A stretch of DNA of 64,000 nt from Escherichia phage SF. Below the pieces are notes generated by a model. It saw only the letters and a list, made by a program, of their open reading frames with translations, was not told where the DNA came from and made no database searches. Where the stretch lies: the sequence record MH359124, one strand, 5' to 3'. This document shows positions 1-64,000 of the stretch, one piece after another (within the stretch, counting starts at the first letter, position 1; each line of letters begins with the position of its first letter). Made by a program: the position numbers and the translations under genes.

Positions 1-312
1 GCCGAGTTCACCTCTAGCAACAGTAACAATAACACCACCGGTAGAAGCATCTATGTCATGTCTACTTCCTACTGGAACAGGGGTGAAATAATCAGTAGGG
101 CCTCCTTTTTGGTAGTATCCAGTGGCATGGATTATTTGTCCATTTGGTCCTGTCCCATTAGCAGTTGCCATTTTTCGTTGGTCACCAAACGCATTGTAAA
201 TAGCATTTATATCATTGTTTATTTTAACACCGCCGTCAAAAAGGATATCGCCTGTAGAAGCGTTACCAATTTCGCCAACGTCAATCAATTGTTTTGGAGT
301 TTGAATATACAT
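1..312 (-). CDS. 9: baseplate wedge protein gp9, N-terminal part (gene runs off the window start)
   Basis: Complement ATG at 310-312 after AAGGA; reverse translation MYIQTPKQLIDVGEIGNASTGDILFDGGVKINNDINAIYNAFGDQRKMA resembles T4 gp9 N-terminus; downstream of gene 8 as in T4; not in ORF track because no stop in window. Confidence 0.8.
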   Translation of the reverse strand, partial: MYIQTPKQLIDVGEIGNASTGDILFDGGVKINNDINAIYNAFGDQRKMATANGTGPNGQIIHATGYYQKGGPTDYFTPVPVGSRHDIDASTGGVIVTVARGELG

Positions 313-337
313 GTGGCTAATCCTTAATAGTTTATAC

Positions 338-345
338 TATTTATA
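338..345 (-). promoter_or_regulatory. T4-type late promoter TATAAATA upstream of gene 9
   Basis: Complement of tatttata reads TATAAATA about 25 nt upstream of gp9 ATG. Confidence 0.45.
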
Positions 346-352
346 CACGAAA

Positions 353-370
353 GGGAGACCGAAGTCTCCC
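353..370 (-). terminator. stem-loop GGGAGAC-CGAA-GTCTCCC between genes 8 and 9
   Basis: Perfect 7 bp inverted repeat with 4 nt loop just after gp8 stop, followed by U-rich stretch on minus strand. Confidence 0.4.
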
Positions 371-374
371 TAAA

Positions 375-1379
375 TTAGAACATAAACAAAATATTGATCT
401 CTTCGGTTTGGTCCATTGCCATAATAATAGGTGGACGGTTTTCCATATAAATCATTTCACCAGAATGACGCTGTAAATCTCTGGGGTCATAATAATCCTT
501 TTCAGCCTTTATATTAGGGTCATTAGGACGGAGTTTAGCTTCCAAGGGGTTTGTGATAATAGAAATTTGTCTAAATCCTTTATTACCAGGCAGTGCTGCA
601 TTAGGGAAATAAACTGAGTCTAAATAGGCTTTAAAACGAATTATGTTTGCTTTAACTCTATACACAAGGCCAAAATCATCTTGTTGCCAGGTTAGATTGT
701 TTTCATATCCCCAACGAGCAGGGTCTTCTTTAACTTCTTCCGGCCATGGAACGACTATATATTCATTAGTACATCGGTTTATAGACACATCAGGTGGAAT
801 CTCATAAAGATACTCCCATATATATCCGTCACCAACTTCGATAATCCCTTCAGCATCTCCACGGCCTTCAGGAGGGGTTAAAGACCTAACAGACGGAGTC
901 CATTTACCACCTAATTTAAGACATTCTTCTTTGTTGTCGAGAGACTCAATAGAACACATCCCAACATCAGGAACATCTACGCAACGGTATACTAACCATC
1001 CGGCCCCGACTTCAGTGGCATTATATGGGGCTGTATTACATACGACTATATCATTTATTTTGAATGTATAAGGGTCTGGATAACGAATATCTCCCCAGTC
1101 ACGTCTAGGAATAACCGAGTCTAACATAGATGGGATAACTTTAACTAAACCCATCATGTTAGTCCACATATCTGTTACACCTAAAACCGAGTCTGTTGGA
1201 TACGGTGGGGCGAAGCCCACCTCATTTTCATTAGCAGCCCATGGTTCAGACCGACCAAACGTTATAAAGATGGTGTTTTTATTATCACCATCACCTATTG
1301 AATTGTAGAAATTCAACATTTTTTCAGTTCTAAATTTTGAAGTAACTATCGCACGATAGACAACACTTGAATCATTCAT
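375..1379 (-). CDS. 8: baseplate wedge protein gp8
   Basis: 334 aa, same length as T4 gp8, position between gp7 and gp9. Confidence 0.85.
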   Translation of the reverse strand: MNDSSVVYRAIVTSKFRTEKMLNFYNSIGDGDNKNTIFITFGRSEPWAANENEVGFAPPYPTDSVLGVTDMWTNMMGLVKVIPSMLDSVIPRRDWGDIRYPDPYTFKINDIVVCNTAPYNATEVGAGWLVYRCVDVPDVGMCSIESLDNKEECLKLGGKWTPSVRSLTPPEGRGDAEGIIEVGDGYIWEYLYEIPPDVSINRCTNEYIVVPWPEEVKEDPARWGYENNLTWQQDDFGLVYRVKANIIRFKAYLDSVYFPNAALPGNKGFRQISIITNPLEAKLRPNDPNIKAEKDYYDPRDLQRHSGEMIYMENRPPIIMAMDQTEEINILFMF

Positions 1380-4300
1380 CTAATTTAACCTGTGGTGGAT
1401 TAATCGGGTCTCTAGGATTTCCCACGTTATCTAACAATCTTTCATTAACAAGCTCTCTAAATCTAGAGAACGTTGTACCTGATGCATCAAATAATGGGCT
1501 CATTGGCTTGCGTCGTTCGGACGGTAATTGTCCTTGGAAAATAGAATTATCATTTTCTTCGTCATAATTTGCAGGTAAAGGGTATTCGATACCGGCATAA
1601 GGACCGGCATCATAAATTACTTCACCTGTAACAGGATTGAATTCTACATTACCTTGAGGGTCTAAACGAGCGACGCGGTCTGCATATTCCGTAGGCAGTC
1701 CGGAATCCCACTTATAATTTTTATATTTATTAATAATAGTTTCAACATGTTTAAGCGTTAATCCTGTGTTAATAAACATTGTTAATAAGGTTATTGCAAT
1801 AAATCCAAATCCTACCGGATGTACAAAACGTAGTACGTCAGATTTCCAACGAGAGGATGGAAGATTTGACTTTATTTTCATGACGTAATAAGCTCTACCA
1901 CGATTAAAATAATCAATAGTGTTTTGGGCAAGTTCTTTACCTTTAATACCGCGAACTATTTCACCTTCAAAATCTGCTAGTCTTTCGGCTTTTACTTCTT
2001 GACCGACTAAAAGCCTACCTAAAAGGTTATGAATAGTCACAGTCCATTGTAATTTACCTTTAGAATAGCTTCTTTCTAAATATGTAACATTACATCTACC
2101 TGTAGCGGTGTATATAGTTTGTCCAACCAAATCTTCACTTATAGAATCAGATTGAATTATGATATCGTACTCTGTTCCAGCAGATGACTCAATTTCCACT
2201 TCAACGTCTTCGTTATAAAGAACTTTAAACAAAAACTTATACGACGCTTCAGTTCCTTTAGTAGAATAAAAATCGTAACTTCTGGACTCAAAGAACCTAG
2301 AAACTAGATCACGTTTCTCAGCATTCAAATAAATGTTCCGTTTATAAATTTCAGACCAAAGATATTCCCATGCGTGTTCTTCTCGTGGGTATTTATTTTT
2401 AATCAAATTCAATAAGTTATTATAATGAGTCCCGTATCCATCAGAAAGATATTGAATATACGCTTCACAAAATGCTTCAAAGTTTGTATTATCCAACAGA
2501 TAAGACTCTGGCATCATTGTAGTGAGTAATGGGCGTAAATCCGGGTCAGCTAGACCTGTTTCTTCAACAGGAACCCAAGAAGTTTCTTTTTCTTGGTTTT
2601 GTAATGAGGAGGTCAAAAATACGTTAGTGGGCTTCCAAATTATAGAAACATTATCTCTAACACGATAACTAAAATCGTAATATGAAATTATTTCACCTGA
2701 TGATTTATAAAACAACATACCAGATGCGTATTTTTTAAATCCAGTGAATTCTATATTCGGCATAACAATCTTACAATCACCATCATTCCAGTATTCATGA
2801 ACTTTACGATCAGGTGAAGTGCTAGGGTGGCTTTCCACTACCTTTGTGTAAAGCAAATCAGAATAAATCACTACCGCTCTATCAGAGTTATTAATCCAAG
2901 AACGTGTGCCTGATTTTCTAGAATAACTAAAGAAAGGTTCTGCATAATACTGCATAGGAGTTGGTGAAAAAGTTTCCCAATTACTTTCTTCGTTTGATGC
3001 GAAAATCATCATATGGTAATGTTTATCTGCGAGCCATTCTCTAGGATATTCATACTTAACTGCTTCTAAAAGTCCATACTTAGATTGCGTTTCTGGGTCG
3101 TCAACAATATCAGATTCTAAAAATTTAAAATTACTAGAGGAGATATAAAGCTCAACACCATCAGTAGACATATTGGTGAAAGCCGGTTCTATACGACGGC
3201 GTTCTTCTTCGGTATTACCAAATATCCTTTTAAATGTTCCAGCGTCATGGTCTAAAACGTATACACCTTTATCAACGGAATCCAAAATAGGCTTTGTTCT
3301 TGGGTCGTCATTAACGTTTTCGACTTCACCAATAATAAGAGCGAATATTCTTCCACCAACAGAATCCATTTTATAACAAACTGCTTTAGGGTTGCCTGTT
3401 ATTGTAAACGTCTCGGGTTCAAACAACCGTTCGGAATAGGTCGGAGATAATGGATCTGAATCAATAGGAGCGTTACTGGTTTTAACGAAGCGAACTTTAT
3501 CTCTGGCCGCAATATAAACATAGTCATCATTACAAGTAATAGCTTCTGCAATACGTGATACGTTTCCTGGTAATGACGCGTATGTACCGAAAATCTCTAC
3601 ATCAAAACCTAAATTTAATCGGTCCCCGATTTTAGCAAACGTTACATCTTGTGAACTGAAACGAACATCATTAGCAGACCAACGAATATCGGATGATTTA
3701 CGCCCGTAAAAAATCTTATCATAGCCGAGCAAATACGTCGTATATTCTGATTGGTAATATACGGTTCGTGAAAGTGGATATCCTACACGGTCATTAAGCA
3801 ATTTAACCGCTTTCCATGTTTGGCCTTTATCATTAGACACTTTTACAATAGGTTGGAATCTTTCAAAAAGGTAAAGAATTCCTTCAGATTCCATTAGATA
3901 TACTCGATTTATATCTTTACATACGTCCTGGATATGCCCCTGGATTTCATGATACTGATTTTCGCCAATTATAAAATTTCTAATCGATGACACATCGGTG
4001 TATGCAGGACTAAATTGGAACGACTCGCTCATCAGCGCTGCCATGATCGTGTCATTATTAAAATCAACGTAGTTGGTATTATTTTTTGTAAATTTTTCAG
4101 AAATAAACTCATTAGCTAATTGCATTTCAATCATATGTTGGAATGTATAAGCGTTTATTTCAAATGTTTCAAACTCTTCGGTGTATCTCCAATCAGACTG
4201 CTCAAATCCCTCCGCTGCTGTAGCCACACGCATCATATATGTTGTTAATGAATTTAAACCAGACTCAAAGAAATTGTTATCAGCGGTATATCCTAAATTA

Positions 4301-4470
4301 GTCCATCTATAGCTATTACGGGGAATTGCTTCCCCATTAGCTGTTTTGGTCTCAGCTATTTCCACAAAATAGTAGAAATTAGCGCCAACCTCATCCCAGC
4401 GAATTTGAACTTGGTTTGCGGACAATTTAGATAATCTGAGACTCGTGACTGCTGGCGCTTTTACTGTCAT
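1372..4470 (-). CDS. 7: baseplate wedge initiator gp7
   Basis: 1032 aa, same length as T4 gp7; synteny 6-7-8; stop overlaps gp8 start. Confidence 0.85.
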   Translation of the reverse strand: MTVKAPAVTSLRLSKLSANQVQIRWDEVGANFYYFVEIAETKTANGEAIPRNSYRWTNLGYTADNNFFESGLNSLTTYMMRVATAAEGFEQSDWRYTEEFETFEINAYTFQHMIEMQLANEFISEKFTKNNTNYVDFNNDTIMAALMSESFQFSPAYTDVSSIRNFIIGENQYHEIQGHIQDVCKDINRVYLMESEGILYLFERFQPIVKVSNDKGQTWKAVKLLNDRVGYPLSRTVYYQSEYTTYLLGYDKIFYGRKSSDIRWSANDVRFSSQDVTFAKIGDRLNLGFDVEIFGTYASLPGNVSRIAEAITCNDDYVYIAARDKVRFVKTSNAPIDSDPLSPTYSERLFEPETFTITGNPKAVCYKMDSVGGRIFALIIGEVENVNDDPRTKPILDSVDKGVYVLDHDAGTFKRIFGNTEEERRRIEPAFTNMSTDGVELYISSSNFKFLESDIVDDPETQSKYGLLEAVKYEYPREWLADKHYHMMIFASNEESNWETFSPTPMQYYAEPFFSYSRKSGTRSWINNSDRAVVIYSDLLYTKVVESHPSTSPDRKVHEYWNDGDCKIVMPNIEFTGFKKYASGMLFYKSSGEIISYYDFSYRVRDNVSIIWKPTNVFLTSSLQNQEKETSWVPVEETGLADPDLRPLLTTMMPESYLLDNTNFEAFCEAYIQYLSDGYGTHYNNLLNLIKNKYPREEHAWEYLWSEIYKRNIYLNAEKRDLVSRFFESRSYDFYSTKGTEASYKFLFKVLYNEDVEVEIESSAGTEYDIIIQSDSISEDLVGQTIYTATGRCNVTYLERSYSKGKLQWTVTIHNLLGRLLVGQEVKAERLADFEGEIVRGIKGKELAQNTIDYFNRGRAYYVMKIKSNLPSSRWKSDVLRFVHPVGFGFIAITLLTMFINTGLTLKHVETIINKYKNYKWDSGLPTEYADRVARLDPQGNVEFNPVTGEVIYDAGPYAGIEYPLPANYDEENDNSIFQGQLPSERRKPMSPLFDASGTTFSRFRELVNERLLDNVGNPRDPINPPQVKLDE

Positions 4471-6437
4471 TGTGAAATAGGCTCCAAATCTATGGTTAAA
4501 TATTGCGGACGTAAGTCATTTTCAAATACAATTAACGACCCGTCTTTAGTAAAGATAACATCATCAGCTGGGTCTGAATAGAGTTCAATAGTTTGAACTT
4601 CAAACCTATCAGAAGTTAAATCAATTTTAGCTATATTCCAATAAATTGAATCAGCCGGATAATTTACTTCACCTATAGAGTAATATTTGTTTCTTCCGTC
4701 CTTAACATTAAGTTTATTAAAATCGTCACCAGTATATGGTTGAATATAAGCGTTTTCTATAACGTCGCCATCTGCAAACGGGCCAATAATAACTTGTCCA
4801 ATGCCGCGGTCATTTCTATCTGAACCTACAATGCGAACGTCGTATTTAATAGTAACTTCCGTTTCAGGGTCAACGCGTAAACTATCAAATGAAAACACGT
4901 TAGATTCTAATGTTCTATCTTTAATCTGGTTATTGTATTTAATACCTGTTTCAGGTGTTTTGTAGAAGTTCTGTACCTCGCGAACCATTTGAATAGTCGC
5001 AGACGAACCAATGATAGAAATATCTGCGTCATCGACATACGTTAGCATTTTAGATTTTGCGAATGACGAGTTAAAAATTTCCACGTCTTCAATATAATAA
5101 CGGTCGATTTTATTAATAATTTGGCCTTCTAACCATTGTTCAGATTCCTGTAATTTGTTCAATGCATACGTAACGCGAATATTCATTTTAATAAACAAAT
5201 AATCAGGAGAAATAACAACAGGAGTTATCGTCCCTAAGTTATACTCATTAAGATAATTTTTAATATCGTCTCGTTGGACGGAAGTCAAATATAACCCAGA
5301 CTTAGGTTTAGCAGCAATAAATGCGTACCCAGGCTTAGATGAATCCGTAAATGTCTGAACCGCTTGAATAATAGAACCAAATCGCTCAGAGACGAATGTG
5401 TCGTAATCAGTCGCGGTCACACATCGTTGTTGAGTTTCGCGTTTAATTGTACCTAATTCACGGATACGTTCAATATCTTCAGGGTCGCCGCCGCCATCCG
5501 CGCCAACGAAGTCAGGGTTATTACTTGGGTTTTCATTAATTCCAATAACCGTGATATTAGCTAATGTATCAGCATAAGAAAATCCTACTGCACCATTTGC
5601 TTCAGCACCATTAGTAGAAATATATTCAATTACGATTTTAGAACCCTGAACAGGTTTAAGGCCACCAATATAGTTAGATGTTAACGCACCTTCTGATGTG
5701 TTAATAGAGATTTCGCCTTCACCAAAATAAAATTCAGTGTTCCCATCAACTGTTTCACGCATATAATAGATTGTTGACGTAGAACCAGCGTGAACCATCG
5801 ACTTACGAGTCCAGTTAATCCATTCTGCTCCGTCAACATACAACTTAACCAAATTACGGTCAATATTCTTATCACGAATAATGATAGGTTTTAATCTATC
5901 AAATGTTAATTCAGTGCGAACAATACGTCCTTGAGCTAATCGAAGACGTGGAAAATATTGGTTATTTTTGTCTTTAACTACAATGACATCTTCAGTAGAA
6001 ACAAAGTTATACGGGTTAACAGAAGTATCTTTAGCGTATGCTAAGAAACGAGTGCCACGTGGAATGGTGATATAGTTTCTATTTAATGCATCCGTACATG
6101 TGAGCATAATTTCTGTTTGTGCTGCTGATTTAGATGAAGGCAGATATCCGTTATCTTGAGCCGCTTGTACAACAGAACTACGCAAGTTTGCAGTACGCAT
6201 AAAACTTTCATACACTGCACTATTACTGAACTGTTGGATGTAAAGAGTGTTATATGCTAAAAGGTCACACAATACGTTTAAACGTGAACCTTCAAAATCA
6301 TAATCAAGAAATTCATTCTGTCCGTTGAGCCATTCGATAATGTTCTGTTTGATTTCGGCAAATGTGCCCCCGATAAAAATCTCGGGAATAGCATTCGCTG
6401 TTCGGGTTAATTGATAATTTACAGGAGTGTTTGCCAT
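4467..6437 (-). CDS. 6: baseplate wedge protein gp6
   Basis: Start moved to internal Met (MANTPVNYQLTRTANAIPEIF, matches T4 gp6 N-terminus); 656 aa. Confidence 0.85.
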   Translation of the reverse strand: MANTPVNYQLTRTANAIPEIFIGGTFAEIKQNIIEWLNGQNEFLDYDFEGSRLNVLCDLLAYNTLYIQQFSNSAVYESFMRTANLRSSVVQAAQDNGYLPSSKSAAQTEIMLTCTDALNRNYITIPRGTRFLAYAKDTSVNPYNFVSTEDVIVVKDKNNQYFPRLRLAQGRIVRTELTFDRLKPIIIRDKNIDRNLVKLYVDGAEWINWTRKSMVHAGSTSTIYYMRETVDGNTEFYFGEGEISINTSEGALTSNYIGGLKPVQGSKIVIEYISTNGAEANGAVGFSYADTLANITVIGINENPSNNPDFVGADGGGDPEDIERIRELGTIKRETQQRCVTATDYDTFVSERFGSIIQAVQTFTDSSKPGYAFIAAKPKSGLYLTSVQRDDIKNYLNEYNLGTITPVVISPDYLFIKMNIRVTYALNKLQESEQWLEGQIINKIDRYYIEDVEIFNSSFAKSKMLTYVDDADISIIGSSATIQMVREVQNFYKTPETGIKYNNQIKDRTLESNVFSFDSLRVDPETEVTIKYDVRIVGSDRNDRGIGQVIIGPFADGDVIENAYIQPYTGDDFNKLNVKDGRNKYYSIGEVNYPADSIYWNIAKIDLTSDRFEVQTIELYSDPADDVIFTKDGSLIVFENDLRPQYLTIDLEPISQ

Positions 6438-6445
6438 TTTAATTC

Positions 6446-6739
6446 CTATTTTATAAAGACTTTTGACGAGGCCTGAGAAACAGTATCCCCGCATGAAATT
6501 GGGTCGGCCATTTGAACGGCCTTTTTACCGGTGACGTATACTTTAGATGTACGAGGTTCAGTAACACCTCCATGAGTCTCGTATGGTTTTTTAATTTCTG
6601 TATGAGGTGTTATTTGGTCTCCTGCCACAAGAACAGGAATACCGCCGGTGAACACTTTAGATTGGGAAGCATTTATTACAGTAGGAGGCCATGCTTCATG
6701 ACCTGATGTAACGCACTTGTCGTAACTTAAGCCAGACAT
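6446..6739 (-). CDS. 5.4: PAAR-repeat spike tip protein gp5.4
   Basis: Internal Met start [21 protein letters not shown]; 97 aa; matches T4 gp5.4. Confidence 0.8.
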
Positions 6740-6741
6740 TT

Positions 6742-7257
6742 TCACGGCCTCACATAAACATAGTTTCGTAATTGTTGAGCCCATTTGCTCCAATTTCCTA
6801 CTATAGTTTTTGTATAAACCTTAGTAAGAGTTTTTTGTACTGGAGCCGGTGGAGGTTCCGTACCAGAGTCACTTCTAGAACCGCCTGATGAACTTTCTTC
6901 TTGGTAATTATAAATCATTTCAACCGTATAACTAAACACTTTACGAAGATTCTGAGGAGCTCTCCACAAATATAACTGTGTGGATTCATCTTTTGGTAAA
7001 TCGTCCCATGAAGATGCGGTTTTAAAATCGTCATTTAATCGGTATTTCAATGCATCCGAAGAAAAGCTAAACACACTTTCATATGTTCCATATAAACGAT
7101 TACCATCTACCGTAATGCCTTGTGTCGGTTCATAATCTGTTATATTTATTGACACTAAAGTTTCGGTTGTTTCTAACTGTGGAGTAAAAAGGACGTCAAT
7201 AGACGCCCCTTCCATGTCTTCTCCTAAGTCGGTATTTAAAGGAAGTATTTGTGCCAT
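6742..7257 (-). CDS. 5.1: gp5.1-like baseplate-associated protein
   Basis: 171 aa ORF between gp5 and gp5.4 as in T4; name by position. Confidence 0.55.
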
Positions 7258-7260
7258 ATA

Positions 7261-8994
7261 TTACCCAATATCAATACGAGATCCGTCAACAGTGTATTGT
7301 CCTGAAGCTATTGAGCTCATTGTAGACATTGTCTCTGACCAATCCCCGGCAACAGTCATATCAACATTACCATTAACAGTCCATTTAACGTTTCCGTTGA
7401 CGGTGTAATCATGATTCCCTTCGACCTGAGTTTTAGCATCGCCTTTAACAAGAATATCTGCGTTTCCATCAACAACTATTTTGATATTGCCCTTAACGTA
7501 AAGAGTTCCATCGCCTTCAACAGTTTTAGATTGGTTACCACGAATAAAGATTGTGTCATTGCCGTCTATTTGATGGAGGCGGTCTGCCATGTTATAATAT
7601 ATTTCGTTAGCACCAACGTTAACAAGTTTATCACCGGAAATCAAGAAGTTCCCATCACCATTAGTGATGTCAAAAAGGTCTTCTACAGTTTTACGAGTGC
7701 GACGACCGGACGGAGAAACTTCCTCATATGACCCTGTTGGATGAACTAAGCGATAACGTTCGTTACCTGGAGTGTCGTCAAACTCTTGGATATGACCGCT
7801 TTCTGTTTCCATAGCGTGAACATACGGGTATTCACCACGATAACTTGATTCCGGTTCTTTAAAAAGGATACGCGAATCTAACGGAACAGGAGGACCGGCT
7901 GGGTCTTCTGGATCTGTATTTCTAGTAACTAAATCGGCACCAACTCCCGGTGAAGGCGGTGTTTTAACAGGAACACCATATGATTCCATGTTACCAGTTA
8001 AAATAATTGTTGTTACACGTGAAGCACGCCCTTTAGTCTGTTGGAACCATAACGAATCGCGTCCAGATTTGTATGCGGTTTTCCAATCACCTGCGGCCAT
8101 TGCTTTAAGCATAGTATTGAATTTTGCTACACCACCAACGCCCATCTGGAAGCACATGTTTTCTAATGCCATTTGGCGAGATCTGTTCATTTTAGCATAA
8201 ACAGGACCTACTTTAGAATTAGAACGAATGTCTTTCTGCATCTTAGCAAGGTCCTTCTCAAATAACGCTGTTGCTTCTTCTAACGTAATAGTTCCCGGAT
8301 TTCCTGTTACTTCACGCCCTACTTGATCAGATAACAATTTATTAATCCGAGACATATCTCGGGTTTTTTCCATTACGATAAGGTGTCCAATACCTACTGT
8401 AGGATATCCGAGATGGTCCCAATACACTTTATCACGAAGACCTTCGTCACGACGTAACATTTCTGTTATTGTAAAATTAGGGTCATCATCTTCTGGAATA
8501 TTTGCTAAATCTGTATCATCTGGGTTTATACCATAATCTAAGTTGTTATCTTGAATTACGTTAGAGTTCGAATAATAACCAGCTTCACCACCTTGGTTTA
8601 GTACGTTCGTATCATTACCTAAACGTCGCGGATACTGACCTGTCGGGTCTGAAAAACCTTCAAGTCTATTAGGCTTTTCACGTACTATTCCGCCGTATGT
8701 ACCAAGTACAATCCCGTTTGTTTTCCATTTGTCTAAGAAATGACCATATACTCGAGTTCCTTCAACAGGACCTGTAACAGAACCACCAATACCAGACATT
8801 GATGCAGACGTAATAGGTTGAATAACAGTCATCCATGGAAGTTTTTCTGTAGGAATACCTTGTACGTCACCTTGTGCTCTCTGTGCTGGATGAAGACCAA
8901 CGACTCGAACTCGAACTCGCCCTTGTTTTAATGGGTCCATTCTGTCCTCGACAACGCCCACGAACCAATTAAGGCTACTGCTAATCATTTCCAT
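7261..8994 (-). CDS. 5: baseplate hub subunit and tail lysozyme gp5
   Basis: 577 aa; N-terminus MEMISSSLNWFVGVVEDRMDP and central T4-lysozyme-like domain (LRDKVYWDHLGYPTVGIGH); C-terminal beta-helix VxGxxxx repeats. Confidence 0.95.
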   Translation of the reverse strand: MEMISSSLNWFVGVVEDRMDPLKQGRVRVRVVGLHPAQRAQGDVQGIPTEKLPWMTVIQPITSASMSGIGGSVTGPVEGTRVYGHFLDKWKTNGIVLGTYGGIVREKPNRLEGFSDPTGQYPRRLGNDTNVLNQGGEAGYYSNSNVIQDNNLDYGINPDDTDLANIPEDDDPNFTITEMLRRDEGLRDKVYWDHLGYPTVGIGHLIVMEKTRDMSRINKLLSDQVGREVTGNPGTITLEEATALFEKDLAKMQKDIRSNSKVGPVYAKMNRSRQMALENMCFQMGVGGVAKFNTMLKAMAAGDWKTAYKSGRDSLWFQQTKGRASRVTTIILTGNMESYGVPVKTPPSPGVGADLVTRNTDPEDPAGPPVPLDSRILFKEPESSYRGEYPYVHAMETESGHIQEFDDTPGNERYRLVHPTGSYEEVSPSGRRTRKTVEDLFDITNGDGNFLISGDKLVNVGANEIYYNMADRLHQIDGNDTIFIRGNQSKTVEGDGTLYVKGNIKIVVDGNADILVKGDAKTQVEGNHDYTVNGNVKWTVNGNVDMTVAGDWSETMSTMSSIASGQYTVDGSRIDIG

Positions 8995-9569
8995 TATGCA
9001 ATCTCCATCTCACGAATCAAATCTGTTATAAACGAGTTTATATCTTCTTTTGCAACGATTTTTATTTTACGAAGTTTTTCATTATCTAATACTGCCGCTT
9101 CATAAGTATCTACTGCAGCTAAAGGTCCTTTATATTGTGGATACTTACGAGCTTTATCGCCTTTATCATACCATACTAATGGCTCATCTGGATATGAAAC
9201 TAAGTTATAAAATTTCTCGCGTTTTTCGTTAATATGATAAAGAACTTGGTCTCCGCCAGCATTTGCATATTTCTGAATAGAAGCTTGATACGCTGCTTCC
9301 TGAGATGTAATCCAACCATAATACGGATCATAGTTATCATTACACATCAAAAGGACCCAGTATAATTGAGGGTTGCCATAAATTATGTTTGCTAGTTCTT
9401 CAGGACGCGGAGAGCCTTTAATGTAATAAGAACGTAATCTATAATTGGCAGCAACACGCTTAAAGTACTCTTTATAGTTACGAAATATGTCTGTCATAGG
9501 AATAGTAGGTGCGTTCTTATTAACTGTTTTAGCACTATATCCTATTGGGTCGAAGAATGTAAATAACAA
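8994..9569 (-). CDS. 53: baseplate wedge protein gp53
   Basis: 191 aa, MLFTFFDPIGYSAKTVNKNAPTIPMTDIFRNY; apparent TTG start 6 nt after AAGGAG; stop overlaps gp5 start. Confidence 0.75.
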   Translation of the reverse strand: MLFTFFDPIGYSAKTVNKNAPTIPMTDIFRNYKEYFKRVAANYRLRSYYIKGSPRPEELANIIYGNPQLYWVLLMCNDNYDPYYGWITSQEAAYQASIQKYANAGGDQVLYHINEKREKFYNLVSYPDEPLVWYDKGDKARKYPQYKGPLAAVDTYEAAVLDNEKLRKIKIVAKEDINSFITDLIREMEIA

Positions 9570-9596
9570 GATAGTCTCCTTCCAATATGAAATTGG

Positions 9597-9604
9597 TATA
9601 AATA
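9597..9604 (+). promoter_or_regulatory. late promoter TATAAATA for genes 4-2-3
   Basis: Exact TATAAATA about 27 nt upstream of gp4 ATG, followed by GGAGGA RBS. Confidence 0.55.
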
Positions 9605-9611
9605 ATAATAC

Positions 9612-9619
9612 TATTTATA
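9612..9619 (-). promoter_or_regulatory. late promoter TATAAATA (minus strand) for gene 53 block
   Basis: Complement of tatttata; divergent from the plus-strand late promoter. Confidence 0.45.
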
Positions 9620-9630
9620 AGGAGGACAAC

Positions 9631-10080
9631 ATGGCCTACTCTGGTAAATGGGTCCCAAAAAATTTAAAAAAATACCGTGGAGACCATACCAAAATAACGT
9701 ATCGTTCAAACTGGGAAAAATTCTTTTTCGAATGGTTGGATAAAAATCCAGAAATTATTGCATGGGGTAGTGAAACAGCAGTAATTCCATATTTTTGTAA
9801 TGCTGAAGGTAAGAAACGTCGATACTATATGGACATATGGATGAAAGATGCATCAGGTCAAGAGTTCTTTGTAGAAATAAAACCAAAGAAAGAAACTCAG
9901 CCGCCTATTAAGCCTGTAAATCTTACGACCGCAGCAAAGAAACGTTATATGAACGAGATCTACGTGTGGTCTGTGAACTGTGATAAATGGAAAGCTGCTT
10001 CTGCTGTCGCAGAAAAGAGAAATATAAAATTTCGAGTTCTAACCGAAGATGGACTTAGGAAACTCGGATACAAGGGGTAA
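9631..10080 (+). CDS. 4: head completion protein gp4
   Basis: Start at internal ATG after GGAGGA ([18 protein letters not shown]); 149 aa vs T4 gp4 150 aa; position before gene 2. Confidence 0.8.
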
Positions 10081-10082
10081 TT

Positions 10083-10904
10083 ATGAGCATATTCCAAATT
10101 ATATCTGAAGGCGTACAAGCCCCTAAGATTGCTCAGTCTATGAATGAAAGAAAATGGATTGAGATAGGATTAGAATACAAGAAAGCTAAAGAGAAAGGAA
10201 TCACTGCAAAAGCATTTGCAGAATCAAAAGGAATAAAATACTCGTCGTTTACATCTGCAATGTCTAGATATGCATCATCTATTAAGACTGCACAGAAAAT
10301 TGAAACGCTTGAATCTAAACCTAAAAATAAACTCAATAAGCAAGAACGTCAACTTCTGATGATAAACTCGTTTCGCAGTTCAATACGAGAAAAGATTAGA
10401 AATGAAGGCGCAGCAGTAAACAACAAATCATCTAAGTGGTTTGTTGAAACAATTAAGAAAAGTGTAAAAGGTCATAAAGTAGTCAAGCCTACGCCAGGCA
10501 AAATTTATACTTACGTGTATGATGCTAAACATAAAGATACTCTGCCATATTGGGACCGATATCCTTTGATTATTTATTTAGGATTAGGTAAACATAATTT
10601 GATGTATGGGCTAAACTTGCACTATATCCCACCTAAAGCACGTCAACAGTTTCTTGAAGAATTGCTGAAGCAATATGCTAGCACAACTACTATTACTAAT
10701 AACACAAAGTTGAAGATAGACTGGAGCAAGGTGAAAGGATTTCAAGGTGCTGACAAAATGATTAAAGCATACCTGCCAGGCCACATTAGAGGAACAATAA
10801 CAGAAATAGCTCCTAAAGACTGGGCTAACATAATCATGTTACCTACTCAGCAGTTTATGTCAAAAGGAAAACGTTTCTCTGCGAATACTGTTTGGAAATC
10901 TTAA
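10083..10904 (+). CDS. 2: DNA end protector protein gp2
   Basis: 273 aa vs T4 gp2 274 aa; synteny 4-2-3. Confidence 0.8.
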
Positions 10905-11006
10905 TTCTATTCTCTTCCGTTCTTCTGATATTCTGTTGAACCAGATTAATGGAAGAGACCTAAAACCATTATACTGCATTTTTATTAAAGCGTTTTTGAG
11001 GTGCTT

Positions 11007-11591
11007 ATGACTCGTCCAGCGAGACAGATTTTTAACCAAACAAATATAACAAACTTTGTTGTGGATATCCCGGATAGTACACGAACTTCAGGTTTTGTGC
11101 TCAATGCCCAAACGGCTCCACTACCAGGTGTGAGAATTCCTGTTGTTGAAACTGTGACTGGCACAATGGGGTTAGGACGTGCAATGCGTGCAGGCACCAC
11201 ATTTGAATATGACCCTTTTGTTGTACGATTTATAGTTGATGAAGACATGACGTCCTGGATGAACATGTATAAATGGATGCTCAGCACTAATAACTATATA
11301 ACCGGGCATAATACTGCACACTCCGATGGTCCTGAGTTTGTTACTTTGCACATTTTAAACAACAATAAGACAGAAGTAGTTTTGACGGCAAATTTCTATA
11401 AACCATGGATTTCCGATTTGAGTGAAATTGAATTTAGTTACACTGAAGACTCTGACCCTGCCGTTACGTGCGTAGCAACTATTCACTACGCGTATATGAC
11501 GATAGAAAAGGATGGCGAAGTCATTGTATCTCAACAACCACGTCAAGCTGCCGAATCTAAATCCATTTCTAGACACCCTTCCTTGCGCTAA
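11007..11591 (+). CDS. 3: tail completion / sheath stabilizer gp3
   Basis: MTRPARQIFNQTNITNF; synteny between gene 2 and gene 1. Confidence 0.7.
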   Translation: MTRPARQIFNQTNITNFVVDIPDSTRTSGFVLNAQTAPLPGVRIPVVETVTGTMGLGRAMRAGTTFEYDPFVVRFIVDEDMTSWMNMYKWMLSTNNYITGHNTAHSDGPEFVTLHILNNNKTEVVLTANFYKPWISDLSEIEFSYTEDSDPAVTCVATIHYAYMTIEKDGEVIVSQQPRQAAESKSISRHPSLR

Positions 11592-11645
11592 TCGCTTCTA
11601 GCTCCATATGTTATAATCGTTCATAAATTATATGAGGAAAATCCT

Positions 11646-12380
11646 ATGGAGCTAATCTTTTTAAGCGGCATCAAACGTAGTGGTAAAGACACTACTGCTG
11701 ATTACATCAATTCAAACTTTAAATCCATAAAATATCAATTAGCATATCCAATTAAAGACGCTCTAGCAATAGCTTGGGAACGTAAACACGCCGAAAACCC
11801 AGATGTATTCACTGAGTTGAAATATGAATACTTTGAAGGCATTGGATACGACCGTGAAACGCCATTAAATCTCAATAAATTGGATGTTATTGAATTATTG
11901 GAAGAAACGCTAATTTATTTACAACGACAATACCTGCCAATTAATGGTGTTAACGTATTATCATCACTAGAAGGTGGATACTCATATCTAGATATTAAAC
12001 CGTACGAAGCCCTGCGTGAAGCTATAAATAATATCAACGACACGTGGTCGATCCGCCGTCTTATGCAAGCCCTCGGTACGGATGTTGTCGTTAATTTATT
12101 TGACCGTATGTATTGGGTTAAGCTTTTTGCATTAAACTATATGGATTATATTGGAAGTGATTTCGATTACTACGTTGTGACCGATACACGCCAAGTCCAT
12201 GAAATGGAAACCGCTAGAGCGATGGGTGCTACAGTTATTCATGTGGTTCGCTCTGGTACGGAATCCACTGATAAACATATTACAGAAGCTGGGTTGCCTA
12301 TTGAAGAAGGCGACTTAGTTATTACAAACGACGGCTCTTTAGAAGAGCTTTATTCTAAAATTGAAAAAATCTTAAGGTAA
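11646..12380 (+). CDS. 1: deoxynucleoside monophosphate kinase gp1
   Basis: 244 aa, MELIFLSGIKRSGKDTTADYI P-loop; matches T4 gene 1 product. Confidence 0.9.
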   Translation: MELIFLSGIKRSGKDTTADYINSNFKSIKYQLAYPIKDALAIAWERKHAENPDVFTELKYEYFEGIGYDRETPLNLNKLDVIELLEETLIYLQRQYLPINGVNVLSSLEGGYSYLDIKPYEALREAINNINDTWSIRRLMQALGTDVVVNLFDRMYWVKLFALNYMDYIGSDFDYYVVTDTRQVHEMETARAMGATVIHVVRSGTESTDKHITEAGLPIEEGDLVITNDGSLEELYSKIEKILR

Positions 12381-12384
12381 TAAA

Positions 12385-13070
<686 letters not shown>

Positions 13071-13083
13071 TTTTCAAAAACAG

Positions 13084-13125
13084 TTTACATAAGGATGATG
13101 GCGTGTTACTATCATCCTATCAAAT
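13084..13125 (+). promoter_or_regulatory. early promoter with stem-loop (PeSL-like): GTTTAC -35, TACTAT -10 inside inverted repeat GGATGAT/ATCATCC
   Basis: Sequence cagTTTACataaGGATGATggcgtgtTACTATCATCCtatcaaa upstream of ATG 13147. Confidence 0.6.
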
Positions 13126-13146
13126 AAACAACCTCAAGGAAATAAA

Positions 13147-13458
13147 ATGAAAACCTATCAAGAGTTTATCGCTGAAGCTACTAAAGCCGATAAAAATTTT
13201 ATTATTAACACCACCGGTCCGTTAGATGATGAATACGCTAATGCTATTATTAAGTCAATTTCTAATCAAGGCGTTGAAGTAACAAATTTCGAATATAAGA
13301 AAAATGATACTTATATGATAATTAGTATCAAAAAAGGTTCAAAAGCCAAAATTAAATCCGCATTTGGTGTTATGCGAGTTGACCAAATCGATAACCACGA
13401 TTTTTCACAAACAGGGGCCAAACGCCAAAATACCATTTCTTCTAAAGGCATAAAATAA
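13147..13458 (+). CDS. internal-protein-like injected protein with capsid targeting sequence
   Basis: N-terminus MKTYQEFIAEA equals T4 IP capsid-targeting sequence; 103 aa. Confidence 0.7.
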   Translation: MKTYQEFIAEATKADKNFIINTTGPLDDEYANAIIKSISNQGVEVTNFEYKKNDTYMIISIKKGSKAKIKSAFGVMRVDQIDNHDFSQTGAKRQNTISSKGIK

Positions 13459-13500
13459 TTTACAACACGATAGGACTATGTTATAATAGTCCTATCAAAA
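13458..13500 (+). promoter_or_regulatory. PeSL-like early promoter: TATAAT flanked by GATAGGACTA / TAGTCCTATC
   Basis: aatttacaacacGATAGGACTAtgtTATAATAGTCCTATCaaaac. Confidence 0.6.
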
Positions 13501-13519
13501 CAACCAAATGGAACCTAAA

Positions 13520-13783
13520 ATGAAAACTTTCAACGAATTCATCTCAGAATCGTCTGGTGTGAAAATTAACAAAGCGGTCAATCAGGTTATTGCTGATATT
13601 CTTAATTTGTATAACATTGACTTAACTCCGCATATCACGCTTGGTAACAAACGAAACTTTTTCATATTTGACACATCCGAACTTGATGAAAATCAGTTCA
13701 ATAACATTCAACGTTTTGCGAATGATAAAGGTCTTCGACACGAGCCTGGCGGCTATAAAAAATACGCAATATATTTGAAATAA
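13520..13783 (+). CDS. internal-protein-like protein (CTS variant MKTFNEFISE)
   Basis: Start at internal ATG; CTS-like N-terminus; 87 aa. Confidence 0.6.
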   Translation: MKTFNEFISESSGVKINKAVNQVIADILNLYNIDLTPHITLGNKRNFFIFDTSELDENQFNNIQRFANDKGLRHEPGGYKKYAIYLK

Positions 13784-13785
13784 AG

Positions 13786-13828
13786 GTATACAAGCCTATA
13801 GGGATATGTTATAGTAGTCCTATCAAAA
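13786..13828 (+). promoter_or_regulatory. PeSL-like early promoter (GTATAC -35, TATAGT -10 in imperfect inverted repeat)
   Basis: gtatacaagcctatagggatatgtTATAGTAGTCCTATCaaaacaa. Confidence 0.5.
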
Positions 13829-13852
13829 CAAATGAGTAAATGGAGAAATAAA

Positions 13853-14038
13853 ATGAAACGCGCTGAACTGATTCGTAATGTTGCTATAGTAATTGCTTCA
13901 ATGGCTTTTAGTTTTTCGATGTTTGTAGGATTCATTTGTGGACTACTGACAACAACTGAAAACTCTATCTCATTGGTAGTAGCATTTCTAATCGGCTTAA
14001 TCGCTATCGTTATGGATAAAATTGCAAAAGGTGAGTAA
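13853..14038 (+). CDS. small membrane protein (2 predicted TM helices)
   Basis: MKRAELIRNVAIVIASMAFSFSMFVGFICGLL; ATG after GGAG. Confidence 0.55.
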   Translation: MKRAELIRNVAIVIASMAFSFSMFVGFICGLLTTTENSISLVVAFLIGLIAIVMDKIAKGE

Positions 14039-14039
14039 A

Positions 14040-14402
14040 ATGAAATATCATGTATATGCGGATTTTGAAGCAAATCCTTCTAAAGACCATGATTGTCGTT
14101 TGATACGCAGACCATTTGATTCAGCAGCTCAAGCATGGGCTTGGATTAAAACTTGTACTCCTTCTTACACTTTCTTTGAAGTGGTAGATGATAACGGTGT
14201 TCTACATCCAGAACCTACAGAAACTATTAATTTCCTTCTGTTTGCTGGTTACGACTGTTATCCTCTTGGCGGTATTGACGATCTTGTTGCTACAGGAAAA
14301 ACTGTTGAAGCTCTTCGTGAAATCTATAAAAATGCTGAAGAAAATTTTGACTGGTACCAGATTGTCAGTGCACATACTTTTGAAGTGGTGGAACACTCAT
14401 GA
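14040..14402 (+). CDS. hypothetical protein
   Basis: ORF with internal ATG start MKYHVYADFE, phage-typical codon usage. Confidence 0.55.
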   Translation: MKYHVYADFEANPSKDHDCRLIRRPFDSAAQAWAWIKTCTPSYTFFEVVDDNGVLHPEPTETINFLLFAGYDCYPLGGIDDLVATGKTVEALREIYKNAEENFDWYQIVSAHTFEVVEHS

Positions 14403-14689
14403 TTCTTTATGCTAAAGTAAAATCTGTCGAGAATGGATATGAAAGCGATCAACGTGCAGCTAAAGCACTAGTCGATGACTATGGTATTTTGACTAATTTT
14501 GAAGTTGAAAAGGTTTACATCGACCGTTCGTCTTCACAGGTTAAATTGCTCTGTGAAGATGATAAATTTAACACAGTTAACTTTGATTTCTTTATTGAAA
14601 CAGAAAAAGGCCCTCTTGAATATGATATTTTCAAGAATCCTTTGAAATTACGTTGCATTGAATATAATTACATTAATATGGTACGGTGA
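14399..14689 (+). CDS. hypothetical protein
   Basis: 96 aa ORF, ATGA start/stop overlap with upstream gene. Confidence 0.55.
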   Translation: MILYAKVKSVENGYESDQRAAKALVDDYGILTNFEVEKVYIDRSSSQVKLLCEDDKFNTVNFDFFIETEKGPLEYDIFKNPLKLRCIEYNYINMVR

Positions 14690-14693
14690 TTAA

Positions 14694-15209
14694 ATGAATA
14701 TTTGTTTAGGCAGTACAATTCCTAAAGGTTACGTAATTGATGTCACTACCTATGAAAGTGATGGCGACAATTATAAAACCAAAACATTGTTTGAAGTGGA
14801 AGAGCATGAGCTCCAACAGTTTAAATATCTCTTGAAGAAATTTAAGAGCCGTCATTCTAGCACCAAAGCCGAACGTTATTGCGGTAATACACCATTCGGT
14901 CGTTGTTCGCTTATTATCTACGAATATCTGGTTGAAGGACTGTTCTCAGACCAACTCCAACCGGAATTTATTAAAAAGGTCTTTGGCATCGAAGTAGACC
15001 TTGGTGATAAATCTGAAGAAGACGAAGCCCGCGTATTCGACCTGTTCTTTGTGAAAGGCGGTGAGATATCTCAAGGACTTATTTATATTCTTGGCTATGC
15101 TTCTGAATACTATGATTACGATTTCTTGCGTGTAGTTGAACGTGTCGAATTTGCTTATATTGAAGAAGAAATCGTTTTGCCAACCGTTAAAATGATTGAT
15201 TTGCTTTAA
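14694..15209 (+). CDS. hypothetical protein
   Basis: 171 aa ORF. Confidence 0.55.
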   Translation: MNICLGSTIPKGYVIDVTTYESDGDNYKTKTLFEVEEHELQQFKYLLKKFKSRHSSTKAERYCGNTPFGRCSLIIYEYLVEGLFSDQLQPEFIKKVFGIEVDLGDKSEEDEARVFDLFFVKGGEISQGLIYILGYASEYYDYDFLRVVERVEFAYIEEEIVLPTVKMIDLL

Positions 15210-15288
15210 GAATTATGTGTTATTATTAATTCATACCATCTATTACCAAAGGTGCTCTAAAGTGCCTTTCATAATAGAAAGTTATTTA

Positions 15289-15362
15289 GGCCCTGTAGCT
15301 CAACGGTTAGCAGCAGTCCCCTCATAAGGGAAAGGTTACCAGTTCGAATCTGGTCTGGGTCA
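15289..15362 (+). tRNA. tRNA with anticodon CAT (Met or lysidine-modified Ile)
   Basis: Hand fold: acceptor GGCCCTG/CTGGGTC (one mismatch, one GU), D-loop with GG, anticodon loop CTCATAA, T-arm ACCAG-TTCGAAT-CTGGT. Confidence 0.7.
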
Positions 15363-15368
15363 TATATT

Positions 15369-15445
<77 letters not shown>

Positions 15446-15463
15446 ACTTTAAGTGAGGAAAAT

Positions 15464-15808
15464 ATGAAAGGCAACATTTATCTGGTAGTTCATGATTTAA
15501 CGTTTTATTTTAACGAATATGATACAGTTATTTCTCATCGATTGATTAATTCGCTGTATCAGCATGCCGATTACATCTATGTTCAAAATGAATTTGGTCA
15601 TTGGAAGTTCATTAAAAATCGTTCTGGGTTAACTAGTTTTGAATACTTTGACCGTAAAGACCTTTTAAACGAAATCCCATTGCAACATCGGTTCCAGAAA
15701 CGTGAATCATTATATTATTGCCGCCATATACCAAACGCCGAATGTGTTAATGAAGCGATTAATCTATGGCGTCGGCGTCGAGAGCAAATTGATGATATGC
15801 CAAAATAA
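15464..15808 (+). CDS. hypothetical protein
   Basis: Start moved to ATG after GAGGAAAA (MKGNIYLVVHD); track ORF N-terminal extension overlaps tRNA-Arg. Confidence 0.55.
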   Translation: MKGNIYLVVHDLTFYFNEYDTVISHRLINSLYQHADYIYVQNEFGHWKFIKNRSGLTSFEYFDRKDLLNEIPLQHRFQKRESLYYCRHIPNAECVNEAINLWRRRREQIDDMPK

Positions 15809-15809
15809 G

Positions 15810-16120
15810 AAGCCGGGTCGCTACCGGTAAGTCGTCGGACTGATGTTCCCTGCGTAAGGACTGGTCTTAAATAAATCTTTATGATTTGTTAATATCCCCT
15901 TACATCACAGCAGAAACGGCGCACAGAATTATCGATTCGAGGAAATATCTTTGCCGTAAGCCGAGTAGCGTTTTTGACGGAACGTTCGGATATGGTCGAG
16001 ATATGGCCTTTTAAAAATATTGAGTAGCGTCAACTGCTTAATAACCGGGTTCGAATCCCGGCGTTTCGTACAAACACTTGCCTTAGCAGGTGGAACCCCG
16101 ACAAGGTTGCCGCAAGGCAT
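15810..16120 (+). ncRNA. tRNA-like structured small RNA region (possible rnaC/rnaD-type stable RNAs)
   Basis: No convincing protein ORF; canonical T-arm CCGGG-TTCGAAT-CCCGG at 16045-16061 with possible acceptor pairing CGGAACG/CGTTTCG; multiple hairpins; ends at strong terminator. Confidence 0.35.
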
Positions 16121-16149
16121 AGCCCCTTCCGAAAGGTTGGGGCTTTTTG
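16121..16149 (+). terminator. rho-independent terminator AGCCCC-TTCCGAAAGGTT-GGGGCT-TTTTT (repeat copy 1)
   Basis: GC stem plus T-run. Confidence 0.7.
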
Positions 16150-16193
16150 GCATAATAATAAATAGATAAGTTAATTAACTTAGGAAAAGCAAA

Positions 16194-16658
16194 ATGAAAT
16201 CATACGCCGAATTTTTGACTGAACAATCTAGTTCAGATGTAAAAGCCGCTGCGATTGCAGCAATTCAAGCAGGTAAATATTCTTACAAAGACGCCTCTGA
16301 TGAAGAACGTTTCCGTTTTATTAGAGATTTTAAAGCCGAAGGTTTTACTAATGCTAATACTGTTAGCCGAGTTTTTAAAAGCCTAGCTGCATCAGGTGAA
16401 TTGTTCCAGAAAGCTACAGGTAAAGCACCTGCGCCAAAAGCGGACCCTAAAGCCGCTCAAGAAAAAAATATCGCCAAAGGAATTATTTCTAAGTATGAAG
16501 CAATTCTTAAAGAGCTTTTAGTAATCAAAACAGAAGGCCAGAAACTGGCACGAGCACATAGCTTCAAAGATAATCCTCACGCTCATAGCCTTGAGTATGT
16601 TGAAGATATCCAAAAACTTATTAAAGACCGTATCTGGTCTGCTAAACAAATTAAATAA
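16194..16658 (+). CDS. internal-protein-like protein (CTS variant MKSYAEFLTE)
   Basis: 154 aa, N-terminal CTS-like motif, Ala/Lys-rich. Confidence 0.6.
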   Translation: MKSYAEFLTEQSSSDVKAAAIAAIQAGKYSYKDASDEERFRFIRDFKAEGFTNANTVSRVFKSLAASGELFQKATGKAPAPKADPKAAQEKNIAKGIISKYEAILKELLVIKTEGQKLARAHSFKDNPHAHSLEYVEDIQKLIKDRIWSAKQIK

Positions 16659-16664
16659 TAGAAT

Positions 16665-16691
16665 GCCCCTTCCTTACGGTTGGGGCTTTTT
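16665..16691 (+). terminator. rho-independent terminator GCCCC-TTCCTTACGGTT-GGGGC-TTTTT (repeat copy 2)
   Basis: Near-identical to hairpin at 16121 and 32092. Confidence 0.7.
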
Positions 16692-16804
16692 GGTATCTAG
16701 GCCTTTCCGGGAATCTCTAGGCATCATTTAGTTTATACCCTTTATAATAATATATTATCCTACCTTTTAATTGCCTCTCTCTGCCCTAGAATTCCCCGGA
16801 ACTT

Positions 16805-16862
16805 TTTAAAAATTTTTTTTCACAAAACTGTTTACATCCCTGTTCTTCCGTGGTACTATACA
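16805..16862 (+). promoter_or_regulatory. early promoter with upstream A/T tract (GTTTAC -35, TACTAT -10)
   Basis: aaaaatttttttt...ctGTTTACatccctgttcttccgtggTACTATac. Confidence 0.5.
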
Positions 16863-16901
16863 ACTATCAACTACCGATACAGAAAAAACTTGGAGAATGA
16901 A

Positions 16902-17165
16902 ATGGATAATTACGGCGAACTGTTCAACTTCTTTATGAAATGTGTTCCAGAAGATTTCGGACGTACGGTGAATGATATTAAAGTTATCGGTCCTGAACAC
17001 CCTGTGTATGAAACCTATGCAGTAATGGGTAATGAAGACGGACAGTGGTATACAATTAAAGTTGTGATTAATATGTTCTCGGCCGAAGGCTACGCCAAAT
17101 CGTCTACCAAAGTTTACCATGATAACGATTTTGATGCGGAAGATTATTTCAATAATATGAAATAA
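16902..17165 (+). CDS. hypothetical protein
   Basis: ATG after GGAG; MDNYGELFNFFMKC. Confidence 0.5.
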   Translation: MDNYGELFNFFMKCVPEDFGRTVNDIKVIGPEHPVYETYAVMGNEDGQWYTIKVVINMFSAEGYAKSSTKVYHDNDFDAEDYFNNMK

Positions 17166-17167
17166 AT

Positions 17168-17205
17168 GTGTACATGGGCTCATGATTAAGATATTATGAG
17201 CCCTA
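17168..17205 (+). promoter_or_regulatory. PeSL-like promoter (TGTACA -35; TATTAT -10 inside GGGCTCAT / ATGAGCCC)
   Basis: gTGTACAtGGGCTCATgattaagaTATTATGAGCCCtatt. Confidence 0.55.
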
Positions 17206-17223
17206 TTAATGAGAAAGAATGTT

Positions 17224-17529
17224 ATGAGTCTTTATACTGAACTGAATAAAAAATCTGAAGAATCTGCTGAAACTATTTTTAAAAACGTGCAAAAGCGTAT
17301 TTTAGAAAAGATGTATAACACTGCAGCTAAAGGTGAAAAATCTTGCCGGTTTCCGATGAGGTGTTCTTCTGATTTATGCGCAAATACTATTGAATGGCTG
17401 GAAAGTGAAGGTCTTACGGTAGAGAAAAACCCGGCGACTTCTATTGACAGTGAATCATATATTAGTATTTCTTGGGATAAACCACGTATTAATGAAGGAC
17501 ACTACAAGTTGTTGAGTTGGAAAAATTAA
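17224..17529 (+). CDS. hypothetical protein
   Basis: MSLYTELNKKSEESAETIF; ATG after GAGAAAG. Confidence 0.5.
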   Translation: MSLYTELNKKSEESAETIFKNVQKRILEKMYNTAAKGEKSCRFPMRCSSDLCANTIEWLESEGLTVEKNPATSIDSESYISISWDKPRINEGHYKLLSWKN

Positions 17530-17595
17530 AATAATGATGTACAAGCACCAAAGATGGTGATACTATAGACTTATCAACTACAGAGGAGAAACAAA

Positions 17596-17823
17596 ATGGC
17601 TACAGTTAGTATTGATGTCGTTGATTATGAATACACTGAAGAAGTTATTCGCAACCGTCACCCTGAAGTTCGTATCGATTCAGTCCAAGATTCCAAGTTC
17701 TGGACAACTGAGCTTAATCTGAGTGGTCCTTATGAAGCTGTTAAGAAGTTCATGGTTGAAGAATACTGTGAAGGCATGCACCCGGAAGACGCCGAGTTTT
17801 ATGTCAATTTGATTAAAAAATAA
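17596..17823 (+). CDS. hypothetical protein
   Basis: 75 aa ORF with GGAG RBS. Confidence 0.55.
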   Translation: MATVSIDVVDYEYTEEVIRNRHPEVRIDSVQDSKFWTTELNLSGPYEAVKKFMVEEYCEGMHPEDAEFYVNLIKK

Positions 17824-17868
17824 TTTACAAACTCTTGAGAGCAGAGTATAATGCTCTCATTGGATAAT
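17823..17868 (+). promoter_or_regulatory. PeSL-like promoter (TTTACA -35; TATAAT -10 inside GAGAGCA / TGCTCTC)
   Basis: aatTTACAaactcttGAGAGCAgagTATAATGCTCTCattggataataaa; paralogous to element at 47951. Confidence 0.6.
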
Positions 17869-17893
17869 AAACCACCAATTGAAAGGTAATAAT

Positions 17894-18487
17894 ATGAACA
17901 CACTGAAGAAACTTGTTGAATTCATCCGCACTAAACTGGGTACTGCTATGGCTAAAAATCTAACTGTCGAAGAACAGTATAACGCAGCTGCAGATAAGTT
18001 GATTACCCAAATCAAAGAACTAAAAACGGCTTCTGTTAAATCTATTAATGAAGAAAAACGTATTCGCGAACTTGTTATTGAAAAGAATAAGCAAGCCGCT
18101 TCTAAGGAACGTGAAATTCGTAAGCTCCTGGCTGAAGGACAAGATGTTACCATGCATGCTAAGCTTGGTCTTCTGTATCGTCGAACTGCCGAACAACTTA
18201 ATACAAAAGCTGATGGGTATGCCGCTATGCGAATTGAAATTGCTCGTAAGGTGGTTGAACTTGACGACGCTCGTCAGAATCTGGCAATCAAACTCGAATA
18301 CATTCGTGAAACTCGAGCAGCTAATGCCCTTGGTATCTCTACGGCCGATGATGTAATTGAAATCGCTGCACTGACTAAGGTTGATATCGAAGACACTCTG
18401 ACTCGTGTTGAAACGTTCAATGGCACTCCAACCGGTGTCGAAACCACTTCTGCTGATGTACAAGAATATATTAACTCTTTGAAATAA
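17894..18487 (+). CDS. coiled-coil protein, possibly PspA/IM30-like
   Basis: 198 aa, heptad-rich, Lys/Glu-rich helices; family assignment tentative. Confidence 0.5.
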
Positions 18488-18495
18488 AATAATAC

Positions 18496-18517
18496 GGAGG
18501 ACTCCGGTCCTCCTTTT
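18496..18517 (+). terminator. rho-independent terminator GGAGGAC-TCCG-GTCCTCC-TTTT
   Basis: Perfect 7 bp GC stem, tetraloop, T-run. Confidence 0.7.
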
Positions 18518-18536
18518 GGATAATAAAGGAGTTAAC

Positions 18537-19133
18537 ATGCGAAACCAAAATAATGATATTGACTCGATGTTCGAAGAGTTCCGAAATAAGGTAAATCCAC
18601 CTACGTCTTTAGTTGATTCATTACGATATGTTGCAACTGGACGTAAATGGTACTGGTCGTCTTCTTATGAGACAACTGAATATGCAAATAACCGAAAATC
18701 TTTATTAGCCCCAGGTATTATGATTCATGATATCGGAGCTATTGCTAAACTAGTTGCAGACCATGATATTAGATTCACCGATTTCGTTGCTCCTACGTGG
18801 TCTGTTTGTTGTTTAAACACTGAATGGGAATATATCAGCGAACGCTCTGAAGATTATTATGGTTTTAGAGACAAGCTTTTAAGGTCTAACATGTTTTATA
18901 TTGATACAGAAGTTCTGGTCAATAATAAAAAATACTATTTCACTTTAATAGTCGATTCTGAAACTATGTATGAAGGCAAGCCTTTGCTTAAAAGAGTTGA
19001 TGCTTTAAGTGCTATTGATGCGCTTTATGAAACCATGGTTGTTAGTCCTAATTTCACTAACAATTTAATCCTTGAGCAATTTATTATGGAATGTAGAGAA
19101 TATGTCAAAGCCAACCCTATACATGCCAAGTAA
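18537..19133 (+). CDS. hypothetical protein with C-terminal FIMECR motif
   Basis: ATG after AAGGAG; MRNQNNDIDSMFEEF. Confidence 0.55.
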   Translation: MRNQNNDIDSMFEEFRNKVNPPTSLVDSLRYVATGRKWYWSSSYETTEYANNRKSLLAPGIMIHDIGAIAKLVADHDIRFTDFVAPTWSVCCLNTEWEYISERSEDYYGFRDKLLRSNMFYIDTEVLVNNKKYYFTLIVDSETMYEGKPLLKRVDALSAIDALYETMVVSPNFTNNLILEQFIMECREYVKANPIHAK

Positions 19134-19497
19134 GCCCTGGGCGTATGAATACAAGCGTAAATTAATCCCAAATGAAGTACTATTTGGCCCTATTTTAGCT
19201 TTAGCATTTTTAATCTTTATGATTATAGGAGCTGTTTTAGATTCTAGTGAAGTTATATCGTCTGATGCAGTGTTTTTACTTATTATAGTCGGGTCGTTTA
19301 TTGTACCATTTTTATTAATGCCTATTAACTGGGTAGGATATTGGCACCAAGGCCGTCATCACAGAGCCCGATTAAGAGAATGGAAAGTTCAGTGCGCAAA
19401 AGCCCAAGCTCAGTATGATGAAGCTGTTAAAAAGTACGAATATGAAGAAGCTATGGAATTCGTTAAGGAAATAAGATGCAAAAGCCTCAACTCTTAA
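19102..19497 (+). CDS. small membrane protein (2 TM helices)
   Basis: Start uncertain (ATG 19102 or 19123); LFGPILALAFLIFMIIGAVL and FLLIIVGSFIVPFLL. Confidence 0.5.
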   Translation: MSKPTLYMPSKPWAYEYKRKLIPNEVLFGPILALAFLIFMIIGAVLDSSEVISSDAVFLLIIVGSFIVPFLLMPINWVGYWHQGRHHRARLREWKVQCAKAQAQYDEAVKKYEYEEAMEFVKEIRCKSLNS

Positions 19498-19835
19498 CCG
19501 TATGGCCTTCTCTTGGTGAGAACATTCTAATTTTTATTATGAGTATTGGCGTGGGATTTGCCTTTGGATTAGTTGGATTTCTTATTGACGGCGTTGTGTT
19601 AGGATTTATAGGGAACACTGGTGGATTCACAGACCAATGGCAGGACTTACGGTATACCCAAGCCTTTGCATCCATCGCATCATTTTGTACTGTAGTCTAT
19701 TTTTACTATGATTTTATAAACCATAACAAGAAAAATAAAAAGGTTTACGCTTCTCAAATGATTAGTTATAATGAACTCCTAGCTAGACGTGAAAATGAAA
19801 CAATAGAAAACTTTATTAAGGAATGTAGAAAATGA
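19476..19835 (+). CDS. membrane protein with C-terminal ENFIKECRK tail
   Basis: 119 aa; hydrophobic segments; conserved C-terminal motif shared with 21982 and 22975 genes. Confidence 0.55.
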   Translation: MQKPQLLTVWPSLGENILIFIMSIGVGFAFGLVGFLIDGVVLGFIGNTGGFTDQWQDLRYTQAFASIASFCTVVYFYYDFINHNKKNKKVYASQMISYNELLARRENETIENFIKECRK

Positions 19836-20137
19836 GTAAGATTATTGAAATTAAAGTACCAGAGTTTAATGATGCCAAATCCGCTTCAGATGCAATTTAT
19901 AAACTTCTGAATCAAGCTGAACGTATCGAAGAAGAAGCAACAAAGATCGCAGACCAATATGCCGTATCATTTTCTGTAGGTGATTATGGTAGCGGTCGTA
20001 CTTATTATCCTAAGGGTGAAATCGTATCCCAGTGGATGAAAAATGAAATTGAAAATAATGGTGGCGATGTTAAGCGTGAAGGTAATGGTTACGTTATTAC
20101 TGAAGGTGCTTGGGTTTCGTCTTCTGCGTTGTGCTAA
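19832..20137 (+). CDS. small protein, tandem paralog A (C-terminus GAWVSSSALC)
   Basis: 101 aa; ATGA overlap with upstream stop. Confidence 0.55.
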   Translation: MSKIIEIKVPEFNDAKSASDAIYKLLNQAERIEEEATKIADQYAVSFSVGDYGSGRTYYPKGEIVSQWMKNEIENNGGDVKREGNGYVITEGAWVSSSALC

Positions 20138-20146
20138 GGAACCACT

Positions 20147-20419
20147 ATGTCTAAAGAACAAACCGAACTGGCTGAAGCCGTAGCAAAAATCTATGCAGCT
20201 ATTGAGGCTGCCAAAGAAATTGCTGATAAACAAAACACAACATTCGACTTGTATCCAGCTTATGGTATGGGTGGAACATATCATTCACCCGGACAGCTTA
20301 AAGCCGATCTTGAACGTTGTACAAAAAACGGCTATGCTGAATGGGCTGACGTTTACCAATACGACTACAACCTGAGCCTCGAAACTGGTGGTTGGATCGC
20401 ATCTTCTCACACTTGCTAA
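20147..20419 (+). CDS. small protein, tandem paralog B (C-terminus GGWIASSHTC)
   Basis: 90 aa; junction TGCTAAGGAACCACTATGTCT conserved with next paralog. Confidence 0.55.
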   Translation: MSKEQTELAEAVAKIYAAIEAAKEIADKQNTTFDLYPAYGMGGTYHSPGQLKADLERCTKNGYAEWADVYQYDYNLSLETGGWIASSHTC

Positions 20420-20428
20420 GGAAACCAT

Positions 20429-20626
20429 ATGTCTCGTGAATTAGATTGTGCTGTACGTACTGCAGTAGCTGCCCTGGAAAACCTGTTCCAAATTGCAACA
20501 GAAGAACGCGAAGAAGTTACATTATGGATTGAAGATAACGCAGGTCTGAATCTCCAGGACGCGATCTCATTATCCCACAATAGTATCACTGTTCAAGGCT
20601 GGGTATCGTCTAGTTATTCTTGCTAA
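20429..20626 (+). CDS. small protein, tandem paralog C (C-terminus QGWVSSSYSC)
   Basis: 65 aa. Confidence 0.55.
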   Translation: MSRELDCAVRTAVAALENLFQIATEEREEVTLWIEDNAGLNLQDAISLSHNSITVQGWVSSSYSC

Positions 20627-20628
20627 AA

Positions 20629-20672
20629 CAGTTTACAACAAGATAGGGCTATGTTATAGTAGTCCTATCAAA
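20629..20672 (+). promoter_or_regulatory. PeSL-like promoter (GTTTAC; TATAGT inside GATAGGGCTA / TAGTCCTATC)
   Basis: caGTTTACaacaaGATAGGGCTAtgtTATAGTAGTCCTATCaaa. Confidence 0.6.
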
Positions 20673-20688
20673 TTAAATGGAGTCCACA

Positions 20689-20928
20689 ATGATTTATTAC
20701 GAAAGTATTGGAACCGAAGTGGTTGCTAAAACCATTACTCGTGAAAAGTTTGCAAAGATATTCGATATGCGTTATAAAAAATCTGAACACAAAGGCATTC
20801 GATTCGAAGATGCGCACTGTACAATTTGCCCTTATAATGAAGACATAAATGGTACAATCGTTCCATTGGTAGAGGCTTCACATGATGACCTCTGGGATGA
20901 ATATAATATCGCATGTCGCGAAATTTAA
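20689..20928 (+). CDS. hypothetical protein
   Basis: ATG after GGAG; MIYYESIGTEVVAK. Confidence 0.5.
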   Translation: MIYYESIGTEVVAKTITREKFAKIFDMRYKKSEHKGIRFEDAHCTICPYNEDINGTIVPLVEASHDDLWDEYNIACREI

Positions 20929-20953
20929 GTAATCTAAATTCGAGGAAATTATT

Positions 20954-21910
20954 ATGATGTTAGTTATTGGTTCTCGTGCACTTCACTATCATGGACTTAT
21001 TGATTCTAATGCTATCAAAAATAGTGACTGGGACTTTATTGCAGACCAAGGTTCTTGGAATGCATTCAAAAATCAAATGATGGGTGTATATGTTCATCAA
21101 GATAACCCTGATGTCCAAGTTTTCAAATGCTTCCATAATGGACGCGAAACTCATTTTGAAGCATATATTGTTCCGGCAATCACTAATGTCCGTGAATTAG
21201 TCGGTGAACTCACTCCTGAAGATTTCACATCTTCTTACGACCTTTTAAAATACGCCAAGAAAAATTTGACCAAAGACCGTTTGAACGGGTTTTACTGGGC
21301 AACTCCTGAGATATGTCTTGCAATTAAGATGTCTCATCGTTTCAAGAAAAATAATCCATTCTTTTTAAAGACTATGAACCATATTCAGTATCTTCGTGGT
21401 AAAGGTGTTACACTGAACGACGAACTTACTGAAATTATGCTGAAACGCCAGAAAGAAACCTTGAACTATGCTCACCCAGTTCTTGACACTTCTAAAAGTG
21501 CGTTCTTTAAAGATGACATCTATACATATGACCATGATACTATTCATGAAGCCATTGCACTAACAGACCGCCCGGCTTATACATTTTACATGAAAGATGG
21601 TTCTGAAGTCATGACCTCACGCGAGAAGTTTGAATCATTACCAGAAATGGTAAAATTGGCTGGTGTATACGAAGAATCATGTGTACTAGCATTAGAACGT
21701 TCTCAGATTCCTAACGACTTTAAAATTAACCCTGAAGCCAGTTTTATGATGGCATTGGAAAAAGTCTGTACAAGCATCACCTCTGGTTGGTTCCGTGAGT
21801 ATGCCTGGGAAAACTATAGCAAAGTAGTAAGTATGTACCAAAGCTTAGGACATGATGATTACGTCAAACGTTTCAAACAAAATTTCCATATGGTAAAACC
21901 TTTCAAATAA
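20954..21910 (+). CDS. hypothetical protein, possible nucleotidyltransferase-fold N-terminus
   Basis: 318 aa; N-terminal LVIGSRALHYHG...SDWDF loosely resembles GS...DxD NTase motif. Confidence 0.55.
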   Translation: MMLVIGSRALHYHGLIDSNAIKNSDWDFIADQGSWNAFKNQMMGVYVHQDNPDVQVFKCFHNGRETHFEAYIVPAITNVRELVGELTPEDFTSSYDLLKYAKKNLTKDRLNGFYWATPEICLAIKMSHRFKKNNPFFLKTMNHIQYLRGKGVTLNDELTEIMLKRQKETLNYAHPVLDTSKSAFFKDDIYTYDHDTIHEAIALTDRPAYTFYMKDGSEVMTSREKFESLPEMVKLAGVYEESCVLALERSQIPNDFKINPEASFMMALEKVCTSITSGWFREYAWENYSKVVSMYQSLGHDDYVKRFKQNFHMVKPFK

Positions 21911-21920
21911 CTTCACAAAA

Positions 21921-21966
21921 CTGTTTACATAATTATAGGGACTATGTTATAGTAGTCCTATTAAAA
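21921..21966 (+). promoter_or_regulatory. PeSL-like promoter (GTTTAC; TATAGT inside ATAGGGACTA / TAGTCCTAT)
   Basis: ctGTTTACataattATAGGGACTAtgtTATAGTAGTCCTATtaaaac. Confidence 0.6.
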
Positions 21967-21981
21967 CATGAGGAGAATATT

Positions 21982-22287
21982 ATGAAATTAACAGAAACCA
22001 ATCGAATCGGTCTTTTAACAATATTTGCATCACCTTTTTACGCAGCTCTTTCTGTTGCAGTATTACAAAAGGCCTACGATATGGATGGAGTTACTGGTTT
22101 TGTATTCTTATCGCCGTTTTTGCTATTCGTTGGAGCATTGTTATTATACGCCACGACTAGTTTCGACCATAATGTCTGGGTCAATTATAAATGTAAATTG
22201 TCTGAAGAAGAACACGCAGAAGCTCGTAAAAAAGCTATTGAATCTACCAATCTAGAAAATTTCATTAAAGAATGTCGAGGAAAATAA
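21982..22287 (+). CDS. membrane protein with C-terminal ENFIKECRGK tail
   Basis: 101 aa; 2 hydrophobic helices. Confidence 0.55.
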   Translation: MKLTETNRIGLLTIFASPFYAALSVAVLQKAYDMDGVTGFVFLSPFLLFVGALLLYATTSFDHNVWVNYKCKLSEEEHAEARKKAIESTNLENFIKECRGK

Positions 22288-22288
22288 T

Positions 22289-22975
22289 ATGAATAGTTCT
22301 AAAGTGTTTAATAGTCAAGCTCGTGCAGTAGGTGGTTTTGCTCATGCGATTAAAAACGAGCAGATTAAAAACGAGCCTATGTTCTTTAACTGCGATTTGA
22401 ATTTTGCTTTTGATAATGGCGGTCCAATTACTCGTAGCTTTATCCAAAATCTTCCTGACGATTGGAAAGACTCGGATGTAGTATTTGATTCACGAGTCCA
22501 CATGCTGATGCCTGGTTGGTATCCTGCTATTCCTGGATATCACCATGATGATGTTCCTCGCCCTGATATTCCAGTTGGTCAACACTTTATTACTGCAGGA
22601 CAACCTGATTATGACAATCCTCGCTATTTGTCTGAACATATTCTTGGTCTTGTTAACGCTGATGTGTGTCCTACTCATTTTGCAACAGGAGCTGCAGAGT
22701 TCAGTCAGATTCCTGATGGCGAACTTATCTATCGCCAGTGGCACAAAGAAGTCCTCGAAAAAATTGAAAAAGGCGAACTAGAGAAATGGGAAGCTCCAGA
22801 TCGTACTCTTCTTCAGTTTGATTGGCAAACATGGCACACTGGTTCTCGTGCAATTAGTAATGGATGGCGTTGGTTCGGACGTGTATCTCGTAATACAGGC
22901 CGAGTTAAAAAGATTACCAATGAAATTCGTGTCAATGCTCAAGTTTATCTGGAATTCCCTATGGAAGGCTGGTAA
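22289..22975 (+). CDS. hypothetical protein, possible metal-dependent oxygenase-like (HHDD ... H ... R)
   Basis: 228 aa; YHHDD then CPTHF about 57 aa later then Arg; assignment speculative. Confidence 0.5.
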   Translation: MNSSKVFNSQARAVGGFAHAIKNEQIKNEPMFFNCDLNFAFDNGGPITRSFIQNLPDDWKDSDVVFDSRVHMLMPGWYPAIPGYHHDDVPRPDIPVGQHFITAGQPDYDNPRYLSEHILGLVNADVCPTHFATGAAEFSQIPDGELIYRQWHKEVLEKIEKGELEKWEAPDRTLLQFDWQTWHTGSRAISNGWRWFGRVSRNTGRVKKITNEIRVNAQVYLEFPMEGW

Positions 22976-23466
22976 TGATACATAAAATTCACTGGACAAA
23001 CATGGACGATGGCGACGAAGGTATTTCATATTATTCTATAGATTGGACAGGATGTCCATCCTACTTAGTGAAACATATTTGCCAAGAATTTAAAATCGAC
23101 CAGCCAGCAGGTATTATCGTGAACAGATACATTAATGGATATCAACCTATCGATGAAGTAATACGAACAACTCAAGCTGAGCTTGAAAGGTTTTTCAATA
23201 AGTGTCAATGGATAACAGGATGGATTATATTTGTACCGTCTATATGGTTTTTCAGTACTAAGGTGAGTTCTTTCGGTTTTGTTGATATTATTGCTATCTT
23301 ATTAGCATCTAGTATCATAAGTGTTGTTGGTGGCATCATTGGCGGCGGTACCGCCGCCATCATTATTAATCTTATTAAAAGTAGTTTACAAGAACATAAA
23401 GACAAGATAAAGGCCAAGAATAATGAAGTTGAACGTTTTATTACCGAATGCAGGAATTTGAGATGA
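22975..23466 (+). CDS. membrane protein with C-terminal ERFITECRNLR tail
   Basis: 163 aa; C-terminal hydrophobic and Gly-rich segment. Confidence 0.55.
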   Translation: MIHKIHWTNMDDGDEGISYYSIDWTGCPSYLVKHICQEFKIDQPAGIIVNRYINGYQPIDEVIRTTQAELERFFNKCQWITGWIIFVPSIWFFSTKVSSFGFVDIIAILLASSIISVVGGIIGGGTAAIIINLIKSSLQEHKDKIKAKNNEVERFITECRNLR

Positions 23467-23699
23467 GTATAGCAATTTACATTAAATCAGAATCATGTGA
23501 TTCTTATCTGTACACATACGATAAAGATGTGTCAGAAGAAAAAATCAAAGACGACCTTAATATGGACCTTGATTTGTTCCGTCCTATTTCAGATTACAAA
23601 CTAGCATTCTCCGATAGCGAGCGTCCTGATAAAGAAACTCGCATTGAAGAATTTATGTCCGAATTAATGGCCAAATCATGGGACCGAGATGATGAGTAA
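23463..23699 (+). CDS. hypothetical protein
   Basis: ATGA overlap start MSIAIYIKSES; start could also be 23448. Confidence 0.5.
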   Translation: MSIAIYIKSESCDSYLYTYDKDVSEEKIKDDLNMDLDLFRPISDYKLAFSDSERPDKETRIEEFMSELMAKSWDRDDE

Positions 23700-24147
23700 G
23701 AAAAATAAAGTGAAAGAACTATCAGCCGGTATTATTTTCATGACAAAAGATAAAGAGTTATTCATGGGCCGTGTGACTGGTTCTCGTCCTAAAGGTTCTT
23801 TAACTCATCGGTGGGATATTCCTAAAGGCCGTGTCGAACCTGGCGAATCTCCTATTGAAGCCGCTATTCGTGAATGCGAAGAAGAAACTGGGTTTACACA
23901 ATATGACCCTGCCTTCCTGAAAGACCTAGGTGAACATCATTACTCAGACAATAAGAATATTCATCTGTTCCTATATACCATCCCTGTAGAGCACGAGCAA
24001 TTCAGAAACAGTGTTTGTAATTCCTATCATACATTCCCAGACGGACGACAGATTCCTGAATTTGATGCATTCGCTTTAATTAAACCTTCTCAATGGGAAT
24101 ATGTAATGGGCAAATCATTATATAAGGTGCTCACTACCCTCCTATAA
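23689..24147 (+). CDS. nudE: Nudix hydrolase (NudE-like)
   Basis: Nudix box GRVEPGESPIEAAIRECEEETGF; immediately upstream of lysozyme gene as T4 nudE (e.1). Confidence 0.85.
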   Translation: MMSKKNKVKELSAGIIFMTKDKELFMGRVTGSRPKGSLTHRWDIPKGRVEPGESPIEAAIRECEEETGFTQYDPAFLKDLGEHHYSDNKNIHLFLYTIPVEHEQFRNSVCNSYHTFPDGRQIPEFDAFALIKPSQWEYVMGKSLYKVLTTLL

Positions 24148-24155
24148 GTAATAAA

Positions 24156-24179
24156 TACCTCCTATAAACGTGGGAGGTA
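24156..24179 (+). promoter_or_regulatory. RBS-sequestering hairpin with late-promoter-like TATAAACG in loop, upstream of gene e
   Basis: TACCTCC-tataaacgtg-GGAGGTA; right arm is the lysozyme Shine-Dalgarno; mirrors T4 gene e early/late translational control. Confidence 0.5.
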
Positions 24180-24181
24180 TT

Positions 24182-24670
24182 ATGAATATATTTGAAATGC
24201 TTCGTAATGACGAAGGTCTTAGACTGACTTTATACAAAGACACTGAAGGCTTTTGGACGATTGGCATAGGCCATTTAGTAGCAAAGAACCCATCTTTAGC
24301 CGTAGCTAAAGCTGAACTTGACAGAATGATCGGACGTAAATGCGACGGTACAATTACCCTTGATGAGGCTGAAAAGCTATTTAATGAAGACGTTGATAAA
24401 GCTGTTCGCGGAATCTTGGGTAATGCTAAACTTAAACCGGTATATGATTCTTTAGATGCAGTTCGTCGATGTGCGTTGGTCAATATGGTCTTCCAAATGG
24501 GTGTAGCAGGCGTCGCTGGTTTTACTAATTCTCTTCGTATGCTTCAACAGAAACGTTGGGACGAAGCGGCAGTAAATCTAGCCCAATCTAAATGGTATCG
24601 TCAGACACCTAATCGCGCGAAACGCGTAATCTCAACATTTAAAACAGGAACTTGGAAAGCGTATATATGA
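24182..24670 (+). CDS. e: endolysin (T4 lysozyme, gene e)
   Basis: [32 protein letters not shown]...; near-identical to T4 lysozyme over full length (162 aa). Confidence 0.97.
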
Positions 24671-24948
24671 AAACATATAGTGAATTTTTATCAGAATCTA
24701 TTCTTAACGAAGCTACTGACACCTTTGCAACTAAGCTAGGTGCAGCTTTGGTTGAAGCCGAAAGTCTATTAGCACGTATTTCTGAACTTGCTAGTAAGAT
24801 AGATACTCGCAAATTTGAACGTACAAGCGATATCGTTAAGCTTGAAGCCTTGTTGCGTATGTGCGATAAACCGGAAGAAATCGCCAAGAACGGTTCGCTG
24901 ATGAAACAACGTCTTGAAAAATATATTTCAGGCGCTTCAGAAAAATAG
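24667..24948 (+). CDS. internal-protein-like protein ([13 protein letters not shown])
   Basis: ATG overlaps lysozyme stop (ATATGA); adjacent to e like T4 ipIII/ipII. Confidence 0.6.
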
Positions 24949-25004
24949 TGTTTACTTCCTCCAAGGGTTTTGATACTATACATTCATCAACTACTTGGAG
25001 GAAA
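24947..25004 (+). promoter_or_regulatory. early promoter (GTTTAC, TACTAT) with arms TTCCTCCAAG / CTTGGAGGAA pairing upstream region to the denV RBS
   Basis: gtGTTTACTTCCTCCAAGggttttgaTACTATacattcatcaactaCTTGGAGGAAattATG. Confidence 0.5.
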
Positions 25005-25006
25005 TT

Positions 25007-25420
25007 ATGACTCGTATCAATTTAACACTTGTTTCTGAACTGACCGACCAACATCTTATGGCTGAGTATCGTGAATTACCACGCGTATTTGGTGCAGTCC
25101 GTAAACATGTTCAAAACGGTAAACGTGTAAAGGATTTTAAAATCTCTCCAACATTTATCTTAGGCACAGGTCACGTAACATTCTTTTACGACAAACTCGA
25201 ATTTTTACGTTTACGTCAAATCGAGCTAATCGCTGAATGCTTGAAACGTGGTTTCAAAATCAAGGACACAACTGTCCAGGATATTTCCGACATCCCTGCC
25301 GAATTTCGTAATAATTATATCCCGACTGAAGCGTCCATTGCGATAAGTCAAGCACGCTTAGACGAAAAAATTGCCCAACGTCCTACTTGGTACAAATACT
25401 ATGGTAAATCAATTTACTAA
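25007..25420 (+). CDS. denV: endonuclease V, pyrimidine dimer DNA glycosylase (DenV)
   Basis: [35 protein letters not shown]...; matches T4 DenV (137 aa). Confidence 0.95.
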
Positions 25421-25449
25421 GGAAAAAGGTGGCGATGGTAAAGCTTAAA

Positions 25450-25500
25450 CAGTTTACGCTTAAGTATTAATATGGTATAATTACTCTATCAAAACAAACA
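25450..25500 (+). promoter_or_regulatory. early promoter (GTTTAC -35, TATAAT -10)
   Basis: caGTTTACgcttaagtattaatatggTATAATtactctatcaaaacaa. Confidence 0.55.
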
Positions 25501-25511
25501 AGGAAACAAAA

Positions 25512-25814
25512 ATGAAAACATATCAAGAATTTATTACCGAAGCGCGAGTGAGTGCAGGTAAATTAGAAGCCGCTATAAATAAAAAGGCCCATTCATTTCA
25601 CGATTTGTCCGATAAAGACCGTAAGAAACTTGTAAGCCTTTATATTGACAAAGAGCGTATTCTCGCTCTTCCTGGCGCTAATGAAGGTAAACAGGCCAAG
25701 CCTTTGAATGCTGTCGAAAAGAAAATTGATAACTTTGCTTCTAAATTCGGTATGTCTATGGATGACCTTCAGCAAGCGGCTATCGAAGCAGCTAAAGTAA
25801 TTAAAGGTAAATAA
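25512..25814 (+). CDS. ipII: internal protein II-like (CTS MKTYQEFITEA)
   Basis: 100 aa; N-terminal CTS; resembles recalled T4 IPII; next to denV as in T4. Confidence 0.65.
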   Translation: MKTYQEFITEARVSAGKLEAAINKKAHSFHDLSDKDRKKLVSLYIDKERILALPGANEGKQAKPLNAVEKKIDNFASKFGMSMDDLQQAAIEAAKVIKGK

Positions 25815-25868
25815 CAGTTTACTTTCTCCTAGAATTGTGATAGTATATTCATAATTACTTGGAGAGGT
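25814..25868 (+). promoter_or_regulatory. PeSL-like early promoter (GTTTAC; TAGTAT) with CTCC/GGAG arms
   Basis: caGTTTACtttctcctagaattgtgaTAGTATattcataattacttGGAGAGG. Confidence 0.45.
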
Positions 25869-25986
25869 AAAATGACTCAATGAAAAAATTTTAATGAAGC
25901 CACACTGGTATAAGTATTAAGGCAAAAATATTTACATTCAAATAACATGGGAACAAGCTGGACCTCATGATTCTATGAGGGATTCC

Positions 25987-26085
25987 CGCCAACCTGTAAT
26001 AAGGTCGAGCCCAAGTGCGGTAATGGGTAATACAGAAATGGACAATTCGCGTGCCATGGAATGGCACAAACCTAGAGAGAACAAA
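25987..26085 (+). repeat. about 100 nt repeated leader element, copy A (upstream of CTS gene 26086)
   Basis: CCAACCTGTAATAAGGTCGAGCCCAAGTGCGGTAATGGGT...CGTGCCATGGAATGGCAC...AGAGAACAAAATG; second copy at 26485. Confidence 0.6.
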
Positions 26086-26415
26086 ATGAAAACATATCAA
26101 GAGTTTATCACTGAAGTTACATTATCTGCGGAACAGAAAGCTGCTATCGAAGAAGGTAAAAATCCCAAAGTAACATATAAAGTAAATAGTAAAGGCGTTT
26201 TTGATGGCTTGGTTCAAGACCCTGAATTGAAAAAAGCTCTTTCTAAAACTAATGCGTACTTTGCTCCTAAATTTAACACAGCCGGTGTACTTATTGGATT
26301 GGATGTATTCAACTCTAAAGGTGTTCTATCTAATGCCTTTGGTTATGCCGCTAACAAAATTACTAAAGCCGCATGGGAATCCAATACCAAACAAGCTCAA
26401 AAGCCTAGAGTATAA
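26086..26415 (+). CDS. internal-protein-like protein (CTS MKTYQEFITEV)
   Basis: Start at internal ATG; track N-terminal extension covers the repeated leader; 109 aa. Confidence 0.65.
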   Translation: MKTYQEFITEVTLSAEQKAAIEEGKNPKVTYKVNSKGVFDGLVQDPELKKALSKTNAYFAPKFNTAGVLIGLDVFNSKGVLSNAFGYAANKITKAAWESNTKQAQKPRV

Positions 26416-26484
26416 TTCTTGCCTAATAAAGGGAAACGCAACCTCTCCTTATGAACGTCGAGTCCTCTGAGTGATGTACCTTTT

Positions 26485-26587
26485 CCAACCTGTAATAAGG
26501 TCGAGCGCAATGCGGTAATGGGTTTACATAGCGAGTCGAAGGACATAACACGTGCCACGGAATGGCCCAACCTAAAAGAGAAACTAA
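26485..26587 (+). repeat. repeated leader element, copy B (upstream of gene 26588)
   Basis: CCAACCTGTAATAAGGTCGAGCGCAATGCGGTAATGGGT...CGTGCCACGGAATGGCCC...AAGAGAAACTAAATG. Confidence 0.6.
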
Positions 26588-27127
26588 ATGAGAACATTTT
26601 TAACTGGACCTTATCTATCCCTGATGAATGCTTTTACACACCATTCTGATGCTAGAGTAGAAGAAATTTGTAAGAATGGTTATATCCCGCCATTTGAAGA
26701 CGTACTCAAGCAGTACTGTACACTTCGTTTAGACGGCGGCAGACAATCAGGTAAATCAACTGCAGTAACTAATTTTGCGGCTAATTGGCTGCACGACGGT
26801 GGAACAGTTATTGTTCTTTCTAATACTTCAGCTTATGCTAAAATTTCTGCTGGCAACATTAAAAAAGAATTTTCTCGTTATTCTAGCGATGATATTCGAT
26901 TCCGTTTATTTACTGATTCTGTCCGTAGTTTTATTGGCAATGAAGGTTCTAAATTCCGTGGATTAACGCTTTCTCGTATTCTGTATATAATTGACGAGCC
27001 TATTAAAGCTCCTGATATGGATAAGATTTACAATGTCCATATTAAATCAGTACAGCACTGCTGCAAAAGCAAATATTGCATCAGCGGTACTGCTCGTCCT
27101 CAATTTTTTGTGATTGGACTGCAATGA
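26588..27127 (+). CDS. small P-loop NTPase
   Basis: Walker A GGRQSGKST and Walker B-like LYIIDEP; 179 aa. Confidence 0.6.
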   Translation: MRTFLTGPYLSLMNAFTHHSDARVEEICKNGYIPPFEDVLKQYCTLRLDGGRQSGKSTAVTNFAANWLHDGGTVIVLSNTSAYAKISAGNIKKEFSRYSSDDIRFRLFTDSVRSFIGNEGSKFRGLTLSRILYIIDEPIKAPDMDKIYNVHIKSVQHCCKSKYCISGTARPQFFVIGLQ

Positions 27128-27432
27128 TGACCACTATTGAAGTTTTTGAGTATTGTTATAACAGCCCAGTATGCAATAAAAGGGCTCTTGTAGAAAATTA
27201 CGAGATTTACCATTTTAAACCTAAACGATACCGTTTGACTAAAGGTCCGTTCGCAGGGCAGCAGGTTCTTTGTACTGCTCCTAATGCACGGTTGATGACT
27301 AGTATTCCGCATTTCAAAATGGAATTTATTGATGGGCCATTTAAGGGATTAATCACTCAAAGTTTAATGGCGTTTAATTCCGACCCATTTTTGATTAAAG
27401 AAAAATCTTGGATAAATTTATTTTCTAATTGA
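27124..27432 (+). CDS. hypothetical protein
   Basis: ATG overlapping upstream stop; MMTTIEVFEYCYNSPVCNKR. Confidence 0.5.
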   Translation: MMTTIEVFEYCYNSPVCNKRALVENYEIYHFKPKRYRLTKGPFAGQQVLCTAPNARLMTSIPHFKMEFIDGPFKGLITQSLMAFNSDPFLIKEKSWINLFSN

Positions 27433-27438
27433 GGTTAT

Positions 27439-27801
27439 ATGAAAGCATATCAAATTCTTGAAGGTGCACATAAAGGCACTATTTATTTTGAAGACGGTAC
27501 TCAAGCCCGGATTATCGTCTCTAAGACTTTTAAAGAAGACGCTATTGTAGACCCGGAAATTTTCTACGGTTTGAATGCCCGTGAAATTGAAATTGAACAT
27601 CAACCTAAAGTTAAAATTGAAGGTGGTCAACACCTGAACGTTAACGTTCTGCGTCGTGAAACTTTGGAAGATGCAGTTAAGCATCCAGAAAAATATCCGC
27701 AGCTGACCATCCGTGTATCCGGTTATGCAGTTCGCTTTAACTCTCTGACTCCGGAACAGCAGCGCGACGTTATCGCTCGTACCTTTACTGAGAGTCTATA
27801 A
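27439..27801 (+). CDS. grcA: autonomous glycyl radical cofactor (GrcA/YfiD-like; T4 Y06I-type)
   Basis: C-terminal RVSGYAVRF glycyl radical motif; C-terminal 60 aa appear identical to E. coli GrcA as recalled; E. coli-like codons in 3' half. Confidence 0.85.
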
Positions 27802-28025
27802 TGGCTAAATTGATTATAGAAGGGTCTGAAGATGTTTTAAAATGTTTTGCCGCCTGGTTTAGTTGCTCAGGCGAGCAATCATTCATTGAAGCATTTAGAA
27901 CGTGTGATATTACTGGAAAATATCCGTCAACCGATATCACCGTACGCGGATATGGTATTAATGAGCCTATCCAATTGGTCGAATATGACCTTGCCACAGA
28001 TGAGGAAATTCCTTATGTCGATTGA
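27801..28025 (+). CDS. hypothetical protein
   Basis: 74 aa ORF starting at grcA stop. Confidence 0.5.
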   Translation: MAKLIIEGSEDVLKCFAAWFSCSGEQSFIEAFRTCDITGKYPSTDITVRGYGINEPIQLVEYDLATDEEIPYVD

Positions 28026-28281
28026 AGACATCAAAGGCTACAAGCCGCATACCGATGATAAAATCAGTAAAGTGAACGCTATTAAAGATGCAGAAGTCCG
28101 TCTTGGATTGTTGTTTGATGCTCTGATTGAAGAAGCATATATCTTGAAAGAAAATGAAACAGAGCAACAAACCAAAGAAGATATGGATGCAGTGCAGGCT
28201 CTTAAGTATGCTAAGCAACATCTAAAAGAGGCCAGCATGTGGGCATGTCGTGCAGTATTTCGACCTGAGGAAAAATACTAA
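28015..28281 (+). CDS. hypothetical protein
   Basis: Internal ATG start MSIEDIKGYKPHTDDK. Confidence 0.5.
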   Translation: MSIEDIKGYKPHTDDKISKVNAIKDAEVRLGLLFDALIEEAYILKENETEQQTKEDMDAVQALKYAKQHLKEASMWACRAVFRPEEKY

Positions 28282-28496
28282 TGGCTTCTACTATTACCGG
28301 GTTATTAGACTTTCAAGAAAAGGTCAACAAAATTTGTAGTGAATACTTAAAGTATCTTGAAGAAGACCTTGAAGATTGTAAGGAAGAAGGCGAAGAAGAC
28401 TATGCTGACCAGCGTAGTCGCCAAATCGAAGAGATGAGGCATTTCGCCGATATGGTATCTAAAGAATCTTGGGCTTTAACTCCATTTTATCAATAA
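28281..28496 (+). CDS. hypothetical acidic protein
   Basis: 71 aa. Confidence 0.5.
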   Translation: MASTITGLLDFQEKVNKICSEYLKYLEEDLEDCKEEGEEDYADQRSRQIEEMRHFADMVSKESWALTPFYQ

Positions 28497-28498
28497 AG

Positions 28499-28552
28499 TT
28501 GTTTACTTCTCCTCTAGATGTGTTACTATAGACCTGTCAACTAGAGGAGAAA
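28499..28552 (+). promoter_or_regulatory. PeSL-like early promoter with SD-containing stem (TCTCCTCTAG / CTAGAGGAGA, TACTAT -10 in loop)
   Basis: GTTTACTTCTCCTCTAGatgtgtTACTATagacctgtcaaCTAGAGGAGAaatcaaaATG. Confidence 0.6.
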
Positions 28553-28557
28553 TCAAA

Positions 28558-29016
28558 ATGACTATCAATTCAGACGTTTTTATCCGCCGTAATAAACTCC
28601 GTCGAATCTTTGAAACGGAGTTCCGCAAAATAAATGCTGGTATAAAAGATGCTGCAAAGTCTCTTGGACTACCAGGCTTTCATATCAAGTATTCTCAACA
28701 TCTCTTAGATCGTGCTATCCAGAGAGAAATAGATGAGAATTACGTTTTTGAATTATTTCGTAAAGTAAAAAATCATGTTAAAGAAGTTGCAGAATTTTTA
28801 TCAATGCCTGCACGTCCAGATGTTGATGAAGATTTTGTCGAAGGTGTCGAATATCGCCCAGGCCGTTTAGAAATAACTGACGGAAATCTTTGGTTAGGAC
28901 TTACAGTTTGTCGCGAAAATCCGGCATTCAAAATGAAGACTCTCCAATGCAGAATGGCTATTATTAACAGTAAACGACTACCAGGAAAAGCTTCTAAAGC
29001 AGTGATTAAAATCTAG
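28558..29016 (+). CDS. regB: RegB site-specific endoribonuclease
   Basis: MTINSDVFIRRNKLRR...YSQHLLDRAIQREIDE...; matches T4 RegB (152 aa). Confidence 0.9.
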   Translation: MTINSDVFIRRNKLRRIFETEFRKINAGIKDAAKSLGLPGFHIKYSQHLLDRAIQREIDENYVFELFRKVKNHVKEVAEFLSMPARPDVDEDFVEGVEYRPGRLEITDGNLWLGLTVCRENPAFKMKTLQCRMAIINSKRLPGKASKAVIKI

Positions 29017-29024
29017 AGGTAAAC

Positions 29025-29567
29025 ATGAGAAAAGCACTACTCGCTGGTCTATTTGCTCTTTCATTATCAGCACATAGCTCCGAGCATACTTTTAGTAATG
29101 TCCAACTCGATAACTTGAATTATGCTTATCAGTTTGGGGAACAGTTTTCTAAGGACGGAAAATTTAAAACGCATGAAAATATGCATAAGAAAGGACTTGG
29201 ATACATAATGGCCGCAATACTATGGCAGGAATCATCTGCCGGTATTAATCTTAAAGATAAGAAAGGTCACCATGCGTATGGAATGTTCCAAAATTATCTA
29301 CCAACAATGAAGGCAAGAATTAACCAGCTTGGTTATAATATGTCTGATGCCCAAATTAAGAAAATGCTATCTAAGCGGTCTAATTCAGCCAGATGGGCTT
29401 ATATCGAATTTTCTTATTGGTTAAATATACATAACGGGGATATAAGAAAAGCTATATCCTCATATAATGCGGGATGGAAGACAAGTGCTGGAAGTAAATA
29501 TGCTTCTGAAGTCCTAGAAAAGGCTAATTACCTTAAATCAAATAAACTACTGGAAATAAAAGAATGA
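29025..29567 (+). CDS. secreted SLT-domain lytic transglycosylase-like protein
   Basis: N-terminal signal peptide MRKALLAGLFALSLSAHS; ES...GMFQ and SYNAGW motifs. Confidence 0.6.
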   Translation: MRKALLAGLFALSLSAHSSEHTFSNVQLDNLNYAYQFGEQFSKDGKFKTHENMHKKGLGYIMAAILWQESSAGINLKDKKGHHAYGMFQNYLPTMKARINQLGYNMSDAQIKKMLSKRSNSARWAYIEFSYWLNIHNGDIRKAISSYNAGWKTSAGSKYASEVLEKANYLKSNKLLEIKE

Positions 29568-29911
29568 CCAAAATGTTGGCTTTAATAGTTGGCTTGGTTT
29601 CATTTAACACTCTTGCTAATACTACATATACTGATGTAACGGAGTATACAAACAGAACGGCGTCTGATTATTGTGGTAAAAGTCAAGAGTGTAAAGTAGA
29701 TTTTTCACAAAAATTGTTATATGCATATAAAGACGGAGAAAAAGATGGGGCGTCTAGTAGGTTCAAGGCGTCTACCTTAATTAAAAGATACTATAAAAAA
29801 TGGCAAATATTAGAATGCTCGGTGGCGGAACCTAAAGATAAGGCAGCATGCAATTCTATGGTGGACCGTCTAGTTGACTCTTATACTAGAGGACTTGCAG
29901 CAAGTGATTAA
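29564..29911 (+). CDS. small secreted/periplasmic protein
   Basis: Signal peptide MTKMLALIVGLVSFNTLA; 115 aa. Confidence 0.55.
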   Translation: MTKMLALIVGLVSFNTLANTTYTDVTEYTNRTASDYCGKSQECKVDFSQKLLYAYKDGEKDGASSRFKASTLIKRYYKKWQILECSVAEPKDKAACNSMVDRLVDSYTRGLAASD

Positions 29912-30371
29912 AAACTATATCAAGGGCGATATTGTCGCCCTGTTTTCTAAAGGTAATAATATCGCTCACGGGTGTAATTGTTTTCATACAATGGGCGCTG
30001 GTGTGGCAGGACAATTAGCAAAGGCTTATCCAAAAATTCTGGAAGCCGATAAACTTCAAACCGAATTCGGAGACGAGTCTAAACTCGGGACTTATTCGGT
30101 TTATGAAAAATATTTTAAGACACATAAAGCTTATTGCTTTAATCTTTATACACAGTTTGAGCCTGGACCTAATTTTGAGTACTCTGCTTTAATGAATTGT
30201 ATAATAGAATTAAATGAATTCGGAAAGAATAAGATAACAAAACCTGTAATTTATATGCCAAGAATTGGTGCAGGTATCGGTGGTGGAAACTGGGATGTCA
30301 TCGAAGAGATTTTAGATACGTATTCCACTAAACTAGAAATTGTGATTGTTGATTGGGAACCATTATTATGA
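29874..30371 (+). CDS. macrodomain protein, TARG1/DarG-like putative ADP-ribosyl hydrolase
   Basis: IAHGCNCFHTMGAGVAGQ and PRIGAGIGGGNW resemble TARG1 motifs (AHCISEDCRMGAGIA, PRIGCGLDRL); start uncertain (TTG 29874 or GTG 29904). Confidence 0.6.
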   Translation: MTLILEDLQQVIKNYIKGDIVALFSKGNNIAHGCNCFHTMGAGVAGQLAKAYPKILEADKLQTEFGDESKLGTYSVYEKYFKTHKAYCFNLYTQFEPGPNFEYSALMNCIIELNEFGKNKITKPVIYMPRIGAGIGGGNWDVIEEILDTYSTKLEIVIVDWEPLL

Positions 30372-30580
30372 ATATACATTATCCACATCCATATGACCCA
30401 AAGAATAAGGCAGTAATTATTCGTCAATGGGAACGCATTTGTCGTACTAAATGTCCAATTAATAGTCCGCATGATGTAGATAAAGACTACATTGGAACAT
30501 TCGTTGAATATACCTTTATTGATAAGAAAGGTCGTAAACAACACGTAGAAGAATATTGCTTAAAGGTGACATGGTTATGA
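30368..30580 (+). CDS. hypothetical protein
   Basis: ATGA overlap start MNIHYPHPYD. Confidence 0.5.
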   Translation: MNIHYPHPYDPKNKAVIIRQWERICRTKCPINSPHDVDKDYIGTFVEYTFIDKKGRKQHVEEYCLKVTWL

Positions 30581-30762
30581 GTTTAAGTAAAGAACAAAAA
30601 GACCGACTGTTTTCTCTTATTCATGAAGTTATGGATAAAAACAATGAATTGGAAAAAGTTTGTGATGAATGCGGTCCTTTTAATACCGATGAATATGAAG
30701 AACTGTGTAAAGATTTCGACGATAAAGAACAAGAACTTATTGATTATATAAATTCCTTATGA
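30577..30762 (+). CDS. hypothetical acidic protein
   Basis: MSLSKEQKDRLFSLIHEV; paralog-like to next ORF. Confidence 0.5.
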   Translation: MSLSKEQKDRLFSLIHEVMDKNNELEKVCDECGPFNTDEYEELCKDFDDKEQELIDYINSL

Positions 30763-30947
30763 TTACTCGCGAACAAAAGAATGAAATACGATTTTTAATC
30801 AGCGAAATTATTAGTTTAGAACGAGATTTATCTTTTGAATTGGCTTCGGATTATGGAGATGCTGAAACATACTACGAATTAGTAAAATCTATCGATAAAG
30901 CTGAAAATGATTTAGAAACATATTTAGAAAATTTAACTAAGGACTAA
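30759..30947 (+). CDS. hypothetical acidic protein
   Basis: MITREQKNEIRFLISEII; similar pattern to previous ORF. Confidence 0.5.
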   Translation: MITREQKNEIRFLISEIISLERDLSFELASDYGDAETYYELVKSIDKAENDLETYLENLTKD

Positions 30948-30948
30948 G

Positions 30949-31530
30949 ATGGCGAGTTTAATTTTTACTTATGCAGCAATGAATGCTGGAAAATCTGCTT
31001 CTCTTTTGACTGCTGCACATAATTATAAAGAACGTGGCATGGGTGTATTAGTTCTTAAACCGGCTATTGATACTCGCGATTCAAAAGGTGAAATAGTCTC
31101 TCGTATTGGTATTCGTCAAGACGCCAATATAATTACAAAAGACATGGATATCTTTGAATTCTATAAATGGGCTGCAGCACAAAAGGATATTCATTGTGTA
31201 TTTGTTGACGAAGCTCAGTTCTTAACCACTGAAAAGGTGTATCAACTTAGTCGTATTGTTGACGTATACAATGTGCCGGTAATGGCATATGGACTACGAA
31301 CAGATTTTAAAGGTAATCTATTTGAAGGTTCTCAAGCATTAATGGCTATTGCCGATAAGCTTGTTGAACTTAAAGGTGTCTGTCATTGTGGTAAAAAGGC
31401 CACAATGGTAGCTAGAGTCACGGAAGACGGACTTCCAATTACAGATGGCAGTCAAATTGAAATTGGTGATACCGATAGATATGTGTCATTATGCCGGAAG
31501 CATTGGAATGATTTGACAGGGTTGTTATAA
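30949..31530 (+). CDS. tk: thymidine kinase
   Basis: 193 aa; P-loop AAMNAGKSA; C-terminal CHCGKKA zinc motif; matches T4 Tk. Confidence 0.92.
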   Translation: MASLIFTYAAMNAGKSASLLTAAHNYKERGMGVLVLKPAIDTRDSKGEIVSRIGIRQDANIITKDMDIFEFYKWAAAQKDIHCVFVDEAQFLTTEKVYQLSRIVDVYNVPVMAYGLRTDFKGNLFEGSQALMAIADKLVELKGVCHCGKKATMVARVTEDGLPITDGSQIEIGDTDRYVSLCRKHWNDLTGLL

Positions 31531-31557
31531 ATACTAATATCTAACCAAGAGGTATAT

Positions 31558-31770
31558 ATGCAGCAATTAAACGAAAGACAACTTCGTAATCTTACTGTAA
31601 CCCAATTGGATGAAATCCGAAGAGAATTAGGACATTCTATTTCTCATTTAAACGAGGATATCCGTCAAACTGGTTCTAAAGCTGATTATACACGCAAGCG
31701 CAAGCTGGAAAAATACCTCACAGATGTTAAGGCCGTCCAAAGGCGAAAAATAAATACTGGCCAAAATTAA
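31558..31770 (+). CDS. hypothetical protein
   Basis: 70 aa basic ORF. Confidence 0.5.
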
Positions 31771-31782
31771 CAGGAGGCCTAT

Positions 31783-32085
31783 ATGGCCTTAAGAGCGATA
31801 GCCATTGCGGCGATGCTGGGGTTTTTTGCAGCAACAACTCCTATCGTTGGCACTGCATATGTCGACCCATACTTTGACAACTTTATGGAATCAGGGATTA
31901 AAAACGTATATACTTTGTTCGAAATTCAAAATGTTGAGAATTCCGAAAAATTTTATAAGTATATGGCAAAGCATTACAAAAATAGCCCCTGTGATGATGC
32001 ATTTGAATGTCATGAACAAGGCATAAAAACTGCCAGACAATTTGCCGAGTTCATGAAAATAAAATTAGAGCCTACATCTATCTAA
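31783..32085 (+). CDS. small secreted protein
   Basis: Signal peptide MALRAIAIAAMLGFFAATTPIVGTA. Confidence 0.55.
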   Translation: MALRAIAIAAMLGFFAATTPIVGTAYVDPYFDNFMESGIKNVYTLFEIQNVENSEKFYKYMAKHYKNSPCDDAFECHEQGIKTARQFAEFMKIKLEPTSI

Positions 32086-32091
32086 TTTACT

Positions 32092-32121
32092 AGCCCCTTC
32101 CGAAAGGTTGGGGCTTTTTTG
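32092..32121 (+). terminator. rho-independent terminator AGCCCC-TTCCGAAAGGTT-GGGGCT-TTTTTT (repeat copy 3)
   Basis: Identical stem-loop to 16121 copy. Confidence 0.7.
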
Positions 32122-32128
32122 CATTTAG

Positions 32129-32184
32129 CAGTTTACTTCTCCTCAGGTTGTGTTATAGTAGACCTTACTTACTAGAGGAGAACG
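32129..32184 (+). promoter_or_regulatory. PeSL-like early promoter with SD-containing stem (TTCTCCTC / GAGGAGAA; TATAGT in loop)
   Basis: caGTTTACTTCTCCTCaggttgtgtTATAGTagaccttacttactaGAGGAGAAcgttATG. Confidence 0.6.
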
Positions 32185-32186
32185 TT

Positions 32187-32366
32187 ATGTCACGTAAAGA
32201 AAAAATTTCTAAGTTAATGTTTTTAATTGAAGAGTACGCTAACGCTGTATCCGATTGGGAAAATGCCCACGGGTGTGAAGACGGTGATATCGATATCAAT
32301 AAGGCAATGAAAAAGATGGCTGAAGCCCACACCGAATTGCAAATGTATGTTAACGAGATTATGTGA
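32187..32366 (+). CDS. hypothetical protein
   Basis: MSRKEKISKLMFLIEEYANAV. Confidence 0.5.
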   Translation: MSRKEKISKLMFLIEEYANAVSDWENAHGCEDGDIDINKAMKKMAEAHTELQMYVNEIM

Positions 32367-32373
32367 GGACATT

Positions 32374-32580
32374 ATGCTTTACGATTATACCGGAAAATCT
32401 GAAGACGGTGTACTTGAACTTTTACCTGAAAGCGCTGAAGATGATGATATGGTGGTGATGTTTTGTAAAAATGGTCCTGGGGATAAGGGATGGATTTATC
32501 TTCGCCAAGAAAATGACTTAATTGTTTTGGACCCTAAACAAGTTGAAGAACTTTATCAACATTTAAAACACAATCGGTAG
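32374..32580 (+). CDS. hypothetical protein
   Basis: ATG after GAGG; MLYDYTGKSEDG. Confidence 0.5.
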   Translation: MLYDYTGKSEDGVLELLPESAEDDDMVVMFCKNGPGDKGWIYLRQENDLIVLDPKQVEELYQHLKHNR

Positions 32581-32626
32581 TTTACGACTTGGTAGGACTA
32601 TGATATAGTAATCCTACCAAAACAAA
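32578..32626 (+). promoter_or_regulatory. PeSL-like promoter (GTTTAC; TATAGT inside GGTAGGACTA / TAATCCTACC)
   Basis: aGTTTACgacttGGTAGGActatgaTATAGTaaTCCTACCaaaacaa. Confidence 0.6.
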
Positions 32627-32637
32627 TGGAGAACAAA

Positions 32638-32748
32638 ATGAAACTTTTGCTTATCGCTTATGTTGTAGTACAATACAATTATCCGATGTTTACTTATAAC
32701 ATGGTAAACAGCATAGTGAATCTTATTGAAACGAGTATGGTAAAATGA
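32638..32748 (+). CDS. small hydrophobic peptide (36 aa)
   Basis: ATG after GGAG; MKLLLIAYVVVQYNYPMF; below track length cutoff. Confidence 0.3.
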   Translation: MKLLLIAYVVVQYNYPMFTYNMVNSIVNLIETSMVK

Positions 32749-32924
32749 CACGTGAACAAGCTAATAAATTGATGGACCTTATCCGTGACTTACGTGAAGC
32801 TGATTCAGATTTGAATGATGTAGCTTATCATGCGGTAAATGATAGCGGAGACTTTTACGAAAATCAGGTTGATGCTTGCCAGAATGCTTTGGTGAATTTT
32901 GTTGAAACTTTAATTGGTGAATAA
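32745..32924 (+). CDS. small hypothetical protein (59 aa)
   Basis: ATGA-coupled start MTREQANKLMDLIRDLREAD; below track length cutoff. Confidence 0.4.
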   Translation: MTREQANKLMDLIRDLREADSDLNDVAYHAVNDSGDFYENQVDACQNALVNFVETLIGE

Positions 32925-32925
32925 T

Positions 32926-33456
32926 ATGAAAACTGTAATTGAAACAACCGAGTTGTTTGGTGATTTATGTATTGAAAAACGTGGTTATGCTTACGTTCTG
33001 ACACAAGAAGACGATGCGGTTACTATTCTTCCTATGGAACTCGACAAGATTTTGAAACTCAATCCACCCGGCCATGCATCTGTAATTAACATTAACGAAG
33101 ACCTTCAAGTTCGTTTTTATCATGGACTTTATAGTGGGGTTAATATCGAAACTGAAGACGAATGTTTTTCTATTAATAATTGGAAAACATTCGTCACTAA
33201 GGTGAAAGAATTAATGGAATCTGAAACAGCCAAAAAGGCCAAACTTCAATGGGCTAAATGCCGTAATGCTTTTATTACAAATCAGGACCGCCCTGACTAT
33301 ACAACAGTCCTAGGCGTTAATCCTTCTTATGAAGATGGTGATGTCGTAGTTATTCGTCAAATTGATGACCTTCGTCAACATATCATTACATTAGACAAAG
33401 ATGAAGCAGTTGCTCTTAAAGCTTATCTTGATTCTATTATCCCGACTTTGAAATAA
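32926..33456 (+). CDS. hypothetical protein
   Basis: MKTVIETTELFGDL; 176 aa. Confidence 0.55.
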   Translation: MKTVIETTELFGDLCIEKRGYAYVLTQEDDAVTILPMELDKILKLNPPGHASVININEDLQVRFYHGLYSGVNIETEDECFSINNWKTFVTKVKELMESETAKKAKLQWAKCRNAFITNQDRPDYTTVLGVNPSYEDGDVVVIRQIDDLRQHIITLDKDEAVALKAYLDSIIPTLK

Positions 33457-33465
33457 GGAATTATT

Positions 33466-33939
33466 ATGATTATCAATGAAAACTCTTGGCACTTTAAAAT
33501 TTATGCCGCGTTCAATAGTACATGGAATCGCCCGAAAACGTTGTGTGCTTATTTTTGGAAAACGTTAATCCCGGTATTGTCTGTTTCAATTATCGGATTT
33601 GCGATTTTAGCAGCAGTCGTAATCATTGGCCAGGAAATTTTAACTAAATTCTTTGTTTTTAGCAGTTTATGGACATTAGTTCCAGCCTCAATTGGCGTAG
33701 GCGTTTTAATGGTAGCAGTCATGGCTTTTATTGCTACCGGGTTGGTAATTGGTCCGTCTTGGTTGTTAGACAAATATAACGACAGAAAATATTATAAAGA
33801 AATTGAGTTCATTGCGCAAAACCAAGAACGAATTAAAAATGGACTTGAGCCTATTGAACGTAAGAAATCATTAATAGGCGAATACCTTAAAGCTCGTAAA
33901 GAAAAAGTCTGTCCTACTCTTGAATATAAGGCTAAATGA
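33466..33939 (+). CDS. membrane protein (about 3 TM helices)
   Basis: LIPVLSVSIIGFAILAAVVIIG and LWTLVPASIGVGVLMVAVMAFIATGLVIG. Confidence 0.55.
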   Translation: MIINENSWHFKIYAAFNSTWNRPKTLCAYFWKTLIPVLSVSIIGFAILAAVVIIGQEILTKFFVFSSLWTLVPASIGVGVLMVAVMAFIATGLVIGPSWLLDKYNDRKYYKEIEFIAQNQERIKNGLEPIERKKSLIGEYLKARKEKVCPTLEYKAK

Positions 33940-34925
33940 TGAAAACAATTATGAAAGGCTACTTTGGTAGCCACCTTTATGGAACGTCTACTCCTGAATC
34001 TGACGTCGATTTTAAAGAAATTTATGTCCCTCATGCTCGTGATATCTTGACCGGTAACGTTAAAGAACACATGAGCAAGAACACGAATAACACATCTTCT
34101 AAGAACACAAAAGACGACGTGGACCACGAGTTGTATAGTCTCAAATATTTCTTTAAACTAGCTATGGATGGTGAAACTGTCGCATTAGATATGCTTCACA
34201 CTCCGCAAAGTCTAGTAGTTAAATCTGATTTGCCTGACATGTGGAAGTATATTCAAGACAACAGGTCTCGTTTCTATACCACTAACATGAAATCTTATTT
34301 AGGGTATGTCCGTAAGCAAGCTTCTAAATACGGTGTCAAGGGTTCTCGACTGGCTATTCTTCGTCAAGCCCTTAAACGTTCTAATGAATGGGGTCAATAC
34401 TTTGATAATGGTGCAGTAATTCGTTTATCACATATGAAGAATGTTCTGCCCGTAGGTGAATTTGCTTCGTGGGTTGAAACCGAAAACGAGAAAACAGGTA
34501 AGCAAACGTTCTATAATCTGTTAGACCGTAAATTCCAAGACACATTAACCAATAAAGAGTTCAATGCCATCCTGGTTAAACTGGAAGAGAACTATGGCGA
34601 ACGTGCTCGTAAGGCAGAAGCTAACGAAGGTATTGACTGGAAAGCATTGAGTCATGCATGTCGTGGTGGACTTCAACTATTAGAAATTTATAAAACCGGC
34701 GACCTGGTTTACCCACTTCGGGATGCTCCATTTATTCTAGATGTTAAGCTTGGTAAACATACGTTTAAAACTGTACAAGAATTCCTAGAAGATATCGTTG
34801 ACCAAGTTGAACAAGCATCAGAACAAGCTGCCAAGAACGGTATGCAACAAAAAGTAGATATGAGTTTCTGGGATGATTTCCTTGAGCAAGTCTACTTAGA
34901 AAACCACAATTCGTACTATAAATGA
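33936..34925 (+). CDS. nucleotidyltransferase-fold protein (pol-beta superfamily GS...DxD motif)
   Basis: N-terminus YFGSHLYGTSTPESDVDF; 329 aa. Confidence 0.6.
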   Translation: MMKTIMKGYFGSHLYGTSTPESDVDFKEIYVPHARDILTGNVKEHMSKNTNNTSSKNTKDDVDHELYSLKYFFKLAMDGETVALDMLHTPQSLVVKSDLPDMWKYIQDNRSRFYTTNMKSYLGYVRKQASKYGVKGSRLAILRQALKRSNEWGQYFDNGAVIRLSHMKNVLPVGEFASWVETENEKTGKQTFYNLLDRKFQDTLTNKEFNAILVKLEENYGERARKAEANEGIDWKALSHACRGGLQLLEIYKTGDLVYPLRDAPFILDVKLGKHTFKTVQEFLEDIVDQVEQASEQAAKNGMQQKVDMSFWDDFLEQVYLENHNSYYK

Positions 34926-34926
34926 T

Positions 34927-34944
34927 AAGGGCCTTCGGGCCCTT
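34927..34944 (+). terminator. stem-loop AAGGGCC-TTCG-GGCCCTT
   Basis: Perfect GC-rich hairpin right after stop; weak T tract. Confidence 0.45.
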
Positions 34945-34971
34945 TAGGGGGTCAAAATATTTTTAAAAAGT

Positions 34972-35016
34972 AGTGTACATGCTTTTAGGATATGTTATTA
35001 TAGACATATCAAAACA
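34972..35016 (+). promoter_or_regulatory. PeSL-like promoter (GTGTAC; TATTAT inside GGATATG / CATATC)
   Basis: taGTGTACatgcttttaGGATATGttatTATAGACATATCaaaacaa. Confidence 0.5.
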
Positions 35017-35031
35017 AGAGGAGAAAACAAA

Positions 35032-35250
35032 ATGAAAACCAAAATGTTAGAAATGATTCGTGAAGCTGGTGATAAAGGTCTTATGGTTAACACTCGTGAT
35101 GCAGACCAACGTCAAGCATTCGGTGAACTGAAATCCAAAGGTCTGGTTAAAGCATCCTTGGGAATCGGTAATGCATTACGAGTCACTTTGACTCCTGCTG
35201 GTAAAGCAGTGTTCTTTCAACCTCTTACCAAAAAATCTCGTCGCAAATAA
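35032..35250 (+). CDS. small basic protein, possible DNA-binding
   Basis: 72 aa, Lys/Arg-rich C-terminus. Confidence 0.5.
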   Translation: MKTKMLEMIREAGDKGLMVNTRDADQRQAFGELKSKGLVKASLGIGNALRVTLTPAGKAVFFQPLTKKSRRK

Positions 35251-35251
35251 T

Positions 35252-35296
35252 TGTTTACTTTTGCTTTAAACGTGTTATTATAGACCTATCGAAACG
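35252..35296 (+). promoter_or_regulatory. PeSL-like promoter (GTTTAC; TATTATAGACCTATC)
   Basis: ttGTTTACttttgctttaaacgtgtTATTATAGACCTATCgaaac. Confidence 0.5.
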
Positions 35297-35320
35297 AAAT
35301 GAGTAAATTTGGAGAATAAA

Positions 35321-36301
35321 ATGTTCAACGTTCAAATCAAAAAAGGTATCTATCGTAATAACGAAATCTCTGGTTCTTATGTTGCCACAAAGACCTGGTT
35401 CCCGGCAAAGCTTAATCCTGAATGTTCCCACTTAGGTGATGGTAAAATTTTCGTTATGATTGATGGTTCTGAACGTGGAGTATGGGTCTTCAAATCAGAC
35501 ATCGTAATGGAAGGAGCTGAGACATCACCAGTTGCAGTTGTTGAAAGCACTGAAGATATGAAAACTCGTATCAACAAACGCTTTAAAGTAATGAGCATGA
35601 TGACGAATGGCATTATCGATGGCAAAATTCGTTCACTCATTATTTCAGGTGCAGCTGGTATTGGTAAGACGTATTCTCTGGATAAAGCACTTAATAATGC
35701 TAATGATAACGGTTTCATCAAATACAAAAGCATTAATGGTAAAATCTCTGGTATTGGCCTTTACGAACAACTTTGGCTCAACCGTGATGCAGACAGCGTT
35801 CTCTTAATCGACGACGTTGATGTATTCTCGGATATGGACATCTTGAACCTTCTTAAAGCAGCATTAGATACCGGTGATAAACGCAAAGTTTGTTGGAGCA
35901 CTGCGTCATCTTATCTCGATGATAAGGGTATTGATAAAGAATTTGAGTTTGAAGGTACTATCGTTTTCATTACAAACGTTGATATCGATAAAGAGTTAGA
36001 ACGCGGTTCGAAACTTGCTCCGCACCTTCAAGCTTTAGTATCTCGTTCAGTGTATCTCGACCTTGGAGTACACTCTAATGAAGAGATTATGGTTCGAGTT
36101 GAAGATGTAATATTATCTACTGACATGATGCAGAAACGTGGTCTGACGGATGCAGAAACGTATAAAGCATTGTCCTGGATGAAGGCTAACGTATCTCGTC
36201 TTCGCAATGTATCATTACGTACGGCTCTTTATGTAGCAGATTTTATTTCAACTGATAAAGACGGTTGGGAGGAAATCTCTGAAGTTACACTTCTGAAATA
36301 A
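35321..36301 (+). CDS. AAA-type ATPase
   Basis: Walker A GAAGIGKTYS, Walker B VLLIDDVD; 326 aa. Confidence 0.65.
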   Translation: MFNVQIKKGIYRNNEISGSYVATKTWFPAKLNPECSHLGDGKIFVMIDGSERGVWVFKSDIVMEGAETSPVAVVESTEDMKTRINKRFKVMSMMTNGIIDGKIRSLIISGAAGIGKTYSLDKALNNANDNGFIKYKSINGKISGIGLYEQLWLNRDADSVLLIDDVDVFSDMDILNLLKAALDTGDKRKVCWSTASSYLDDKGIDKEFEFEGTIVFITNVDIDKELERGSKLAPHLQALVSRSVYLDLGVHSNEEIMVRVEDVILSTDMMQKRGLTDAETYKALSWMKANVSRLRNVSLRTALYVADFISTDKDGWEEISEVTLLK

Positions 36302-36311
36302 AGGTGAAATT

Positions 36312-36653
36312 ATGTTTGAACAATTTATTTACAATCTTTATAACGCAGGTCAGACTTTTTCCAAAGCTATGAAACAATCCGTCGAGGACTATGATAAAGA
36401 AGTTATCAACGGATATACCAATAGAGTTTATAAAACCGATTGTGAAGAAGGAGACTACAAGAGACTGCTCTTGGCCGCGAAGACTCAGGCCTTAATAAAT
36501 CTAGACCGAAAGCAGGTAAAGTTGGCAGGCGACTTCCGAGGTGAACTCTGCGCCATCAGGAATGAATATCGCATTCGTATCGAACACCAACGGAAAAATA
36601 CTACCCAATCCGCTTGGTTCAGTGGAAAAAATACCGAAAAAAGTTTCTTTTAG
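36312..36653 (+). CDS. hypothetical protein
   Basis: 113 aa. Confidence 0.5.
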   Translation: MFEQFIYNLYNAGQTFSKAMKQSVEDYDKEVINGYTNRVYKTDCEEGDYKRLLLAAKTQALINLDRKQVKLAGDFRGELCAIRNEYRIRIEHQRKNTTQSAWFSGKNTEKSFF

Positions 36654-36696
36654 TTGTTTACAAGGTCTATGGTTATGTTATTATAGACCTATCAAC
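36654..36696 (+). promoter_or_regulatory. PeSL-like promoter (GTTTAC; TATTAT inside AGGTCTAT / ATAGACCT)
   Basis: ttGTTTACaAGGTCTATggttatgtTATTATAGACCTatcaac. Confidence 0.6.
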
Positions 36697-36711
36697 TACT
36701 GGAGGTAAAAC

Positions 36712-37239
36712 ATGAACGCTAAAGATATTTTCAACCTGGTAAATTATAACGACGGTAAATTTAAATCTGAAGCACAAAGCAAGTTCTTTAATGACGTTGC
36801 TTATGGTAACGAGATTACCGTGGACGGAGGTCAGATTTTCAAATCTCGTTGGAATTGGATTGCTATCATCGATTCAGTTGGAATTGTGGAAGTCTACAAA
36901 AACACTAACAAAAAACGTACATTATTCTGGTCTCGTGAAACTAACGAGCAGTACAAAAAGGATAAAGCATCTCGTTTATCCAAAGTAACCCAGGAAGATA
37001 TCGAGTTTATCAAGAAAGATATCGAGATGTACGAAAATTTAATCGCTGAAGACCAGGCAGTACTCGATAAGTTTGATGAAATTAAAGCTTCTCGTGAAAT
37101 CCCTGACTTCATGAAAGAAACAGTAAACGAACGATACGCTCTCACTTCAGAACGTATTGCAAACTATACAAAACAGAAAGCAGAACGTATTAGTACTCTT
37201 CGGAAATTTGAAGAACGTTTAAAGACGGTTCACGCATAA
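36712..37239 (+). CDS. hypothetical protein
   Basis: 175 aa. Confidence 0.55.
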   Translation: MNAKDIFNLVNYNDGKFKSEAQSKFFNDVAYGNEITVDGGQIFKSRWNWIAIIDSVGIVEVYKNTNKKRTLFWSRETNEQYKKDKASRLSKVTQEDIEFIKKDIEMYENLIAEDQAVLDKFDEIKASREIPDFMKETVNERYALTSERIANYTKQKAERISTLRKFEERLKTVHA

Positions 37240-37240
37240 A

Positions 37241-37268
37241 CGCTTTACCCAAGGACGGGTTATAATGG
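37241..37268 (+). promoter_or_regulatory. promoter family member (CCAAGGACGGGT-TATAAT)
   Basis: ctttacCCAAGGACGGGTTATAATgg; paralogous to 38297 and 39315. Confidence 0.5.
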
Positions 37269-37301
37269 TTTTGAGTTCTAATTCAATCTGAGGAAATAGT
37301 T

Positions 37302-38297
37302 ATGAGCATTACATCTGATGCGGTAAAACATGAAATTAACGGTTTATGTGCTTCACAGATTAAAGTGTGGTTTAAAGACCATAATGATCGCAGAGCACTT
37401 AATTATGAGCAAATTGCTATCCAAGTTCATCAATTACTGACTAGTAAATTTGATTTTCATATGCCGTCTGAAATCTATACTAATCTGCCGCGAGCACTTA
37501 TTAAAGCGTGTAAAGGTTACGGAAAATCAATGGCCGATGGAATCTTCAGCGCGCTGAATAAACTTAACGTTCTGTCGATGATTAACTCTAACAACATTCT
37601 GCGTAATCTAGGACGTACCGATTTGTTCGGTCGTGAACAGTGTAAAATGCCTTTGAAATGGATTGTTGCTCATCTTAACGAGAACCAAACACGTTTTATG
37701 GCCGTATCAGCACGCTTACAAATGGGCCTAGATCGTCAGATGAACTTTAAAACTCATCCACGTTATTCAGGTTCAACAGACTTTTATAAATGTGAGCTTC
37801 AAAAGGTTGGTGGCAAAACTGTCTTAGTAGTTCGTGTAACGTTTGAAGGACGACGTCAAGGATATTTTGACATAATCGGCTCTGGACTTAAACATTGTGG
37901 ATTTATCGACGAAGTTGATATCAAGCGAGACGGCATTGGATACCGTATTGGATATGTTTGTACTCTTAAAGAAGAGATTTCAGGGCCAGCACCAGGACTA
38001 AAAGACGTTAGATATAAAGACGAGCTCGTTGAAGAAATAAAAGAAGTTGAATATGATATCAACCAAGAAGATGCTCTTAAAGACCTTATTGATGAACTGA
38101 ACCAAGACGTTATTCCTGTTCAGAAATTTGAATCAAAACATGCTGAGCAAATCAAATATTTTGAAGCTTTGATTAACGAACTTAATGTAACTATTCAACA
38201 GACTGACGATGAAATCTCACGATTAGCAGGCTTAAACGGTAAAAATAAAACAGAACGAGCTAATCTTATTCAAGTAGTAAAACTTCTTAAGGAATGA
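37302..38297 (+). CDS. hypothetical protein with C-terminal coiled coil (tandem gene 1 of 3)
   Basis: 331 aa. Confidence 0.55.
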   Translation: MSITSDAVKHEINGLCASQIKVWFKDHNDRRALNYEQIAIQVHQLLTSKFDFHMPSEIYTNLPRALIKACKGYGKSMADGIFSALNKLNVLSMINSNNILRNLGRTDLFGREQCKMPLKWIVAHLNENQTRFMAVSARLQMGLDRQMNFKTHPRYSGSTDFYKCELQKVGGKTVLVVRVTFEGRRQGYFDIIGSGLKHCGFIDEVDIKRDGIGYRIGYVCTLKEEISGPAPGLKDVRYKDELVEEIKEVEYDINQEDALKDLIDELNQDVIPVQKFESKHAEQIKYFEALINELNVTIQQTDDEISRLAGLNGKNKTERANLIQVVKLLKE

Positions 38298-38328
38298 TGT
38301 ACAACCAAGGATGGTTAGAGTATAATAA
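38297..38328 (+). promoter_or_regulatory. promoter family member (TGTACAACCAAGGATGGTTAGAGTATAAT)
   Basis: Near-identical to 39315 element. Confidence 0.55.
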
Positions 38329-38352
38329 ATTTTTCAACATGAGGAATATAAA

Positions 38353-39312
38353 ATGGCTTCTATTACACGTAGAGAACTTATCAAAGAATTTACCTCGAAC
38401 GCATATACCCCAGGTCCTAATCCTATCCGTATGCCTGTAAAGACTCCTGAAGAGATTGAGGAAGTCTGTTCATATTATGGGATTACTTCTCGTAAGTTTA
38501 CTCAATTTGAATGCGTTACTAACACACCCGTTAAAGAGTTCATTAAAAATGGTGAGTTCAGCCGTTTATTAGCCAAACAGAAACTTCGTAATTTTTGTAT
38601 CGGCGGCTACGGACAATATTTTGCTAAACAGTTCAGAAATAACCTTAACAATCTGATGGCCATTGCTTCTCGTATTCGTCCTCAAGCAATTAACATGAAA
38701 CGTTTGAAATATACTTACGATAAGTTAGAAATCATGGTTATCAGCGAGAACGAGTTCACTCTTACGTATAAACCTAAGAATGATAACGTTGCTCGTGTAT
38801 TCCACCAAGCGTTGGAAGTGTTAGGTGATAATATCCACCAGATTAAAGCAATTTATTCTCGTGAGCTTAATATTATCGACCCTATCAAGAATAAGGGCCA
38901 TATCGCTATCCAGGCTCGTGTATCTATTGGTAAAAAGGTTCCTGCGCCATGGTGGCACAAAGACTCTGAATACTATCAAAATCTTAAAAAGGAAAATGCA
39001 TTGTTTGAAGCATCGCTTACTGGGACCCCAATTGAACAGGCCGAAGTCCTAAGTGCTTATTCTACTTCGGGTAAATCAATGTTTAAAGGTTTGCCAAATG
39101 TGTGCAAACTGTCTGCAGTAAAACTAAATGTTTCTAATGACCTTCTTCCGGCCGAAGATTACCATTACAATCAAATCAAGGCCACTGTGGGCCAACTGTC
39201 TGTTGAACTTGACAAAGCACAAGCTAAGCTTCGTGATGCTCAACAAGTAGTTACCAAGCTCCAGTTGCAGTACTCTAAACTTTTTAACGCAATGAATGCA
39301 TTAAAATCATAA
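38353..39312 (+). CDS. hypothetical protein with C-terminal coiled coil (tandem gene 2 of 3)
   Basis: 319 aa. Confidence 0.55.
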   Translation: MASITRRELIKEFTSNAYTPGPNPIRMPVKTPEEIEEVCSYYGITSRKFTQFECVTNTPVKEFIKNGEFSRLLAKQKLRNFCIGGYGQYFAKQFRNNLNNLMAIASRIRPQAINMKRLKYTYDKLEIMVISENEFTLTYKPKNDNVARVFHQALEVLGDNIHQIKAIYSRELNIIDPIKNKGHIAIQARVSIGKKVPAPWWHKDSEYYQNLKKENALFEASLTGTPIEQAEVLSAYSTSGKSMFKGLPNVCKLSAVKLNVSNDLLPAEDYHYNQIKATVGQLSVELDKAQAKLRDAQQVVTKLQLQYSKLFNAMNALKS

Positions 39313-39314
39313 AT

Positions 39315-39348
39315 CAGTTTACAACCAAGGACGGTTGGAGTATAATCT
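39315..39348 (+). promoter_or_regulatory. promoter family member (GTTTACAACCAAGGACGGTTGGAGTATAAT)
   Basis: GTTTAC -35 and TATAAT -10 with 18 nt spacer. Confidence 0.55.
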
Positions 39349-39374
39349 TTCTATCTTAACGAGAGGAAAATATT

Positions 39375-40319
39375 ATGACACGTTCACATTACATTGATTA
39401 TTTTGCAGGTCTTATCGCTAACGTTCATGCCCAACGTGCTTCTGGTTCATTAGGATTTGATGTTCCACACAGAGTTGTAGTAAGTGACATTCTTCGCGAT
39501 TTTGGTACATACACAGGCCAAGAAAATCATATCTGTAAAGATACTCAGAATGCATATTCTCATTCATTAGGGACACTGCTTCAATGGTTTAAACGTTCTC
39601 GTTTATTATCTTCTACTGTAGCTCGTGATAACATTAAAAACTTTATGAAGCCGAGCTTTATTAAATCTGTGACATCTAAAATTGATTTAGTTGAATTTAC
39701 TATTATTAACGATGTTAAAAAGACTCATTTGGCTGATTGGTTATCTACCATTCCTGAAACTAAATTTGCTGATAAATTTGCTTGTGAATTCAATAACCAA
39801 GTGAATATGCTTTTTAAACATTCACGTAAATTATTCACAGGCGGTGATGGACGCACAAATAAAGTTCATGTTAAAGATTGGGTTACTGCAGTATTCAAAC
39901 CAACTGGTAATGGTAACGCATCATTGTCAATTGATATCCAGGTTCCTTATTACTACTCACGTAATCTCGGTACCATGAAAGCCGAAGAAATTAATAAGCA
40001 CAACAAAACTATTCGTTCGTTGTCTTATAAACTTCGTATGATGTTACAGACTATGGATGTTGTTGAAATGTTCAGCGAAACCGAAGATAACGGTTCAATG
40101 TTATTCAGTTCTCGTATTCAAATTAAGCTGAAGAACCCTAATGTGTTTAAGCCTATTAAAGAACCTAAAGCAGAAAAGGTTGATATCATGGCTGAAGAAC
40201 GTGAGTACCTCAAATCTCGTCTGAAAGAAGTCGAAGCCCAGATTGCAGAACAAACTAAATCGTTAAAAGCTCTGAATGCGAAAGCGGACGGTTTACGAAA
40301 TGCCATTGAGGTTTTATAA
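39375..40319 (+). CDS. hypothetical protein with C-terminal coiled coil (tandem gene 3 of 3)
   Basis: 314 aa. Confidence 0.55.
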   Translation: MTRSHYIDYFAGLIANVHAQRASGSLGFDVPHRVVVSDILRDFGTYTGQENHICKDTQNAYSHSLGTLLQWFKRSRLLSSTVARDNIKNFMKPSFIKSVTSKIDLVEFTIINDVKKTHLADWLSTIPETKFADKFACEFNNQVNMLFKHSRKLFTGGDGRTNKVHVKDWVTAVFKPTGNGNASLSIDIQVPYYYSRNLGTMKAEEINKHNKTIRSLSYKLRMMLQTMDVVEMFSETEDNGSMLFSSRIQIKLKNPNVFKPIKEPKAEKVDIMAEEREYLKSRLKEVEAQIAEQTKSLKALNAKADGLRNAIEVL

Positions 40320-40624
40320 TGAAACTACGTCTTTTAGAGGATATTGACATGAGCACTAATCATGGCTTGGTTAAGTTTATTGACGATAGTTCAAAGATTG
40401 AATTTGTTCAGCGAGATAAAATCCACGGTGAAGAAGAGTTCGTTCCTCCGGCATGGAACGAAATAATGAAAATGGTTGAACGACGTGAAAATGCTGCCAA
40501 ATCGGCAGCAAAACATCCATGCCCGGAATGTGGAACTATCCAAGTCCAACTGGTTAACTGGACCACTGATAACTTGAAATTGAAATGCCGTAAATGCTTC
40601 CACAAATTTGAGAGAACATTATAA
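40319..40624 (+). CDS. zinc-ribbon protein
   Basis: CPECG ... CRKC four-cysteine motif at C-terminus. Confidence 0.55.
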   Translation: MKLRLLEDIDMSTNHGLVKFIDDSSKIEFVQRDKIHGEEEFVPPAWNEIMKMVERRENAAKSAAKHPCPECGTIQVQLVNWTTDNLKLKCRKCFHKFERTL

Positions 40625-41037
40625 TGAGATATAGCCTTCGTTGTTTTATTATAGCTTTAGTTTTTGCCATCATTCCATTCATTTGGAACAGCCAGAATAC
40701 TTACATGGAAACTAAAGTAATTCCTGTGGAGGTAGTGGAATTAATTTCAGGACAATCTACAGGAAAATATTCTAAATTAGAATTTATTGCCGTCTATAAA
40801 GATGAGCAAGGACGAGTTTTTGACAGGCATGTATCACCGTCGTTTTATACGCTTCTGAATAAAGGTGATACGATAGCTATAGAAATTCGTGAGATGGATA
40901 TCAAACAAACTACTAAAAATAACTTAATTTGGTTCTTTGGTACAGTGTTGTTGGTTTCTATCTGTATCACAGGTTTTATTACATGTATTGTATTTGGCGT
41001 TGCATATTTAATCGATGAAAGGAAAAATAATGTTTAA
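40624..41037 (+). CDS. membrane protein
   Basis: N- and C-terminal hydrophobic helices. Confidence 0.55.
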   Translation: MRYSLRCFIIALVFAIIPFIWNSQNTYMETKVIPVEVVELISGQSTGKYSKLEFIAVYKDEQGRVFDRHVSPSFYTLLNKGDTIAIEIREMDIKQTTKNNLIWFFGTVLLVSICITGFITCIVFGVAYLIDERKNNV

Positions 41038-41293
41038 AGTGTACGGGTATGACTCTACTATTCATAAATGCATTTATTGTGATAATGCGAAACGATTGCT
41101 GACTGTTAAGAAACAACCATTCGAATTCATTAATGTTATGCCGGAAAAAGGTGTGTTCGATGATGAGAAAATTGCTGAGCTTCTGGTTAAGCTTGGACGT
41201 GAATCACAAGTCGGATTGACTATGCCTCAAGTGTTTGCTCCTGATGGAAGTCACATTGGTGGATTTGACCAACTACGAGAATATTTTAAATGA
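41030..41293 (+). CDS. nrdC: thioredoxin/glutaredoxin NrdC
   Basis: MFKVYGYDSTIHKCIYCDNAKRLL; 87 aa; matches T4 NrdC. Confidence 0.9.
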   Translation: MFKVYGYDSTIHKCIYCDNAKRLLTVKKQPFEFINVMPEKGVFDDEKIAELLVKLGRESQVGLTMPQVFAPDGSHIGGFDQLREYFK

Positions 41294-41586
41294 ATATCGA
41301 TTTAACTTTCCCAGGCCCTTATGACCGGAACGAATTAGAAACTTTGTTATATCAAGAAATGTGCTCTCGTGCTAAGAACGATATTCAGTATGCTATTGAT
41401 AATCCATGGGGCGAATTTCGGGTAATGATGGGTAATAGAATCATCGGTGTCCAATGGCGATTCGTTGGCCTTGAGCCTGAGGACTATGAAGAAAACGAGC
41501 ATGGTGACTGGATTCCTGTTGGTGAATACCACTGGGAATACGGTGGTCCTGACTTCGAAGTTTCCTGTGCATGGGTAGAACAATAA
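41290..41586 (+). CDS. hypothetical protein
   Basis: 98 aa, ATGA coupling. Confidence 0.5.
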   Translation: MNIDLTFPGPYDRNELETLLYQEMCSRAKNDIQYAIDNPWGEFRVMMGNRIIGVQWRFVGLEPEDYEENEHGDWIPVGEYHWEYGGPDFEVSCAWVEQ

Positions 41587-41604
41587 CCTGCGAGAATATT
41601 TTAA

Positions 41605-41961
41605 ATGACATATTCATTAAATCTTAAAGATTTCCAAGATGTATACGAAGTTTGTGCCAATGAACTTGGTCCTGATGCTCCAACTATTATTGAAGTTTTA
41701 AATGTGCTCCCTTCATCATTAGCTTACGAAGCCAAATCATGGGGTTGGAACGACACTGTCGTTCGTGATGACCTTTACGTCCTGATGAACGATATGATGG
41801 TTAAAAAGGCAGAACCGGTTGCACCAATGGTTACCATTACCGTTGAAGAATATAATCGCCTGCAAGCCATTGAAGAGCTTCTGTGGAACATTGAATGTGA
41901 CCTGCCGTCAGGGCTAGAATCCTGGATTGATTATGAAGAGCTCAATAAACTCCGGGGTTAA
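41605..41961 (+). CDS. hypothetical protein
   Basis: 118 aa. Confidence 0.5.
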   Translation: MTYSLNLKDFQDVYEVCANELGPDAPTIIEVLNVLPSSLAYEAKSWGWNDTVVRDDLYVLMNDMMVKKAEPVAPMVTITVEEYNRLQAIEELLWNIECDLPSGLESWIDYEELNKLRG

Positions 41962-42008
41962 ACCGTGGTATTCGGCTCGATGGGAGACAGTCGAGCCAGA
42001 CGTCGAAA

Positions 42009-42042
42009 CAGTTTACAATGACGAAGAAACGTGTTATGATGA
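42009..42042 (+). promoter_or_regulatory. early promoter (GTTTAC -35, TATGAT -10) preceded by hairpin GGCTCGA/TCGAGCC
   Basis: caGTTTACaatgacgaagaaacgtgtTATGATg. Confidence 0.4.
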
Positions 42043-42080
42043 ACCTTCAATAAATGAATTAATTGATATGGAGTATGGTT

Positions 42081-42491
42081 ATGAATATTTCTGAAACTCG
42101 CGGTAAATGGTTCAAGATCGTTAAAGAAGATGAAGAACTACAAGTCAAGTTTCCTGAATTAAAGAAAGGAACAATCATCAAGGTAATTGGTATTTCAACA
42201 ACGGCTGACCTGGCGAGCGGCATCGTTGAAGTGATGCTGTCTACCGGCGAGAAACTTTGCATCCACGACCGTGATATTGGTTTTTGGTGTTTCTGGGAAT
42301 CCAATTCAATAGATGAACTCGAAGAAATTGACCAAGTAGTTTGTGGCAGTGAACTTGGTGAATTCGAAGGGGAACGTATTTCTTATGCTTTAGCTAAATT
42401 AGCCGCACAAGAAAATAATGACGGCTATGAAGGTAATCTGATGCAAGCCGCAGCTGAATACATTGAATATTTAGAAAGACGTTTAAGTTAA
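42081..42491 (+). CDS. hypothetical acidic protein (position of T4 pin)
   Basis: ORF between nrdC and 49; start uncertain (42063-42081). Confidence 0.5.
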   Translation: MNISETRGKWFKIVKEDEELQVKFPELKKGTIIKVIGISTTADLASGIVEVMLSTGEKLCIHDRDIGFWCFWESNSIDELEEIDQVVCGSELGEFEGERISYALAKLAAQENNDGYEGNLMQAAAEYIEYLERRLS

Positions 42492-42500
42492 AGGTTTATT

Positions 42501-42680
42501 ATGAAAACTGAATTATTTTATGGCGAAAGAACAAACGGCCAAAAATCTTGGAAATTTGTTATAATTGGCGCTCCAAACAATCCGAACATGAGGACTTCAA
42601 TCATTTCGGTAACACGTCCTACTAAAAGAATGATTCGCCAATACAAACGTTTCCATCGTGACTTTTATAACGTTTACTAA
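42501..42680 (+). CDS. small basic protein (59 aa)
   Basis: MKTELFYGERTNGQKSWKFVIIG; below track cutoff. Confidence 0.4.
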   Translation: MKTELFYGERTNGQKSWKFVIIGAPNNPNMRTSIISVTRPTKRMIRQYKRFHRDFYNVY

Positions 42681-42682
42681 AT

Positions 42683-42713
42683 TATAAATACCCTTATCTA
42701 TTTAAGGTAAGGG
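42683..42713 (+). promoter_or_regulatory. late promoter TATAAATA plus hairpin CCCTTA/TAAGGG upstream of gene 49
   Basis: atTATAAATACCCTTAtctatttaaggTAAGGGtttatcATG. Confidence 0.5.
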
Positions 42714-42719
42714 TTTATC

Positions 42720-43193
42720 ATGTTATTATCAGGCGCAAAATACAAAGAAGAAAAACAAAAATTTTATGATGCACAGAATGGTAAGTGTCCTATTTGCCAC
42801 CGTGAATTAGACCCTGATGTTCAAGGTAACCATCTTGACCACGACCACGAATTAAACGGGCCAAAAGCAGGTAGAGTTCGTGGGTTACTCTGTAATCTGT
42901 GCAACGCAGCAGAAGGCCAAATGAAGCATAAGTTCAACCGTTCCGGTCTTAAAGGACGTGATGTCGACTACCTCGAATGGCTTGAAGCTCTTCTTGCTTA
43001 TTTGAAACAAGATTATTCTGATAATAATATCCATCCTAATTTTGTTCCAGACAAAACTAAAGAGTTCTCAAGACTAGGTAAAGAGGAAATGATGGCTGAG
43101 ATGCTTCAAAGAGGATTTGAATATAATGAATCTGATACCAAAACACAATTAATAGCTTCATTCAAAAAGCAGCTTAGAAAGAGTTTAAAATGA
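42720..43193 (+). CDS. 49: endonuclease VII (Holliday junction resolvase gp49)
   Basis: MLLSGAKYKEEKQKFYDAQNGKCPICHREL...; 157 aa; matches T4 gp49. Confidence 0.95.
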   Translation: MLLSGAKYKEEKQKFYDAQNGKCPICHRELDPDVQGNHLDHDHELNGPKAGRVRGLLCNLCNAAEGQMKHKFNRSGLKGRDVDYLEWLEALLAYLKQDYSDNNIHPNFVPDKTKEFSRLGKEEMMAEMLQRGFEYNESDTKTQLIASFKKQLRKSLK

Positions 43194-45007
43194 AAATTGA
43201 AAAAGAAATTGAAGGATTAATTCATAAAACTAATAAAGATCTTTTGAACGAGAATGCTAATAAAGATTCTCGTGTTTTTCCAACTCAACGGGACCTTATG
43301 GCTGGTATTGTGTCTAAGCACATTGCCAAAAATATGGTCCCGTCTTTTATTATGAAAGCACATGAAAGCGGAATTATCCATTTCCATGATATTGATTATT
43401 CCCCTGCACTTCCATTTACTAATTGCTGTTTAGTAGATTTAAAAGGAATGCTTGAAAACGGATTTAAGCTAGGTAACGCTCAAATTGAAACGCCTAAATC
43501 GATCGGTGTTGCTACTGCAATTATGGCACAAATTACTGCACAGGTTGCTTCTCATCAATATGGCGGAACGACTTTTGCGAATGTAGATAAAGTACTTTCT
43601 CCTTATGTTAAACGCACCTATGCAAAACATATTGAGGATGCAGAAAAATGGCAAATCGCTGATGCGTTGAATTATGCTCAATCCAAAACAGAAAAAGATG
43701 TCTATGACGCGTTCCAAGCTTATGAATATGAAGTAAATACTCTCTTTAGTTCAAACGGACAAACGCCTTTTGTAACAATTACATTTGGTACTGGAACTGA
43801 CTGGACTGAACGAATTATTCAGAAGGCAATTCTTAAAAACCGCATTAAAGGCCTTGGTCGTGATGGAATAACTCCTATTTTCCCTAAGCTTGTTATGTTC
43901 GTTGAAGAAGGCGTTAATCTTTATAAAGATGATCCAAACTATGATATTAAACAACTTGCGTTAGAATGTGCAAGCAAAAGAATGTATCCTGACATTATTT
44001 CGGTTAAGAATAATAAAGCTATTACCGGTTCTTCAGTTCCTGTTTCTCCAATGGGTTGCCGTAGTTTCTTGAGCGTATGGAAAGATTCGACTGGTAATGA
44101 AATTCTTGATGGACGTAATAATCTCGGTGTTGTAACACTGAATCTTCCTCGTATCGCATTAGATTCTTATATTGGAACACAGTTCAATGAACAGAAATTT
44201 ATTGAATTGTTCAATGAACGAATGGATTTGTGTTTTGAAGCATTGATGTGTAGAATTAGTTCTTTAAAGGGTGTTAAAGCGACTGTTGCTCCTATTCTTT
44301 ACCAAGAAGGTGCATTTGGGGTTCGTCTTAAACCTGACGATGATATAATTGAGTTATTTAAAAACGGTAGAAGTTCAGTGTCTTTAGGATACATTGGTAT
44401 TCACGAATTGAATATTCTTGTCGGTCGTGATATTGGACAAGAAATTTTGACTAAAATGAATGCTCGTCTTAAGCAGTGGACTGAAAGAACTGGATTTGCT
44501 TTTAGTTTATACTCTACTCCTGCTGAAAACCTTTGTTATCGCTTCTGTAAACTTGATACTGAAAAATATGGAAGTGTAAAGGATGTTACTGATAAAGGCT
44601 GGTACACTAATAGTTTCCATGTTTCAGTAGAAGAAAATATCACTCCGTTTGAAAAGATTTCTCGCGAAGCCCCATATCATTTCATTGCGACAGGCGGTCA
44701 CATTTCTTATGTTGAACTTCCTGATATGAAAAATAACTTAAAAGGTCTTGAGGCTGTCTGGGATTACGCTGCACAACATTTAGATTATTTTGGTGTTAAT
44801 ATGCCAGTAGATAAATGTTTTACATGTGGAAGTACACATGAAATGACTCCTACTGAAAACGGATTTGTTTGTTCTATTTGTGGAGAAACTGATCCTAAAA
44901 AGATGAACACCATAAGAAGAACATGCGGTTATCTTGGAAATCCGAACGAACGTGGATTTAATCTCGGCAAAAATAAAGAAATCATGCATAGGGTTAAACA
45001 CCAATGA
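43190..45007 (+). CDS. nrdD: anaerobic ribonucleoside-triphosphate reductase NrdD
   Basis: 605 aa as T4 NrdD; C-terminal CxxC...CxxC and glycyl radical motif RRTCGYLG; uninterrupted (no intron). Confidence 0.95.
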   Translation: MKIEKEIEGLIHKTNKDLLNENANKDSRVFPTQRDLMAGIVSKHIAKNMVPSFIMKAHESGIIHFHDIDYSPALPFTNCCLVDLKGMLENGFKLGNAQIETPKSIGVATAIMAQITAQVASHQYGGTTFANVDKVLSPYVKRTYAKHIEDAEKWQIADALNYAQSKTEKDVYDAFQAYEYEVNTLFSSNGQTPFVTITFGTGTDWTERIIQKAILKNRIKGLGRDGITPIFPKLVMFVEEGVNLYKDDPNYDIKQLALECASKRMYPDIISVKNNKAITGSSVPVSPMGCRSFLSVWKDSTGNEILDGRNNLGVVTLNLPRIALDSYIGTQFNEQKFIELFNERMDLCFEALMCRISSLKGVKATVAPILYQEGAFGVRLKPDDDIIELFKNGRSSVSLGYIGIHELNILVGRDIGQEILTKMNARLKQWTERTGFAFSLYSTPAENLCYRFCKLDTEKYGSVKDVTDKGWYTNSFHVSVEENITPFEKISREAPYHFIATGGHISYVELPDMKNNLKGLEAVWDYAAQHLDYFGVNMPVDKCFTCGSTHEMTPTENGFVCSICGETDPKKMNTIRRTCGYLGNPNERGFNLGKNKEIMHRVKHQ

Positions 45008-45474
45008 ATTATGATAGATTTTATCCTTGCGATTTTGTGAATGGCCCTGGATGCAGGGTCGTTCTTTTCGTTACAGGTTGTTTGCATAAATGCGAGGGGT
45101 GTTATAATAAATCAACATGGAATGCTAGAAACGGTATTCCATTCACTGGTGAAACACTAGAACAATTAATTGAATGTTTGAATAATGATTATATAGAAGG
45201 ATTAACTATAACTGGAGGAGACCCTCTCTATCCTGATAACCGAGATGTTATTCACTCTGTAGTTCAAACAGTAAAAAATCTTTATCCCAATAAAAGCATT
45301 TGGTTGTGGACAGGATATAAGTTTGAAGATATTAAACAACTAGAAATGCTTAAATATGTTGATGTTATTATTGATGGGAAGTATGAGAAAAATCTTCCGA
45401 CTAAAAAACTGTGGCGAGGATCAGATAATCAGCGACTTTGGTCAAATACCGATGGGGTGTGGAAACATGATTAA
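45004..45474 (+). CDS. nrdG: anaerobic RNR activating protein NrdG (radical SAM)
   Basis: CDFVNGPGCRVVLFVTGCLHKCEGC; 156 aa. Confidence 0.9.
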   Translation: MNYDRFYPCDFVNGPGCRVVLFVTGCLHKCEGCYNKSTWNARNGIPFTGETLEQLIECLNNDYIEGLTITGGDPLYPDNRDVIHSVVQTVKNLYPNKSIWLWTGYKFEDIKQLEMLKYVDVIIDGKYEKNLPTKKLWRGSDNQRLWSNTDGVWKHD

Positions 45475-45588
45475 ATTGAATTATATTATGGATACTATAA
45501 ATGATATGATTTTTCATTTTGGTCCAGAATTTTATTCCCAATATAGCTTAGTGTTTATCAATGTTTGGTTAATTAATTAAGGGTAAAT

Positions 45589-45804
45589 ATGTATAAATTT
45601 CGTAAAGGTTTAGCTGATTTTCTTACAACTGTAACGTTCTTTTTGTTTATGGCAGTTGGAGCTATTTTTCTTATTCCTTTTACTGTTGTATTTTTCGTGA
45701 TTAGTTTAATTTCTCCTGAAAAGGGTTTATCCTCCAGCGAATTCAACGAACGTTTGGACAAAATTACTAATAAACTGAATTCTGTTCTTGATAAAAAGGC
45801 TTAA
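45589..45804 (+). CDS. small membrane protein
   Basis: FLTTVTFFLFMAVGAIFLIPFTVVFFVISLI. Confidence 0.5.
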   Translation: MYKFRKGLADFLTTVTFFLFMAVGAIFLIPFTVVFFVISLISPEKGLSSSEFNERLDKITNKLNSVLDKKA

Positions 45805-45806
45805 TT

Positions 45807-46124
45807 ATGATTAGTTTTGAGCAGTATGTGGTAGAGAGTTGGAAGGGGTTTGATATGTTCGGTAATGACTATTATTTTTACGAATGTGATCTAAATCCTA
45901 GTTTTTGGGCTGGACGTGAACGAGATCTCGAAGAAATTAATGCTCGTGCCGAATTGTTAGGTGAATTACCTACGGTTTATTTTACCTTTGATGCATCCGG
46001 ATTTGTTATCCAGGTTTATTTTCCTGAAGAAAATTCTGGTGATGATTCTGTTAACCCGCCATATTGGGCTTACCAAGGAATTATTTCTCGTGGAACAAAA
46101 CTCGAACTTAAAGAACAAGATTGA
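45807..46124 (+). CDS. hypothetical protein
   Basis: 105 aa. Confidence 0.5.
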   Translation: MISFEQYVVESWKGFDMFGNDYYFYECDLNPSFWAGRERDLEEINARAELLGELPTVYFTFDASGFVIQVYFPEENSGDDSVNPPYWAYQGIISRGTKLELKEQD

Positions 46125-46413
46125 AATTTATGGCATCCCTGAAGAAGTAGGACGTTGTCCAGGATGTTATACTGTTACAAAACTTTTAAAGGAGCTCAAT
46201 GCTCCTTATACATTTTATAAAGTCCTCACTAATAATGGTAAGATTGAATATGACCGTCCTTTAATCGTATCTCTTGCTAAACGTGCAGGATTCACTTCAC
46301 TTAATATTCGTTATCCTGTCATATTTTTAAATGGTAAGAAACAAAAGAATATTGCAGAGTTTAAAAAGTCCTTGATTTCATTAGGATACGACTCTGATAT
46401 CATAGAAGATTGA
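46090..46413 (+). CDS. glutaredoxin-like protein (NrdH-like), start codon unclear
   Basis: KIEIYGIPEEVGRCPGCY thioredoxin-fold start with CPGC; no in-frame ATG near the fold start (candidates GTG 46090, ATT 46120). Confidence 0.5.
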   Translation: MEQNSNLKNKIEIYGIPEEVGRCPGCYTVTKLLKELNAPYTFYKVLTNNGKIEYDRPLIVSLAKRAGFTSLNIRYPVIFLNGKKQKNIAEFKKSLISLGYDSDIIED

Positions 46414-46436
46414 CCAGGTGCCGCCTGGTCTTCTTT
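46412..46436 (+). terminator. rho-independent terminator GACCAGG-TGCCG-CCTGGTC-TTCTTT
   Basis: 7 bp stem plus T-rich tail directly after stop. Confidence 0.6.
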
Positions 46437-46519
46437 ATCCCATTTCTAATATAATCTATTGGAATCTTTACTTCACCATCTCCTTGTGCCCCTCTCAAAT
46501 CAAAAATATTTTCATAAAA

Positions 46520-46572
46520 CAGTTTACATCCTCAATAGATGTGTTAAGATTAAACCATCTTCTACTATAGAG
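46520..46572 (+). promoter_or_regulatory. early promoter (GTTTAC) with imperfect CCTCAATAG / CTATAGAGG arms
   Basis: caGTTTACatCCTCAATAGatgtgttaagattaaaccatcttctaCTATAGAGGaaaataaaATG. Confidence 0.45.
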
Positions 46573-46581
46573 GAAAATAAA

Positions 46582-46764
46582 ATGACAATTGAAGATAAAG
46601 AAATTAAGGTCGACCAGTACTATTCTGTCAACGGTAATGCCGTACAGATAACCAGAGTTTCAAGCCTGGATGTTTGGTACCGTTCAATCAAATATCCAGA
46701 AATTGGTGAAATGCTTTGTGACCGTGGTATCTTCTGTTCAATTGCGAAGGAAATTAAGCCATGA
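46582..46764 (+). CDS. hypothetical protein
   Basis: MTIEDKEIKVDQYYSVNGN. Confidence 0.5.
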   Translation: MTIEDKEIKVDQYYSVNGNAVQITRVSSLDVWYRSIKYPEIGEMLCDRGIFCSIAKEIKP

Positions 46765-47009
46765 TTAGTTTAGATTCAAAGAAAGTTGTTCTAACCCTTA
46801 AAGTTAATGACGAGCGACTGGTATTCATTACCATTTCCGATTTGCATGTTGAAATTGCTAATGGCGTTCGTACTTATCAAGCAAATAAAACTCAATGGGA
46901 TTATATCCCGATGTTGACGCTTACTCAGCGTTTAGAATCAATCGGTCTTAAAGACCTTTCAGTAAGTGAAGTGAATTTTATCAAACGCATTGTATCAATC
47001 AATCTCTGA
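46761..47009 (+). CDS. hypothetical protein
   Basis: 82 aa. Confidence 0.5.
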   Translation: MISLDSKKVVLTLKVNDERLVFITISDLHVEIANGVRTYQANKTQWDYIPMLTLTQRLESIGLKDLSVSEVNFIKRIVSINL

Positions 47010-47016
47010 GGTACTT

Positions 47017-47310
47017 ATGGGTAAAACATATCGTCGTAAAGATTTGAAAGTTCGTGATTACGACTATTTTGGTAAACGTAAAGCTCCTGACGGTGTTAGC
47101 CACAAAGACATGGTTGAAAATATTTTCCGCTCAGATAAATGGAAACGTATGAAAGGCGTTGATTCTGAAGTCAAGAATGAAATGAATCGACAACTCCGCA
47201 AAGAAGTTCGTAAGTTGAAAAAAGATGTTTACAGTAAAGAAGATTATGATTATAATACTTCTCATACTGAAGCCAAACGTAAAGCTAACGAATGTTATCG
47301 TTACAGTTGA
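47017..47310 (+). CDS. hypothetical basic protein
   Basis: MGKTYRRKDLKVRDYDYFGKRK. Confidence 0.5.
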   Translation: MGKTYRRKDLKVRDYDYFGKRKAPDGVSHKDMVENIFRSDKWKRMKGVDSEVKNEMNRQLRKEVRKLKKDVYSKEDYDYNTSHTEAKRKANECYRYS

Positions 47311-47317
47311 GGAAATT

Positions 47318-47452
47318 ATGAATATCAAACGAATGCTTTTTAAGCAGGGATTATATACTTTAAATGTTAATCCAAAGGGTGATACAACTAAATGGTCTGT
47401 AAATGACTGGATTAAGTTCATCGATGAAAATGGGGCGTGGAACACAAAATGA
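47318..47452 (+). CDS. small hypothetical protein (44 aa)
   Basis: ATG after GAGGAAAT; MNIKRMLFKQGLYTLN. Confidence 0.4.
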   Translation: MNIKRMLFKQGLYTLNVNPKGDTTKWSVNDWIKFIDENGAWNTK

Positions 47453-47649
47453 ATCCTGAAAATATTGTGTCATGGCAACTTCGTGAAGAACGTGCCGAAT
47501 TCTTTGCCAATATGAAACTCAACGGTATTGAGGACGAAGACTTTTTACGTTGGTTCTGGATTTACAAATACAAAGAATGCCAACATGCTGTGCTATTGAC
47601 TTGCGCAGTTATGTACGAAGGCTGGAAAGGTGCCAAAAAGTTCGGTTAA
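47449..47649 (+). CDS. hypothetical protein
   Basis: MNPENIVSWQLREERAEFF. Confidence 0.45.
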   Translation: MNPENIVSWQLREERAEFFANMKLNGIEDEDFLRWFWIYKYKECQHAVLLTCAVMYEGWKGAKKFG

Positions 47650-47692
47650 TAGTTTACGATGGTAGGAAGATAATAACAGGTCTTCCTATCGT
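47650..47692 (+). promoter_or_regulatory. PeSL-like promoter (GTTTAC; TAGGAAGA / TCTTCCTA arms)
   Basis: taGTTTACgatggTAGGAAGAtaataacaggTCTTCCTAtcg. Confidence 0.55.
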
Positions 47693-47712
47693 CTTAAAAT
47701 GAGGAAAATATC

Positions 47713-47952
47713 ATGGCCCAAGAATTAGATTTTATCAAATTCAAAAAACACCTCGACGTTAAAATTGGTGATTCAATTGTTAGGATTGAGTATGACATTT
47801 TAACAGATGCTATTACTGTTAGATGTGATGGAAATAGTTTCAGCTTCGATACAACCGAAAACAAATACCCGATCTATAAAGGCATTTTTGATATGGGTGT
47901 TGATATTACTCCACGTGATACAAATTACTTACTTTTCATGCTTAAAAAATAG
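47713..47952 (+). CDS. hypothetical protein
   Basis: 79 aa. Confidence 0.5.
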   Translation: MAQELDFIKFKKHLDVKIGDSIVRIEYDILTDAITVRCDGNSFSFDTTENKYPIYKGIFDMGVDITPRDTNYLLFMLKK

Positions 47953-47995
47953 TATACAAACTCTTGAGAGTATAATTCTCTCATTGGATAATAAA
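47951..47995 (+). promoter_or_regulatory. PeSL-like promoter (GTATAC; TATAAT between GAGAG / CTCTC)
   Basis: aGTATACaaactcttGAGAGTATAATTCTCTCattggataataaa; paralog of 17823 element. Confidence 0.6.
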
Positions 47996-48013
47996 ATAAC
48001 CGAGGAAAATAAT

Positions 48014-48346
48014 ATGTCTACTAAAATCAAAAACGTAGTTAATTCTTTCGCTTTCGATAAAGTTGTTGCTCTTCTGGAATCTGGCAATATTGTTACTCCT
48101 CAAGTTCTTGACGCGTGGGAATTCCGTCTTTATGAAATCATGCAAAAACACGACCAGAAAATTGGACGTAATTCTATTCGTGAAATTCTAGTACAATATA
48201 TTCTTTCTGAATTTGACGTTGCCGCATTTGGTGTTGAATCTAAAGCTTATCAGAAACATGAAATCTCTGAAAAGACTATCCGTCGTATGAAAAAACAACG
48301 TAAGAAAAAATTTGTTGACCTGAAAATTGTTAAGGCGGTAAAATGA
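48014..48346 (+). CDS. hypothetical protein
   Basis: MSTKIKNVVNSFAFDK; ATG after GAGG. Confidence 0.55.
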   Translation: MSTKIKNVVNSFAFDKVVALLESGNIVTPQVLDAWEFRLYEIMQKHDQKIGRNSIREILVQYILSEFDVAAFGVESKAYQKHEISEKTIRRMKKQRKKKFVDLKIVKAVK

Positions 48347-48570
48347 GCGTATTAACAGAAACTTTGATTAATGACCTGCGTCTAGCTGGTTACGAAGTTG
48401 GTACAAATAGTCTAGGTCTTCCTCAGATTGAAGGGCCTGGATTTATTTTGGAATACGAATTCAAACAATGGTGGTTATATGCTACGGTTGACGATGCGTT
48501 GAATATTGATTTCGTTGACCAATTTGATTCGCTGGATGCTGCTCTTGAAGCAGCAAAGGAACTAGAATGA
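48343..48570 (+). CDS. hypothetical protein
   Basis: 75 aa. Confidence 0.5.
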   Translation: MSVLTETLINDLRLAGYEVGTNSLGLPQIEGPGFILEYEFKQWWLYATVDDALNIDFVDQFDSLDAALEAAKELE

Positions 48571-48836
48571 AATTAACTCGAATCAGTATAACTGAAGAAA
48601 AGCTGGGCGAATTTTATGTTGACGAATACATGAAAGTCACGTATTTTCCATTCGTTAAAGGTGTTGGTTTTTGGGAAACTCATGTATCTCAATTAAACGA
48701 AGGCGACTATAACGAAACACATGAGAACTTTTTAGATTTTCTTTATAATGCCGGTCTTACTGAGCTTTATATCGATATCCATGAGTTCAAACGTTTAATG
48801 GAAAAAGTGTTTCAGGCTTATTGTTTGCTCCGATAG
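48567..48836 (+). CDS. hypothetical protein
   Basis: 89 aa. Confidence 0.5.
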   Translation: MKLTRISITEEKLGEFYVDEYMKVTYFPFVKGVGFWETHVSQLNEGDYNETHENFLDFLYNAGLTELYIDIHEFKRLMEKVFQAYCLLR

Positions 48837-48839
48837 TAT

Positions 48840-48890
48840 CTCGTGCTTTAAGATAGGTCTCTAAATATTATGATATAATAGACCTATGAA
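48840..48890 (+). promoter_or_regulatory. promoter with stem-loop upstream of gene 55 (TATAAT between ATAGGTCT / AGACCTAT)
   Basis: gtgctttaagATAGGTCTctaaatattatgaTATAATAGACCTATgaa. Confidence 0.5.
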
Positions 48891-48908
48891 TTGAGCTAAG
48901 AGGTACTT

Positions 48909-49466
48909 ATGACTGAACAAAAACCTAAAAATAACTATGTGAATAATAAAGAGCTTCTCGCCGCTATAATCGAGTGGAAAAAGGAGCTCTTAAATAATAA
49001 AGACCCAAACAAAATTATTCGTCAGAATGATACCATCGGTTTAGCAATTATGCTTATCGCCGAAGGCCTATCCAAACGTTTCAACTTTTCAGGATATACC
49101 CAATCTTGGAAGCAGGAGATGATTGCAGATGGGATTGAAGCCTCTATTAAGGGACTTCATAATTTCGACGAAACCAAGTACAATAACCCACATGCATACA
49201 TAACTCGAGCTTGTTTTAATGCTTTTGTCCAACGTATCAAAAAAGAACGTAAGGAAGTTGCAAAGAAATATAGTTACTTCGTTCATAACGTCTACGACAG
49301 TCATGACGATGATATGGTAGCGTTGGTAGATGAAACGTTTATTCAAGACATCTACGATAAAATGACGCATTATGAAGAATCCGCTTATAAAGCTCCTGGG
49401 GCTGAAAAGAAGGAAGTTGTTAGCGATTCGCCTAGTTTGGATTTTTTATATGAGGATGACAATTGA
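48909..49466 (+). CDS. 55: late-transcription sigma factor gp55
   Basis: 185 aa; [49 protein letters not shown]; matches T4 gp55. Confidence 0.95.
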
Positions 49467-49665
49467 CATCTCTAACTACTTAGAAGAACCTTTTGACGAA
49501 GCAATCCCTTATTTGGTAAAACTGTTGGGTCGTGAATTTAAAATTAATTTTGACATCGACCCTTTGAACCCACATGACGTGTCATTTTCGATAAATGGGA
49601 CTCCGGTTGAGTATGAGTTCTGTATTGAAGAGGATGGACGTTTTTATTTTAATTTAATGAGATAA
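49456..49665 (+). CDS. hypothetical protein
   Basis: Internal ATG start [13 protein letters not shown]. Confidence 0.5.
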
Positions 49666-49666
49666 T

Positions 49667-49990
49667 ATGACTACCGAGATTATTGAAAATAAAGAAGCGG
49701 AAGATGCAGTAGCTAAAATGCTACAAGAAATCCAAAAGAAAAATGAAGCTGAAGCACGTAAAAAATCCGAAAAGATTCTTAAAAAGAATCGTTTTGAACT
49801 AAACCGTCTTTATGCTCATGCTCAAGAAGCAGCAATTCAAAACAACTTCGAAGCTTATGAATATGCTATTAAGAAATCTCGGGATATTCTACGACAACCA
49901 TATAATGACAAGTTAATTAAAATCCAGTGGGTTACTACTCGTCAGGCTATTGAGGACATCATTAATGGCGCTAGTTCAAACAAAGTTTAA
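49667..49990 (+). CDS. hypothetical protein
   Basis: 107 aa. Confidence 0.5.
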   Translation: MTTEIIENKEAEDAVAKMLQEIQKKNEAEARKKSEKILKKNRFELNRLYAHAQEAAIQNNFEAYEYAIKKSRDILRQPYNDKLIKIQWVTTRQAIEDIINGASSNKV

Positions 49991-50171
49991 ACGTCTTAAT
50001 CTGAACGCAGGATTCACCCTTAAATTGGGAGGTCCTCTTTGTGTTAAAATTTCCGAAAAGGAATATCACGACGGTTCTATTACAGAAATTTGTCCGCCTA
50101 TTGTAAAGGCAGACCCAAAACAACTCGTGTGGGTTGATTCATTTCAAGTTAAGAAATGGTGGAAACGATGA
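49965..50171 (+). CDS. hypothetical protein
   Basis: MALVQTKFKRLNL. Confidence 0.4.
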   Translation: MALVQTKFKRLNLNAGFTLKLGGPLCVKISEKEYHDGSITEICPPIVKADPKQLVWVDSFQVKKWWKR

Positions 50172-50210
50172 GAGAAATCGATTTAGGTATTTTCTGAGAG
50201 GTGATTATGC

Positions 50211-50384
50211 ATGACGAACGACCCGACCTCTGAAAATTTCGATAAAATCCGTAAAGGCAAAGCAGAAAGAATGAGACGTTTTAAAGAGTCTTATGATAAA
50301 GCTAAAGCCGAAGGAACTATTACATACAAGCCCATTCGATTTAAAAGTTCAAATGAGCCTCTGTACGGTGTACTATGTGGATAG
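50211..50384 (+). CDS. small basic protein (57 aa)
   Basis: ATG after GAGGTGATT; MTNDPTSENFDKIRKGKAERMRRFK; followed by terminator. Confidence 0.45.
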   Translation: MTNDPTSENFDKIRKGKAERMRRFKESYDKAKAEGTITYKPIRFKSSNEPLYGVLCG

Positions 50385-50410
50385 GAACTCTTCGGAGTTC
50401 CTTTTTTTTT
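50383..50410 (+). terminator. rho-independent terminator AGGAACTC-TTCG-GAGTTCCT-T9
   Basis: 8 bp stem, tetraloop, nine Ts. Confidence 0.8.
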
Positions 50411-50456
50411 GCTTTATAAACGGATGATAGAATGAATTAACTAATGAGGAAATAAT

Positions 50457-51476
50457 ATGAAAATTTTGCACTTAGGCGACTTCCATATCGGAGTCAAACA
50501 AGACGACCCATGGGTTCAAGATATTCAACGTGATGGTATTCGTCAAGCAATTGAATACTCTAAGAAACACGGGATTAAAACTTGGATTCAATACGGTGAC
50601 TGGTTTGACGTCCGTAAAGCAATAACACATCGTACAATGGAATTCAATCGTGAAATCGTTGATATGATTTCTAAAGCAGGCATTCACGTTCATGTCACGA
50701 TAGGAAACCATGACATGGCGTTTAAGAATACAATAACACCTAACACTGTTTCCGAATTGTTAACTCAATTTGAAAACTTTACTATTTACGAGCATCCAAC
50801 TACTGTAGATTTTGACGGATGTCTGATTGATATCGTTCCATGGATGTGTGAAGAAAATACAGGTGAAATCTTAGAGCACATCAAGACTTCTTCCGCAGCG
50901 TATTGTGTTGGGCACTGGGAACTGAATGGCTTTTATTTCTATAAAGGAATGAAGTCTCATGGGCTTGAACCTGATTTCTTAAAGACTTATAAACAAGTCT
51001 GGTCCGGCCACTTCCACACAATCTCTGAAGCTGCTAACGTCAAATATATTGGGACACCATGGACCCTTACTGCAGGTGATGAGAACGACCCGCGCGGATT
51101 CTGGGTATTTGACACTGATGTTGAACGTATGGAATTTATTCCTAATGAAACAACATGGCATCGACGAATCACTTATCCGTTTAAAGGCAAAATCAATTAT
51201 TCTGATTATACTAATATAGCCTTACGTGTTATAGTATCAGAAATTGATTCAGAGTTGACTAAGTTTGAATCTGAACTTGAAAAAGTAGTTCACTCTCTTC
51301 GTATGGTTTCTAAAGTTGATAACAGTGTTGAATCTGATGACGACCAGGAAATCGAGATTAAATCACTTCAAGATATCATTAAAGAATATATTGACGCGAT
51401 TCCAGATATCTCAGACGAAGACAGAGAAGTGCTGGTCAAATATTCCAACGAACTTTATATTGAGGCAACACAATGA
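50457..51476 (+). CDS. 47: recombination endonuclease subunit gp47 (Mre11-like)
   Basis: 339 aa; MKILHLGDFHIG and GNHD phosphoesterase motifs; matches T4 gp47. Confidence 0.95.
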   Translation: MKILHLGDFHIGVKQDDPWVQDIQRDGIRQAIEYSKKHGIKTWIQYGDWFDVRKAITHRTMEFNREIVDMISKAGIHVHVTIGNHDMAFKNTITPNTVSELLTQFENFTIYEHPTTVDFDGCLIDIVPWMCEENTGEILEHIKTSSAAYCVGHWELNGFYFYKGMKSHGLEPDFLKTYKQVWSGHFHTISEAANVKYIGTPWTLTAGDENDPRGFWVFDTDVERMEFIPNETTWHRRITYPFKGKINYSDYTNIALRVIVSEIDSELTKFESELEKVVHSLRMVSKVDNSVESDDDQEIEIKSLQDIIKEYIDAIPDISDEDREVLVKYSNELYIEATQ

Positions 51477-51730
51477 CTTTAGATGAATTTAACAATGCTG
51501 GGCTTGGGCTTGAAGTTGAAATGGACGTTAAAGATGATGATGGATTCGAGAACACTATCAAGTATTGGATTGAGCCATTACGCGTTGAAGGCAATGAAGT
51601 TAAAGCAGTTCATGTCTGCACCGACTGGGCTATTGAATTTAGCTTTAATATAATGGACAACGATACTCCTGGCTCTATTCTTAAAATGGCTGAAGCGTGT
51701 ATTGAGGATGCGTATAATGACGAAGACTGA
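51473..51730 (+). CDS. hypothetical protein
   Basis: 85 aa acidic. Confidence 0.5.
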   Translation: MTLDEFNNAGLGLEVEMDVKDDDGFENTIKYWIEPLRVEGNEVKAVHVCTDWAIEFSFNIMDNDTPGSILKMAEACIEDAYNDED

Positions 51731-51956
51731 TTATGAAATCCATCGTCATGAATTTAGTATTGGTGACGGTTATATTGGTATTGTTGAATGGACTGAGAAT
51801 TACGAGGAATCAACTCCTCGTTTCTTTGGAACAATGTATGTTACCTGTGAGTACGCGCCGGGTGTTGTTATGTATGCAGAACTAGATGAATATTTTGCTG
51901 ATAGAGATGACATGTTAAAATATGTAGAGGACTTCATTCGAAGAGAATACATATGA
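51717..51956 (+). CDS. hypothetical protein
   Basis: MTKTDYEIHRHEF. Confidence 0.5.
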   Translation: MTKTDYEIHRHEFSIGDGYIGIVEWTENYEESTPRFFGTMYVTCEYAPGVVMYAELDEYFADRDDMLKYVEDFIRREYI

Positions 51957-53641
51957 AATCATTTAAATTAAATCGTGTTCGTTATCAAAACATCATGTCG
52001 GTAGGTGGGAATCCTATTGACATCCAATTAGATAAAGTCCAAAAGACATTAATCACTGGTAAAAATGGTGGTGGTAAATCTACGATGTTAGAAGCCATTA
52101 CTTTCGGACTTTTCGGTAAACCATTTCGTGATGTTAAGAAAGGACAAATCATTAATAGCACGAACAAGAAAGAGCTCTTAGTTGAGCTTTGGATGGAATT
52201 CGATGGTAAAAAATACTTCATTAAACGCGGCCAAAAGCCCAATATTTTCGAAATCTCCGTTGACGGTGTTCGTCTTGATGAATCTGCCAGCAGTCGTGAC
52301 TTCCAAGAAGAATTTGAACGTAGCATCGGAATGTCATACGCGTCTTTTAAACAAATCGTTGTGCTTGGGACGGCAGGGTATACCCCTTTCATGGCTCTTA
52401 GCACCCCTGCTCGTAGAAAACTTGTCGAAGACCTTTTAGAAGTCGGCACACTCGCTGAAATGGATAAAATCAATAAGTCTCTAGTTCGAGAACTTAATTC
52501 CCAGGGGCAAGTTCTCGATGCCAAGAAAGATGGTGTTATCCAACAAATTAAGATTTATAACGAGAATATCGAACGTCAAAAGAAATTATCTGGCGATAAT
52601 GTAGCGCGTCTACAGAATATGTATGACGACCTAGCCAAAGAAGCTCGTTCATTAAAAGCAGAAATTGAAGAAGCTAACGAGCGTCTACTTAATATCGTTC
52701 TTGATGAAGACCCTACTGAGGCATTCAACAAGATCGGACAAGAAGCATTCTTGATTAAATCTAAAATCGACTCATATAACAAAGTTATTAAGATGTATCA
52801 TGACGGTGGTACATGTCCTACTTGTGCATCACAGTTGCACCAGGGTGATCCTATTGTCTCTAAGATTACCAATAAGCTTCAAGAATGTAATCACTCATTC
52901 GAGCAACTTACATGTCACAGAGATAATCTGAGTGTCCTAGTGGACGAATATAGAGCTAATGTTAAGACTAAACAGGACCTTGCATCTGATATTCGTACCA
53001 AGAAACAAGCAATGATTGCCACTATTGATAAAGCTAAGAAAGTTAAAGCTGCAATAGAACAAGCCTCAGCTGAATTTATCGACCATGCTGATGAGATAGC
53101 TTTGCTTCAAAAAGAACTTGATAAAATCATTAAAACAAAATCGGATATCGTTCTTGAAAAATACCATCGTGGTATTATCACAGATATGTTAAAAGATTCT
53201 GGTATTAAAGGTGCTATCATTAAAAAATATGTGCCTCTGTTCAACAAGCAGATTAACCATTATCTTAAAATCATGGAAGCTGATTATGTGTTTTCTATTG
53301 ACGAAGAATTCAATGAATCTATAAAATCACGTGGTCGTGAAGATTTTAGTTATGCTTCATTTAGTCAAGGTGAAAAGGCCCGTATCGATATCGCGTTGTT
53401 GTTTACATGGCGAGATATTGCTGAAAAGGTCTCTGGTGTTAAAATCAACACTCTGATTCTTGATGAGGTTTTTGATGGTGCTGTCGATTCTGAGGCTGTT
53501 AAGGCTATAGATACCATTCTTGGAAGTTTACAAAATACTAATGTGTTCATTATCTCTCATCGAGACCATGACCCTCAACGTTATGGACAACATCTTCAGA
53601 TGAGCAAAGTTGGACGATTTACTGTAATGACCGTTTCATAA
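51953..53641 (+). CDS. 46: recombination endonuclease subunit gp46 (Rad50-like ATPase)
   Basis: 562 aa; Walker A GKNGGGKST, coiled coil, CPTC zinc hook, D-loop LILDEVFDG. Confidence 0.95.
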   Translation: MKSFKLNRVRYQNIMSVGGNPIDIQLDKVQKTLITGKNGGGKSTMLEAITFGLFGKPFRDVKKGQIINSTNKKELLVELWMEFDGKKYFIKRGQKPNIFEISVDGVRLDESASSRDFQEEFERSIGMSYASFKQIVVLGTAGYTPFMALSTPARRKLVEDLLEVGTLAEMDKINKSLVRELNSQGQVLDAKKDGVIQQIKIYNENIERQKKLSGDNVARLQNMYDDLAKEARSLKAEIEEANERLLNIVLDEDPTEAFNKIGQEAFLIKSKIDSYNKVIKMYHDGGTCPTCASQLHQGDPIVSKITNKLQECNHSFEQLTCHRDNLSVLVDEYRANVKTKQDLASDIRTKKQAMIATIDKAKKVKAAIEQASAEFIDHADEIALLQKELDKIIKTKSDIVLEKYHRGIITDMLKDSGIKGAIIKKYVPLFNKQINHYLKIMEADYVFSIDEEFNESIKSRGREDFSYASFSQGEKARIDIALLFTWRDIAEKVSGVKINTLILDEVFDGAVDSEAVKAIDTILGSLQNTNVFIISHRDHDPQRYGQHLQMSKVGRFTVMTVS

Positions 53642-53642
53642 A

Positions 53643-53680
53643 CGCTTTAACACGATGTGGTTATAATGACCACATCAAAT
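53643..53680 (+). promoter_or_regulatory. PeSL-like promoter (TATAAT between GATGTGGT / ACCACATC)
   Basis: gctttaacacGATGTGGTTATAATgACCACATCaaa. Confidence 0.55.
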
Positions 53681-53695
53681 TAAATGGAGAACAAC

Positions 53696-53884
53696 ATGGA
53701 GTATTCAACCGGTCAACATCTTCTCGTTGTCCCTGAAATTAAAAAATATGTTTTGACCAATACGTTTTCAGGTGAAGAACATATTGTTACTGAACAAATG
53801 CTCAAATCTGCTTTTAAAGATGAGTATAATAAAATAATGTCTAATCGCAATTCCGCATGGACAGTTACCGACTTCTACGAATAA
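53696..53884 (+). CDS. hypothetical protein
   Basis: ATG after GGAG; MEYSTGQHLLVVPEIKK. Confidence 0.5.
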   Translation: MEYSTGQHLLVVPEIKKYVLTNTFSGEEHIVTEQMLKSAFKDEYNKIMSNRNSAWTVTDFYE

Positions 53885-53896
53885 GAGAGAAATAAT

Positions 53897-54313
53897 ATGT
53901 TTACTACTGCTAAAGGTTTCACTGCTGCTGATCTGAAAGTTACTTCTATCCGTACTGACGCTAACCCACATAACCATAATCGTGTTCGTAAAGCATGGGT
54001 CCTGCATTGTGATGACGCAAGTGCTAAAAAACTCCAATCTTTGCCGCAAGAAACTCGTTTTATGATTTATGGTTTTATTGATAACGATGTATCTGATATG
54101 TGGATTCATCTGATGCGTAAGCACTATAAAGATTCTATTGAAGCCGGCGGAAAAATCGTTCTTGATAAAGATGGTTCTGAGCGTCTGGAAGATTTCTACT
54201 GTGTTGATGCCGACGAACAACTAATTGCAGCTGGCGAAATTGTTGCTTCTAAAATTCCAGAATATATTGAATCACTGCCTGAAGCTATTAAAAAGCAGAT
54301 GGTTTCTGCTTAA
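53897..54313 (+). CDS. hypothetical protein (position of T4 rpbA between 46 and 45)
   Basis: 138 aa; name by position only. Confidence 0.55.
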   Translation: MFTTAKGFTAADLKVTSIRTDANPHNHNRVRKAWVLHCDDASAKKLQSLPQETRFMIYGFIDNDVSDMWIHLMRKHYKDSIEAGGKIVLDKDGSERLEDFYCVDADEQLIAAGEIVASKIPEYIESLPEAIKKQMVSA

Positions 54314-54330
54314 TAAATTTGTTATAAACT
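54305..54330 (+). promoter_or_regulatory. middle-promoter-like element (MotA box TGCTTAA) upstream of gene 45
   Basis: ttcTGCTTAAtaaatttgtTATAAAct; T4 gene 45 has a middle promoter. Confidence 0.4.
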
Positions 54331-54355
54331 TTGAATTGTCTTGAAAGGAAATAAA

Positions 54356-55042
54356 ATGAAACTGTCTAAAGATACTATCGCTATTCTGAAAAACTTTGCC
54401 TCTATTAACTCCGGCATTCTGCTGAGTCAAGGTAAATTTATTATGACTCGTGCAGTTAATGGCACCACTTATGCGGAAGCAAATATCTCTGATGAAATTG
54501 ATTTTGACGTAGCACTTTACGATTTGAATAGCTTCTTAAGCATTTTGAGTCTAGTGTCTGATGATGCTGAAATTTCAATGCACACTGATGGCAATATTAA
54601 AATTGCAGACACACGTTCCACAGTTTATTGGCCTGCCGCTGACAAGAGCACCATTGTTTTTCCTAATAAGCCAATTCAATTCCCAGTGGCTTCTGTGATT
54701 ACTGAAATTAAAGCTGAAGACCTTCAACAATTGCTTCGAGTTTCACGTGGTCTTCAGATTGATACAATTGCTATTACAAATAAAGATGGTAAAATTGTTA
54801 TTAATGGCTATAATAAAGTTGAAGATTCTGGACTAACTCGTCCTAAGTATTCTTTGACTCTTACCGATTATGATGGTTCTAACAATTTTAACTTCGTAAT
54901 CAATATGGCTAATATGAAAATCCAGCCAGGTAACTATAAAGTAATGTTGTGGGGAGCTGGTGATAAAGTTGCAGCCAAGTTTGAAAGCCCTCAAGTAAGT
55001 TATGTTATTGCGATGGAAGCCGATTCTACTCACGACTTCTAA
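54356..55042 (+). CDS. 45: sliding clamp gp45
   Basis: MKLSKDTIAILKNFASINSGILL; 228 aa; matches T4 gp45. Confidence 0.95.
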   Translation: MKLSKDTIAILKNFASINSGILLSQGKFIMTRAVNGTTYAEANISDEIDFDVALYDLNSFLSILSLVSDDAEISMHTDGNIKIADTRSTVYWPAADKSTIVFPNKPIQFPVASVITEIKAEDLQQLLRVSRGLQIDTIAITNKDGKIVINGYNKVEDSGLTRPKYSLTLTDYDGSNNFNFVINMANMKIQPGNYKVMLWGAGDKVAAKFESPQVSYVIAMEADSTHDF

Positions 55043-55046
55043 GTCA

Positions 55047-55092
55047 AAGCTTTACGTTTAATGTAGTACTATTATGGAGGAGAAATCCTCCA
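55047..55092 (+). promoter_or_regulatory. promoter-like element plus hairpin GGAGGA-GAAA-TCCTCC upstream of gene 44
   Basis: gCTTTACgtttaatgtagTACTATtatGGAGGAgaaaTCCTCCag. Confidence 0.4.
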
Positions 55093-55117
55093 GTTTAATG
55101 ATAATGAGGAAAATTAC

Positions 55118-56080
55118 ATGATTACTATCAATTCCAAAGAACACATTCTAGAACAGAAATATCGTCCTTCTTCCATTGACGAATGTATTCTGCCTGCATA
55201 TGACCATGAAACATTCAAGTCTTTAGTATCTAAAGGAAAACTTCCTCATATTATTTTACACTCTCCATCTCCTGGTACCGGTAAAACAACCGTGGCAAAA
55301 GCATTATGTAACGATATCAACGCTGAAATGATGTTCGTCAACGGTTCTGATTGTAAAATTGATTTTGTACGCGGTCCGTTAACTGCATTTGCTCGTTCAG
55401 TCTCAATGGAAGGCAAGCCGAAAGTTATTGTTATCGATGAATTTGACCGTAGTGGCCTCGCCGAATCACAACGGCACCTTCGTACATTCATGGAAGAATT
55501 CTCTAGTAACTGTTCTATTATTATTACTGCTAACAACATCGATGGAATTATTGAACCATTACGTAGTCGTTGTCGAGTTATCGAATTCGGACGTCCAACT
55601 GAAGAAGATAAAATCTCGATGATGAAGAAAATGATTCATCGTATGGTTGAAATCTGTAAGAACGAAAATATCGAAATCGCCGATATGAAAGTTGTTGCAG
55701 CTCTGGTTAAAAAGAACTTCCCGGACTTTCGTCGTACAATTGGTCAATTAGACCAGTACTCGTCTAAAGGTGTTCTTGATGCAGGTATTTTGTCTATCGT
55801 AACTAATGACCGTGGCACAGTCTCTGATGTTATTGAAGCAATGAAGAACAAAGATATCAAACAGCTTCGTGCATTAGCTCCAAAATATGCCGCAGATTAT
55901 TCATGGTTCATCGATAAATTAGTTTCAGAATGTTATGACCAAGTTACACCTGGTAAAAGTATTATTTCGCTTTATGAAATTGCAGGCGAAAACAATAAGT
56001 TTCATGGATTAGCAAGTAATATTGAATTACATGTTATGTATATGCTTCTTCAACTGACCTGCGAACTGACTTGGAAATAA
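55118..56080 (+). CDS. 44: clamp loader large subunit gp44
   Basis: 320 aa; Walker [15 protein letters not shown] box. Confidence 0.95.
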
Positions 56081-56081
56081 T

Positions 56082-56645
56082 ATGAACTTATTCGATGATG
56101 ACGTCCGGCTTAACGAGCACCAAATTGCATGGAAGTCTAATGACGCTGATGCGATTCAAAAATGTGCTGATATGTTTAAAGAAAAACCCGAGAATGAATT
56201 CTTTAAAATCATTAATGCTATTAATGAAAAGAAATCTATGTCAATTGCTCAGGTCGACTACTCAAAATTTATGGTTGAGAACTCATTATCCCAGTTCCCA
56301 GAATGTATGCCAGCTGTTTACATGATGAACTTAGTCGGTTCTGAATTAAGTGATGAAGCGCATTTCAACTATATGATGGCGGCAATTCCGCGTGGTCGTC
56401 GATTCTCTAAATGGGCTAAACTAGTCGAAGACACTTCAGAGTTACTAGTTATCAAACTGTTGATGAAACATTACACAATCAACATGAATGATGCTACTGA
56501 GTATAAGCGGCTCCTTGAAAAAAATAACAAGTTGCCAATAGTCCTTAAAGAACTGAAGGCCATGGTCACTGATGAATTTCTCAAAGAAGTTACAAAAAAT
56601 GTGAAAGAACAAAAACAATTTAAAAAATTAGCATTGGAATGGTAA
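56082..56645 (+). CDS. 62: clamp loader small subunit gp62
   Basis: 187 aa; between 44 and regA. Confidence 0.9.
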
Positions 56646-56647
56646 AA

Positions 56648-57016
56648 ATGATTGAAATTAAATTGAAGAACCCTGAAGATTTTCTGAAAGTCAAAGAGAC
56701 TCTGACCCGTATGGGCATCGCTAATAACAAGGATAAAGTCCTTTACCAATCTTGTCATATCCTCCAAAAGCAAGGTAAGTACTATATCGTCCACTTTAAA
56801 GAAATGTTGCGTATGGATGGACGTCAGGTTGATATTGACGGTGAAGATTATCAGAGACGTGATTCGATTGCTCAGTTGCTTGAGGACTGGGGATTGATTG
56901 TTATTGAAGACTCTGCTCGTGAAGATCTATTTAGCCTGACTAATAACTTCCGAGTTATCTCTTTTAAACAGAAAGATGACTGGACTTTGAAAGCAAAATA
57001 TACAATTGGTAATTAA
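56648..57016 (+). CDS. regA: translational repressor RegA
   Basis: MIEIKLKNPEDFLKVKETLTRMGIANNKDKVLYQSCHILQK; 122 aa; matches T4 RegA. Confidence 0.92.
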   Translation: MIEIKLKNPEDFLKVKETLTRMGIANNKDKVLYQSCHILQKQGKYYIVHFKEMLRMDGRQVDIDGEDYQRRDSIAQLLEDWGLIVIEDSAREDLFSLTNNFRVISFKQKDDWTLKAKYTIGN

Positions 57017-57020
57017 AGCA

Positions 57021-57040
57021 ATGGGACTTCGGTCCCATTT
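57021..57040 (+). terminator. stem-loop ATGGGAC-TTCG-GTCCCAT
   Basis: Perfect hairpin after regA stop; short T tract; TATAAT follows at 57045. Confidence 0.45.
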
Positions 57041-57097
57041 GGAGTATAATAAGTTCATCAACAAACAAAAGACAATAACTCGTCTAAAGGAAATTAA

Positions 57098-59809
57098 ATG
57101 AAAGAATTTTACTTAACGGTTGAACAGATTGGTGATTCAATTTTCGAACGTTATATCGATTCTAACGGACGTGAACGTGTTCGTGAAGTAGAGTATAAGC
57201 CCTCGTTGTTTGCACATTGTCCAGAAAGTCAGGCCACGAAATATTTTGATATCTATGGTAAACCTTGTACTCGTAAACTGTTCGCTAACATGCGTGACGC
57301 GTCTCAATGGATTAAACGCATGGAAGATATCGGACTTGAAGCACTTGGCATGGACGATTTCAAATTGGCGTATTTGTCTGACACTTATAACTATGAAATC
57401 AAATATGACCATACAAAAATTCGTGTGGCTAACTTCGACATCGAAGTAACATCTCCGGACGGGTTCCCTGAGCCGTCACAAGCAAAACATCCGATTGATG
57501 CTATTACCCATTATGACTCAATTGACGACAGGTTCTACGTATTTGATCTATTGAATTCTCCATATGGTAATGTAGAAGAATGGTCTATCGAAATTGCGGC
57601 TAAGCTTCAAGAACAAGGTGGTGATGAAGTTCCGTCTGAAATTATCGATAAAATCATTTATATGCCGTTCGATAACGAAAAAGAATTGTTGATGGAATAT
57701 CTCAACTTCTGGCAACAGAAAACTCCTGTCATTTTGACTGGATGGAACGTTGAGTCATTTGATATTCCATATGTGTATAACCGAATCAAGAATATTTTTG
57801 GCGAATCTACCGCGAAACGTTTATCACCACATCGTAAAACTCGTGTTAAAGTTATCGAAAACATGTATGGTTCTCGTGAAATCATTACATTGTTCGGTAT
57901 CTCTGTTCTTGATTACATTGACCTTTACAAAAAATTCTCTTTTACCAATCAACCGTCATATTCTCTGGATTACATTTCAGAATTTGAATTGAACGTTGGT
58001 AAACTGAAATATGACGGCCCTATTTCTAAGCTTCGTGAAAGCAATCACCAACGATATATTTCTTATAACATTATCGACGTGTATCGTGTATTGCAAATTG
58101 ATGCTAAGCGTCAGTTCATCAACTTGAGTTTGGACATGGGTTATTATGCTAAGATACAGATTCAATCTGTGTTTAGTCCAATTAAAACATGGGATGCTAT
58201 TATTTTTAATAGCCTTAAAGAGCAGAACAAGGTGATTCCACAAGGTCGTTCTCACCCGGTTCAACCTTATCCTGGCGCTTTTGTTAAGGAACCTATTCCA
58301 AATCGATACAAATATGTAATGAGTTTCGACCTTACATCTCTGTATCCAAGTATTATTCGCCAAGTGAATATTAGCCCGGAAACAATAGCAGGAACGTTTA
58401 AAGTAGCTCCACTGCATGATTATATTAATGCAATCGCTGAACGTCCTTCTGATGTGTACAGTTGCTCTCCTAACGGCATGATGTATTATAAAGACCGTGA
58501 TGGTGTAGTTCCAACTGAAATCACTAAGGTCTTTAATCAACGTAAAGAACATAAAGGTTACATGCTTGCAGCTCAACGTAATGGTGAAATAATTAAAGAG
58601 GCATTGCATAATCCTAATCTTTCTGTTGACGAACCATTAGATGTTGATTATCGTTTCGACTTCAGCGATGAGATTAAAGAAAAGATTAAAAAGTTGTCTG
58701 CTAAATCTCTTAATGAAATGTTGTTTAGAGCTCAACGTACTGAAGTTGCAGGTATGACTGCACAGATTAACCGTAAATTGCTCATCAACTCGCTTTATGG
58801 TGCACTTGGAAACGTTTGGTTCCGTTATTACGATTTGCGTAATGCTACTGCAATCACAACATTTGGTCAAATGGCTTTACAGTGGATTGAACGTAAAGTT
58901 AATGAATATCTGAATGAAGTTTGTGGTACAGAAGGCGAAGCTTTCGTTCTATATGGTGATACAGACTCCATTTACGTATCTGCAGATAAAATTATTGATA
59001 AGGTTGGTGAATCTAAATTCCGTGATACCAACCATTGGGTAGACTTCTTAGATAAGTTTGCACGTGAACGTATGGAACCTGCTATTGATAGAGGTTTCCG
59101 TGAAATGTGCGAATACATGAATAATAAGCAACATTTGATGTTCATGGACCGAGAAGCTATCGCTGGGCCTCCACTCGGTTCTAAAGGTATTGGTGGATTC
59201 TGGACTGGTAAGAAACGTTATGCCTTAAACGTGTGGGATATGGAAGGTACTCGTTACGCTGAGCCTAAACTCAAAATCATGGGTCTAGAGACTCAGAAAT
59301 CTTCGACTCCTAAAGCAGTACAGAAAGCTCTTAAAGAATGTATTCGTCGTATGCTTCAAGAAGGTGAAGAATCATTACAAGAATATTTTAAAGAGTTTGA
59401 AAAAGAATTCCGTCGATTGAATTATATTAGCATCGCGTCGGTATCTTCTGCGAATAACATTGCTAAATATGATGTAGGTGGATTCCCTGGTCCCAAATGC
59501 CCGTTCCATATTCGTGGAATTCTGACGTATAACCGGGCTATCAAAGGTAATATCGATGCACCGCAAGTTGTAGAAGGTGAAAAAGTATATGTTCTGCCTT
59601 TACGTGAAGGAAACCCATTCGGTGATAAATGTATCGCATGGCCTTCTGGTACTGAAATCACAGATTTAATTAAAGACGACGTACTTCATTGGATGGACTA
59701 CACTGTTCTCCTTGAGAAGACATTTATTAAACCACTTGAAGGATTCACATCAGCAGCGAAACTCGATTATGAGAAGAAAGCATCTCTGTTCGATATGTTC
59801 GATTTTTGA
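57098..59809 (+). CDS. 43: DNA polymerase gp43 (family B)
   Basis: 903 aa; exonuclease FDIE, polymerase motifs SLYPS and YGDTDS; N-terminus MKEFYLTVEQIGDSIFERYID like T4 gp43. Confidence 0.97.
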   Translation: MKEFYLTVEQIGDSIFERYIDSNGRERVREVEYKPSLFAHCPESQATKYFDIYGKPCTRKLFANMRDASQWIKRMEDIGLEALGMDDFKLAYLSDTYNYEIKYDHTKIRVANFDIEVTSPDGFPEPSQAKHPIDAITHYDSIDDRFYVFDLLNSPYGNVEEWSIEIAAKLQEQGGDEVPSEIIDKIIYMPFDNEKELLMEYLNFWQQKTPVILTGWNVESFDIPYVYNRIKNIFGESTAKRLSPHRKTRVKVIENMYGSREIITLFGISVLDYIDLYKKFSFTNQPSYSLDYISEFELNVGKLKYDGPISKLRESNHQRYISYNIIDVYRVLQIDAKRQFINLSLDMGYYAKIQIQSVFSPIKTWDAIIFNSLKEQNKVIPQGRSHPVQPYPGAFVKEPIPNRYKYVMSFDLTSLYPSIIRQVNISPETIAGTFKVAPLHDYINAIAERPSDVYSCSPNGMMYYKDRDGVVPTEITKVFNQRKEHKGYMLAAQRNGEIIKEALHNPNLSVDEPLDVDYRFDFSDEIKEKIKKLSAKSLNEMLFRAQRTEVAGMTAQINRKLLINSLYGALGNVWFRYYDLRNATAITTFGQMALQWIERKVNEYLNEVCGTEGEAFVLYGDTDSIYVSADKIIDKVGESKFRDTNHWVDFLDKFARERMEPAIDRGFREMCEYMNNKQHLMFMDREAIAGPPLGSKGIGGFWTGKKRYALNVWDMEGTRYAEPKLKIMGLETQKSSTPKAVQKALKECIRRMLQEGEESLQEYFKEFEKEFRRLNYISIASVSSANNIAKYDVGGFPGPKCPFHIRGILTYNRAIKGNIDAPQVVEGEKVYVLPLREGNPFGDKCIAWPSGTEITDLIKDDVLHWMDYTVLLEKTFIKPLEGFTSAAKLDYEKKASLFDMFDF

Positions 59810-59849
59810 TATAATGACATGGACGGTAAACTAATTAAATGAGAGAAAT

Positions 59850-60485
59850 ATGAAAACTACTCCTATTACTATCGCTATTGACGCAATCATAAAACAAGCT
59901 TCTTCTTTGGCCGCTATGGCCAAAGTAATTAGTCAAAACCCTGCTCGTTATAATGCTATTTTAGAAACTCTTCGACGCCCGGGACTTAGTAATTATGAAA
60001 GCCGAGTAATTATTACAGGTGTTGGTAAGAACGCTAATATCGCAACTAAAGCTTCTGAGACTTTTGCTTCACTCGGTATACCGAGTATGTACTTGAACAC
60101 TGGGCATTATTCTCACGGTGATGCAGGATTCATTGCGCCTAATGATGTGTTGATTCATATTAGTCGTTCTGGTAAAACTGAAGAAATGATAGGTGTGGCT
60201 AAGCATCTTAAAATGATTCGTCCGAACGTCAAACAGATTCTGTTGCATTGTAACCCAGACATTCCGCAAGAAAATGAAGCCCTTTTTGATTACTCTTTCT
60301 GTACAGGCATCGCTGTAGAAGTTGACGAGAACTCTTTAGCTCCGACTATGTCCACTACATTGTTGTTAGCGCTTATCGATACGTTTGCTATCAACCTTTC
60401 GTCTGAACGTGGATTTACCTCTAATGACTTCCTTAAGTTCCACCCTGGTGGTGCACTAGGTGCCATGTTACGAGGCGAACAATGA
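59850..60485 (+). CDS. SIS-domain sugar-phosphate isomerase (GmhA/KdsD-like)
   Basis: ITGVGKNANIATKASETFASLGIPSMYLNTGHYSHGD matches SIS phosphosugar-binding fold; 211 aa, no CBS domains. Confidence 0.7.
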   Translation: MKTTPITIAIDAIIKQASSLAAMAKVISQNPARYNAILETLRRPGLSNYESRVIITGVGKNANIATKASETFASLGIPSMYLNTGHYSHGDAGFIAPNDVLIHISRSGKTEEMIGVAKHLKMIRPNVKQILLHCNPDIPQENEALFDYSFCTGIAVEVDENSLAPTMSTTLLLALIDTFAINLSSERGFTSNDFLKFHPGGALGAMLRGEQ

Positions 60486-60625
60486 AAGCAATAACAATAG
60501 GACTTTTACTATTGATGCTTGTCATGACTATCTACTGGAGCTTAACGGCTCCAGTAATGGTCCCGACTCTTATAATCGGATGGATTATGATTGGACTACA
60601 AGCAAAGTATGAATGCTTTAACTAG
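60482..60625 (+). CDS. small hydrophobic membrane peptide (47 aa)
   Basis: ATGA-coupled; MKAITIGLLLLMLVMTIYWSLTAPVMVPTLIIGWIMIGL; below track cutoff. Confidence 0.4.
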   Translation: MKAITIGLLLLMLVMTIYWSLTAPVMVPTLIIGWIMIGLQAKYECFN

Positions 60626-60666
60626 AATAGTGTACAATACTCCTACTTACCAATGAGGACCACAAC

Positions 60667-62352
60667 ATGAAAAAAGCTGTTATTCTTGGTGCTGGACTGG
60701 CAACTCGTTTGTATCCAATAACGCATCATATTCCTAAGGTGCTTGTTAACTATAAACAAGACACTATTCTGAGCAATTTGTATACAATCTATTCTGACCT
60801 TGGCGCAGATGAAATTATTGTAGTAGTTCATTCAAAATTTGCTGAAACCGTTCGAGCTTATTGTGAGCAAGAAGGGTTCAATGTGACTATTCGTACAGTT
60901 GATGAAGCGTATGGTTCTGCTTATGCTCTTGCTAAATTACACAAAGATTTAGACGGCCATAATGTAATTGTTAACTGGTGTGATATTATTCCCGATTTTG
61001 GTTCATGGTCTTGGAATGTTAACGCAATCTATGTTAAGGGTGACGAATGTCGATATAATTTCGACGGTGAAAATATCACTAACGTAGGTTCAACAGGTGG
61101 TAATGTTGTAGGAATTTATCAGTTCAAAGACTGGGAATTCTATATGGGTTCTACTGATGAGGAAATTCATGAATACTGCAAAGGACGCGATTTCGTAGAA
61201 TTCCTTTACGGCAGTGCATTCAATAAATCAGAGCTTATGAATCTAATTGATTTAGGTGATATGCCTAAACTTGAAAAAGCTCATGAAGTTCGTGAACTTA
61301 ATCGTAGTTTTAATGCAGTTGAAATTGGTGAAGAAACTGTAACTAAATTCGCATTAACCGAACAGGGTCGAGCTCTTCAGAAAGATGAGATTTCGTGGTA
61401 TCTTAAAGTGAAATCAGATTCAGTTCCTCAGTTAGTTTCTGTTAATGAAAATAACTTTGAAATGGAACGCATTAAAGGTAAGCCGGCATTTGAATATATT
61501 AAATCCAAATCAAGTCTTGCTCGACCACAAATTGTTGATGCAATCTTAGATGCACTGAAATTCAGCACAGACACTTATTTTGTAAGTCCTGAAACTGTTC
61601 GTCGTGATTTCACTAAAGAATTCTATACTAAAGTTATTGATCGTTGCGAAAGTATTCAACCATTGATTGATTCATTTGGTAAAATCACACATGTGAACTA
61701 CACTAAGATCGGACGTCTGAAGCCAATGTTGAAACAAGCTTTAGAACACCTTATTCGTTATCATAACCGTTCTCAGGGACAGTACTCTGTTATTCATGGC
61801 GACCCGAACTTCAGTAATACTATGATTACTGATAATGGTGAAGTCAAGTTTATCGACCCTCGTGGATATTTTGGCGAAACCAAGATTTACGGACCAAAAT
61901 TGTATGATGAAGCTAAAGTGCTTTACGCCGTTTCAGGTTATGATGAATTCAACGCTAATCCGACCTGGGGGCAGTTTACTATTGATGAAACAACTTGTAA
62001 TGTGACTATTAACATCAATCCATTAGTTTACAAATATGGAAAGATGAGTTCGTTTAACGAGTATCATCATTTGGCAGTGGCAATTATCTGGATTGCATTA
62101 GGTGGTTATTTCAAGAATAATCCACTTAAAGCGGTAGCCGCATATTATAAAGGTATGGAACTTCTGACTAAGCAATTACGTAACATGGGCCGTGTACTTC
62201 AGGACGGCTCTATTAGTTACGACGTAGCAGAACCTGTAACGGCTACTCTGATTACAAAAAATCCTGGTAAATGGGTACTAACTGATAAAGAAACTGGTGT
62301 TTCTTATCGTCCAATCGGTGGCGATATCACTCATCAATGGGAACGAATCTAA
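60667..62352 (+). CDS. bifunctional sugar-1-phosphate nucleotidyltransferase / APH-type sugar kinase
   Basis: N-terminal AVILGAGLATRLYPIT...PKVLV (RmlA/GlmU-type NTase signature); C-terminal VIHGDPNFSNTMIT and IDPRGYFG (aminoglycoside/choline/anomeric kinase motifs); 561 aa. Confidence 0.7.
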   Translation: MKKAVILGAGLATRLYPITHHIPKVLVNYKQDTILSNLYTIYSDLGADEIIVVVHSKFAETVRAYCEQEGFNVTIRTVDEAYGSAYALAKLHKDLDGHNVIVNWCDIIPDFGSWSWNVNAIYVKGDECRYNFDGENITNVGSTGGNVVGIYQFKDWEFYMGSTDEEIHEYCKGRDFVEFLYGSAFNKSELMNLIDLGDMPKLEKAHEVRELNRSFNAVEIGEETVTKFALTEQGRALQKDEISWYLKVKSDSVPQLVSVNENNFEMERIKGKPAFEYIKSKSSLARPQIVDAILDALKFSTDTYFVSPETVRRDFTKEFYTKVIDRCESIQPLIDSFGKITHVNYTKIGRLKPMLKQALEHLIRYHNRSQGQYSVIHGDPNFSNTMITDNGEVKFIDPRGYFGETKIYGPKLYDEAKVLYAVSGYDEFNANPTWGQFTIDETTCNVTININPLVYKYGKMSSFNEYHHLAVAIIWIALGGYFKNNPLKAVAAYYKGMELLTKQLRNMGRVLQDGSISYDVAEPVTATLITKNPGKWVLTDKETGVSYRPIGGDITHQWERI

Positions 62353-62738
62353 TGCACCGTGTAGAAAACATGCTTAATCTTTGTTTTGATGTCGATGATT
62401 GTATAACAGAGTGGAATAACAATCGTGATTACGTGAACTTCAAACCAGACGTCGAAATGGTGTCTGCCATTAATGCCCTGTATGATGCAGGGCATACCAT
62501 AACGCTTTACACTGCTCGCGGTATGAAGTCAGTCGGTCCTGGTCGTATAGCAATTGACATTCTCCCAAGTCTGATTCAGAACTTGTCAAACATTGGATTG
62601 AAGTACCATAATTTGCTAACACATAAACCAGTATATGATTGGATTATCGACGACAAAGCTATGCGTCCTGACGAATTCAAAGCTCTTATGAATAAAGGCG
62701 AATTCGAAACATTTAAATCATATAAACCGAATCTATAA
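62352..62738 (+). CDS. HAD-superfamily phosphatase-like protein
   Basis: Motif I LCFDVDDCIT (atypical), motif IV DWIIDDK; start may be 62337. Confidence 0.55.
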   Translation: MHRVENMLNLCFDVDDCITEWNNNRDYVNFKPDVEMVSAINALYDAGHTITLYTARGMKSVGPGRIAIDILPSLIQNLSNIGLKYHNLLTHKPVYDWIIDDKAMRPDEFKALMNKGEFETFKSYKPNL

Positions 62739-62798
62739 TAATTTAAGTAAGACCTGCAAAAACCATCGCGTCAATTAACGTGAGATGCAAAAAAAAAA

Positions 62799-63959
62799 AT
62801 GAATACTTTTAAAATCGGAACGAATTTTGATTTAGCTCTTCTTGATAAAATCGTAGAGCTCAATAAAACTTATCCTAATAGCTTGATAAACGAAGTATAC
62901 GGCTCTACAAGAGAAATGGCTTTTGTAGCAGCCAGACCTGATTTTAGGCTTCCTGACGTTGACAAAAAGATGTTAGAAGATTACGTTAAACGTTGTAACG
63001 AATTGGGTATTTGCTTTAACTATACACTCAACACGATAAATCCTGGTTCAAAAAGAGAACTAGTTGAGTGGAAGAAGAAAGCTATTCAGGATTATGTTCA
63101 GTATCTTTGGTCAATAGGTGTATGGCGTATTACTATCGCTAACCCTGTTGTTATGGAAATTGTTCGTGAAGTCAATAAAGACATTGAGATTGAAGTTTCA
63201 ACAATTCTACATGTCGATGCTGTAACTCAAATCAAATACTTGCATGACCAATATAATATCAAAAAGGTCTGCTGTGGAATTCATAAGAACCGTTCAGTTT
63301 CTTTCCTGAAGCGTGCAGCAGAGTTTTGTAATAAGAACAATATAATATTTGAAGTTCTCGTAAATGAATTCTGCTCTAATGCTGGTAAAGGGTATACAAC
63401 ACATTGTAGCTATCGTGACTCTTGCTATATTTTCCATAGCACCGATGTTACAGTAGATGATGCCAAATCCTTAAATGGATATCCAATGCAACACTGTATT
63501 AAAGCTCGTGATACAGATCCATTTAACTGGTTGAGAACTCGTTTTGTTCGTCCTCAAGATTTGAAACTTTATAATGATATTGGTATCACTCAATTTAAAG
63601 TTTCGGGACGTACAGGTAGCACAGACTACATTTTGAAAGTTCTTGAAGCTTATGCTTCTGAAAAGTTTGAAGGTAATTTGTTAGAACTGTGGAAGCCTTT
63701 AGAGACCATTTTCACTCTTGAAAATGAGACCGAGTTTTCACATACGGTAAATATTGAAACCTCTTTGTTAGATGGCTTTTTAGAAAAAAGGTGGTTCAAA
63801 CATCCGGATTTCGATTGTGCTAATGAAATCTGCGGGACGACGTGTACATATTGTGAAAGATATTATAAACGTCAGTTATCTAAAAATGGGTTATCAGAAA
63901 ACTCTATATCTATTATTGATATAACTAACTCTGATGACGCTTTGAGGTACCCAGAATGA
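62799..63959 (+). CDS. U32-family (peptidase U32 / RlhA-TrhP-UbiU-like) protein with CxxxCxxC cluster
   Basis: EVLVNEFCSNAGKGYTTHCSYRDSC resembles U32 signature EVFAFGSLC..GRCYLS; FKVSGRTGS resembles U32 KIEGR; C-terminal CANEICGTTCTYC. Confidence 0.55.
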   Translation: MNTFKIGTNFDLALLDKIVELNKTYPNSLINEVYGSTREMAFVAARPDFRLPDVDKKMLEDYVKRCNELGICFNYTLNTINPGSKRELVEWKKKAIQDYVQYLWSIGVWRITIANPVVMEIVREVNKDIEIEVSTILHVDAVTQIKYLHDQYNIKKVCCGIHKNRSVSFLKRAAEFCNKNNIIFEVLVNEFCSNAGKGYTTHCSYRDSCYIFHSTDVTVDDAKSLNGYPMQHCIKARDTDPFNWLRTRFVRPQDLKLYNDIGITQFKVSGRTGSTDYILKVLEAYASEKFEGNLLELWKPLETIFTLENETEFSHTVNIETSLLDGFLEKRWFKHPDFDCANEICGTTCTYCERYYKRQLSKNGLSENSISIIDITNSDDALRYPE

Positions 63960-64000
63960 TTTCTAGAAAAAACTTTTAACCACCAACTTAACGAAGAGAT

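Follow-up and report, generated by a model that had tools for sequence, protein, structure and literature searches.

The locus examined here raises the question of why three consecutive small genes in Escherichia phage SF, a Mosigvirus (RB69-like), encode proteins that finish on nearly the same residues, with cysteine as the very last. The window analyzed was a stretch of 64,000 nucleotides of this genome (sequence record MH359124). A sequence-only reading of the window had described three paralogous genes with MSK or MSR starts and Cys-final ends, and their lengths, ends and exact plus-strand coordinates were confirmed (Table 1). In all three, cysteine is the final codon and is followed by TAA, and the C termini conform to W-x-[S/A]-S-S-x-x-Cys-stop. 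The window has 961 stop-to-stop ORFs with a length of 30 aa or more, of which only 32 end in Cys, and W..SS..C-stop is found in a real reading frame in ORF1 to ORF3 only; thus, the shared ends are not a matter of chance. Motif matches at 20550-20726 and 30018-30188 proved to be out-of-frame or antisense fragments, and a candidate fourth copy at 30759-30947, which resembles the core weakly (E = 0.0015), was rejected because it has no tail. The counterparts of ORF1, ORF2 and ORF3 in RB69 are RB69ORF139c, RB69ORF137c and RB69ORF136c, respectively; ORF1 and ORF2 belong to phrog_899 (E = 1.8e-22 and 1.9e-18) and ORF3 to phrog_4882 (E = 7.7e-37). Values of dN/dS were 0.04 to 0.36 for ORF1 and 0.13 to 0.44 for ORF2, and the comparison of ORF3 with its copy at locus L007 gave a dN of 0.007 and a dS of 0.41. 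The overall range of 0.02 to 0.45 is far below 1 and indicates purifying selection. Together with a confident AF2 model and coupled translation signals, these values establish ORF1 to ORF3 as real genes.

Table 1. Array genes, flanking signals and downstream genes in the window
Feature	Position	Strand	Description
Promoter-like site TTTACG-17-TATAAT	19744..19772	+	Inside upstream gene e.3; candidate middle/early promoter for the array
ORF1	19832..20137	+	101 aa, MSK...GAWVSSSALC; Cys-tailed small acidic protein, GDYGSGRTYYP subtype
Junction 1	20135..20149	+	TAA stop within TAAGGA ribosome-binding site, 6 nt before ORF2 ATG
ORF2	20147..20419	+	90 aa, MSK...GGWIASSHTC; Cys-tailed small acidic protein, AYGMGGTY subtype
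Junction 2	20417..20431	+	Same TAAGGA stop/ribosome-binding-site layout ahead of ORF3
ORF3	20429..20626	+	65 aa, MSR...QGWVSSSYSC; minimal Cys-tailed member, helix plus tail
RNA hairpin	20642..20669	+	Stable, 11 bp, directly after ORF3; -16 kcal/mol, z = -3.3
Intervening small ORF	20677..20928	+	83 aa (79 aa from annotated start), phrog_3723, has CxxC
Partner enzyme	20954..21910	+	318 aa; DUF7277 N-terminal, DUF7275 C-terminal; E = 4.8e-79 and 1.1e-27

A survey of other phages, proposed in the sequence-only reading along with a structure prediction, placed the three proteins in a large, uncharacterized family that is restricted to phages. At least 525 sequence clusters at 50% identity were recovered from very diverse phages, and cellular genomes (one genome per species, 185,579 species) yielded just 7 matches, all on MAG contigs. 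Searches of the small proteins against Pfam, NCBIfam and PADLOC returned only sub-threshold noise, and the family is without a Pfam model; a PDB sequence search with ORF1 gave no match, and the family is without a solved structure. A literature search for RB69ORF136c, RB69ORF137c, RB69ORF139c, phrog_899, DUF7275, DUF7277 and the core motifs found them nowhere mentioned, and papers on RB69 DNA modification and on HIDEN-SEQ had no bearing on the family. Judged by its conservation, the tail is the defining feature of the family. In 263 full-length members, W at position -7 is conserved in 99%, S at -4 in 100% and S at -3 in 99%, compared with a mean column identity of 15% over the rest of the protein. 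The exact Cys end was present in 129 of the 138 new 50%-identity cluster representatives (93%), the exceptions having one extra residue. Family members are strongly acidic (median pI, 4.5; ORF1, 4.7), and ORF2 represents the most frequent subtype. Because the terminal Cys is the sole Cys in 58% of members, an intramolecular disulfide is excluded for these. The AF2 model of ORF1 (pLDDT of 91) consists of a long helix and a small sheet, and the tail (a strand at 93-96 and a short helix at 97-100) packs against this domain and is not a free arm; therefore, conservation of the W and the SS could also serve folding.

The proposal that the three genes are paralogues was upheld, since pairwise BLASTP gave E values of 2e-4 (ORF1/ORF2), 5e-4 (ORF2/ORF3) and 7e-3 (ORF1/ORF3) and a single family HMM recovered all three from the window (3.5e-34, 1.4e-19 and 2.7e-5 for ORF1 to ORF3). 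Similarity reaches well past the last 9 residues for ORF1 and ORF2, which align over 57 residues, including the YGxGxTY core. Both carry an N-terminal helix (..A..IAD..) followed by a YGxGxTY(Y/H)P loop (DYGSGRTYYP in ORF1 and AYGMGGTYHS in ORF2). For ORF3, which keeps the helix and tail without this core, the likeness is mostly confined to the last ~25 to 40 residues. The sequence-only reading had further called the array locally amplified, a view that in its strongest form would make the array a recent local amplification, or a set of nonfunctional ORFs, with ends shared through recent common origin. This view could draw on the likeness of the two junctions at the DNA level (TGCTAAGGAACCACTATGTCT and TGCTAAGGAAACCATATGTCT, which form repeat family D1 with 71% identity over 48 nt) and on occasional frameshifted copies in other phages, where the enzyme gene described below is retained (RB69ORF139c, 71 aa; P0046, 75 aa). 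The junctions are indeed similar, but their near-identity is attributable to constraint on the tail codons, the TAA within the TAAGGA Shine-Dalgarno sequence and the ATG-TCT (Met-Ser) start, rather than to recent duplication. The paralogues are only 25 to 30% identical, compared with 50 to 63% for position-matched orthologues in other genera; ORF1, for instance, shares 63% identity with the gene that comes first in the array of another genus (L008) versus ~27% with the adjacent ORF2. A neighbor-joining tree likewise grouped first copies together across genera, and second copies likewise. The array is therefore old and position conserved, and its copies are best regarded as ancient paralogues of one family. 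With the cluster diversity, the dN/dS values and the confident fold also against it, recent amplification is effectively refuted, and we consider it extremely improbable.

The sequence-only reading ended at the array and so left out what we hold to be the most informative fact about the family, namely, its linkage to a gene for a DUF7277/DUF7275 protein. In the window, this gene starts ~330 nt downstream of the array on the same strand. When loci were anchored on the small proteins, the enzyme gene lay downstream in 40 of 42, and the other 2 were truncated contigs (i.e., 40/40 evaluable loci). When viral loci were anchored on the enzyme, 26 of 30 had HMM-detectable tailed members upstream on the same strand, and 3 more had divergent ORFs ending in ...W..SS..C-stop, bringing the total to 29/30. 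Linkage was also seen in 6 of the 7 MAG loci and in Acinetobacter and phAPEC8-type phages, and its range takes in coliphages, jumbo phages and Myxococcus phage Mx1. A tailed gene directly precedes the DUF7277/DUF7275 gene in Mx1 and in two contigs of 395 kb (jumbo) and 122 kb. The other neighboring genes are wholly different among these phages. One to six tailed ORFs with unrelated bodies are found per locus, next to one enzyme gene. These results indicated that a DUF7277/DUF7275 gene accompanies the Cys-tailed family near-obligately, downstream and on the same strand, and they point to an undescribed module of an enzyme and small proteins. Gene linkage alone is compatible with the small proteins being either substrates or regulators.

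The surroundings of the array in the window do not fit this picture in every respect. Tailed genes in distant phages usually abut the enzyme gene directly, unlike the arrangement here, in which a hairpin and an extra small ORF part the array from the enzyme gene; this counts against a two-part module. The hairpin is a possible terminator or RNA stability element but is without a U-tract, and it is annotated as a terminator in phage SA35RD, although a consensus scan did not call it. The promoter-like site matches the consensus at 10 of 12 positions and the annotation of SA35RD has a T4-type middle promoter at the equivalent site, but such sites were not enriched in comparison with shuffled sequences. 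Within the array, the ATG of ORF1 shares bases with the e.3 stop codon (ATGA), and the layout of junction 1, with the stop inside the ribosome-binding site, is one of translational coupling. The cassette sits between e.2 and e.3, in a hypervariable early/middle accessory region with many small genes of unknown function. A "sulfurtransferase" label found in some records was rejected as a lead, since it refers to e.4, a membrane protein encoded upstream, and not to the array genes.

The partner enzyme was characterized through its two domains. The N-terminal domain has G6-S7 and D25-x-D27 (GS...DxD), which recur in 56 of 57 distinct N-domains at a spacing of 10 to 20 residues and correspond to the hG[GS] ... 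[DE]h[DE]h catalytic motif of the Pol-beta type. This domain thus looks like a Pol-beta-type nucleotidyltransferase, an assignment that depends on a short motif, and some depositors' records name the enzyme a nucleotidyltransferase. Of the known nucleotidyltransferase families in Pfam, DUF6036 was matched weakly (E = 0.058) by 1 of 20 N-domains. The DUF7275 domain is rich in invariant His, Asp, Glu, Arg and Lys (H128, R129, H174, H194, D195, H198, E240, E241, E248 and R249 are invariant), and its His/Asp/Glu cluster suggests a metal-dependent phosphoesterase. Searches of PDB by phmmer and profile methods gave no match, PADLOC was negative for the enzyme, and Pfam and PADLOC models of toxin-antitoxin or defense nucleotidyltransferases (AbiEii-MenT and MNT-HEPN) were not matched; a single-sequence AF2 model was unusable (pLDDT of 36). 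Two other identities were considered and rejected: HisJ/PHP, for which the NCBIfam match was weak (E = 0.002) and far below cutoff, and NsnC, for which a lone PADLOC match (E = 0.017) was not repeated in 14 homologues. A further residue of DUF7275, C272, is nearly invariant, and 60 of 62 enzymes with Cys272 had tailed partners, compared with none of the three short homologues in which this position is Val or Ile. The short enzymes without Cys272, from KVP40, Gordonia and Streptomyces phages, adjoin a different protein of ~97 aa. There are, however, exceptions in both directions, since three enzymes without Cys272 have tailed partners (L052, L053 and L060) and two with Cys272 do not (L019 and L084). 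A mechanism based on the two cysteines is therefore not obligatory, and strict covariation of Cys272 with the terminal Cys, which is also confounded by phylogeny, is suggestive only.

Our preferred reading, to which we give about an even chance, is that ORF1 to ORF3 constitute the small-protein part of a conserved, phage-specific, two-part module in which the tail acts as an element for enzyme docking or modification. The module would comprise one to six small acidic proteins ending in G-x-W-x-[S/A/P]-S-S-x-x-Cys-COOH, followed by one DUF7277/DUF7275 enzyme on the same strand. The bodies of the small proteins would be free to diverge, with the tail end obligatory; the structured C-terminal tail would be what the enzyme recognizes, and the small proteins would then be its protein substrates or obligate cofactors. 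The earlier suggestion of a C-terminal recognition or modification signal agrees with this reading, and the extreme constraint on the motif and the obligatory Cys end fit such a signal. As to chemistry, the most conservative guess, which comes from the nucleotidyltransferase-like N-domain and the phosphoesterase-like C-domain, would be reversible nucleotidylylation, either of the terminal thiol or of a hydroxyl in the tail (the invariant Ser-Ser), with the terminal carboxylate and Cys as an anchor to set the register. The diverse bodies might then carry the modified tail to different targets in early/middle host takeover or counterdefense. A more specific version, which we put forward only tentatively and consider improbable, is an undescribed, phage-specific modification of protein tails, in which the enzyme would recognize W-x-S-S-S-x-x-Cys-COOH and covalently modify or activate the ends of small acidic effectors. 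The Ser-Ser or the Cys could be nucleotidylylated, or the chemistry could be one that requires a free terminal cysteine. Its logic would resemble that of ubiquitin-like or RiPP systems, but the folds would be unrelated and the terminal signal new.

Two other explanations must be weighed against the module. The small proteins might be independent effectors that make no contact with the enzyme, e.g., acidic proteins that mimic or inhibit host proteins or nucleic-acid-binding defenses; the tail would then have a role in structure, metal binding or an intermolecular disulfide, and adjacency would reflect a common pathway or regulation. The acidity of the family is like that of many phage inhibitor proteins, the tail belongs to the fold in the model, the cassette lies among small genes of unknown function in a hypervariable accessory region, and the fast divergence of the bodies is what an arms race would predict. 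Against this, synteny is kept (40/40 and 29/30 loci) in phages that otherwise share no neighborhood, and enzyme subtypes without a tailed partner carry a different small neighbor. Moreover, the tail is the only universal part even of the minimal ORF3, which folding alone hardly explains, and the 58% of members with only the terminal Cys leave no room for an intramolecular disulfide. Independent effectors thus seem unlikely to us.

Alternatively, the small proteins might regulate or inhibit the enzyme instead of serving as its substrates, in the manner of an antitoxin or a "cysteine switch," with the thiolate and carboxylate of the terminal Cys chelating a metal center in DUF7275 and holding a potentially toxic enzyme off until the proper moment or trigger arrives. 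The linkage evidence is the same for this explanation as for the module, translation of the enzyme gene is often coupled to that of the small gene ahead of it, as is the case for many toxin-antitoxin pairs, the invariant His/Asp/Glu cluster could hold a metal, and a Cys that must be at the very end of the chain fits bidentate thiol-carboxylate chelation. Nevertheless, up to six very different inhibitors for one enzyme are hard to rationalize, no toxin-antitoxin or defense model in PADLOC or Pfam was matched, cellular genomes, which usually have such pairs in abundance, lack the module, and the frameshifted copies occur in phages that retain the enzyme gene. We therefore judge regulation of this kind to be quite unlikely.

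If the two-part module is real, hundreds of large virulent phages carry an unrecognized system of an enzyme and small proteins whose signature is a free C-terminal cysteine; the carriers include T4-like coliphages, therapy phages of Acinetobacter, Aeromonas and Pseudomonas, Myxococcus phage Mx1 and jumbo phages. It would give the first functional handle on Pfam DUFs 7275 and 7277 and on two PHROGs of unknown function, and it could uncover a new type of protein modification or a new means by which phages control or arm small effectors. A conserved docking motif with cysteine at its end would be a novelty even in the event that the small proteins act as regulators. A usable rule for annotation is to look upstream of DUF7275 for small acidic ORFs that end in W..SS..C-stop, and RB69/Mosigvirus on Escherichia coli offers a tractable system for the module.

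Among known systems, the DsrC/TusE sulfur-relay proteins also have a conserved Cys at the extreme C terminus of a protein of ~100 aa that works with a partner enzyme, and this reactive Cys enters the active site of the partner. However, their Cys is penultimate on a flexible arm rather than terminal, there is no similarity in fold or sequence, and the phage enzyme has no relation to DsrAB or MnmA. RiPP cassettes likewise combine tandem short genes that have a common recognition or modification segment with one enzyme gene, and Ser at -3 together with the C-terminal Cys reproduces the S-x-x-C spacing of AviCys peptides. In contrast to RiPP precursors, the proteins described here are predicted to be stably folded and intracellular, with no evident leader or export signals, and their conserved part is the C terminus and not a leader; no LanB/LanM/LanD-type, dehydratase/cyclase, radical-SAM or flavoprotein genes were present in the cassettes examined.

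Systems built on nucleotidyltransferases offer a second set of parallels. In CitX-CitD and MdcG-MdcC, an enzyme of the nucleotidyltransferase superfamily places a prosthetic group on a Ser of an acidic carrier protein of ~100 aa. The likeness lies in the pairing of a nucleotidyltransferase-type transferase gene with one for a small acidic protein whose Ser is essential; however, there is no sequence or profile similarity, several carriers would be served by each enzyme, the site would be at the extreme C terminus with an invariant Cys, and citrate-lyase or malonate-decarboxylase genes were not found near the cassettes examined. In GlnD-PII and GlnE-glutamine synthetase, a bifunctional enzyme with a nucleotidyltransferase and a removing domain acts on a protein. 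Here, likewise, a putative nucleotidyltransferase N-domain is fused to a second domain with His/Asp/Glu residues resembling metal ligands, and it would act on a small protein in which Tyr/Ser/Thr loops (YGxGxTY and SS) are conserved. Homology to GlnD, HD or PII was not detectable, ORF3-type members are without the Tyr loop so that the tail alone is universal, and the module is restricted to phages.

The ubiquitin-like pairs (ThiS-ThiF, MoaD-MoeB and ubiquitin-E1) differ in that the tail here is x-x-Cys rather than Gly-Gly, the predicted fold, a long helix with a small sheet, is not a beta-grasp, and the partner matches DUF7277/DUF7275 only, with a Pol-beta-like GS...DxD motif instead of a ThiF/E1 signature. 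Pol-beta-type enzymes are known to act on hydroxyls and not on carboxylates. Yet in these pairs, as in the phage module, the proteins are small (65 to 100 aa), the activating enzyme has a Cys comparable to the nearly invariant C272, the small gene adjoins that of the enzyme, several paralogues are served by one enzyme, and the C-terminal end of the chain is the one strictly conserved feature.

The three consecutive Cys-ending genes that the sequence-only reading had placed at 19832-20626 were confirmed at exactly those coordinates on the plus strand. The window derives from a T4-type coliphage belonging to the genus Mosigvirus (~98% identity to phage HX01, with RB69 a relative), and the genes, termed ORF1 to ORF3, occupy the hypervariable interval between T4 genes e.3 and e.2. 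The e.3 stop codon and the ORF1 ATG overlap (ATGA), and both internal junctions read TGC-TAA-GGA-A(A)CC-A..-ATG-TCT, so that the TAA stop lies within the TAAGGA that serves the following gene as its ribosome-binding site. A promoter-like site, whose counterpart in phage SA35RD carries the annotation of a T4 middle promoter, was present within e.3, and an 11-bp hairpin (-16 kcal/mol; z = -3.3) was found 3' of ORF3. Terminal Cys occurred in just 32 of the 961 ORFs in the window, and W..SS..C-stop was found in a real frame in ORF1, ORF2, and ORF3 only. Against orthologues of graded divergence, dN/dS was 0.04-0.36 for ORF1 and 0.13-0.44 for ORF2, and it was 0.016 at dS = 0.41 for ORF3; therefore, all three evolve as protein-coding genes.

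Features in the window and in compared loci (L numbers) of other phages and contigs
Feature	Coordinates	Strand	Description
e.4 homologue, window	19072-19497		
e.4 homologue, L002	L002:2703-3098		
ORF1	19832-20137	+	101 aa, MSK...GAWVSSSALC; counterpart RB69ORF139c
ORF2	20147-20419	+	90 aa, MSK...GGWIASSHTC; counterpart RB69ORF137c
ORF3	20429-20626	+	65 aa, MSR...QGWVSSSYSC; counterpart RB69ORF136c
phrog_3723 ORF	20677-20928	+	79-83 aa, CxxC-like HCTICP
Partner (enzyme) gene	20954-21910	+	318 aa, DUF7277 + DUF7275
ORF directly upstream of thymidine kinase	30759-30947	+	62 aa, helix, then SDYGDAETYY
tRNA genes, L019	L019:2615-3567		Ile, Lys, Glu, Asn, Asp, Met, Gln
Cys-tailed ORFs, L047	L047:413-3418		six, on a metagenomic phage contig
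~97-aa protein	L079:3594-3893		beside short DUF7275 homologue
~97-aa protein	L080:3600-3890		beside short DUF7275 homologue
~97-aa protein	L081:2360-2656		beside short DUF7275 homologue
Enzyme homologue, Acinetobacter phage	L082:2992-3945		'DefenseFinder protein' per depositor's pipeline

Similarity among the three proteins extended past the last nine residues and was weak yet significant (BLASTP, 2e-4, 5e-4, and 7e-3). ORF1 and ORF2, both assigned to phrog_899, had in common a YGxGxTY core plus the tail, and the likeness of ORF3 (phrog_4882) to either was limited to the N-terminal helix and the tail. A confident AlphaFold2 model of ORF1 (30-sequence alignment; pLDDT 91; pTM 0.75) predicted a long helix at residues 15-43 and a small beta-sheet, with the tail forming the last strand (93-96, including W94) and then a short terminal helix (97-100). 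Elsewhere in the window, the ORF upstream of thymidine kinase, which has no Cys tail, matched the family core weakly (E = 0.0015 when searched among the window ORFs) and may be distantly related or match by chance. The e.4 homologues, which lie upstream of the array, are labeled "sulfurtransferase" in some GenBank records and membrane protein in others; the former label looks like an annotation artefact, since Pfam lends it no support and transmembrane-like segments are predicted.

T4-like phages infecting Escherichia, Klebsiella, Enterobacter, Serratia, Yersinia, and Aeromonas supplied the 60 relatives returned by word-indexed searches. When 1.84 billion cluster representatives were searched exhaustively with a profile, 525 matched the family at E <= 1e-3 (63 at E <= 1e-10). 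Nearly all were 70-120 aa long with the alignment reaching the final residue; among the matches listed, 129 of 138 new representatives ended in Cys and the others carried one extra residue. In 263 full-length members, with positions counted from the chain end, conservation was 99% for W at -7, 100% for S at -4, and 99% for S at -3, with S, A, or P at -5 and G frequent at -8 and -9; mean column identity outside the tail was 15% in the family alignment. The tail must be the chain end, and the bodies diverge freely. The commonest subtype carries AYGMGGTY (ORF2-like), with GDYGSGRTYYP (ORF1-like) as a subgroup. The family is acidic (median pI, 4.5), and the terminal Cys is the sole Cys in 58% of members, which excludes an intramolecular disulfide as a general role.

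The sequence-only reading had missed an enzyme partner. Three very distant members were viewed in their genomic setting, one from Myxococcus phage Mx1, one from a jumbo-phage contig of 395 kb, and one from a metagenomic phage of 122 kb; in each, the tailed gene adjoined, on the upstream side, a gene for a 307-349-aa protein with the same architecture as the partner in the window. When 30 viral loci were anchored on the enzyme (40-98% identity), the family HMM matched upstream, on the same strand and within ~2 kb, in 26; three of the other four carried divergent tailed ORFs (...SSWVQSSC; ...NWSSSSAHC, ...DWASSRC, and ...WMHSDHSC; ...GWDSSSC), and L019 was the sole true exception. With the small protein as the anchor (42 loci), 40 had the enzyme gene (E <= 1e-78) downstream on the same strand, and in the other 2 the contig ended within a few hundred bases. 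The rule was also seen in Acinetobacter T4-like phages, phAPEC8-type phages, and 6 of 7 MAG contigs. Linkage to the partner gene is almost obligate, and the neighboring genes were wholly different among phages carrying the pair. Loci held from one to six tailed genes, and a motif scan revealed several genera with 4-5 tailed ORFs whose bodies were unrelated. The enzyme was present in 732 phage records and nearly absent from cellular genomes (seven matches, all MAG contigs, with one genome for each of 185,579 species).

Several loci had further features. In the L047 array, the largest seen, five tailed ORFs precede the enzyme gene and one follows it. The phrog_3723 ORF lies between array and enzyme gene in Mosigviruses, unlike distant cassettes, from which an intervening gene is usually absent. 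At L019, seven tRNA genes occupy the array position directly upstream of the DUF7275 gene, and in Gordonia phage ClubL a tRNA cluster lies just downstream of the enzyme gene; these clusters may reflect chance in hypervariable regions or may point to a role related to RNA.

Invariant residues of the partner, taken from 14 divergent homologues, were G6-S7 and D25-x-D27 in the N-terminal domain and K125, H128, R129, K139, T140, R165, Y172, H174, P175, H194, D195, H198, P207-A-Y, E240, E241, the LALER motif (245-249), and K270-V-C272-T-S-x-T-S-G-W in DUF7275. GS...DxD, the classical Pol-beta-type nucleotidyltransferase motif, was shared by 56 of 57 distinct N-domains, its two parts 10-20 residues apart, and a few depositors annotated the gene as a nucleotidyltransferase. 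We infer from these motifs that the N-domain is a Pol-beta-type nucleotidyltransferase; the assignment is kept putative because profile searches of the PDB gave no match, a known nucleotidyltransferase Pfam family was matched, weakly, by 1 of 20 N-domains, and the single-sequence model was not usable (pLDDT 36). In DUF7275, the His/Asp/Glu cluster and the abundance of basic residues suggest that a phosphoesterase-like, metal-dependent site may be present, the sole pointer to which was a sub-threshold HisJ/PHP match. PADLOC matched neither the L082 homologue nor any of 14 homologues.

Among 68 distinct enzymes, 60 had both Cys272 and tailed partners, 2 had Cys272 without a tailed partner (L019 and L084), and 3 had tailed partners without Cys272 (L052, L053, and L060). 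The three with neither were short homologues of ~250 aa that carry Val or Ile at 272 (Streptomyces phage Wakanda, Gordonia phage ClubL, and Vibrio phage KVP40). This correlation is confounded by phylogeny and is suggestive only. Each short homologue instead adjoins a ~97-aa protein of another kind; these are weakly related to each other (E = 0.002, Streptomyces versus Vibrio phage protein), are unrelated to the Cys-tailed family, and may be an alternative partner family. Both enzyme subclasses thus pair with a small protein, which supports an enzyme-plus-small-protein unit.

The proposal of one family with a C-terminal signal was upheld, but that of local amplification was not. ORF1 had 63% identity with its counterpart in first position in another genus (L008) and ORF2 ~52% with the second copy there, versus only ~27% between ORF1 and ORF2. 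First, second, and third copies each grouped across genera in a neighbor-joining tree, in which ORF3 of the window formed a long lone branch. Therefore, the array consists of old paralogues conserved by position, and the likeness of the junctions is a product of selection acting on tail codons and on signals for translation. Decay of single copies does occur, and they appear dispensable or redundant, since the RB69 reference genome carries a frameshifted, 71-aa ORF1 orthologue that has lost the tail (ORF139c; P0002) and phage mar005P1 an ORF2 orthologue truncated to 75 aa (P0046). That the array represents recent or meaningless duplications is effectively refuted.

On the basis of sequence, synteny, and one predicted structure, the tail would be where the enzyme recognizes or modifies the small proteins, which would then be its substrates or obligate co-factors; we give about an even chance to their being its direct functional partners. 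One enzyme accompanies many tails, the synteny is near-obligate, and the module is restricted to phages. It seems doubtful that the small proteins are independent acidic effectors with a structural tail, merely co-located with the enzyme. They might also inhibit or regulate the enzyme, with thiol-carboxylate chelation of its metal site, which we consider unlikely. Under the substrate or co-factor reading, and provided that the N-domain is indeed a transferase of the Pol-beta type, a conservative guess would be that the invariant Ser-Ser or the thiol is nucleotidylylated, with the register fixed by the terminal carboxylate and Cys and with possible reversal or processing by the C-domain. The variable acidic bodies could address different targets in host takeover or counter-defence. 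Any specific chemistry is put forward far more tentatively than the partnership itself.

Defining features of known systems were looked for in the module. The small proteins had neither a beta-grasp fold nor a Gly-Gly terminus, no E1, HD, LanD, or radical-SAM partner was found, toxin-antitoxin and defence models gave no match, and presence in cellular genomes was not borne out. The module is therefore not a member of any system compared, and we rate it as falling outside known kinds of system. It is alike in logic to ubiquitin-like and sulfur-carrier proteins, which have a conserved chain end and an adjacent activating enzyme with a catalytic Cys; to GlnD-PII, where a bifunctional nucleotidyltransferase acts on a small protein; to CitX-CitD, where a nucleotidyltransferase-type enzyme loads Ser of a small acidic carrier; to RiPP cassettes, with several short genes, one maturase, and the S-x-x-C spacing of AviCys; and to DsrC/TusE, with their reactive C-terminal Cys.

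Follow-up and report, generated by a model that had tools for sequence, protein, structure and literature searches.

The open reading frame at positions 22289–22975 of the window analyzed here, a stretch of 64,000 nucleotides from Escherichia phage SF (MH359124), probably encodes a soluble, stand-alone non-heme Fe(II)/2OG-dependent oxygenase of the double-stranded β-helix (DSBH) fold, structurally nearest to the “PhyH” class. It belongs to phrog_1843, an uncharacterized family within a well known superfamily. A sequence-only reading of the window had guessed at an Fe(II)/2OG oxygenase from short motifs; the enzyme class is upheld by the predicted fold and by conservation of the HxD motif, while the distal histidine and the arginine chosen in that reading (H130 and R149) are not conserved.

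The Gene and Its Locus

The reading frame is genuine, running on the plus strand from an ATG at 22289 to a TAA ending at 22975 (228 codons and the stop). The stop codon of the upstream frame (22285–22287) lies 1 nt before this ATG, and the stop of the gene itself overlaps the ATG of the e.2 homologue (22975) by 1 nt (Table 1). The position between two membrane proteins that had been reported for it is correct: both flanking products are strongly hydrophobic by Kyte-Doolittle analysis, and the 228-residue protein has no hydrophobic segment, its maximal 19-residue hydropathy being 1.00.

The neighborhood in the window comprises e.5/e.4/e.3-like ORFs, e.2, nudE, lysozyme e, and denV, and the 5.5-kb region is 96–97% identical to that of RB69-type phages (Mosigvirus). 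In the RB69 record, RB69ORF132c is labeled “hypothetical protein,” and the gene downstream of it is e.2, annotated as a predicted membrane protein. The RB69 block ORF132c–139c constitutes an insertion between e.2 and e.3, which is 3,139 nt long in the window. In T4, e.2 and e.3 overlap directly, and the interval 63.5–71.5 kb of that genome contains no homologue of the RB69ORF132c-type gene or of the other genes of the block.

The promoter-like site listed in Table 1 resembles the early promoters of T4 and is a candidate early promoter for a unit composed of ORF 21982, the oxygenase candidate, and e.2; the first two of these genes are probably co-transcribed. A terminator scan flagged a perfect GC-rich palindrome, TGGCGGCGGTACCGCCGCCA (23340–23359), in the part of e.2 that encodes its glycine-rich membrane segment; no T-run follows it. 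Adjacent genes for tRNA-Met (CAT) and tRNA-Arg (TCT) lie at 15289–15445, ~7 kb upstream of the oxygenase candidate.

Several small ORFs of the neighborhood resemble one another. Four encode small membrane proteins (19072–19497, e.4-like; 19476–19835, e.3-like; 21982–22287, RB69ORF133c-like; and 22975–23466, e.2) that share a cytoplasmic tail motif at their ends, ...(E/N)(N/R)FI(K/T)ECR..., with the variant ...EFVKEIRCK in e.4. The 101-residue protein also weakly matches the e.2 family phrog_2203 (E 0.0017), and from their sequences the four look like a paralogous family dispersed around the oxygenase gene. Three successive ORFs in the RB69ORF139c–136c region (19832–20137, 20147–20419, and 20429–20626) end in GAWVSSSALC, GGWIASSHTC, and QGWVSSSYSC, a C-terminal GW[VI]xSSxxC motif that suggests tandem paralogues. 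The frame at 20954–21910 encodes a 318-residue protein (Pfam DUF7277 and DUF7275, phrog_2141) whose N terminus (IGSRAL...SDWDFI) resembles, by eye only, a GS...DxD nucleotidyltransferase motif. In Citrobacter phage Ursula, the phrog_2141 gene directly adjoins the oxygenase gene; outside the T4-like phages the two do not co-occur.

Table 1. Features of the oxygenase-candidate locus, codons of the proposed active site, and Band_7/SPFH genes near family members at other loci (L numbers). Positions are those of the window unless a locus is named.
Feature	Position	Strand	Remarks
Promoter-like site GTTTACA-18-(TG)TATAGT	21924..21953	+	71-nt gap upstream of ORF 21982; consensus match only
101-aa membrane protein	21982..22287	+	Two hydrophobic segments; RB69ORF133c orthologue, phrog_9798; directly upstream of oxygenase candidate
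Shine-Dalgarno GAGGA	22277..22281	+	7 nt before the ATG of the 22289–22975 ORF; read from sequence
Oxygenase-candidate CDS	22289..22975	+	RB69ORF132c orthologue; phrog_1843 member; predicted DSBH-fold Fe(II)/2OG oxygenase
H85-H86-D87 codons	22541..22549	+	Conserved HxD in family motif PAIPGxHxDxVPR; proposed first two iron ligands
T129 codon	22673..22675	+	348/358 members; start of strand after HxD loop
H183 codon	22835..22837	+	355/358 members; strand 182–185; proposed distal ligand of the iron, on DSBH strand VII
R194-W-F-G-R198-V-S200 codons	22868..22888	+	Strand 192–201; R194 = H183 +11, proposed 2OG C5-carboxylate anchor
G227-W228 codons	22967..22972	+	C-terminal GW in 341/358 members; both models have their lowest confidence in this tail
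e.2 homologue, 163-aa membrane protein	22975..23466	+	phrog_2203; one long hydrophobic segment, residues 92–135
Band_7/SPFH gene, B. cereus prophage	L009 6764–7555		
Band_7/SPFH gene, mycobacteriophage PegLeg	L001 1831–2730		
Band_7/SPFH gene, Paenibacillaceae SPbeta-like prophage	L015 13521–14363		

A Large Family Confined to Phages

An HMM scan of the PHROGs places the protein in phrog_1843 (“unknown function”) with an E value of 6e-95; the only other match is to phrog_23363, and phrog_61 and phrog_81 are absent from the results. Scans of Pfam, NCBIfam, and PADLOC return no significant family for it, the defense-system models of PADLOC included, and Pfam and NCBIfam are likewise blank for distant members. 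Among 115 representatives scanned against Pfam, the sole PhyH match (1/115) falls below threshold at E 0.068. Sequence searches of PDB chains, both with the protein and with a 147-sequence family profile, yield nothing relevant.

The family is nonetheless large. A tblastn search finds the gene in 471 phage records, with “hypothetical” as the description on every match listed. The hosts of the T4-like phages among them are Escherichia, Aeromonas, Klebsiella, Enterobacter, Serratia, Citrobacter, Erwinia, and Edwardsiella, and matches at ~30% identity extend to Vequintavirinae, Bacillus Herelleviridae, mycobacteriophages of the cluster-M type, and Gordonia phages. A word-indexed search gives 1,288 family clusters at 90% identity, and an exhaustive search (E ≤ 1e-3) gives at least 624 at 50% identity, almost all of ~205–235 residues. 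Those “bacterial” copies that were inspected are prophages or prophage edges, and the family is confined to phages and prophages. Homologous DNA is absent from 5,426 complete E. coli genomes, so that the gene is neither host-derived nor a common E. coli prophage gene.

The fold call has already appeared sporadically in automated annotation. The UniRef cluster of an Aeromonas phage protein 81% identical to that of the window is named “Phytanoyl-CoA dioxygenase family protein,” and the copy in Citrobacter phage Ursula (89% identical) is labeled “2OG-Fe(II) oxygenase,” presumably on structural grounds, and assigned to phrog 81 in its record. A search of the literature found no mention of RB69ORF132c and no characterized phage oxygenase of the phrog_1843 family.

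Predicted Fold

A DSBH fold, which the sequence-only reading had proposed seeking by structure prediction, is what the model contains. The AlphaFold2 model built from a 147-sequence alignment (mean pLDDT 91.2, pTM 0.88) has the double-stranded β-helix, or jelly-roll, core of the Fe(II)/2OG superfamily. Its elements begin with a long strand (64–73), short bridges up to residue 85, and a partly flexible loop (91–110); strands 116–122 and 129–138, helix 147–160, and strands 165–168, 173–178, 182–185, and 192–201 follow. A second model, of a B. cereus prophage protein that is 33% identical, has a matching order of elements (pLDDT 94.6) and places H88, H185, and R196/R200 in the equivalent ones, with H185 in strand 185–187.

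A Foldseek search of the PDB concurs, with HygX, SptF, GriE, and H11 among its matches and with 14 matches at E ≤ 1e-3. In the viral structure library BFVD, the top matches are family members, all “uncharacterized,” with weak matches to PhyH or 2OG-oxygenase proteins of cyanophages and giant viruses further down. The scores of the model are those of a distant relative, and it is the uniformity of the hit list that is decisive for the predicted fold class.

A fold of this kind could also belong to a metalloprotein that does not use 2OG, the same His/Asp/His site then serving oxygenation without 2OG, isomerization, or epimerization. The cupin superfamily includes many enzymes that work without 2OG, and three family representatives weakly match the cupin-type AraC_binding domain; even so, this reading is judged improbable, and 2OG-dependent oxygenation is preferred.

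Conserved Residues and the Proposed Active Site

Conservation was assessed in an alignment of 358 full-length members that includes 118 representatives at 50% identity. Positions kept in at least 90% of members are D67, H71, M72, L73, P79, H85, D87, R91, P106, H117, T129, F131, Y148, H183, W193, R194, R198, R214, Y220, and G227-W228. Among them H85 (357/358), D87 (355/358), H183 (355/358), R194 (357/358), and R198 (356/358) are nearly invariant. Ser or Thr occupies position 200 in 351 of the 358, and R198-x-S/T200 forms a second conserved basic/hydroxyl site, 15 residues beyond H183 at its arginine. That the C-terminal Trp is fixed suggests some function for this end of the protein, perhaps that of a lid or of a dimer contact.

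In the canonical DSBH oxygenase, the HxD motif comes after strand II, strand VII carries the distal His, and an Arg or Lys on strand VIII binds the C5 carboxylate of 2OG. The family reproduces this layout: H85, D87, and H183 provide the HxD...H set, with H183 on strand 182–185, and strand 192–201 supplies basic residues within the ~9–17 positions expected after the distal His, R194 at +11 and R198 at +15. The site is assigned to H85-x-D87, H183, and R194/R198 because no other invariant His, Asp, or Arg fits the canonical arrangement. From the alignment and the model we infer that H85, D87, and H183 form the iron triad, with R194 as the 2OG anchor; T129 is a candidate second contact for the C5 carboxylate.

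The motifs quoted in the sequence-only reading are indeed present, YHHDD at residues 84–88 and CPTHF at 127–131, and its proposal of a facial triad formed by YHHDD and H130, with R149 binding 2OG, thus names residues that exist. Its test by conservation in homologues separates the two halves of that proposal: H85 and D87 are near-invariant and H130 and R149 are not. Only 69 of the 358 members have His at position 130; in most members it is Glu, Gln, Lys, or Leu, and among the 118 representatives it is mostly Glu, whereas position 149 varies among them between K, G, E, and D. In the model, moreover, R149 lies in helix 147–160, off the barrel strands. The distances had been misjudged as well, H85 and H130 being 45 residues apart rather than ~57; the Arg placed ~18 residues further on can be recognized as R149, 19 after H130. 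Spacing lends no weight in any case, as the loose pattern Hx[D/E]..(40–160)..H..(8–20)..[R/K] occurs in 54% of 20,000 composition-preserving shuffles of the 228-residue protein and so is by itself no evidence. Conservation refutes H130 and R149 as catalytic residues, and the proposal in its literal form is scarcely credible.

Conservation bears equally on whether the fold is catalytically dead and serves as a binding or sponge protein or as a structural adaptor. Inactive copies are evidently tolerated, since in the tandem-duplicated members, three long proteins, the HxD is lost from the second copy and the result is a pseudo-dimer of which one site is dead. The motif is kept without exception in the first copy, however, and the H/D/H/R set is present in at least 115 of the 118 single-domain representatives at 50% identity, which would be unexpected without catalysis; a dead protein is accordingly very improbable, and an active enzyme is the reading retained here. 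The tandem forms hint at a dimer. They are three of four metagenomic members with unusual architecture (P0254, P0296, P0373, and P0390), the fourth being a 728-residue protein in which an N-terminal APH-type phosphotransferase (kinase) domain is fused to the family domain. Fusion partners are too sparse to have been used for inferring the substrate.

Relationship to Known Oxygenases

Curated 2OG-oxygenase models of Pfam and NCBIfam give no significant match to the family, and the weak indirect links that exist run through phrog_274. Fifteen of 115 representatives match phrog_274 (best E 8.9e-5), a weak bridge; a scan of ten divergent members found no such match, and the link was recovered through a phrog_274 protein (E 1e-47) of cyanophage S-RIM50 (KU594605; L019 45753–46358). 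That protein carries GFHTDE and MHSG-x10-R and weakly matches both Pfam 2OG-FeII_Oxy_3 (E 0.0046) and phrog_61, “2OG-Fe(II) oxygenase,” and hhalign pairs its His and Arg with H183 and R194 (weak, E 0.008). The weak bridges thus lead from phrog_1843 to phrog_274 and on to PF13640 and phrog_61. PHROG 274 is labeled “DNA endonuclease V,” whereas the Ursula record assigns T4-type DenV to phrog 1183; judged by the motifs and matches of the S-RIM50 protein, the label is probably wrong and the family 2OG-oxygenase-like.

Enzymes of the TauD/TfdA type follow the motif HxD-x(23–26)-T/S-x(114–183)-H-x(10–13)-R. The only local match in an hhalign comparison of the family profile with E. coli TauD places H85/D87 on H99/D101 (weak, E 0.052). 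A forced global alignment was rejected as unreliable in the C-terminal half, where it pairs H183 with a non-ligand His. The spacing of the distal residues is identical in the two, H255-x10-R266-x3-R270 in TauD and H183-x10-R194-x3-R198 in the family. In TauD, H99 and D101 are iron ligands and R270 contacts the anionic sulfonate of the substrate (PMC9304159), which suggests a similar role for R198. The HxD alignment, the H-x10-R-x3-R spacing, and the phrog_274 bridge are three weak, independent links that agree with the proposed active site.

The closest structural likeness is to the PhyH class, represented by EasH (4nao), EctD (4nmi), proline hydroxylase H11 (7dzz), and human phytanoyl-CoA hydroxylase (2a1x). 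Compared with these enzymes of 250–290 residues, the family is clearly shorter (~225 residues), is restricted to phages, ends in an invariant GW, and conserves a separate set of residues, R91, H117, R198, R214, and Y220. Because the gathering score of PF05721 (PhyH) is not reached, it is PhyH-like in structure and not a sequence-defined member. Phages carry many orphan 2OG oxygenases, so that the existence of one more such family will not surprise the specialist. Those of cyanophages and other marine phages are small (~200 residues) and stand-alone and occur in T4-like genomes (PMC3037559; PMC12774648). These families (PHROG 61, 81, and 274; PF13640) are alike in size, autonomy, and T4-like setting, but phrog_1843 is a separate PHROG found in phages of enterobacteria, Aeromonas, Bacillus, Mycobacterium, and Gordonia and not in cyanophages.

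The remaining literature on phage 2OG oxygenases covers AlkB-like enzymes (PMC7824862) as well as TET/JBP DNA dioxygenases. The same Fe/2OG chemistry might be directed at nucleic acid, by an AlkB-like oxidative demethylase repairing alkylated phage DNA or RNA or by a base hydroxylase, the latter an idea of the sequence-only reading. AlkB and TET/JBP (5mYOX) rank lower in the structural comparison and differ in His-to-Arg spacing, however, and the window protein belongs to an acidic family (median pI 5.97, median net charge −4.6) and has no methyltransferase or glycosyltransferase gene nearby. The family does not qualify as AlkB, for which the closest fold match, a nucleotide-recognition lid, and a basic nucleic acid-binding surface would be expected, or as TET/JBP, for which a DSBH of that type and an association with DNA methyltransferase or glycosyltransferase genes would be. 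A nucleic acid-directed enzyme is therefore considered unlikely.

A Gene That Moves Alone

The genomic setting of the family varies widely. In Aeromonas phage avDM5 the gene has motA and a topoisomerase gene nearby; in Serratia phage X20 it lies in the interval from rI/DksA-like genes to the nrdC region; and in actinophages, Bacillus phages, and prophages it occupies early or accessory regions. When 15 window proteins were compared by tblastn with 21 loci, only the oxygenase candidate was shared outside the close relatives, and no partner is conserved across lineages in the gene-neighborhood comparison. Copies that are 68–72% identical occur in unrelated backbones (L012–L017 and L021), which include a 50-kb Stenotrophomonas phage, contigs with SPP1-portal/P22-like features, and a prophage edge where the copy adjoins host glycosyltransferase genes; sequence identity at this level indicates recent horizontal transfer of a single gene. 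Variable position, the sharing of this gene alone, and its presence in unrelated backbones together describe a horizontally mobile, self-sufficient module, the substrate of which must be available in very different hosts.

Some neighbors recur loosely. In PegLeg, a B. cereus prophage, and a Paenibacillaceae SPbeta-like prophage, a gene for a Band_7/SPFH membrane protein lies 0.4–5 kb from the family member (Table 1), and an RtcB-like RNA ligase is encoded a few genes upstream of the member in PegLeg (L001 311–1797), there together with a tRNA gene, and in Gordonia phage Abscondus (L005 2327–3544). Both were set aside as partners, as they recur in some Gram-positive and actinophage contexts and are neither adjacent nor universal. 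In Pseudoalteromonas phage H101 (L004 769–3720), the family member directly follows the genes for ribose-phosphate pyrophosphokinase and nicotinamide phosphoribosyltransferase, which make up an NAD-salvage module, and precedes denV by three genes.

Proposed Reaction and Substrate

The reaction proposed here is drawn from the established chemistry of the superfamily. H85, D87, and H183 would bind Fe(II) as a 2-His-1-carboxylate triad, and 2OG would chelate the iron with its C5 carboxylate held by R194 and probably also by T129. Reaction with O2 would then oxidatively decarboxylate 2OG to succinate and CO2, generating an Fe(IV)=O species that would hydroxylate or oxidatively dealkylate the primary substrate. 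The near-invariant R198-x-S/T200, R91, H117, Y148, R214, and Y220 probably form the pocket for a polar, likely anionic, substrate. Probably expressed early, in one transcription unit with the genes of two small membrane proteins, the enzyme would have an accessory role in host takeover or metabolism. The hosts among the matches listed are all aerobes or facultative anaerobes, which fits a dependence on O2, although the bias of the databases confounds this.

The large number of invariant Arg, His, and Tyr residues points to a ligand that is polar and probably anionic, and the best structural neighbors act on small molecules. Given that there is no phage-specific partner, that the hosts span Gram-negative, Gram-positive, and actinobacterial cells, and that the family is acidic, a metabolite or a protein ranks above polymeric nucleic acid. 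A ubiquitous small metabolite would be the most likely substrate, followed by a host protein side chain and then by nucleic acid.

A more speculative reading, which is rather doubtful at present, sees in phrog_1843 a mobile single-gene phage oxygenase that would use O2 and 2OG to modify a universal bacterial molecule as a weapon of host takeover or counter-defense. Its spread alone among unrelated phages with very different hosts at ~70% identity, the invariant polar pocket, and the early or accessory location of the gene prompt the idea. The targets imagined under this heading, with the same reservation, are a cofactor, a nucleotide of immune or stress signaling, or a conserved protein of the host, for instance a translation factor. 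A substrate class of this kind would be without precedent among characterized 2OG oxygenases.

Implications

RB69 and related phages serve as standard models, and assignment of an Fe/2OG function makes one of their conserved ORFs, anonymous and “hypothetical” in almost every record, a testable enzyme with named catalytic residues, H85, D87, H183, and R194. The family so defined is large (at least 624 clusters at 50% identity) and has no entry in Pfam or NCBIfam. Should the substrate turn out to be mundane, better annotation would be the only gain. As the gene moves alone among phages of Gram-negative, Gram-positive, and actinobacterial hosts, however, its substrate should be common to all of these cells, and identifying it could reveal an oxygen-dependent step in the interaction between phage and host.

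Follow-up and report, generated by a model that had tools for sequence, protein, structure and literature searches.

Three genes with capsid targeting leaders in a rearranged e-to-vs.8 locus of Escherichia phage SF, and a candidate structured RNA beside them

The DNA of Escherichia phage SF analysed here very probably contains an internal-protein (Ip) locus of Mosigvirus type, the interval from e to vs.8; such phages are T-evens of the RB69/HX01 kind. Three non-homologous small proteins, here called IPa, IPb and IPc, are encoded at the locus, and we are confident that their common part is the 10-residue capsid targeting sequence only. IPb corresponds to T4 Ip2, IPa belongs to the Ip5 family and IPc to an orphan family. 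By sequence comparison, the arrangement is that of the T4 e-ipIII-ipII-denV-vs.8 locus, rearranged, with putative promoter/stem-loop cassettes of the PeSL type and an apparent, decayed denV remnant (Table 1). Packaging, cleavage, injection and targets of the three proteins are inferred from homology and from the literature. An undescribed, conserved RNA-like element, present on both sides of IPc, is a more unusual feature of the locus than the injected-protein genes.

Table 1. Features of the e-to-vs.8 locus and further leader-bearing genes in the window (the whole stretch of 64,000 nucleotides that was analysed).
Feature	Position	Strand	Evidence
Fourth leader gene, 103 aa, MKTYQEFIAEA	13147..13458	+	phrog_2667 'internal head protein' 1.9e-38
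Fifth leader gene, 154 aa, MKSYAEFLTEQ	16194..16658	+	phrog_2280 ('unknown function') 1.1e-53
Gene e (T4-type lysozyme), left landmark	24182..24670	+	Pfam PF00959 9.4e-14
IPa, Ip5-family internal protein, 93 aa	24667..24948	+	phrog_3499 'internal head protein' 1.2e-46
PeSL-type cassette 1	24950..25006	+	inverted repeat I2; fold -19.8 kcal/mol, z -3.4
denV (endonuclease V, pyrimidine-dimer glycosylase), intact	25007..25420	+	PF03013 3.4e-14; phrog_1183 1.3e-62
Promoter-like site TTTACG-N17-TATAAT, upstream of IPb	25453..25481	+	10/12 matches; consensus match only
IPb, T4 IPII/Ip2 orthologue, 100 aa	25512..25814	+	94% identity to T4 ipII; phrog_7857 4.5e-55
PeSL-type cassette 2, TTTACT-N17-TAGTAT in stem-loop	25817..25871	+	fold -20.7 kcal/mol, z -3.2
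Ancestral denV remnant, putative	25872..25945	+	alignments
Structured element copy A (T4 type)	25949..26067	+	covariance-model hit 25980-26035, 69.5 bits; repeat D3; covariation
IPc, candidate internal protein, unnamed family, 109 aa	26086..26415	+	phrog_3966 ('unknown function') 2.8e-32
Structured element copy B	26442..26567	+	covariance-model hit 26476-26530, 66.6 bits
vs.8 homologue, 179 aa, right landmark	26588..27127	+	phrog_1488 2.3e-77

Results

The three open reading frames that the first-pass annotation had reported with T4-like leaders are correct to the base in coordinates and starts, as judged from the ORF list and the sequence. In the leader of T4 IPIII, Tyr4 and Phe7 determine targeting, and position 8 and Glu10 determine processing by gp21, which recognizes the motif L/I-x-E (PMC9026906). 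All these experimentally mapped residues are present in IPa, IPb and IPc, which bears out the identification of the leader as the T4 capsid targeting sequence (MKTYQEFIAE-like, with Tyr4 and Phe7). The gp21 motif ends at residue 10 in each protein, with Glu and not Asp (L-S-E in IPa, I-T-E in IPb and IPc); IPa has a further candidate site after Glu15 (L-N-E). IPb starts with MKTYQEFITEARVS and IPc with MKTYQEFITEVTLS, the leader MKTYQEFITE being followed by ARV in the former and by VTL in the latter. The longest ORF in the frame of IPc begins at 25975, but homologues share the MKTY start at 26086. At the DNA level, the three starts constitute a 34-nt direct-repeat family in which IPb and IPc are 91% identical and IPa reaches 71%. 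In the six-frame translation of the 64-kb window the word MK.Y.[ED][FLI]..E occurs five times, on each occasion as the beginning of a + strand ORF no shorter than 93 aa, and it is absent from 200 block shuffles of the window.

The bodies of the proteins had been described as unrelated to one another. This agrees with BLASTP comparisons from residue 11 to the end, which gave no match for IPa/IPc and IPb/IPc and only an 11-residue match (E 0.016) for the mature parts of IPa and IPb. The mature parts of IPb and IPc are basic (pI 9.7 each), like T4 IPII and IPIII (9.6-9.7); that of IPa is near neutral (pI 6.3) and thus differs from the small basic Ips of T4. Pfam and NCBIfam hold no family for IPa, IPb or IPc, the sole Pfam match of IPb being the sub-threshold DUF7412, and sequence searches of the PDB with IPa and IPc turned up no relatives. 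Structure prediction, suggested in the first-pass annotation as a check, gave weak models of IPa and IPc. AF2 without alignment modelled IPa as all-helical (pLDDT 73, pTM 0.34), and the AlphaFold model of IPc, likewise without alignment, has no fold that could be used (pLDDT 49); neither was good enough to start a fold search. Homologue searches had returned 2 and 5 clusters, too shallow for alignments.

IPa is 51% identical over 84 residues to ip5 of PP01 and has homologues in 495 phage records. IPc has matches in 89 phage records, with ≥95% identity in 75. Among the matches listed, its relatives are named 'hypothetical protein' or are unannotated with one exception, a relative with 35% identity that bears the name 'RNA polymerase ADP-ribosylase', and the family is never labelled internal protein. 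It is a very small family confined to T-evens: a search of 1.84 billion representatives yielded no more than two clusters at 50% identity; other distant matches were long repetitive proteins and were rejected, which left one true distant cluster. The only relative of IPc, ORF115 of WG01 (Dhakavirus), has 36% identity and occupies the same denV-vs.8 interval, and IPc is absent from HX01. Judged from its leader, its basic mature part and the place of its relative, IPc is probably an unnamed internal protein.

All three genes lie within the e...vs.8 interval, which in T4 is the home of ipIII and ipII. The stop codon of e overlaps the start codon of IPa in the sequence ATGA (24667-24670). At the other end, the vs.8 homologue has weak P-loop NTPase-like matches together with sub-threshold Pfam hits to AAA and to the terminase N-terminal family; a literature search for vs.8 and denV returned dengue papers only. 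All three genes had been described as flanking denV. This holds for IPa and IPb, one on either side; IPc is located downstream of IPb, and therefore only IPa and IPb literally flank denV.

Relative to the gene order of T4, denV has changed its place and is now found between IPa and IPb. Cassette 1 carries the early-promoter-like sequence TTTACT-N17-TACTAT within its stem-loop, has the denV Shine-Dalgarno sequence GGAGG in its 3' arm and aligns with the junctions upstream of denV in T4 and WG01. Measured against the PeSL early promoter consensus TTTACW-N17-TAYWAT (PMC4122927), it is an exact match, and cassette 2 has one mismatch (TAGTAT). In alignments, cassette 2 is the conserved junction that links ipII to denV in T4. 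Behind it follow the first 7 nt of denV (ATGACTC) and then a CAATGA stop, joined to the decayed last ~60 nt of the gene. The promoter-like site upstream of IPb has an extended -10 TG. The late promoter word TATAAATA does not occur upstream of IPa, IPb or IPc, so that their expression while heads are being assembled is an assumption.

Two further leader-bearing genes lie elsewhere in the window. The fourth is preceded by a PeSL-type cassette, and the fifth is found downstream of two tRNA genes (15289-15445).

In the 64 kb, a covariance model detected exactly two copies of a ~120-nt element, and these two flank IPc. In copy A, an outer helix GGGAA/UUCCC encloses the hairpin CCUCAU/AUGAGG; the predicted three-way-junction core (25989-26026) comprises P1 CCA/UGG, P2 ACCU-GUAAUA-AGGU, CGA, P3 GC-N6-GC and GGUAA, and after a 3' hairpin GUGCCA/UGGCAC the copy ends 18 nt 5' of the IPc start codon. 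Copy B differs in its 5' domain (CCUCUCCUUAUGAAC...CUCUGAGUGAUG). Its core (26485-26524) is the same minus 1 nt in the P3 loop, its 3' hairpin is GUGCCA/UGGC, and it ends 20 nt 5' of the vs.8-like start. Type B copies are found upstream of vs.8 or of Ip genes in other T-evens. T4, HX01 and WG01 have one copy each, upstream of vs.8, and the T4 copy is covered by the annotated vs.8 ORF; in L112 an Ip gene stands between the element and vs.8. The element is present in more than 1,100 phage records from Straboviridae, Vequintavirinae, Phapecoctavirus, Schitoviridae and Pseudomonas Flaumdravirus, with a near-invariant core consensus (P1; ACCU-GURRNA-AGGU; CGA; short P3; GGUAA).

Comparative evidence is the sole basis for the predicted three-way junction, which is supported by covariation; single-sequence minimum-free-energy folds of the element are no better than those of shuffles (z -0.4 to -1.1). 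Pair 12-46 is AU in 27 cases, UA in 5, CG in 4, UG in 4 and GC in 1, and is unpaired in none. P2 varies between ACCU/AGGU, ACCA/UGGU in KIL4 and GCCU/AGGC in the second L102 copy, and the outer helix between GGGAA/UUCCC, GGGAG/CUCCC, GGAAC/GUUCC and GGAG/CUCC. The alternative core fold CUGUA/UGCGG proposed by RNAalifold is broken by KIL4, T4, L055 and L093, in which the P2/P3 model is preserved, and was rejected. Rfam 15, at the gathering threshold or at E up to 5, matched the element neither in the window nor at five other loci. A search of 185,579 bacterial and archaeal genomes did not yield the exact core pattern, blastn of the element against E. coli genomes gave no match, and neither did a search of the literature for its sequence strings. 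Most matches of loose patterns in viral and metagenome sequences arose by chance in GC-rich contigs, and these were removed with the P2 hairpin as a filter. Possible resemblances to the 1093-1098 hexaloop region and the L11/L10 region of 23S rRNA, to the anticodon loop of tRNA-Tyr or tRNA-His and to the hammerhead and twister ribozymes were considered; we claim none of them.

Discussion

We tentatively propose that the ~120-nt element is an undescribed family of structured phage RNA, an autonomous module that in T-evens might also provide portable homology for the exchange of Ip cassettes. Its role would be that of a stable small RNA engaging a conserved host factor or of a leader controlling the gene behind it. 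That the element is no RNA structure, and is either a protein-coding N-terminal extension, in line with the T4 annotation of vs.8, or a conserved DNA recombination site, appears unlikely. In T4 and in copy A no stop codon interrupts the frame that leads through the element to the downstream start, as an extension would have it; however, the 1-nt deletion in copy B closes this frame and keeps the fold, Pylas-type copies have a TAA codon in it, and the vs.8 homologues of HX01, WG01 and L112 begin after the element. The core is almost invariant, so that the covariation support comes from few positions; yet paired positions do covary (pair 12-46, P2 and the outer helix), and U-G pairs occur on the sense strand only. 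Moreover, four unrelated phage groups have the element within a set of tRNA genes, on the strand of these genes and without an ORF. If it is a true RNA, a conserved non-coding RNA has been overlooked in the best-studied phage because an ORF, an over-extended vs.8, is annotated over it.

The set of internal proteins was probably assembled by recombination at short, conserved non-coding cassettes. By way of a PeSL cassette, denV probably came to lie between IPa and IPb and left the remnant behind IPb. IPc is most readily understood as a cassette that was gained here, or lost in HX01, by homologous recombination between such structured elements and the shared AAAATGARAACAT start region. It is read as a recombination cassette because it is flanked by two copies of an element that normally precedes vs.8.

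By analogy with T4, the leader would bind to the scaffolding core, so that the proteins are built into the prohead. The cut by gp21 after Glu10 (L/I-x-E) would then yield mature proteins of 9-11 kDa, which would stay in the DNA-filled head, be injected together with the DNA and inhibit host defences that attack modified DNA. The genes for gp21 and the scaffold presumably lie outside the 64-kb window, as the T4 map suggests. Core genes of T4-related phages include those for the prohead protease, gp21, and for the scaffold core, gp22 (PMC9026906). The candidate role in anti-restriction put forward in the first-pass annotation has gained support, as it is now the published view for the Ips of T4; for the present phage it is based on homology. 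Ip1, Ip2 and Ip3 of T4 each inhibit one GmrSD type IV enzyme, all of them different, that of ECOR21 being the target of Ip2, and a similar inhibitor role was proposed for other Ips (PMC12373910, 2025). Most probably, the targets here would be distinct GmrSD-type type IV variants, with one inhibitor per variant. For IPb, we infer this function from its 94% identity to T4 Ip2; IPa and IPc might be GmrSD inhibitors by analogy alone. RB69-type DNA carries an arabinosyl and not a glucosyl modification (PMC13326640), and the host enzymes that matter for such phages may therefore be others than those examined with T4. A Mosigvirus proteome that lists IPa, IPb or IPc was not found in the literature.

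That at least one of the three proteins, most plausibly the near-neutral helical IPa, is instead packaged mainly for head assembly or DNA condensation, a role proposed for T4 IPIII, we consider improbable. Polyheads accumulate in IPIII-minus and in triple-Ip mutants of T4 (PMC9026906), IPa, as the next gene after e, stands where T4 has ipIII, and it is predicted to consist of long helices. T4 Ip3 itself, however, inhibits the GmrSD of ECOR17 (PMC12373910). IPa is disrupted into two short CDS in HX01, which is viable, and the Ip5 family has a patchy distribution, as expected of an accessory gene.

Very improbable is a shared N-terminus that is a mere recombination or translation-initiation module of ~30 nt, copied with gene starts, with IPa and IPc as unpackaged early accessory proteins: the leader is conserved in DNA too, the starts of vs.8 (AAATGAGAACAT) and of a GrcA-like gene (TATATGAAAGCATAT) resemble it and the upstream promoters are early-type rather than late, but the leader DNA of IPa has diverged by synonymous and non-synonymous changes with Tyr4, Phe7, Leu8 and Glu10 kept, the WG01 relative of IPc retains MKTYQQFITE in spite of its low overall identity, and in T4 ten leader residues are enough to package foreign proteins (PMC3012670, PMC9026906).

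Variable sets of capsid-targeted, injected proteins are already known from T-even phages, and all three T4 Ips have been known GmrSD inhibitors since 2025. With internal proteins as the preferred reading of the leader-bearing genes, the inventory of at least five of them in 64 kb is useful, and IPc provides a concrete candidate for a hitherto undescribed defence inhibitor in phages with arabinosyl-modified DNA. In its PeSL junctions, its remnant of denV and its duplicated structured element, the locus also illustrates how such a repertoire is rebuilt.

Cassettes 1 and 2 have the same T4/PST-type promoter consensus in a stem-loop as the PeSL cassettes (promoter-early stem-loops; Arbiol 2010, Comeau 2014). 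Like the published PeSLs, they are located at boundaries of variable genes, here at a rearrangement junction. In contrast, the ~120-nt element cannot be counted among the PeSLs: its predicted three-way-junction core is conserved far outside the T4 superfamily, and a promoter scan found no + strand promoter-like site inside either copy. It shares with GOLLD, ROOL and other phage RNAs that it often adjoins phage tRNA genes.

Ip5 of T2/PP01-type Tequatroviruses is similar in length to IPa, and both belong to phrog_3499; residues 7-10 are F-A-T-E in PP01 Ip5 and F-L-S-E in IPa. While IPa directly follows gene e at the place of T4 ipIII, PP01 ip5 is part of the other Ip locus (57B-tRNA), next to 57B, and thus the Ip5 family moves between loci. 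The position of the fourth leader gene appears to resemble that of the PP01 57B-tRNA locus. The working model for the three proteins is T4 IPI*/Ip1, the inhibitor of GmrSD (CT596), with its leader-directed packaging, cleavage by gp21, injection and pairing of one inhibitor with one type IV enzyme (PMC3012670, PMC12373910); IPa, IPb and IPc have no sequence similarity to this protein. Closest to a known protein is IPb: like T4 IPII/Ip2 (NP_049734) it has 100 aa, its leader is alike except for the change of Ala9 to Thr, and the same PeSL junction comes next. In T4, ipII is located between ipIII and denV, whereas here IPb follows denV and has the denV remnant behind it.

Capsid-targeting leaders and identity of the proteins

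The IP locus occupies the same interval as e - ipIII - ipII - denV - vs.8 in T4. Over the surrounding 2.6 kb, identity is 97.7% with Escherichia phage TH58 and ~96% with HX01 and JS09; HX01 has been placed in Mosigvirus (RB69-like T-even phages). The three plus-strand ORFs reported in the first-pass annotation, IPa, IPb and IPc, were recovered with exactly the starts claimed. They had been described as flanking denV, which holds for IPa and IPb but not for IPc, because denV lies at 25007-25420 and IPc follows behind IPb.

In a six-frame translation of the window, five matches to the leader word MK.Y.[ED][FLI]..E were found, each of them opening a plus-strand ORF of at least 93 aa; none arose in 200 shuffles of the window. 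In total, the window carries at least five genes with a capsid-targeting leader. In T4, the first ten residues of IPIII suffice for entry into the prohead core, with residues 4 and 7 important for targeting and 8 and 10 for processing, and the prohead protease gp21 cuts after Glu in L/I-x-E (PMC9026906). All of these mapped residues are conserved in IPa, IPb and IPc, in line with the proposed match to the T4 signal; the bodies are indeed unrelated, as no meaningful similarity was left once the first ten residues were removed. The GrcA-like glycyl-radical ORF (vs.6 homologue, 27439-27801) starts with MKAYQILEG, and its DNA TATATGAAAGCATAT resembles Ip gene starts, which is probably chance or shared start-region homology.

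Features of the IP locus and related sites (window coordinates unless a record is named)
Feature	Position	Strand	Description
Fourth leader gene	13147-13458	+	103 aa, MKTYQEFIAEA, phrog_2667 'internal head protein'
Fifth leader gene	16194-16658	+	154 aa, MKSYAEFLTEQ, phrog_2280 'unknown function'
IPa	24667-24948	+	93 aa
denV	25007-25420		PF03013
IPb	25512-25814	+	100 aa, start MKTYQEFITEA
denV remnant	25872-25945		first 7 nt of denV joined to decayed copy of its 3' end
Element copy A	25949-26067		~120 nt, three-way-junction core, before IPc
IPc	26086-26415	+	109 aa, start MKTYQEFITEV
Element copy B	26442-26567		~120 nt, three-way-junction core, behind IPc
T4 element	NC_000866 about 64,790-64,912		
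T4 vs.8 annotation	L126 (T4 locus) 1754-2413 = NC_000866 64253..64912		

With 81 of 86 aligned residues identical and a profile match to phrog_7857, IPb can be assigned as the orthologue of T4 IPII/Ip2. Similarly, sequence places IPa in the family that annotations of T2/PP01-type phages call ip5 (51% identity to PP01 ip5, E 9e-27; phrog_3499 'internal head protein', 1e-46). PP01 ip5 itself sits in the other variable locus, adjoining 57B and tRNA genes; the ip5 family is therefore present in both Ip loci. The only profile match of IPc is phrog_3966, 'unknown function'. IPc occurs in 89 phage records, with an identity of ≥95% in 75, and is absent from HX01. Among the matches listed, its relatives are named 'hypothetical protein' or unannotated, with the exception of a distant relative that bears the name 'RNA polymerase ADP-ribosylase'. 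Among 1.84 billion representatives searched, a single further true cluster was found, ORF115 of Dhakavirus WG01 (36% identical), which resembles IPc both in its start, MKTYQQFITE, and in its location between denV and vs.8. Structure prediction gave no usable fold for IPa and IPc, and a PDB sequence search found no solved relatives of them. Like T4 IPII and IPIII, IPb and IPc are basic in their mature form (pI 9.7 each); mature IPa is near neutral (pI 6.3).

The stop of gene e overlaps the IPa start as ATGA (24667-24670), pointing to coupled translation of IPa and the lysozyme gene. The annotation of the HX01 locus (L001, 3568-3836) splits the IPa gene into two short CDS, and tblastn likewise matches it in two pieces; it is a disrupted Ip gene in a viable phage.

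Relocation of denV

The stem-loops behind IPa and IPb (fold z-scores −3.4 and −3.2) each enclose an early-promoter-like TTTACT-N17-TA(C/G)TAT, the type of the published consensus of promoter-early stem-loop (PeSL) cassettes in T4/PST-type phages (PMC4122927). A third PeSL-type cassette lies upstream of the Ip gene at 13147. Behind IPb, the cassette can be aligned with the T4 ipII-denV junction up to and including ATGACTC, the 7 nt with which denV begins. Beyond this point the sequences diverge, and the following ~65 nt derive in decayed form from the last ~60 nt of denV. This match and the remnant show that denV formerly lay behind ipII, in the ancestral order ipII - denV - vs.8, as in T4. The intact denV now lies upstream of ipII with its own PeSL in front, and its relocation fits the recombination role proposed for PeSLs.

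A structured element on both sides of IPc

A core of ~45 nt is present twice, at 25989-26029 and 26485-26524. Searched with a covariance model of 22 diverse copies, the 64 kb yield these two sites only (scores 69.5 and 66.6 bits; next best 14 bits). HX01, T4 and WG01 have a single copy each, immediately upstream of vs.8, and the T-even contig L112 has the order element - Ip gene - vs.8. The two copies probably served as the homologous sequences through which the IPc cassette was gained, or was lost in HX01.

The core consists of P1 (3-4 bp), P2 ACCU-GUAAUA-AGGU, CGA, P3 GC-N6-GC, GGUAA and the P1 3' strand. Across 41 distinct copies, 89% of cells are paired and both-sided changes amount to 22 cells, compared with 7.5 ± 1.9 after shuffling. 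As closing pair, 27 copies have AU, 5 UA, 4 CG, 4 UG and 1 GC, and in none is it unpaired. In Pseudomonas phage KIL4, P2 is ACCA/UGGU, and a tandem second copy has GCCU/AGGC instead; the 5' outer helix covaries as well (GGGAA/UUCCC, GGGAG/CUCCC, GGAAC/GUUCC, GGAG/CUCC). Because the alignment was fitted to the structural model and the core is almost invariant, support for this structure is moderate rather than strong; the element is read here as a structured RNA. That the element instead encodes protein is unlikely, since a 1-nt deletion in copy B breaks the reading frame through it and Pylas-type copies have a stop codon in the same frame. The T4 vs.8 CDS overlies the element because it is annotated from a start 120 nt (40 codons) ahead of the one shared by all homologues (179 aa in the window, 177-179 aa in HX01 and L112, 175 aa in WG01); this extension is probably not translated.

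The putative RNA matched no Rfam family. It was found in 1,108 phage records, T4 included, but not in E. coli genomes, and a scan of 185,579 bacterial and archaeal genomes for the core pattern was negative. In phages from unrelated families, Vequintavirus CarlMeissner, Phapecoctavirus DE16, schitovirus Pylas and KIL4, it lies within or adjoining the tRNA cluster, on the tRNA strand and without an ORF. Among the loci carrying the element are L002, L003, L005, L127 (Klebsiella phage Pylas) and L128.

Other RNA-like features were noted. A 1-kb non-coding stretch behind the Pylas tRNA cluster (L127, 2440-3150) has tandem long stems, a tRNA-like piece at about 2672-2745 and a weak permuted tmRNA match (33.7 bits, under the gathering threshold). 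At 16040-16160 of the window, in the interval from its two tRNA genes to the ORF that starts at 16194, a tRNA T-arm-like sequence, GGTTCGAATCCCGG, is accompanied by a terminator-like hairpin; this may be a small stable RNA resembling T4 rnaC/rnaD.

Proposed function and comparison with T4

By analogy with T4, the leaders would direct incorporation into the prohead core, gp21 would cleave after the leader Glu in L/I-x-E, and the proteins would be packaged and then delivered into the cell, as foreign proteins fused to the leader are (PMC9026906, PMC3012670). There they would most probably inhibit GmrSD-type type IV restriction enzymes. T4 Ip1, Ip2 and Ip3 each block a different enzyme of this type without cross-protection; the same function was proposed for the remaining proteins of the two Ip loci, and at least ten Ips were noted as already recognised through the signal sequence (PMC12373910). 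From its orthology with Ip2, IPb would be expected to act against a BrxU/GmrSD-ECOR21-like enzyme, and IPa and IPc are candidate inhibitors of other GmrSD variants. The anti-restriction role suggested earlier gains support from the orthology of IPb with Ip2 and the activity of the T4 Ips (PMC12373910), with the caveat for T4-based target inference that the sugar modification of RB69-type DNA differs (PMC13326640). A further caveat is that the T4 late-promoter word was not found ahead of IPa, IPb or IPc. Its single occurrence in the locus, TATAAATA at 25574-25581, lies within the IPb coding sequence, oriented towards IPc, and arises through an Ile codon at a position occupied by Val in T4 Ip2.

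Of the features of the locus, the structured element is the one that merits follow-up. The capsid-targeted Ip locus is a kind of system already well known; within it, IPb is an already known protein, IPa belongs to a named family, and IPc is a probable new, unnamed Ip family.
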